A DNA stretch of 25,757 nt from an uncultured Candidatus Rokubacteria bacterium (GTDB taxonomy: Bacteria > Methylomirabilota > Methylomirabilia > Rokubacteriales > CSP1-6), in the NCBI GenBank assembly GCA_963789955.1, contig CAWBMV010000002.1, forward strand, positions 1-25,757, in the 5' to 3' direction. Each line of letters begins with the position of its first letter. Within the stretch, counting starts at the first letter, position 1. Positions 1 through 25,757 of this stretch are shown here, piece by piece. The notes beneath the pieces were generated by a model, which had not been told where the DNA came from, ran no database searches, and worked only from the letters and a program-made list of their open reading frames with translations. Position numbers and translations under genes: made by a program.

Positions 1-707
1 CGCTCGTCGTACAGGGCACCCGTCATCGTCGCCAGCTTGTCGCGGAACTCGCGCGTCGGCGCCGCCATCGAGTGCGTCTCGACCGCCTTCGCGTCGCGCC
101 AGATCTCGATCACCGTGAAGTGATTCGGCCGGCTGATCTGCTGGACGACCTCGAAGCGGAGATTGTCGCGATCACGCCGGGTGTCCTCGCTCAGCCGCTT
201 GAGCGCGGCGACGCCGTCGTCCTTGCGCGGGGGAATGACGTCCACGTGCGTCGCCACATAGATGCCGCCACGCACGGCGGGCGCGTCGATCGGCCCGATC
301 GAGAGCGCGGTGTGCACCCGTTCGTCGGTCGGCGCGTTGCGGATCGCGGCGATCCGGTCGCGCGTCTCGGTGGTGCTGGCACTCTTGCCGTGAGCCTCGA
401 ATGACGTCTGGTCCTTCCAGATCTCGAGGATCGCGAACTGGTGCGGCTGATCGATGCGCTGCACGACCTCGCAGCGCAGATTGCCGCCTTCCTTTTGCGC
501 GCTCTCGCGGTAGCGGCGGAGCAGCGTCATGGCCTCCGCCTTCGAGATCGGCATGACCTCGACGTAGGTGACCGAGTAGATGTTGCCGACGATCGGGGCG
601 GGTGTCGGCGTCGGGGCCGGTGACGGTGTCTGGGCGCGTGCGTCTCCAATCACACCGATCGCCATCACGACCAGTCCGAGCAAGAGAATGCGAACGACCG
701 TGTCCAT
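1..707 (-). CDS. Exported protein with two tandem ABM (antibiotic biosynthesis monooxygenase) domains; 3' end runs off the window
   Basis: Hand translation from ATG at 707, open to the window edge: MDTVVRILLLGLVVMAIGVIGDARA-QTPSPAPTPTPAP (signal peptide plus Pro/Thr linker), then YSVTYVEV...EGGNLRCEVVQRIDQPHQFAILEIWKDQTSFEAH and YVATHVDV...DNLRFEVVQQISRPNHFTVIEIWRDAKAVETH. Not in the ORF track because it has no stop in the window. Confidence 0.85.
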   Translation of the reverse strand, partial: MDTVVRILLLGLVVMAIGVIGDARAQTPSPAPTPTPAPIVGNIYSVTYVEVMPISKAEAMTLLRRYRESAQKEGGNLRCEVVQRIDQPHQFAILEIWKDQTSFEAHGKSASTTETRDRIAAIRNAPTDERVHTALSIGPIDAPAVRGGIYVATHVDVIPPRKDDGVAALKRLSEDTRRDRDNLRFEVVQQISRPNHFTVIEIWRDAKAVETHSMAAPTREFRDKLATMTGALYDE

Positions 708-757
708 GTCGTCACCCCCTCGCATGCTACCCTATGCGCTCGAAGCGCGGAGGAGCT

Positions 758-1531
758 ATGTCAGCGGGGCTCGTCGTGGGGGGAATCGAGCTGGAAGTGC
801 TGCGCCGCGGCGCTGGTCGACCCGTCCTGCTGCTGCACGGCTTGCAGACCGTCGACCCGCGGGCGCCGTTTCTCGACCTGCTCGGCCAGCACGCCGAGAT
901 CATCGCGCCGTCGCATCCCGGCTTCGGCCGCTCGTCGCGGCCGGCCGATTTCGAGACCGTCTACGACCTCGTCCATCTCTATCTCGACGTCCTCGAGTCG
1001 CTGCCGTCACGAGAAGGTGACGTTGATGGGGTTCTCGTTCGGCGGCTGGCTCGCCGCGGAGATCGCCGTCAAGTGCGGCCATCGGCTCGACGGGCTCGTC
1101 CTCGTCGACGCGCTCGGCATCAAGGTCAGCGACCGCGAGACGCCGGACATTCTCGACGTCTTCAACACGCGCCGCCGCGAGGTGCAGCGGCGGAGCTGGC
1201 ACGATCCCGGACGTGGGCGCCCGATTTCGACGCGATGTCGGACGACGAGCTCGTCATCCGCGCCCGCAACTGGGACGCGCTCTGCCTCTATGGCTGGCAT
1301 CCCTACATGTACAACCCGCAGCTCAAGCGCTGGCTGCGCCGCATCGCGGTGCCGACGCTCGTCGCTGTGGGGCGCCAGCGACGGCGTCGTGAAGCCGTGC
1401 GTACGGCCGCGCCTACAGCGAGCTGATTCCCGGCTCGCGCTTCGAGCTGATCGAGCGCGCCGGCCATCATCCCGAGATCGAGCAGCCCGAGGCCTTCGTC
1501 GACACGGTCGTCGAAGTTCCTGAATCGCTGA
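758..1531 (+). CDS. Alpha/beta fold hydrolase (several frameshifts, probably sequencing indels)
   Basis: GGAGGAG SD then ATG 758; LLLHG, HPGFG, nucleophile elbow GFSFGG, LWGASDGVV and GHHPEIEQP are spread across reading frames. The 3' end is approximate. Confidence 0.8.
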
Positions 1532-1555
1532 CGCGGCTTTCGGGGAGAGAGCACG

Positions 1556-2765
1556 ATGGACGCTTGGTACCAGTGCGAGGTGCCCTACCCGTTCGTGCCG
1601 CAGGAGGTGCTCGACCGCGGCCGACTCGGTGCGCGCGAGCCTGCCCAACCGGTACTGCGACCCGAAGGTGGCCGCCGATCTCTTCGAGGAGGTCGATCGA
1701 CGAGTATCTGCTGTGCGACGACCTCGGCCTCAACGTCGGCGCGATCGAGCACCACGCCGGCATCAACTCGCTTCTCGGCGCGAATCCGATGCTGGTCGGC
1801 ATCCTCGCCCGCCAGACGAGGAAGGTGCGCATCCTGAGCCTCGGCACCTTGATCTCGCTGCGCCCGGATCCGGTGCGGGTCGCCGAGGAATACGCGACGG
1901 CGGACGTGATCTCGCGCGGCCGGCTCGAGATCGGCTTCGTCAAATCGGGCGGCAGCGAGATGGCGTCGAGCAACGCGAACCCGGTGGACAACGTCGAGCG
2001 CTACTGGGAGGCGATCGACCTCATCAAGAAGACGCTCACCCCTCACGACGGCCCGTTCAGCTGGGAGGGCAAGCACTTCACCCACCGCCACGTGAACATC
2101 TGGCCCCGCCCTGGCAGCGGCCGCATCCCCGCATGTGGGCGGCCACCGGCGATCCCGCAGACCGCGGCCGAGGTCGGCCGGCGCGGCATGGTCCACGTGC
2201 TCGTGCTGCGCGGCCCCGAGGGAACCAAGCGGGCCTACGCGGCCTATCGCAAGGCGCGCGCCGAGCCGGGCTTGCCGAAGGCGACGACCGACAACTTCGC
2301 CTACGCGGCCTTCGTCTATGTCGGCGACACCGACGAGGAGGGACTGCGCGTCGGGAGCAAGCTGCTGTGGTTTCTCAACACCAGCCTCAAGTCGGCGCCG
2401 CAGTTCTCGAAGTTCCTGCCCGGCACCGCGCCGCCGGAGGCCGCGCCGCAGATCTATCGCACGGCGCCGAAGCCGCACGGCAACGCCGAGACGGGCGTCG
2501 CTCTCGGCGGGCCAGAACGCCGCGCGGCTGACGTCCATGAGCGCCGAGCAGGCCATCGCGCAGGGCATCCTGTTCGCCGGCAATCCGGACACCGTCTACA
2601 AGCAGATCATGGACTTCTACGACAAGGTCGGCGGCTTCGGCCACCTGAGTCATGATCGGCCGCTCGGGCTTCATGACCCACGCCGAGTCGGAAAAGAGCA
2701 TCCGCCTCTTCTCGAACGAAGTCCTGCCGCGTCTTCGCGAGATCAAGCCGGTCACGGTCGACTGA
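1556..2765 (+). CDS. LLM class (luciferase-like) flavin-dependent oxidoreductase (frameshifted)
   Basis: EHH, PVRVAEEYATADVISRGRLEIG, FSWEGKHF...NIWPRPWQRPHP, GNPDTV and SIRLFSNEVLPRL* joined across frames; TGA at 2763-2765. Confidence 0.85.
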
Positions 2766-2768
2766 CGG

Positions 2769-3560
2769 TCAGCGTCCGGTGAAGCGCGGCGCGCGATGCT
2801 CGCGGTGAGCGATCATCCCCTCGTCGATGTCTTTGCTCCATTCCAGGGCGTGACGAAGCGCATCTGATAGCTCTCGCGCCGCGCCGAAGCCGGCCGTGGT
2901 GCGGACGTTCATGATGCGCTTGGCGCCTCGCGTCGCGATCGGGCCGCTGGCCGAGACGCGGGCGGCGAGCGCGTGCGCCTCGGGAAGCAGTCGCGCCGCG
3001 GGATATACCGCGAGCACGAGCCGGAGCCGTTCCATCTCCGCGGCGTCGATCTCGCGCCCGGTGCAGATCAGCTCGAGCGCCCGCGCCCGGCCCACGATAC
3101 CCGGCAGGCGGACGGGGCCGCCGGCGCCAGGGAACCCGCCCCACAGCGCTTCGGGCAGCGCCCACGTCGCGTGCGCCGCGGCCAGCCGGATATCGCACGC
3201 GAGCGAGAGCTCGGCCGCGCCCGCGCGCGCGGCGCCGTTGAACGCCGCGATCACGATCTGCGGCAGGGCTTCGAGCGCATCGTAGAGACGATTCGCCGTG
3301 CGGACCATGTCGAGGATCTGGTCCTTCGTGTAGCTCGCCCGGACGACCGGATTCAGGATCCCCATCGAGAAGAATTCGGCGCCGCCACCGGTGATGACGA
3401 CAGCCTGCGTCTCGTCGTCCTCCCTCAGGCGCTCGACGATTCCCTGCAAGGTCAGCAGCACGTCTCGCGTCAGCCGGTTCTGATCGCCCGGCCTGTCCAG
3501 GGTGATCGTCACGACGCGACCGTCCCGCGCGACCTTGACTTCCTCGGTTCCTGGTGTCAT
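2769..3560 (-). CDS. Enoyl-CoA hydratase/isomerase (crotonase) family protein
   Basis: AGGAG SD, ATG at 3560; [61 protein letters not shown]-terminal RAPRFTGR. Confidence 0.9.
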
Positions 3561-4192
3561 CCGCGCTCTCCTGTGAGCAGACCGCCGAAGATTCGGGCGC
3601 CGAGCTTGAAGCCTTCGACGAGCGTGGTGCCGGCGCCTTCCGCCGCTGGATTCTCGGCCCGCCACGCCCTCAGGTGCTCTTCCGACCGGAAGAAGTTGAT
3701 CGTCGTTCAGAGCGAATCGGCGATCTTGCAGCGATCGTCGGCCCGCTGACCGATCCAGAGCATCACGTCCGACCCTTCGGGTCGGGGCCCCTCCGGGGTC
3801 GACGTGAGCGCCAGCGGCGCCCCGCAATGATGGCAGCGCGAGCGGATCTCGACCGGTTGCCCGATCATCGGAGCGATGCCGAGCGCGTCCACGGCGCAGC
3901 AGGCGAACCGATCCTGACCATCGGGCAGCCGTACCACGAACGGAGTGGGCGACGCCGTGAACGGATAGGCGACGTCGATCTTCCCGTCCCGGATACGGAT
4001 CAGGTCCTCGTCGTCCAGAGCAACGAAGGCCTGGGAGATCTCGTCGATGGGAACCGGTCCGCCTCGCTCGACGAAGAGCTGGAGGACACGCCGGAACTCC
4101 GGCCTCTCGCGCGCGGCGCGTCGAGCCAGCCAGAGGCTTTGAAAGTCGCGCGCGGCGAACTCCTCGGCCGTCCTGATCTCAAAGCCCGCCAC
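3557..4192 (-). CDS. merB: Organomercurial lyase (MerB)-like protein, predicted selenoprotein (Sec162 encoded by TGA at 3709..3707), 211 aa
   Basis: GTG start with [22 protein letters not shown] (C99/D102), RCHHCG (C120), then [21 protein letters not shown]...TLVEGFKLG, which matches the MerB C-terminal pattern SFCCHVHFFAS...W...SVHEAFGLG. The final TGA at 3559..3557 overlaps the downstream ATG. Confidence 0.88.
3677..3694 (-). promoter_or_regulatory. Bacterial SECIS element (Sec insertion hairpin) inside the merB-like CDS
   Basis: Minus strand reads UGA-ACGACGAUCAAC-UUCUUCC-GGUC-GGAAGAG: 6 Watson-Crick pairs plus one U-G pair, with a 4-nt GGUC loop after a 19-nt spacer from the UGA. Confidence 0.8.
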
Positions 4193-4270
4193 TCGTGCTC
4201 TCCTGTCGGCGCATGGTCTGTTGCCCTACCCGGGAGCAGGATAAACTCTCGCACAAGCCAGGAGGGCGCG

Positions 4271-5155
4271 ATGTACGAGGGCTTCCGCCGCTTCGACATC
4301 CAGACCAGCGATCCACAGGTAGCGATCCGTGGCGTGGTGGGCGGATCGGGCCCGCCGGTGCTGCTCCTGCACGGCAATCCGCTCACGTACTACCACTGGC
4401 GCTTCGTCGCGCCGCGCCTGGCGACGGACTTCACCGTGGTCGCCACCGACCTGCGGGGCTACGGCGACAGCGGCAAGCCGCGCGGCTTACCCGACCACAG
4501 CAACTACTCATTCAGACGCATGGCGCAGGACCAGGTCGACGTCATGCGCGAGCTCGGCTTCGCGCGATTCATGGTGGCCGGCCACGACCGGGGGGCGCGC
4601 ACCGCGTATCGTATGACGCTCGACCATCCGGCGGCAGTGCAGAAGCTCTGCGCGATCGACATCCTGCCGACCCATCACGTGTGGACCCACGTCACGCGCG
4701 AATGGGCGCTCAACAGCTATCACTGGTCGTTCATGGCGCAGCCCTACGATTTCCCCGAGCGTCTCCTGGCCGGCAAGGAGGAGTACTACATCCGCCTCAA
4801 GCTCGGCTCCCAGGGGTTGGGCAAGGGCGGCTTCACGGAAGACGCCATCCGCGAGTACGTGCGCTGCTGCACGCCCGAGAACATCCACGGCGTCTGCGAG
4901 GACTACCGCGCCGGCGCCACGATCGACTTCGAGATGGACAAGAAGGACCTCGATGCCGGGAACAAGATCGCCTGCCCCGTGCTGGTCATCGTCGGCGGCC
5001 AGAGCCACACCGCCAAGTTCTACGGCTATGAAAAAGGCTGGTCGGCCTACGTCACCAATCTCGTCGGCTGTGTGGCGCTGCCGTGCGGCCACTACCCGGC
5101 CGAGCAAGCTCCCGACGAAACCTACACCCAGCTCCACAAGTTCTTCAGCTCCTGA
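4271..5155 (+). CDS. Fluoroacetate/haloacetate dehalogenase-like alpha/beta hydrolase
   Basis: GGAGG SD, ATG 4271; DLRGYGDS, YSFRRMAQD, GHDRGAR, DILPT, YHWSF, CEDYRAG, CGHY; intact frame. Confidence 0.9.
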   Translation: MYEGFRRFDIQTSDPQVAIRGVVGGSGPPVLLLHGNPLTYYHWRFVAPRLATDFTVVATDLRGYGDSGKPRGLPDHSNYSFRRMAQDQVDVMRELGFARFMVAGHDRGARTAYRMTLDHPAAVQKLCAIDILPTHHVWTHVTREWALNSYHWSFMAQPYDFPERLLAGKEEYYIRLKLGSQGLGKGGFTEDAIREYVRCCTPENIHGVCEDYRAGATIDFEMDKKDLDAGNKIACPVLVIVGGQSHTAKFYGYEKGWSAYVTNLVGCVALPCGHYPAEQAPDETYTQLHKFFSS

Positions 5156-5170
5156 GGAGGCGATCGACCG

Positions 5171-5509
5171 ATGAGTGCCGATCCGAAGCAACCGGGTGAG
5201 CTCGACGGTGTGATGGCGCAGGTCGGGCTTGTCGAGTATCAGTCGGGCTCGGTCGTCAGCCGGACGCTCGTCAAGAAGGCCTCCGGCACGATCACGGCTT
5301 TCGCGTTCGACGCCGGTGAAGGTCTCAGCGAGCACACCGCGCCGTATGACGCGCTCGTCCTGGGAGTCGACGGGACGGCCGAGATCTCGATCGCACAGGT
5401 CGCCCACCGCGTTGCAGCGGGGCAGCTCCTCAAGCTGCCCGCGGGTCAGCCACACGCGGTCAAGGCGATCACGCGTTTCAAGATGATCCTCGTGATGATC
5501 AGGGCGTAG
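5171..5509 (+). CDS. Cupin domain protein
   Basis: GAGGAGG SD; FAFDAGEGLSEHTAP and LPAGQPHAV cupin motifs. Confidence 0.88.
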   Translation: MSADPKQPGELDGVMAQVGLVEYQSGSVVSRTLVKKASGTITAFAFDAGEGLSEHTAPYDALVLGVDGTAEISIAQVAHRVAAGQLLKLPAGQPHAVKAITRFKMILVMIRA

Positions 5510-5538
5510 CCGCCGATCGGCCGCCGCTCACCGCGACG

Positions 5539-5979
5539 CTAGAACAGTCCGCCCGTCTGAAAGCTGACGCCGACCACGACGAGCGCCACCGCGAGCGCCG
5601 TGACGACAGCGATGTGCACGGCGAGGAATCTCAAGTTGGAGTCGTCGAGGCGCGGGATCAGCCGCAGCCGCGCATGGAGGGCGAGCGCCACCGTCAGCCC
5701 CAGCAAGACCACCTTCAGGCCGATGCGCGCTTCGAGCGTGTCGCCGAACGCGAGCCAGCGGCTGATCGGGGCGAACTGGCCGGCGAGCCAGGCGCCGGTC
5801 AGCACCTGGATGATGAGCGCCGGAATGCCGATCCGCTCGAAGGGCTCCTCGAATGCGCGCAGGATGCGCGCGTCGCGGCGGGCGAGCGCGCGCGGCAGCA
5901 CAGTGGTCGCGAGCACCAGATGGCCGCCGGCCCAGACGCATGCCCCCAGGACGTGCAAGGTCAGCAGCAGAGCGCGCAC
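5539..5979 (-). CDS. CopD-like four-TM membrane protein
   Basis: LHVLGACVWAGGHL at the N-terminus, four hydrophobic segments, LKVVLL...LHARLRLIP. Confidence 0.75.
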   Translation of the reverse strand: MRALLLTLHVLGACVWAGGHLVLATTVLPRALARRDARILRAFEEPFERIGIPALIIQVLTGAWLAGQFAPISRWLAFGDTLEARIGLKVVLLGLTVALALHARLRLIPRLDDSNLRFLAVHIAVVTALAVALVVVGVSFQTGGLF

Positions 5980-6006
5980 GATGTCACTGATGGATCGGGC
6001 CGCCGT

Positions 6007-6859
6007 CTATCCGGCTGGCACCGGCACCCACGGCTCCGGACAGCTCGGGACGTTCGGGTAATACGCTCCGTAGGCGGGGCAGTAGTACCAGTACGGCGCC
6101 GGTGCGGGCAGCGCCGGGTAAGCCGGACCCGGATAGCCCCACCCCCCGTACCATGGCCATGCCGGCCAGACGCCGACGAAACCCCCGCCGCCATGTGGAT
6201 GACCGGGAAAATGACCGGGCGGATGACCGGGCACATGTCCGGGCCCGCCAGGAGGATGCGGGGCCGCGCCCCCACCAGGGGGCCTCGGTCCACCTCCACC
6301 CGGGTGCCCGGAAAATCCCCCGCCCCCGCGGGCAGCGGAAGTCGCGGCGATCCCGGGAGGATCGGAGGGGTCGTCTGCGTTGAGAAGACTGACGAGCTTG
6401 ACGCGCTGCTCCGGGCGCAACTGCGCTTTGCCGGTCTCGATCGCGCGCAAGCGCATCATTTCAGAGCTCACCCCCGGCGACGGAGATTTCTCGAATCTTC
6501 GCCTCCAATCGCGCCAGGTCGAGCGGCTTGGTCGGATCGATCGGATCGAGCATCGTGGTCAGGTCTACGAGCGCGATCTGCCATTCGGCCTGCCGGCGGA
6601 TCGCCTCGCGGGCGAAGTCGAGGCTGAGGCGCTCGATGGTCTCCACTTGAGCCTTCGAGAGCCCGAGCGGCCCCTTCTGTCGAAGGATCTGCGCGAGCAG
6701 CGGCACGGCTCGGTCCCGCCACTCAGCCGATGGCGATGGCGCCTGTACAGGCGGTGAAACCGACTGCTGATCGGGCGTGCCCACCGGCTGCTGACCAGTG
6801 GCCGATCCCGTGATCATCAAAATACCTGCAACGCCGCCGAGAACAGCCTTGAGTCCCAT
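6007..6859 (-). CDS. Periplasmic Spy/CpxP/ZraP-like protein with a Gly/Pro/His-rich tail and a C-terminal YWYYC..YYP..C motif (one frameshift near 6472-6480)
   Basis: GGAGG SD, ATG 6859; signal peptide; LGLSKAQVETIE...DLARLEAKIREI in one frame continues as MRLRAIETGKAQLRPEQRVKL (LTxxQ-type motif) in the adjacent frame. Confidence 0.7.
6197..6244. repeat. Four imperfect 12-bp tandem repeats encoding (PGHx)4 on the minus strand
   Basis: ggatgaccggga / aaatgaccgggc / ggatgaccgggc / acatgtccgggc on the + strand. Confidence 0.85.
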
Positions 6860-6880
6860 GGATGCCTCCACGAGACGTTC

Positions 6881-6896
6881 AGCAATGGAAGTGCCA
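6881..6896 (-). promoter_or_regulatory. Sigma-54 (-24/-12) promoter of the ZraP/Spy-like gene
   Basis: Minus strand TGGCAC-TTCCA-TTGCT, with exact GG-N10-GC spacing, about 20 nt upstream of ATG 6859. Confidence 0.72.
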
Positions 6897-6993
6897 CCGC
6901 GCGCGTGAGCGGAAGTAGGTGTTCTGCAACGATCTTTCGGAGCGCCACGGCTCGGCGGTTGGGGCGTCGGCGCCTCGCCGAGGCGGACGCTGG

Positions 6994-8118
6994 CTATCGA
7001 AACCTCGGAATCACCTTCTCCGCGAACAGCTCGAGCGTCTTCAAACATCGGGCGCGCTCGAGAATGCCCTGGCCGAACAGCAGGAACATCTCGTTGAACG
7101 GCACGTGGCGCGCCGCGTTCTCGATCATGCGCGTCACGGTGTCCGCGTCGCCGATCAGGAGCGGCGGCCGGTCCTGGCCGAAGGGCACGGACCACGAGTC
7201 CCACATCCAGAGACAGTCCTCGGCCCACGCCTCCGCCTCGCTCTTCGTGTCGGCGAGCACGAGATAGCCGCCCCACGCCGCTTCGTCTCCGCGTCGCACG
7301 TCGCGGCCGTGGCGCTCGGCTTCTTCACGATAGCGGCTCCAGAGCATCTCGCAGAAGTCCATCTCGCTCGCCATCACGATGGGCTTGCCGCCTTCCCGCG
7401 CCCAGTAGAGCGAGGTCTGCAGGCTATGCGTGAAGCCCGAGTAGACGGGAATCGGATTCTGCAACGGGCGCGGCGCGATGCCGACCTCGCGGATCGTGCC
7501 GTCGGCGTCGACGCCGCGGCCGTACTTCAGGTAGACCGGATGCGGATGCGGCTGGCGCTGGCCCTCGGGTGGGTACGACCAGTACTTGCCCTTGAAGGCG
7601 AACGTGTCGTTGGCCCACGCGGTCTTGATGATGGCCACGCACTCCTCGAAGAGCTCGCGGTTGCGCGCGTCCTCGTCGCTCTTGCGGTTCCACGGCCCCG
7701 TGGCCTTGGCGCCGGGCACGGCAGCGTAGTTCTCGAACCATCGCGCTTGATAGCCGCGCACGAACGCGACGTTGAGCCGGCCGCCGAGCAGATGGTCGAG
7801 CGTGGCCGCGTGCTCGGCCACGCGCAGCGGATTGTGCGTGGGCAGCACGTAGCCGAACTGGTTGATGCGCAGGCGCGGGCCGTGCGTGCCGAGGAACATC
7901 GCCATGAGGCCCGGATCCTGACCGAGCTCGAATCCCTCGATCTGCAGGTGATGCTCGGGGATGCCGATGCCCGACCAGCCGGTCGCATCGCACGTGCGCG
8001 CGTACTCACCGATCTCGTCCAGCATGCGCTGGTAGAGCACGGGATCCTTGCCGGCCATGCCCCGCTCGAGCTCGCGGCGCCGCCCGATCGTGACGTACAT
8101 GAACGCGTGGAAGTCCAT
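6994..8118 (-). CDS. LLM class flavin-dependent oxidoreductase
   Basis: Intact 374-aa ORF; PEHH, HNPLRVAEHAATLDHLLGGRLNVAFVRGY, LELFAEKVIPRF. Confidence 0.92.
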   Translation of the reverse strand: MDFHAFMYVTIGRRRELERGMAGKDPVLYQRMLDEIGEYARTCDATGWSGIGIPEHHLQIEGFELGQDPGLMAMFLGTHGPRLRINQFGYVLPTHNPLRVAEHAATLDHLLGGRLNVAFVRGYQARWFENYAAVPGAKATGPWNRKSDEDARNRELFEECVAIIKTAWANDTFAFKGKYWSYPPEGQRQPHPHPVYLKYGRGVDADGTIREVGIAPRPLQNPIPVYSGFTHSLQTSLYWAREGGKPIVMASEMDFCEMLWSRYREEAERHGRDVRRGDEAAWGGYLVLADTKSEAEAWAEDCLWMWDSWSVPFGQDRPPLLIGDADTVTRMIENAARHVPFNEMFLLFGQGILERARCLKTLELFAEKVIPRFR

Positions 8119-8127
8119 CGCCGACTG

Positions 8128-9369
8128 TTATACCACCTGCCGCGTCGGCGGCCGGCGCAGCCCCCAGAACGCCACGCAGCCGATCAGGTAGGACGCGATC
8201 GACGCCAGGAACGCGAGCCGATAGCTGCCGGAGACGTCGAAGATCCAGCCGGCGCCCCACGCGCCGACGGCCGAGCCGATGCCGGTGCCGATCGTGATGA
8301 CCCCCAGGATGGTGCCGAGGTTTCGGCCCGGGGAACAGATCGGCGGTCTTGGCGGTGATCGCCGGACCCCGCGCGCCCCAGGTGAGGCCAAAGAAGCAGG
8401 CGTGGATCCAGAGAAGCCAGGCGTCGCCGGGGCCCGTGATGAAGAGCGCGCAGATCACGCCGACGATCGAGACCACGTAGGCGAGGATCGCGGAGAGCTC
8501 GCGGCCGATGTAGTCCGAGAGCGTCCCGGTGACGATCGTCCCGCCGACGGACGAGCAACGCTCCCATGCCGAGCACGCTGGCGGCGTAGAGCTTGTCGAA
8601 GCCGACGTCGACGGCGAACGCGAGCTGGTGCAGCGAGACGAGGAAGCTGCCGAGACCCGTGGCAGAGGTACACCGTGAACAGGAGCCAGAAGTGCGGCGT
8701 CGCGATCGCTTCGGCCAAGGTCCAGTCCCGGCGCGCCGGCGGAGCCGCGCTCGACGCCCTCGCCGAGGGCCGGCGGGCTCGCCGGCGCGACCGCCGCCGG
8801 CGGCTGGTCACGCCGGAACAGGGCGGCGAGCGGCCAGACGAGCAGCGCCATGAGCGCCGCCTGCGCGAGATACGCGTGCCGCCAGCCGATCGTCGAGATC
8901 AGGATCTGCGCGAGCGGCGCCGAGACCGCTCGTCGCGAACCCGTTGGCCGACTGCACGATCGAGATCGCCATGCCACGATTGCGCACGAAGCGGCGCGAG
9001 AGGATCGGCACGAACACCACGAGCCCGAGGCAATTGGCTCCCACGGTCATGAGGACGCCGTAGAGCACGATCATCTGCCAGAGCGCGAGCGACGTAGGCG
9101 CTGCCCACGAGTCCGATCGCCAGCATGCTCCCGCCCAGCAGGACGAGCCGCCGAGGACCGAGGCGGTCCACCAGCGCGCCGACGAAGGGCGCGCTCGCGC
9201 CGCTCACGAACGCGGAGACCGAGTAGGCCAGCGACGTCTCGGCGCGGCTCCAGCGGAACTCCTCGAGGAACGCCACCAGGAAGACCGCGTAGGAGTGCAT
9301 CAGCGCGGCGCTGACGGCGAAGGTCACGAAGGCGCCGCCCAGCAAGAGTCCGCCGCGCCCCGAGGTCAT
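8128..9369 (-). CDS. MFS transporter (frameshifted)
   Basis: GALVDRLGPRR and GTLSDYIGRE MFS loop motifs, RNRGMAISI, GAGWIFDVSGSY; TM segments continue across several frame changes; TAA at 8130..8128. Confidence 0.85.
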
Positions 9370-9401
9370 GCGCTGTCCTTATACAATGGGATCCGGGAGC
9401 C

Positions 9402-10967
9402 ATGATGCGACTGACGGACTACACGGCCTACGCCGACGCCCACCGGCACTTCCAATCCGCGGCGCTGTGGTCGCTCTTCGACGGCGGCCGCGAGTCGCTG
9501 AACATCGCCGTCGAGTGCCTGGACCGGCACGCCGGCTCCGGTCGCGTCGCGGTCCGCGTCGCCCACGCCGACGGGCGCGACGAGACGCTCGGGTTTCGTG
9601 ATCTGTCCGAGTGGTCCGCGCGCTTCGCGCACTGGCTCGCGGCCCGCGGCGTCGCCCCCGGCGACCGCGTGGCGATCATGCTCGAGCCGTCGCTGGCCTT
9701 CTACGCCGCCCTGTTCGGCGCCATCAAGCGCGGCGCCATCGCGGTGCCGCTGTTCACCCTGTTCGGGCCCGACGGTGTCCGGCTGCGGGTCGAAGACTGC
9801 ACGCCGCGGCTCCTGCTGACCAACGCCGAGAAGGCCGACACCGCGCGCGCCATCGCCGGGCTCGAGGTCGTGGTGGCCGACGACGCGTTCGTGTCCACGC
9901 TGGCGGCGCTCCCGACCCGCTACGAGGTGCGGAGCGCCGCCGACGACCTCGCGGTCTTTCAGTACACGTCGGGCACGACGCGGGAGCTGCCGGCGGCGGT
10001 GCGCCATCCCCAGCGCGCGATCGTCGCGCTCATGGTCGCCGCACTCTACGGCACAGGCATCCGGCCGGGCGATCGCTTCTTCTGCCCGTCCTCGCCCGCG
10101 TGGGGGCACGGCCTCTGGCACGGCACGCTCGCGCCGCTGGCGCTCGGCGTCACCACCGGGACGATGGCCGGCAAGTTCGACCCGGTGCGGATGCTCCGCG
10201 CGCTGCAGGAGTACGACGTGACCAACGTGGCCGCCGCGGCGACGCACTATCGCATGCTGAAAAGCTCCGGACAGGCCGGCGCGTATCGCTACGGCATCCG
10301 CAAGCTGTCGTTCACCGGCGAGCCGATGGACAGCGCCACGCGCGCGTTCGTCGAGGCGACGTTCGGCACGCGCGTGTGCAGCATGTACGGGACGACCGAG
10401 GTCGGTGTGATCCTTGCCGACTATCCGGGCGCCGCAGATTACACCGTCAAGCCCGGCGCGTTGGGAAAGCCGGTCCCCGGCGTCCGCGTCGAGGTGCAGG
10501 ACGCCGAGGGACGTCCCTGCCCGCCGGACCAGATCGGCGAGATCAAGGTGTGGCGACGCGATACCTGGTTTCCGACGAAGGATCGAGGCCACGTGGACGG
10601 CGATGGCTACTTCTATCACGCCGGGCGCGCCGACGATGTCATCATCTCGGCCGGCTGGACCATGAGCGCGATCGAGATCGAGGACGTGCTGCTCCGGCAT
10701 CCGGACGTGCGCGAGGCGGCGGTGATCGGCGTCGCCGATGCGCTGCGCGGCCAGGTGGTCAAGGCGTTCATCGTGAGCGCGCGCGGCGGCGACGACGCGT
10801 TCGCCCGCGAGCTGCAGGATTTCACGCGCACGCGGCTCAGCCAGCACGAATACCCGCGGCGCGTCGCGTTCGTGGCGGCGCTGCCCAAGACGCCCGCCGG
10901 CAAGGTCAACCGCAAGGCGCTTCGCGAATCCGAGGCGAGCGCCGTGGAGCCCACGCATGCCCCGTGA
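9402..10967 (+). CDS. Acyl-CoA synthetase (AMP-binding enzyme)
   Basis: Intact 521-aa ORF; YTSGTT, MYGTTE, GRADDVI, LPKTPAGKVNR. Confidence 0.92.
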   Translation: MMRLTDYTAYADAHRHFQSAALWSLFDGGRESLNIAVECLDRHAGSGRVAVRVAHADGRDETLGFRDLSEWSARFAHWLAARGVAPGDRVAIMLEPSLAFYAALFGAIKRGAIAVPLFTLFGPDGVRLRVEDCTPRLLLTNAEKADTARAIAGLEVVVADDAFVSTLAALPTRYEVRSAADDLAVFQYTSGTTRELPAAVRHPQRAIVALMVAALYGTGIRPGDRFFCPSSPAWGHGLWHGTLAPLALGVTTGTMAGKFDPVRMLRALQEYDVTNVAAAATHYRMLKSSGQAGAYRYGIRKLSFTGEPMDSATRAFVEATFGTRVCSMYGTTEVGVILADYPGAADYTVKPGALGKPVPGVRVEVQDAEGRPCPPDQIGEIKVWRRDTWFPTKDRGHVDGDGYFYHAGRADDVIISAGWTMSAIEIEDVLLRHPDVREAAVIGVADALRGQVVKAFIVSARGGDDAFARELQDFTRTRLSQHEYPRRVAFVAALPKTPAGKVNRKALRESEASAVEPTHAP

Positions 10968-12097
10968 GACGACGACGCTTTTTCCGAAGATCACCGAGCA
11001 GGGCCTCGAGGACCTGCGCCGCCGGATCGGCGTCAAGATCACGGACACGCTCGAGCCGTGGTGCCACGAGGCCACGCGCGACAACCTGCGCCACTACGCG
11101 CACGGTATCGGCGACGACAACCCGCTCTGGTGCGATCCCGAGTACGCCGCCGGCACACGCTGGGGTGGCGTGGTCGCGCCGCCGAGCTTTCTCTTTGCCA
11201 CGAGCCGGATCATCTCGGGCTACGTCGGCGGGCTGCCGGGCGTGCACGCGATGTGGGCCGGGGCGGACTGGACATGGCACCTCCCGGTGCGGCGCAACGA
11301 CGCGATCACGACCGAGGCGTGGCTCAAGGAGCTGATCGAGCACCAGACGACGTTCGCGGGCCGCTCGATCCAGCAGGTCTATCACGTCGACTTCTACAAC
11401 CAGCGCGGGGACCTCGTCGCCGCCGCCGACAGCTGGTGCTTTCGCACCGATCGTGACCAGGCGCGCGAAGCCGGGACCAAGTACACCGCGGTGAAGGCGA
11501 AGCCTCCCAAGCGCTACACCGACGAGGAGCTCGCCGACGTCTACCGGCTCTACGCGAACGAGCAGATCCGCGGTGGCACCCCGCGGTACTGGGACGACGT
11601 GCGCGAGGGCGAGCGGCTGCCGACGATGGCGAAGGGGCCGATGACCGTGACGGGCTTCATCGCCTATGCGCAGGGATGGGGCGGCCTCTACATCCGGGCG
11701 AACAAGCTCGCCTGGAAGCAGGTGCATCGTCATTCGGGTCTGGGCATCAAGAACCGCTTCGGCATTCCCGACTGCCCGGAGCGCGTCCACTGGGAGCAGG
11801 AGTTCGCGACGCATGGTCGGCGCGCCGGGGGCTTACGACTACGGCCCCGAGCGGTGCTCGTGGCTCACGCATCACCTGACCAACTGGATGGGCGACGACG
11901 GGTTCCTCCGCGGCGCGCACTGCAAGATCCGCCGCCACAATCCCGAAGGCGACACCCTGCGGATCGACGGCACGGTCCAGACGAAGCGCATCGAGAACGG
12001 CCGCCACCTGGTCGAGATCGAGCAGGAAGCGCGCAATCAGGACGGCGAGCTGTCGGTGCTCGGCAGCGGGGTCGTCGAGCTGCCGACGCGGAGCTGA
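10957..12097 (+). CDS. MaoC/FAS1-type double-hotdog acyl dehydratase (frameshift near 11810)
   Basis: HYAHGIGDDNPLWCDPEYA...VAPPSF; second half ERVHW...VGAPGAYDYGPER...NWMGDDG...NPEGDTL...GVVELP* in the shifted frame. Confidence 0.85.
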
Positions 12098-12109
12098 ATC
12101 AAGGAGCCC

Positions 12110-13734
12110 ATGCGTCCGGTCACCCGCTTCGGCGACCTGACGGACACGGCGGCCGCGCGGTGGGGCGATCGCGAGGCCCTCGTCTTCCGCGATCGTCGCT
12201 ACTCGTTCCGTCAGATCGCCGCCGAGGTCGACCGCCTCGCGCGCGGGCTGATCCACATCGGCGTCGGGCCGGGCGAGAAGGTCGCGCTCTGGCTCCTCAA
12301 CTGCCCCGAGTGGATCTTCGCGATGTTCGCCCTGGCCAAGATCGGCGCCGTCCACGTGCCGATCAATACGCGATTCCGGACCGTCGATCTGGCGCAGGTC
12401 CTCGAGCGATCGAACGCGGCGACCCTCATGACCCACGACGTCTCCGGGCCCGTCGATTACCTCGGCATGGTTCGCGAGCTCGCGTCGTTCGACGGCGGCG
12501 GCGAGAGCCCGGCGCGTGCGGAGCGCACGACTGCCCGATCTGGAGCGGGTGGTCGTCCTGAGCGATCGGCAGTATCCGGGAGCCTGGGGCTGGCCCGAGC
12601 TGCTGGCGTCGGCCGCCACGGTCGACCCGGCCAGCCTGGCCGCGCGGGCGGCGGCGGTGCGTCCCAGCGACACGGCGTTCATCATGTACACGTCGGGAAC
12701 GACCGGGTTCCCCAAAGGCGTGATGCGCGACCATACACTGCTCGCCCACATGGCCGACCGCTACCGGCGCCTGCAGTCCTCCGAGCGGGACGTCTTCGTC
12801 AACTACCTTCCGCTCTTTCACATCTTCGGCTACGTCGACGGGCCGCTCGGCTCGCTGCTGGTCGGCTACCGGCAGATTCTCACGGAAACATTCGACGCCG
12901 ACGAGGCGCTCGATCTCGTCGAGCGCGAAGGCGCGACCCACATCGACGGCTTCGACACGCACCTCAAGCTCCTCGTCGCCGCCCAGGAAGCGCGGCCGCG
13001 CAATCTGTCGACGTTGCGCACCGGCATCATGGCGGCCGGCGCGGCGAGCGCGACGCCGATCGTCTATCGCGCGCGCAAGGCGCTGGCGCCGTTGCGACAC
13101 CTGACCGCCTACGGCATGACGGAAGTCGGCGCGACGATCTCGATGTCGCTCCTCGATTCGACGGACGAGCAGGCGTGCGAAGCGTCCGGGCTTCCGTGCG
13201 AGGGCTTCGAGGTGCGCGTGATCGATCCCGACACGGGCCACGAGCAGCTGCGCGGCACGCCGGGTGAGATCGTGGTCCGGACGCGATACCTCATGCAGGG
13301 CTACTACCGGGATCCCGAAGCGACCGCGCGGGCCATCGATGCCGACGGCTGGTTTCACACGGGCGACGCCGGCATCCTGCGCGCCGACGGCCATCTCCGC
13401 TTCGTCGGCCGCTACAAGGACATGATCAAGGTCGGCGGCGAGAACGTCGATCCGACCGAGGTCGAGAGCTATCTCGGCACCTACCCGGGTGTCCGGCAGG
13501 CGGCCGTCGTCAGCTACCCCGACGCTCGGCTCGGTGAAGTGGGGGTCGTCTTCGTGCAGCCTGCGCCGGGAGCCACCGTCGCTCCCGGACGATCTGATCG
13601 CGTTCTGCCGGGGACGGATCGCGAGCTTCAAGATCCCGCGCCATGCATTCGTCGTCGACGAGCTCCCGATGACGTCGAGTGGCAAAGTCCAGAAAGCGCG
13701 GCTGCGCGAGGTCGCGCGCGAGCGACTCGGCTAG
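12110..13734 (+). CDS. Acyl-CoA synthetase (AMP-binding enzyme; frameshifts near 12515 and 13585)
   Basis: AAGGAG SD; YTSGTTGFPKG, AYGMTE, WFHTGD, GRYKDMIKVGGEN, LPMTSSGKVQK. Confidence 0.88.
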
Positions 13735-13747
13735 CGCCGAGCCGGAA

Positions 13748-13987
13748 TCACTTCGCCGGGCCCGACGTGTAGCCGCGGTCCGTCATGCAGCGCCGGTAGC
13801 GATCCTGATTGATCGGCTCGCCCGGTCCGCCCACGCCAGGCGTCACGCGCTTGGCCTCGGTCAGACAGTCCATGGTGTCGCGACCGCGCTCTTGCTCGGT
13901 CACGCCGGGCTTCGTCCACGTGTCACCGGACGTGGCGCAGCCGGCGAGTGCTGCGCCGAGAACGAGCGCGACGACGATCCGCCGCAT
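13748..13987 (-). CDS. Small lipoprotein of unknown function (79 aa)
   Basis: GGAG SD; lipobox LAGC; WTKPG...DC...CM..RGY two-Cys pattern. Confidence 0.8.
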   Translation of the reverse strand: MRRIVVALVLGAALAGCATSGDTWTKPGVTEQERGRDTMDCLTEAKRVTPGVGGPGEPINQDRYRRCMTDRGYTSGPAK

Positions 13988-14021
13988 GGCTCCAGAGTCT
14001 AGACGAACGCCGGGCAACAGA

Positions 14022-14057
14022 CCAGCGCCCCGGCTGATGACGATGCCGGGGCGCTGG
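14022..14057 (-). terminator. Inverted repeat, probable terminator downstream of degP
   Basis: Perfect 13-bp stem ccagcgccccggc / gccggggcgctgg with a 10-nt loop, followed on the minus strand by only a weak U-tract (TCTGTT). Confidence 0.55.
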
Positions 14058-14101
14058 GGAGTACAACCGGGGCGGCGGAGCTGCTCCCCGCCGGCTATGC
14101 G

Positions 14102-15575
14102 CTACGCGGCTGGAATGGCCACAAACATGGTCTGGCCGTCGCGATTCACGAGCATCACGACCGGCGCGTCCTTGGCCTGCTTGTCGAGCCGCGCCTTGAA
14201 GTCCTCGATCGTACGGACCGGCCGGCGGTCGACCTCGACGATCACGTCACCGGCGCGGATGCCGGCCTCGGCCGCGCGGCCGCCCTCGACCACGTCGCGG
14301 ACCAGCACGCCCTCCTTGACCTTGAGCCCGAGCTCGCGCGCCACCGGCGGCGTCACCGGCTGCACCGAGAGGCCGAGCTGACCCTTGCCGTCGGTCTCCG
14401 CGGCGGCGTTGGCCTGCGACTCGTCCTCGAGCTTGGCGATGTGAGCGTTCAGGCGCTGCTCCTTGCCTTCCCGCACCACCACCATCGGCACGTCCTTTCC
14501 GACCGACATATCGGCCACGAGACCGGGCAGATCGGTCGCCTTCGGGATCTTCTTGCCGTTGAACTCGACGATCACGTCACCGGGCTTCACGCCGGCCTTG
14601 TCCGCCGGGGAGCCTTCCATCACCGCCGAGACGAGCGCCCCGCTGGTGTCGCCACGCTTGAAGCTCGCGGCGAGCTCCTTGGTGAGCGGCTGGATCATGA
14701 CGCCGAGCCAGCCGCGCTCGACCGTGCCCGTGCTCGGCGAGCTGCGGATCACGATCTTGGCCAGGTTCGATCGGAATCGCGAAGCCGATGCCGATCGACC
14801 CGCCGCCGCGGCTGAAGATGGCGGTGTTGATGCCGATGACCTCGCCGCTGCGCGTTGAGCAGCGGGCCGCCGCTGTTGCCCGGATTGATCGACGCGTCGG
14901 TCTGGATGAAGTTGTCGTACGGGCCGCTCGCCGATGCACGCGACCGGTCGCGCTGACGATGCCGGCCGTCACGGTGCTGCTCGAGCCCGAACGGGTTGCC
15001 GATGGCCATCGACCGACTCGCCGACCTGCAGCGCCGTCGGAGTCGCCGAGCGGGATCGCGGGCAGGCCGGTCGGCGCTCGATCTTCGATCAGGGCGAGGT
15101 CGGTCTTGGCGTCGCGGCCGACCACCTTGGCCGTGAACTCGCGCCCGTCGGCGAGCGTCACCTGGATCTCGGTGGCGTTCTCGACGACGTGGTTGTTGGT
15201 GACGATGAATCCGTTGGCGTCGATGATGAAGCCCGAGCCGCCGGCGCGCGTCGGGTGGCGCGGCGCCTCGTCGAAGAAGCGCTTGAAGAAATCCTCCATC
15301 GAGCGATCGTCGGGCCGCCCTTTGAGCTGCGGCGCCATCGACGATTCGCCGTTGAGCTTGACGCTGATGTTCACGACCGCGGGCTTCGCCTCCTTGCTGA
15401 GGCGCACCCAGTCCGGTGCCTGGATCTGAACGGTTTGAGCGGAGGTGCGCTCCGTCCAGATCGGGGCCGAGCCGCTCGTGAAGCCGAAGTGGGGCAGCAA
15501 TCCCACCATGGCCGCGACGGCGACCAGGGCAACGATGGGCGCTGCCCAGCGCCGATGGCTTTTCATCATCCTCAT
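14102..15575 (-). CDS. degP: HtrA/DegP (Do family) serine protease with two PDZ domains (frameshifted at about 14750-15090; alternative start 15599)
   Basis: [39 protein letters not shown], then two PDZ domains. Confidence 0.88.
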
Positions 15576-15656
15576 GAGTCCGCCTCCCTGCTCATTCATC
15601 GAATGCGCTCCTCTTGCGCGAGAGTCTGTGTCACGGCATCACCTTAGCGGTGCGAC

Positions 15657-15684
15657 GTAAGGCCGCCGTGAAACGGGGATGAGA
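15657..15684 (-). promoter_or_regulatory. Putative OmpR/PhoB-family direct-repeat binding site upstream of degP
   Basis: Minus strand TCTCAT-N5-TTTCAC-N5-CCTTAC (11-bp period), ending 10 nt before a TAAGGT -10-like hexamer. Confidence 0.4.
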
Positions 15685-15711
15685 AGCCTCTTAGCGCGGG
15701 ATGGCGACTGA

Positions 15712-17103
15712 CTAGGCGGCGGGGAGGTGGATCGTGAAGCGGCTGCCGCCGCCTGGACGGCTCTCGACCTCGAGCGTGCCGCCGTGGGCGACGACGATGG
15801 ACCGAGCGATGGCCAGGCCGAGCCCGCTCCCGCCCGTATCACGGTTGCGGCCGGCATCGAGCCGCACGAAGGGCTCGAAGATACGCGTGGCGTCGGCGGG
15901 ATCGATTCCGATGCCGGTATCCTCGACCGCCACCGCCGCGCCGGCTTGTGTCCGCTCGAGCGAGATCGCGACGGTGCCGCCGGCGGGCGTGTACTTGACC
16001 GCGTTGTCGACCAGGTTCAGGAGCGCCCGGCGCAGCGCGCCGGCGTCGCCCTGCACCCCCGCGGGGGCCGTGGCGCCGAGGCTGACCGTGACGCCCTTGC
16101 CCTTGGCCAGGCGCACGCCGAGCTCGAGCGCTTCGAGGCACAGGGGCTCGAGGTCCACCGGCTGGCGGACGGCGTTGAGGCCGACCGTGGATCGCGAGAG
16201 CAGCAGCAGGTCTTCGGCGAGCCGGATGAGCTGATCGACCTCCTCGATGCTCGAGGCGAGGACGCGCCGATACTCGTCCGGCGAGCGCTCCGCGCGAAGC
16301 GCGATCTCGATTCCGCCACGCAGCGCCGTCAGGGGAGTCCGCAGCTCGTGCGCGGCGTCGGCGGTGAAGCGTTGCATCTCGCTGAACGCGGCTTCCAGGC
16401 GGGCGAGCATCGCGTTGAGCGTATCGGCGAGGCGATCGATCTCGTCCTGGGTCCCGCGCCGCTCGAGGCGCCGGCTCAGGTCCTCGGCGCTGATCCGCAG
16501 GGCACTCTGCGACATCCGATCGACCGGCCGGAGCGCGCGCCGCGCCAGCATCCAGCCGCCGACGGCCGAGAGCACCGCGCCCAGCGGAACGAGCACGAGC
16601 AACGTCTCGATGTACCGGACGAGCGTCTGACGGGTCCGGCGCAGCGGCATGGCCACCTGGACCAGATCGACGACGCGCCCGGCCCGTACGACCGGCATCG
16701 TGAGCAGCCGCGCCCGGTCTCCAGTGCTGAGGTCGACCGTCTCGATCGTGGGCACGCCGCGCAACGCGTTCATCCGCGCCTCGCGCGAGAGCGGCAGGGC
16801 CGGCCGCAGCGCGCGGGAGCGCATATTTCCCTGCGGGTCGAGGAGCTGCAGCAGGGCGTCGGCGAACTCCGAGCCCAGGAACTCGCGCACCAGCGGCTCG
16901 AGATCGGGCGGCAGCGGCGCGGCCGGGTCCGCGGGCGGCGCGTCGCGGAGCACACCGGCCACGGTGAACAGCGACGCGTCGAGATCGTTGAACAGGTGCC
17001 AGCGCAAGAGCGAGTACGCGGCGACGCTGACCAGGAGCAGGATGGCGACGACGACACCCGTGTACCAGAGCGTCAACCGCGCGCGGATCGAGAGCGGGCG
17101 CAT
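15712..17103 (-). CDS. Sensor histidine kinase (HAMP-HisKA-HATPase; CusS/heavy-metal-sensor-like)
   Basis: SIRARLTLWY TM1, HAMP, FTADAAHELRTPL, NLVDNAVKY, DTGIGI, GSGLGL. Confidence 0.93.
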   Translation of the reverse strand: MRPLSIRARLTLWYTGVVVAILLLVSVAAYSLLRWHLFNDLDASLFTVAGVLRDAPPADPAAPLPPDLEPLVREFLGSEFADALLQLLDPQGNMRSRALRPALPLSREARMNALRGVPTIETVDLSTGDRARLLTMPVVRAGRVVDLVQVAMPLRRTRQTLVRYIETLLVLVPLGAVLSAVGGWMLARRALRPVDRMSQSALRISAEDLSRRLERRGTQDEIDRLADTLNAMLARLEAAFSEMQRFTADAAHELRTPLTALRGGIEIALRAERSPDEYRRVLASSIEEVDQLIRLAEDLLLLSRSTVGLNAVRQPVDLEPLCLEALELGVRLAKGKGVTVSLGATAPAGVQGDAGALRRALLNLVDNAVKYTPAGGTVAISLERTQAGAAVAVEDTGIGIDPADATRIFEPFVRLDAGRNRDTGGSGLGLAIARSIVVAHGGTLEVESRPGGGSRFTIHLPAA

Positions 17104-17105
17104 CG

Positions 17106-17783
17106 TCAGGGCTCGTCTTTCACGACGTAGCCCGCTCCGCGAATCGTGTGGAAGAGCTTCTTCTCCTGCGGGCCGTCGATCTTGCGGCGGAGATAGCCGA
17201 CGTACACGTCGACGATGTTGCTCTCCGGGTCGAAGTCGAGCCCCCACACGTGCTGCACCAGCATCGGGCGCGTGAGAATGCGCCCGGCATTGCGCATGAA
17301 GTACTCGAGCAGCGCCCACTCCCGCGTGGTGAGCTCGATCCGCCGCCCACCCCGCTCCACCTTGCGCGTGGCGGGATCGAGCGTCAGGTCGGCCAGCCGG
17401 AGCACCGGGGCTCGCCGCTCCGAGCCGCGCCGGAACAGCGCGCGGACACGAGCCAGAAGCTCGTCGAAGGCGAACGGCTTGGCCAGATAGTCGTCGGCGC
17501 CGAGATCGAGCCCGGTCACCTTGTCGGCGACGCTGTCGCGCGCCGTGAGCATGATGACGGGCGAGAGCACCCCCGACTGCCGCGCGGCCTTGAGGACCGC
17601 GAAGCCGTCACGTTTGGGCAGCATGACGTCCAGGACGATCAGATCGTAGGGGTCTGCGCCGAGCAGCAGATCGAGCGCGGCGTCGCCGTCGGCGGCGGCT
17701 TCGACGGTATGGCCCTCTTCTTCGAGCCCCTGGCGGATGAAGCTCGCGACCTTCCGATCGTCCTCGACGACGAGAATACGCAT
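17106..17783 (-). CDS. OmpR-family response regulator
   Basis: MRILVVEDD, LDVMLP, GADDYLAKPF, winged helix NIVDVYVGYLRRKID...TIRGAGY. Confidence 0.95.
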   Translation of the reverse strand: MRILVVEDDRKVASFIRQGLEEEGHTVEAAADGDAALDLLLGADPYDLIVLDVMLPKRDGFAVLKAARQSGVLSPVIMLTARDSVADKVTGLDLGADDYLAKPFAFDELLARVRALFRRGSERRAPVLRLADLTLDPATRKVERGGRRIELTTREWALLEYFMRNAGRILTRPMLVQHVWGLDFDPESNIVDVYVGYLRRKIDGPQEKKLFHTIRGAGYVVKDEP

Positions 17784-17905
17784 GGCGCGTCTGGCTCATC
17801 GTACCTCGCGGCCGGGCCGAACGCCCCACCCCGGGGCGCCGGGACCAAGGTCCAATTACGGAGGACCGCGGCGCAGGGCAGGCTCGCGGCCGGGAGGGGA
17901 TGACC

Positions 17906-18278
17906 ATGCGACAGCTTCGGTTCGTGATGCTCGCGGTCCTGCTGCTCGTCGTGCAAGCGTGCGCGTCGGCCACACCGGCGACACCCGTCACCAGCGTCGA
18001 ACAGCTCGTCGGCAAGTGGAAGGGCTCGGTGACGATCGGCCCGCGGGTCGATTTCCTCTACCTGACGATCTATCCCGATCGAACGCTGATCGCGGTCTGG
18101 GGAATGCACCACGGCTCGAGGGACGGTGAGCGTGGCGGGTGGGCAGGCGACGTATCAGATGGCGCCGCCGATCCAGGAGGGCTCGATCAAGCTGTACGTA
18201 GCCAAGGGGGGCAAGCGCCAGATCAACATGGAGAGCATGGACAGTGGCTTCTACGCCACCGTCTCGCCCGAGAGCTAG
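17906..18278 (+). CDS. Hypothetical lipoprotein (frameshift near 18105)
   Basis: Signal peptide and lipobox VQAC; LVGKWKGSV; continues in a shifted frame as ARGTVSVAGGQATYQMAPP...FYATVSPES* (TAG 18276-18278). Confidence 0.6.
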
Positions 18279-18283
18279 AGACG

Positions 18284-18955
18284 GTGGACGCGAAGGCGCC
18301 CGCCGGCGACGGTCTGCTGTCGCCGGTGGCCTTCACGCGTGACGACGAGTCTCCCGACGATCGCTTCTATGTCGTTCCGCGCAAGGTCGTCCACATCGAC
18401 GACGGCGCGATCGCCGCGCTCGGCGGCCTGTACGCCGAGATTCTTCCGCCGGGCGGCCGCCTGCTCGATCTGATGAGCAGCTGGCGCAGCCACCTGCCGC
18501 CGGGCTTTCGCCCGGGCCATGTCGTCGGCCTGGGCCTGAACGCCGAGGAGATGGCCGACAACCCGCACCTGACGGCCCACGTCGTCCACGACGTGAATCG
18601 CGAGGCCCTGCTGCCCTTCGACGACGCGGAGTTCGACGGCGGGATGTGCGCGGTCTCGATCCAGTACGTGATCCACCCCGTGCGCCTGCTTCGCGAGGTG
18701 CGGCGCGTGCTGCGGCCGGGCGCGCCCTTCGTCGTGTCGTTCTCGAACCGGTGCTTCCCGACGAAGGCGGTCGCCGTCTGGCTCGACACCACCGACGCAC
18801 AGCACGTGGGGCTCGTGCGCACCTATTTCGACACCGCCGGCGGTTGGGCCGACGTGAAGGACGAGGACCGGTCGCCGGCGCGCGGGGATCCGCTGTACGC
18901 CGTCTGGGCGCGCGCCTCTTCGGGTACCATCGATGCGAGACCCCTGACTCGATGA
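18284..18955 (+). CDS. Class I SAM-dependent methyltransferase (type 11-like)
   Basis: DESPDDRFY..PRKVVHIDD, LDLMSSWRSHLP, VSIQY, RVLRPG, FSNRCFPTKA. The GTG start is inferred. Confidence 0.85.
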   Translation: MDAKAPAGDGLLSPVAFTRDDESPDDRFYVVPRKVVHIDDGAIAALGGLYAEILPPGGRLLDLMSSWRSHLPPGFRPGHVVGLGLNAEEMADNPHLTAHVVHDVNREALLPFDDAEFDGGMCAVSIQYVIHPVRLLREVRRVLRPGAPFVVSFSNRCFPTKAVAVWLDTTDAQHVGLVRTYFDTAGGWADVKDEDRSPARGDPLYAVWARASSGTIDARPLTR

Positions 18956-19779
18956 CCAGACTCGCTTCGGCCGCGGTCGAGCAATACCGGCGGGACGGAT
19001 TCTATTTTCCGGTTCGCGTGATGTCCCCGGGCGAGGCGCTGGCGTTACGCCGGCGGCTCGAGGCCGTCGAGGCCGAGCACGGCGGCCGGCTGAGCGGCGA
19101 GATCCGGCACAAGCCGCACCTGCTCTTCACCTGGCTGGCCGATCTGGTACGACATCCCGTCATCCTCGACGCGGTCGAACCGATCCTCGGGCCGAACCTG
19201 CTCGTCTGGAGCACGAGCTTCTTCATCAAGGAAGCGCGCGATCCCGCGTACGTCTCCTGGCACCAGGACGCCACGTACTGGGGGCTGAGCGCGCCGGACG
19301 TCCTCACGGCGTGGGTGGCCTTCACCGACGCGACGGCCGAGAACGGCGCGATGCGGATGGTCCCGGGCTCCCACGACGCACAGCTCGAGCATCGCGACAC
19401 CTTCGCGCCGAACAATCTGCTCTCGCGCGGGCAGGAGATCGCGGTCGAGGTGGAGGAGGCGCGCGGCGTCGACATCCTGCTGCGGGCGGGCGAGACGTCC
19501 CTGCACCACGTGCGGATGGTCCACGGCTCGCCCGCGAACCGGTCGGACGACCGGCGCGTCGGCTTCGCGATCCGCTACATTCCGACTTCCGTCAGGCAGA
19601 TCGCCGGCGACAGCGACAGCGCGATGCTCGTCCGCGGCGTCGATGACTACCATCACTTCGCGCCCGAGCAGCCGCCCTCGTCCGACCTGGCGCCGGAGGC
19701 GCGCGCCCACCACGCCGCCGTCGTGGCGCAGTCCGCGAAGATCCTCTACCGCGGCACTGGGGTCGAGCGCTTCGGATAA
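18952..19779 (+). CDS. Phytanoyl-CoA dioxygenase (PhyH) family Fe(II)/2-oxoglutarate dioxygenase
   Basis: ATGA overlap with the upstream gene; YRRDGF, WHQDATYWG, NGAMRMVPGSH, VHGSPANRSDDRR. Confidence 0.9.
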   Translation: MTRLASAAVEQYRRDGFYFPVRVMSPGEALALRRRLEAVEAEHGGRLSGEIRHKPHLLFTWLADLVRHPVILDAVEPILGPNLLVWSTSFFIKEARDPAYVSWHQDATYWGLSAPDVLTAWVAFTDATAENGAMRMVPGSHDAQLEHRDTFAPNNLLSRGQEIAVEVEEARGVDILLRAGETSLHHVRMVHGSPANRSDDRRVGFAIRYIPTSVRQIAGDSDSAMLVRGVDDYHHFAPEQPPSSDLAPEARAHHAAVVAQSAKILYRGTGVERFG

Positions 19780-19806
19780 CGAAGCGCTCGACCGCCAGCC
19801 GCCCCG

Positions 19807-21333
19807 CTACTTCGCCTTGAGCTTCACGTCCTCGTACGGCGCCGAGTAGGCGTGGCCGGGGATGAGCCCCAGTCCCGACTCTTGCACCCGCGGGCCCTGG
19901 CCGTTGATGAACGCCAGCTCCCACACCGGGATATACATCGCCTTTTCGTACATGATCTGCTGGATCTTATCGAGGAGCGCCGCTCGTTTCTTGCGATCCA
20001 GCTCGGCGGCCTGGTCCTTGAAGAGCGAGTCGATCTCCGGGTAGCTGCCGTAGACATAGGTGCCGCCCGCCACGACGAAGGTCTCCAGGCGCGTGGCCGC
20101 GTTCCCAAACGCGCCGCTCGCCGTGTAGGCGAGGTTCTTGTACTTCTTGTCGCCGTAACTGGCCCAGTGGGACGCGCGCTCGACCGGCCGCAGCTTGGTC
20201 TTGATGCCGACCTGCTGCAGGTAGTTCGCGATCGCCTCCTGCACGTTGGCGTACGAGACGTCCAGGTAGTAGTCGCCGGCGTCGAAGCCGTTCGGGTAGC
20301 CCGCCTCGGCCAGGAGCTTCTTGGCCTGGGCCGCGTCGAACGCGTAGGAGGGCGGCTGCCAATAGTAGTCGAAGGTGCTCGGGATGATGCTGTACGTCAG
20401 CCGGGAGTGGCCGAGGGTAATCGCATCGTTGATGGCCTTGCGATCGATCGCCAGGTTGGCGGCCAGGCGCACCCGCCGGTCGTGCCAGGGCGATTTTGGA
20501 TCCCACTGGTCGAGCATACTCACCCACTGCGGTGCCTGGATCACCGTCGGCTTCAGCGTAAGCCCGGGCGTCCGCTGCAGCTCCTCGGCGAGCTCGCCGC
20601 GGATCGAGTACACGATGTCGATCTCGCCGCGTTTGAGCGCCGCGAGCCGGGTCGCCTCGTCGCCGATGACCTTGAAGACGAGGCGCTTGACGCTCGGCGT
20701 CTTGCGCCAGTAGCCATCGAACGCCTCCATGACCAGCTCGACTCCGGGCGAGAACGAGACGAACTTGTACGGCCCGGCGCCGATCGGCGCCTTTTTGAAG
20801 CCGTCGTCGCCGACCTTCTCGACGTATTTCTTGGGCACGATCCAGCCGGCACCGCTGGCGGCGGTGTAGAACGTCATGAAGTCGGGCCACGGATTCTTCA
20901 GCCGGAACCTCACGTGGAGCGGATCCGGCGTCTCGACGGCGGCGACGCGGTCCTTGAGGGTCTTGGCCGCGGCGCCGCGGTATCGCTCGAACGAGAACTT
21001 CACGTCCTCGGAGGTGAGCCCCTCGCCGTTGTGGAACTTCACGCCTTTGCGGAGCGTGAAGTCGTACACGCGCCCATCTGGCGAGACCTGCCACGATTCC
21101 GCCAGGCTCGGCGCCGCCGAGTTCCCCGGCATCGCCTTCGCCATTGCATCGTGGATCGCGTACAGGACCATGAAGGGGGTGATGATCCCCTGGGTTTCGG
21201 CCGGATCGAACCACGTGGGCGAGAGCGAGATGTGAACGCCCCACGTCAGCTGTCCTTCGGGCGCCGCCGCCGCGGGCGCCGCGACGGCGAACAAGACCAA
21301 CAAGACACACGCCACAACACGGAGAGGCCTCAT
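19807..21333 (-). CDS. ABC transporter substrate-binding protein, family 5 (peptide/nickel type), orphan
   Basis: GAGGAG SD, signal peptide, LAESW..SPDG..YDFTLRKGVKFHNG, PIGAGPYKF, AKKLLAEAGYPNG; no permease or ATPase genes adjacent. Confidence 0.93.
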   Translation of the reverse strand: MRPLRVVACVLLVLFAVAAPAAAAPEGQLTWGVHISLSPTWFDPAETQGIITPFMVLYAIHDAMAKAMPGNSAAPSLAESWQVSPDGRVYDFTLRKGVKFHNGEGLTSEDVKFSFERYRGAAAKTLKDRVAAVETPDPLHVRFRLKNPWPDFMTFYTAASGAGWIVPKKYVEKVGDDGFKKAPIGAGPYKFVSFSPGVELVMEAFDGYWRKTPSVKRLVFKVIGDEATRLAALKRGEIDIVYSIRGELAEELQRTPGLTLKPTVIQAPQWVSMLDQWDPKSPWHDRRVRLAANLAIDRKAINDAITLGHSRLTYSIIPSTFDYYWQPPSYAFDAAQAKKLLAEAGYPNGFDAGDYYLDVSYANVQEAIANYLQQVGIKTKLRPVERASHWASYGDKKYKNLAYTASGAFGNAATRLETFVVAGGTYVYGSYPEIDSLFKDQAAELDRKKRAALLDKIQQIMYEKAMYIPVWELAFINGQGPRVQESGLGLIPGHAYSAPYEDVKLKAK

Positions 21334-21380
21334 CGATTGGATCTCCTCTAGCTTGCCGCGGTTCACTTCGGTCCTTCGCC

Positions 21381-22073
21381 TCATTCCCGGCGGCCGCCGG
21401 TGAAGCGCAGCAGCATCAGGAACAGGTTGATGAAGTCGAGATAGAGGGACAGCGCGCCGACCACGGCGTAGGACCCTACCTGTCCCTCCGGCAGGGCCAG
21501 CGCCATCTGCTTGAGTCGCTGCGCGTCCCACGCGGTGAGGCCGGTGAAGACGATGACCCCGACAATCGAGATCAGGAACTGCAGCGCGTCGTTGTGCCAG
21601 AACATGCCGATGAGCGACGCCAGGATGAGGCCGACCAGGCCCATCATGAAGAACTGCCCGGCGCCGGCGAGGCTACGCTTCGTCGTTGAGCCGAACAGCG
21701 CGAGCGCCCCGAACATGCCGGCGGTCACGACGAAGGTCATCGTCACCGACTCGCCCGTGTAGGCGAGCAGCACCGCCGACAGGGTGACGCCGTTCAGCGC
21801 CGAGTAGATCGCGAACAGGCCCGCGGCCGTGCCCGGGGCGAGGCGATCCGCACGAGCGGAGAGATAGAACACCAGCCCCAGCTCGGCGATCACGAGCGCG
21901 AAGAAGACGAGCCGGTTGCCAACTAGGACCCTTAGCAGGTCCGGCGAGCCGGCCACCGCGAACGCCACCAGCGCCGTGAGGCCGAGGCCCACGGCCATCC
22001 AGCCGTACACTTTCCAGAGAAAGGCGGAAACTCGGTCCGCCGTCTGGACTGTATTCGTCGTCCATGCGTCCAT
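21381..22073 (-). CDS. Bax inhibitor-1/YccA family membrane protein
   Basis: FLWKVYGWM, FTGLTAWDAQRLK, GALSLYLDFINLFL; ATG 22073 with GGAGG SD. Confidence 0.92.
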   Translation of the reverse strand: MDAWTTNTVQTADRVSAFLWKVYGWMAVGLGLTALVAFAVAGSPDLLRVLVGNRLVFFALVIAELGLVFYLSARADRLAPGTAAGLFAIYSALNGVTLSAVLLAYTGESVTMTFVVTAGMFGALALFGSTTKRSLAGAGQFFMMGLVGLILASLIGMFWHNDALQFLISIVGVIVFTGLTAWDAQRLKQMALALPEGQVGSYAVVGALSLYLDFINLFLMLLRFTGGRRE

Positions 22074-22140
22074 TGGCACCCCTCCTGAGGTCAGATCGAA
22101 CCGGCGCCCATTGTACCGGGACGCGGCTTCTGGCGGGGGA

Positions 22141-23298
22141 TCAGCCGTTTCCGGCGTAGGTGATGCGGTAGATGCGGCCGGCCTTGTCGTCGGAGACGAG
22201 CAGCGCGCCGTCGGGCATCACGAGCACGTCGGCCGGGCGCCCCGACGCCGTCGCCGCCCTGGAGCCAGCCCTCGGCGAACGGCTCGTAGGCGACGGCGCG
22301 GCCGCCCTCGATCTTCACGAAGGTGACGCGGTAGCCGATCGGCGTCGAGCGGTTCCACGAGCCGTGCTCGGCGATGAAGATGCCGCCGCGATACTTCTCG
22401 GGGAACATCGCGGCCGGTGTAGAAGCGCATGCCGAGCGCGGCCACGTGCGGGCCGAGCTCGCGCGCCGGCGGCGTGAACTCGCCGCAGGCGCGGCCGCGC
22501 GTTGTGCTCGGGATCGCGCGATGCCGTCGCCGTGGCAGTACGGGAAGCCGAAGTGCTCGCCCGGCCGTGGCGCGTGGTTCAGCTCGTCCGGCGGCTGGTC
22601 GTCGCCGAGCCAGTCGCGGCCGTTGTCGGTGAACCAGAGCTCCCCGTTGCCCGGATGCCAGTCGAAGCCGACGCTGTTGCGGACGCCGCGCGCGACCATC
22701 TCGGGCCGGCCGCCGGCGGGTCGATGCGCGTGATCGTGCGCGTGCAGCGGCCCGGCGGCGTCGCAGACGTTGCACGGCGCGCCGACCGGGACGTAGAGCC
22801 GGCCGTCGGGCCCGAAGCGCGATGAACTTCCAGCCGTGATGCGCGTCGGACGGATAGGCGTCGGTGACGACCACGGGCTCGGCGGATGCGCCGAGGTCGC
22901 GCGCGACGTCCGAAGCGCAGGATGCGGTTCACCTCGGCGACGTAGAGCGCGCCGTCGCGGAACGCGACGCCGTTCGGCTGTTGAGCCCGCTGGCGACCAC
23001 GTGCACCTCGTCGGCGCGTGCGTCGCCGTCGCGGTCGACGACCGCGTACACCTTGCCCTCGCGAGCGCGAGCCGACGAACACGACGCCGGGAGGCCCGAG
23101 CGCCATCTGGCGCGCGTTCGGCACGTCGGCGGCGTAGACGGTGATGCGGAAGCCCGGCGGCAACGTGATGTCGTCGAGCTCGGCGGCGGCGGTCGGGAGC
23201 ATGTCGGAGAGATAACCGCTGTAGACACAGCCGACGCCGACCAGCGCCGCGAGCAGAACCAGGAGCAGGATTGGAAGCGAGCGTGATCGAGACGTCAC
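22141..23298 (-). CDS. PQQ-dependent sugar/sorbosone dehydrogenase family protein (many frameshifts)
   Basis: LPPGFRI..NARQMA, HHGWKFI.FGPDGRLYVPVGAPCNVC, GVRNSVGFDWHP, DNGRD, HVAALGMRFY, HGSWNRS, GRPADV..DGALLVSDD across frames. Confidence 0.85.
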
Positions 23299-23554
23299 CG
23301 CGGGTATGGGAGCCTCCCTGATACCTTCGCACGGCGGTCGGGCCCCGGCCTCCGAACAAGCGATGCGCGCGGGCCAGGGTCCGGAAGGACGGCCTGGCCA
23401 TCACGGCTCAGGAGCAGATCGCGACGCTCTTCGAGAGCGCCGGCACCGTCGTCATCGATCCGGACGGTGCTGGACCACTCTTCGAGGTGCCCATCGTCGG
23501 GCCGCTGCCCGAGGGGCTGAACTTCGAGCGTGCCTGGCCGAGCCTGGCACGGGC

Positions 23555-24760
23555 TCAGTGCGCCAGGCTCGGAGCGGGAAGCACCACCGGCACCCGACGC
23601 GTCGGGCGGAACGTGAAGGCGATCGCCACCGCGCCGAGACCGATCCCGAACGAGCCCATGTAGAGCCAGAAGTAGCCGCCGAGCGTGTCGTAGAGCCACC
23701 CGCCGGCCCAGGGTCCGAGGGCCATCCCGAGCGTCGAGACCGCCGAGACCGCGCCGAACGTCGTCCCCATGATGCGGGCGCCGAAGTACTCCGGATGAGG
23801 ATCGCGTAGAGCGGCATCACGCCGCCGTAGCTGAAGCCGAACAGGAGCGCGAGCGCGTAGAAGCTCCCGAGACTGTTCGTGAAGACGTAGAGGCTCACGG
23901 CGACCGCCTGCAACGCGAGACCGATCAACAGCATGCGCTTGGCGCCGATGCGATCGGCGACGAGCCCGCAGACGATCGGCCGCTCATCGACGCGAGGCCG
24001 GCCGACGCTCAGCACGGTGGTCGCGGCCATCGCCGATACGCCGTGGTCGATCGCGTTGCGTCACCATGTGGAAGATCGGCCCGGAGTGCACCGCGCAGCA
24101 CGCGAAGTAGGCCAGCGCGATCGCGGCGAACTGGGGTGCCGCATCGCCTCGCGCGGCCGTCGGCTCGCGTCCGTCCGCCTGCGCGCCGAGGGCGCGCCGG
24201 CGATCAGCGCCTCGGCGGCGCGGCGCACGAGGAGGGCGGCGGGGATGATCACGAGCCACGCGAGGTCGCCGATGACCAGCATCGCGGTGCGCCAGTCGTA
24301 CGCGCTGATGAGGTAGTGCGCGAGCGGCGCCATCGTCATCGACCCGAGGCCGAGGCCCGATGAGACGAGCGCGACGGCGAGGCTCCGGTGCCGCGTGAAC
24401 CAGCGCGTGGTCGTGGCCGTCATCGGCGCGTAGAAGCTCCCGCCGCGGTGCCGACGACCACGCCGAACGGCGAGTTGGAACTGGATCAGCGTCGCGGCCT
24501 GGCTGGCGCCGACGAGGCCGAGGCCGAGCAGCACGCCGCCCGACAGCACCACCGTTCGCGTGCCCACGCGGTCCGAGAGCGCGCCCCAGCCGAACGAGCC
24601 GAGGCCCATGCACAGCCAGTTGAGGAGCGCGGCCGTCGAGATGCCGGTGCGCGACCAGCCCATCGCCTCGGCGATCGGCACCAGGAACACGCTGAGCGAG
24701 AGCATCGCGCCGAGCCCGACGCACGTCATGACGATGCCCGCACCGACGATGACCCATCCG
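23555..24760 (-). CDS. MFS transporter (frameshifted; 5' end apparently truncated)
   Basis: GWVIVGAGIVMTC, GALSDRVGTR, GLVADRIGAKR, GPWAGGWLYD; an in-frame stop at 24765..24763 lies just upstream of GWVIV. Confidence 0.8.
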
Positions 24761-25038
24761 GATCAGGAACGGCTCGAGGCCCGTCGCGACCTCGTCGGGC
24801 ACGAGGGCGTCCGGCGAGCTCGTGGGAGATGTCCGCCTCGCACGCGAAGAACCGCACGAGCGGCCGGCGCCGGCCGGGTCACGTGGTCACGGATGCGTCC
24901 CGCGCAGCACCGGATAGCGCAGCTTCGAGCGCGTCGAGAATGGCGCGCTGGGTCACCGGCGTGCCGACGTCGACCTCGACCTCGCGCCGTCACGCGCGCC
25001 AGCGTGCGCAGGTGCGCCGGCAGCTCGACTCGAATCAT
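24761..25038 (-). CDS. MoaD/ThiS family ubiquitin-like protein (frameshifted; C-terminal GG missing)
   Basis: [14 protein letters not shown]...[11 protein letters not shown]...IRDHVT...VRFFACE.DISHE...[12 protein letters not shown] across frames; ATGA overlap with the upstream gene. Confidence 0.75.
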
Positions 25039-25757
25039 GGCAGCGTTTCGACTTCCACCGAAAACACGGCGGGCAGGTCGCGCACGATCGGCGCCCAGGT
25101 GTCGCCGCCGTCGCGCGAGGCATAAACCTGGCCGCCGGTCGTGCCGAAATAAATCCCGCACTTATCCAGCTTATCCACCGACAGCGCGCCGCGCAGCACA
25201 TTGACGTAGCAATCGCTTTGCGGCAGGCCGTTCGTCAGCGCTTCCCACTCGTTGCCTCCCGTCTTGCTGCGATAAACGCGCAGCTTCCCCTCGGGTGGAT
25301 AATGTTGTTCATCGCTTTTGATCGGCACGACGTAGATCGTTTCCGGCTCGTGCGCGTGAACCGCGATTGGAAAACCGAAATCGGTCGGCAGGTTGCCGCT
25401 GATCTCCCGCCACGAGTCACCGCCATCGTCGCTGCGCATCACGTCCCAGTGTTTCTGCATGAACAGCACGTTGGGCCGCGCAGGATGCATGGCAATGCGG
25501 TGGACGCAATGGCCGACTTCGGCTCGGGATCGGGAAGTTCGTACTGCGATATCAGCCCGCGATTGATCGGCCGCCATGAATTGCCACCGTCGTCGCTGCG
25601 AAATGCCCCCGCAGCCGAAATCGCAATATAAATCCGGCTTGGATTGCCGGGGTCCAGCGATGTATGGTGTGCAGACACATGCCGCCCGCCCCCGGCTGCC
25701 ACAGGTTCCCCTTGGTGTCGCGCAGGCCGGGCGATTCGGTCCAGGTGCTGCCCGCCG
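25035..25757 (-). CDS. BNR/Asp-box repeat (sialidase-like beta-propeller) protein, 5' partial, frameshifted
   Basis: Repeated SxDGGxxW motifs ([26 protein letters not shown]), [19 protein letters not shown]. Confidence 0.85.

Follow-up and report, generated by a model that had tools for sequence, protein, structure and literature searches.

A MerB-family gene of Candidatus Rokubacteria with an in-frame UGA, very likely read as selenocysteine, at the Cys159 position

The stretch of DNA analysed here (the window) comprises 25,757 nucleotides from an uncultured Candidatus Rokubacteria bacterium (contig CAWBMV010000002.1 of assembly GCA_963789955.1), and its features of interest are collected in Table 1. 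On the minus strand, a reading frame opens with GTG at 4192, runs for 161 codons to a TGA at 3709-3707, continues through 49 open codons and closes with a second TGA at 3559-3557, which overlaps the ATG of the hydratase gene as ATGA. A preliminary description, made from the letters alone, had read the frame in the same way as a gene for 211 amino acids, and the sequence bears this out. Alignment with E. coli MerB also confirmed its assignment of Cys99, Asp102, Cys120 and the TGA codon (162) to Cys96, Asp99, Cys117 and Cys159 of the known enzyme. The constant +3 offset that it pointed out, together with the agreement in length (211 versus 212 residues), proved to be a coincidence; the offset is accidental because the sub-lineage of the window has a 12-residue deletion. 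Most members of the clade described below are about 12 residues longer in the N-terminal domain, with 173 amino acids up to the TGA, and the short 161-residue form is real, being common to a cluster of 61 members. A second Cys (98) directly precedes Cys99 in 64 of the 69 clade members. A sigma-70 scan of positions 2500-5300 found no promoter.

Table 1. Features of the window around the MerB-family gene
Feature	Position	Strand	Remarks
MerB-fold selenoprotein gene (predicted), 211 aa	3557..4192	-	GTG start, one in-frame Sec TGA, terminal TGA
In-frame TGA, predicted Sec162, equivalent to MerB Cys159	3707..3709	-	same codon in second copy, contig C36
Predicted bacterial SECIS hairpin within coding sequence	3677..3694	-	7-bp stem; GGUC loop 3687-3684, 19 nt past UGA
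Cys99, equivalent to MerB Cys96	3896..3898	-	alignment
Asp102, equivalent to MerB Asp99	3887..3889	-	alignment
Cys120-x-x-Cys123; Cys120 equivalent to structural MerB Cys117	3824..3835	-	alignment
C-terminal segment past TGA, 49 codons	3560..3706	-	purifying selection; no in-frame ATG/GTG/TTG for a separate ORF
MerR-type promoter remnant	4238..4262	-	-10-like box 4243-4238 retained; operator dyad 4262-4248 decayed, 9/12 mismatches; -35 replaced
Enoyl-CoA hydratase-family gene, 263 aa	2769..3560	-	ATGA overlap with selenoprotein gene; functional link putative
Alpha/beta-hydrolase gene, divergent	4274..5155	+	stands where relatives have a merR-like gene

With read-through, the protein matches the Pfam MerB family (PF03243) at 107.4 bits against a gathering cut-off of 27, with 62 bits from the part before the TGA and 27 from the part after it, and the whole profile (1-126 of 126) is spanned across the codon, a point that the preliminary description had marked for checking. 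A structure predicted from a 76-sequence alignment (pLDDT 92) gave 11 Foldseek matches at E<=0.001, all of them MerB or MerB2. Comparison of the model with crystal structures gave Z scores of 18.4-19.6, namely 19.6 to MerB2 and 19.0 to E. coli R831b MerB (PDB 3F0O; rmsd 2.8 over 183 residues), and the next fold match was the copper chaperone NosL at Z 5.7. Cys96, Asp99 and Cys117 of canonical MerB are retained. The protein differs from the E. coli enzyme, to which it is about 31% identical over 143 residues, in having predicted Sec for Cys159 and Thr for Cys160 (Thr163 aligns to position 160, which is mutated in the C160S structure 3f2g), and it has no merA nearby; the window's copy lies outside any MerR-regulated mer operon with merA. 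The scores on the NCBIfam MerB models were below their cut-offs (64.4 versus 193 for NF009710 and 52 versus 200 for NF033555), which does not exclude activity because pMR68 MerB1 and Bacillus MerB3 are also below (72 and 62 versus 193). These two were the best named matches (MerB3 with 30% identity and 90 bits, MerB1 with 33% and 84 bits), and E. coli MerB followed at 61 bits. The protein belongs to the Pfam MerB family but stands outside the canonical MerB equivalogs. Its closest annotated relatives, at 30-38% identity and on the same broad branch of the tree, are pMR68 MerB1 from Pseudomonas K-62, Bacillus MerB3 and the MerB domain of the MerBA fusion proteins of alphaproteobacteria, which differ from it in that all are Cys proteins and that the pMR68 and MerBA loci include merA. 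A search of the ESM Atlas returned MerB clusters only, the top one bearing an automatically assigned SaoL name that carries no evidential weight.

The family is widespread in the phylum that contains the Rokubacteria, bacteria that are common in soil. PF03243 was above its cut-off in 158 of 251 genomes, and most of these matches, among the 150 of 217 listed, have an in-frame TGA. We assembled a comparison set from the 30 loci returned by the search and 100 further regions of this list, and removed six duplicates and three short fragments; it holds 132 domains, 130 of which have a residue at the Cys159 column. The motif of the window is common to 69 TGA loci from at least 63 genomes (counted by hand). 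In a FastTree tree of 182 sequences, in which SaoL sequences were not included, 68 of these 69 loci fell into one clade with a support of 1.0, the remaining locus being too short for the tree. Besides these, the clade holds two proteins from databases, three loci with Cys and a single divergent locus with TGA; one of the Cys members comes from a 98%-complete genome (G169) with no selA match, and the other two from genomes with selA. The deep branches of the tree are weak, and the sister relation of the clade to pMR68 MerB1, MerB3 and MerBA has a weak support of 0.55-0.7. The unpublished genomes in the set, on which no conclusion rests, contribute one locus to the 69 clade loci and to the 20 MerR-adjacent loci discussed below (G076, L033), one to the 22 Cys loci (G034, L013), and, for G044, G216 and G217, entries in the phylum tallies only. 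As the preliminary description had expected of standard pipelines, the gene is recorded as truncated: of the best 120 database homologs, 118 stop directly in front of the TGA, among them NCBI entries that bear the name organomercurial lyase. Because databases record the gene as cut short, surveys of mercury-detoxifying microbes probably missed it.

The in-frame UGA162 is very likely decoded as selenocysteine, as judged from comparative sequence evidence. Among the 130 distinct domains, the Cys159 column holds TGA in 108 and TGC or TGT in 22, and never TAA, TAG or Trp, with homology on both sides of the codon; homologs of the kind that the preliminary description had proposed to look for are therefore consistently TGA or Cys at this place. 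Among named genomes, two relatives were found, both of them Candidatus Rokubacteria and both with the same TGA. Over most of its length, the contig of the window shows about 90% identity to a part of contig C36 in the same bin, and the bin therefore mixes two close populations; the C36 copy of the gene is 94% identical and carries the same TGA. Nothing pointed to the base-call error that had been considered earlier, as the TGA is common to this second copy and to the relatives. In one of three other public runs with contigs bridging the codon, both differences lie elsewhere, and the 40 of 79 variants listed from four other public runs, which represent contigs of relatives and not reads of the source sample, include none at 3707-3709. 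A reading of the TGA as a genuine stop, a sequence error or a Trp codon, with the gene accordingly a truncated protein, a pseudogene, a split gene or an artefact, is highly improbable. In its favor are assembly frameshifts elsewhere (for example in selD and another MerB-like gene, the third) and a hairpin that is not significant on its own. Against it, the TGA stands at the same codon in all 69 clade loci from 63 genomes, the contigs of the three public runs bridge it, conservation is stronger in the tail than in the head, homologs have Cys and never Trp at the position, and the gene uses TGA as its own terminal stop. Trp recoding, a split gene and a pseudogene were rejected in view of the TGA/Cys column, the conserved tail and the use of TGA as the terminal stop.

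The hairpin that the preliminary description had noticed after the TGA is present, although its significance comes only from comparison with relatives. It has a 7-bp stem and a GGUC loop beginning 19 nt past the UGA, with a free energy of -7.8 kcal/mol for the 40-nt piece (-7.1 kcal/mol for the isolated stem), and agrees with the bacterial SECIS model given in PMC13188914 (loop of 3-9 nt with G first, stem of 4-16 bp, spacing of 16-37 nt, and minimum free energy of -7.5 kcal/mol or lower). Folding of the single sequence was no better than that of shuffles (z from -0.11 to +0.96 in four windows), and a 60-nt window gave a different fold; we dropped this approach in favor of comparative tests, as none of the four windows was significant. 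Four stem and loop codons are invariant in the 69 clade loci. CGG and TCG are fixed in 69 of 69 (36% and 46%, respectively, elsewhere in the same genes), and the Glu of the hairpin is GAA in 66 of 68 (17% elsewhere in the same genes, where GAG accounts for 83%), while other invariant residues in the clade genes show free synonymous variation. A hairpin of -5 kcal/mol or better occurs in 106 of the 108 TGA loci but in only two of the 22 Cys loci, and only one of these two is at 19-nt spacing, so that the hairpin has gone from 21 of the 22 Cys homologs. Two stem pairs change on both sides across 61 loci from several groups, with a covariation score reached in none of 500 shuffles; these 61 were hand-picked for diversity from the 108 TGA loci, and kinship can beat shuffles without structure. 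In 42 of the 61 loci, the two outermost positions (columns 15-34) do not pair. Loss of the TGA or of the hairpin among homologs, which had been named earlier as grounds for doubt, was not what we found, as both are conserved in relatives.

In the window's gene and 12 close relatives, pN/pS fell from 0.39 upstream of the TGA to 0.20 downstream of the SECIS, and pS was 0.10 inside the SECIS and 0.46-0.47 outside it. Judged from these rates, the C-terminal tail is under purifying selection. The decoding genes, whose presence the preliminary description had left to be checked, were all found on other contigs of the two-population bin: the tRNA-Sec gene (selC), selA and selB together on C1, and selD, which carries its own in-frame TGA and a frameshift in the assembly, on C6. 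Across the phylum, selA was found in 214 of 251 genomes. A scan of the genome for TGA followed by a GGU-loop hairpin gave 17 candidates, mostly noise, and does not define the selenoproteome; its plausible candidates are three MerB-like genes and one DsbA-like UxxC gene. Separately, six RNA runs matched only small shares of the stretch; one of them yielded contigs that cover most of the gene but belong to a relative, which does not count as evidence of expression or habitat.

Selenocysteine at the Cys159 position is not new in itself. SaoL (NF040728) has Sec162 at the equivalent position, with Cys99/Asp102/Sec162 in C. difficile (bioRxiv 10.1101/2022.07.06.499078), and two reviews also mention it for SaoL. 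SaoL and the window's protein are alike in belonging to PF03243, in having Sec at the Cys159 position (predicted here), in being cut about 50 residues early in databases and in having a putative lyase activity, and they are alike in decoding and metal site. SaoL, as described in the preprint by Haft and Gwadz, has a CU motif and lies in a nine-gene SAO locus of strict anaerobes. In contrast, the window's protein has Leu-Sec instead of CU, and none of the 108 TGA domains has Cys before Sec; it scored 57.8 bits on NF040728, whose cut-off is 140, over residues 50-129 only, and the cut-off was passed in none of the 251 genomes of the phylum. The SAO neighbourhood is absent, the flanks consisting of the hydrolase and hydratase genes, and genome-wide searches found neither SaoC nor SaoB, the same searches being blank in control genomes too. 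On score, motif and neighbourhood, we rejected membership in SaoL; the relatives of the window's gene are instead linked to MerR-type operons. The preliminary description was right to name SaoL as a precedent for the residue, while the clade and context of the window, whose novelty it had left to be verified, are separate from SaoL and are what is new. The clade, the Sec-rich mer-like operon and the double-Sec MerB described below had no description in the literature searched or in NCBIfam release 20, although Haft and Tolstoy 2025, Deng et al. 2026, preprint supplements and BSepDB may list some of the genes. In their accessible portions, the main texts of PMC13326102 and PMC12013277 do not mention MerB, and the selenoprotein operons presented in PMC13188914 do not include Sec-MerB with UxxU or Uxx-star genes under MerR.

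The neighbourhood of the clade members was examined over flanks of 1.5-3 kb, often ended by contig edges. In 27 of the 69 loci, one or more genes from a neighbour set that recurs in the clade are present, whereas the flanks of the other 42 contain no mer-like neighbour. The set consists of a glutaredoxin-like protein with TGA in a UxxC motif (25 loci), a zinc-ribbon protein (23), MerR-like regulators (20), MerT-like (14) and MerF-like (11) proteins, MerP-like HMA proteins, most of them with UxxU (12), and MerE (3); a flavoprotein reductase whose redox centre carries a TGA codon adjoins two loci. The Sec-bearing neighbours have conserved hairpins of their own. Two MerF-like proteins tested pass the NCBIfam cut-off and two UxxU proteins tested pass that of the UxxU selenoprotein NF041115 (110-114 versus 95), which adjoins clade members in other genomes and not the window's copy, while the glutaredoxin-like neighbour is below the cut-off of Uxx-star NF041212 (55-63 versus 66). 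The six regulators with the best matches share 52-56% identity with pMR68 MerR and 59-67% with the counterpart in a Xanthobacter merBA operon, and they have the three-Cys pattern and its spacing in common with both. The neighbour regulators tested are below the MerR cut-off and score similarly on CueR and CadR/PbrR models, and for this reason mercury is not necessarily the metal. The 20 loci next to a MerR-like gene all carry a TTG -35 box and a -10 box, between which lies a 19-bp spacer that contains the dyad CTGTAG-N3-CTACAG with 0-2 mismatches. The dyad was found in none of 47 other loci (a further two had too little upstream DNA) and in one of 2000 random windows. It is also present in pMR68, whose operon gives resistance to Hg(II) and phenylmercury (PMC3737084). 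MerA was above its cut-off in 8 of the 251 phylum genomes and in 2 of the 63 clade genomes (six candidates scored per genome), and in none of the flanks of the 20 loci with MerR and operator. Since the glutaredoxin, zinc-ribbon and MerF neighbours also accompany Cys homologs in other families of the class, the MerR-regulated mer-like setting looks ancestral. Thus, the ancestral setting of the clade appears to have been a MerR-regulated mer-like operon, predicted to be rich in selenoproteins and usually without MerA.

The window's copy has lost this setting. The coupled hydratase gene occurs in eight loci from seven genomes of the window's genus, most of them with the divergent hydrolase gene in the place of merR. 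Decay of the operator is stepwise, with the -10 side kept: L059 has three mismatches, five others have five to seven, and the window has 9 of 12. The genome, which is 87% complete, contains no operator with 0-1 mismatch, no mer-type MerR or MerT, and no MerA or UxxU binder above cut-off; MerF was also not found, the same search being blank in control genomes. The gene is still under purifying selection despite the lost operator.

The conserved residues, the fold and the mer-type context of the clade are the reasons for which we favor, with moderate confidence, the reading that Cys99, Asp102 and Sec162 bind and cleave organomercurials. The hairpin 19 nt downstream would recruit SelB and thereby bring Sec-tRNA to UGA162, yielding a MerB-fold protein of 211 amino acids in which the three residues would form a metal site. 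An organomercurial or Hg(II) would be held between Cys99 and Sec162, and protonation of the carbon by Asp102 would cleave the Hg-C bond, as in MerB. Speculatively, the released metal may be kept on selenium until a cellular thiol or glutaredoxin takes it off. In MerB, Hg is bound by Cys159, the proton of Cys159 goes to Asp99, and Cys160 may assist in handing Hg over to MerA (PMC10114901). A selenolate, with the low pKa of Sec, cannot give a proton in this way, which speaks against the lyase reading; with Thr at position 160 and MerA missing, the supply of the proton and the release of the product would have to differ from those of MerB. The coupling of the window's gene to the hydratase gene, the 42 clade loci whose flanks contain no mer-like neighbour, the rarity of MerA and the similar scores of the regulators on other metal models weigh against it as well. 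Because the operator is lost and no mer partners were found in the genome, organomercurial lyase activity of the window's own copy is something that we infer, and we hold that it may well be retained. As its lineage has neither MerR control nor partners, the protein would probably act alone, as an unregulated scavenger or demethylase.

Two other functions have to be weighed against lyase activity, and we regard each as rather unlikely. The protein could be a selenoprotein whose ligand is not mercury but another soft metal or an organometal(loid) (Cu, Cd, Pb, organotin, organolead or As), serving as a chaperone or sink and not as a turnover lyase. The neighbour regulators, which score almost as high on CueR, CadR/PbrR and ZntR models as on those for MerR, would fit this, as would the HMA neighbour, which also matches CopZ models, the near absence of MerA and the NosL match; furthermore, MerB binds other metals and the authors of SaoL themselves doubted mercury specificity (bioRxiv 10.1101/2022.07.06.499078). 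However, the Asp99 equivalent is retained, whereas the copper-binding mutant of MerB is D99S (PMC10114901), the operator and regulator are of the pMR68 mer-operon type, and the MerF, MerT and MerE neighbours are genes of mer systems. Alternatively, the selenoprotein of the window's lineage could have been co-opted for a non-metal job, such as thiol/selenol redox chemistry or C-S/C-Se cleavage in catabolism with the hydratase, the hydrolase and the luciferase-like monooxygenases nearby. Selection that persists after loss of the operator and coupling to the hydratase in the eight loci point in this direction; mer neighbours are lacking in two other Sec-bearing MerB-like groups of the phylum (0 of 21 and 0 of 5), and the family is far commoner in the phylum than MerA. 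The hydratase context is, however, limited to one genus while other non-mer contexts vary freely, the active-site triad is the same as in mer-linked members, and we encountered no report of such an activity for the MerB fold.

If the lyase reading is extended to the whole clade, Rokubacteria and their kin could carry a selenium-based mer system that is free of MerA, a tentative proposal that we consider possible but doubtful. In such a system, MerR would switch on Sec-MerB, a Sec-glutaredoxin, a double-Sec MerP-like binder and MerF/MerT-like transporters; organomercurials would be cleaved, and mercury would be trapped or exported on selenium and not reduced. Freed copies such as that of the window would then be stand-alone methylmercury scavengers. 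According to a survey of 84,032 genomes, MerB occurs in a single Rokubacteria genome, and MerB without MerA, which accounts for over half of the merB genomes, was termed unexplained (PMC8261052). A MerR-regulated Sec-rich operon without merA offers a concrete system for this question and, if the proposal is true, a testable answer to what MerB does in genomes lacking MerA. Surveys of organomercury degraders screen for Cys159, while 158 of the 251 phylum genomes have a PF03243 match above cut-off; if the proteins are active, the potential of soils for methylmercury demethylation is undercounted. The natural Cys/Asp/Sec site, and the metagenomic Sec/Glu/Sec site described below, probe the accepted mechanism of MerB, with its proton from Cys159 and later mercury release, and raise the question of how a selenoenzyme avoids poisoning by its own product.

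The same SECIS pattern retrieves further MerB-like genes, predicted to encode undescribed selenoproteins that include double-Sec forms. We scanned metagenome contigs for a TGA followed by 13 free bases and the 16-base hairpin core and obtained at least 120 loci. When the TGA and the ten codons that follow it were masked, 116 of the 120 listed loci were MerB-like at E<0.001, using a profile built from the phylum set. Viral contigs gave two matches to the same pattern, neither of which passed the masked test. Only 18 of the listed loci belong to the window's clade, whereas 57 form a Cys/Asp/Sec group with a different signature, 10 are Cys/Glu/Sec and eight are unassigned. The remaining 27 have TGA at both catalytic positions and Glu in place of Asp (Sec/Glu/Sec), with a second conserved hairpin behind the first TGA. 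For comparison, a 2026 catalogue, in its accessible part, has one MerB-like selenoprotein family, SaoL, with a single Sec and the CU motif. If the selenium-based mer system is real, it would form, together with these other Sec and double-Sec MerB-like groups that share its SECIS, a large pool of mercury demethylation in soils and sediments that has stayed hidden. Three tested metagenome proteins match SaoL alone, at 39-41 bits against the cut-off of 140, and two tested pass Pfam MerB. The GC content of the listed loci ranges from 0.42 to 0.73, which suggests that they come from several phyla.

Some Sec-type merB genes of the clade of the window's gene (69 TGA loci carrying its motif, in 63 genomes) lie in mer-like operons rich in predicted selenoproteins, which comprise a divergently transcribed merR, a second MerR-family gene and genes for Sec-MerB, a glutaredoxin-like protein (UxxC), a zinc-ribbon protein, a MerF-like protein, a MerT-like protein and a MerP-like protein (UxxU). 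We did not find merA in the flanks examined around these operon loci. Two mer-like clusters encode a flavoprotein disulfide reductase in which TGA replaces the second redox Cys and which lacks a C-terminal Cys pair; this protein scored under the cut-off of every model listed. Among the listed matches to the MerA profile, at least nine contain one in-frame TGA and at least two contain two.

Two clusters, those of L029 and L076, pair the Sec-type gene with an adjacent gene for a Cys MerB of the E. coli type (37-39% identical), so the two kinds are retained together. A clade member in genome G162 (L134) has a Cys codon at the Sec position and still possesses the SECIS hairpin, and thus looks like a recent Sec-to-Cys change; the gene also bears a frameshift. 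Throughout the clade, a CxxC pair is conserved at the position of the structural Cys117; the second Cys of this pair is lacking in E. coli MerB. The clade's pair could be a zinc site.

Other Sec-type MerB-like groups were recovered by scanning metagenome contigs with the SECIS pattern. A Cys/Asp/Sec group with a Trp-rich signature accounted for 57 of the 120 matches listed (L156-L275), and mer neighbors were absent beside its phylum relatives (L043, L111, L112, and L118). A further 27 of these 120 have in-frame TGA codons at both the Cys96 and Cys159 positions, each followed by a separate hairpin, and nearly all such genes have Glu at the Asp99 position. None of the three double-TGA loci tested fitted an NCBIfam family. 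The novelty of this group may exceed that of the window's gene. The source genome (G000) itself has a third MerB-like gene, whose SECIS core is identical to that of the window's gene and whose reading frame is broken by a frameshift in the assembly.

Most of window 1-25702 is duplicated on another contig of the source bin (C36:133519-163567, 78-97% identity), so two closely related populations are mixed in the bin. Frameshifts, probably errors of the assembly, appear to interrupt several genes of the window. A DsbA-like gene of the source genome likely encodes a further selenoprotein. The cupin and CopD-like gene pair co-occurs in a few loci of the window's genus.

Locations of the features discussed
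Feature	Location	Strand	Remark
Selenoprotein-rich mer-like operon	L069:162-3618; likewise L041, L055, L057, L092, others		
Flavoprotein disulfide reductase with in-frame TGA	L062:1225-2562; also L076		Within mer-like cluster
CxxC pair	window 3824-3835	minus	
Third MerB-like gene of G000 (L008)	C14:84064-84261		Cys/Glu/Sec group
Double-TGA MerB-like genes, metagenomes	L160, L164, L166, L215, L235 and 22 further loci		
Double-TGA MerB-like genes, phylum	L119, L122		
Cupin and CopD-like membrane protein genes	window 5171-5979		Directly past divergent hydrolase
DsbA-like gene with in-frame TGA	G000 C6:128189	minus	TGA in UxxC motif, plus hairpin
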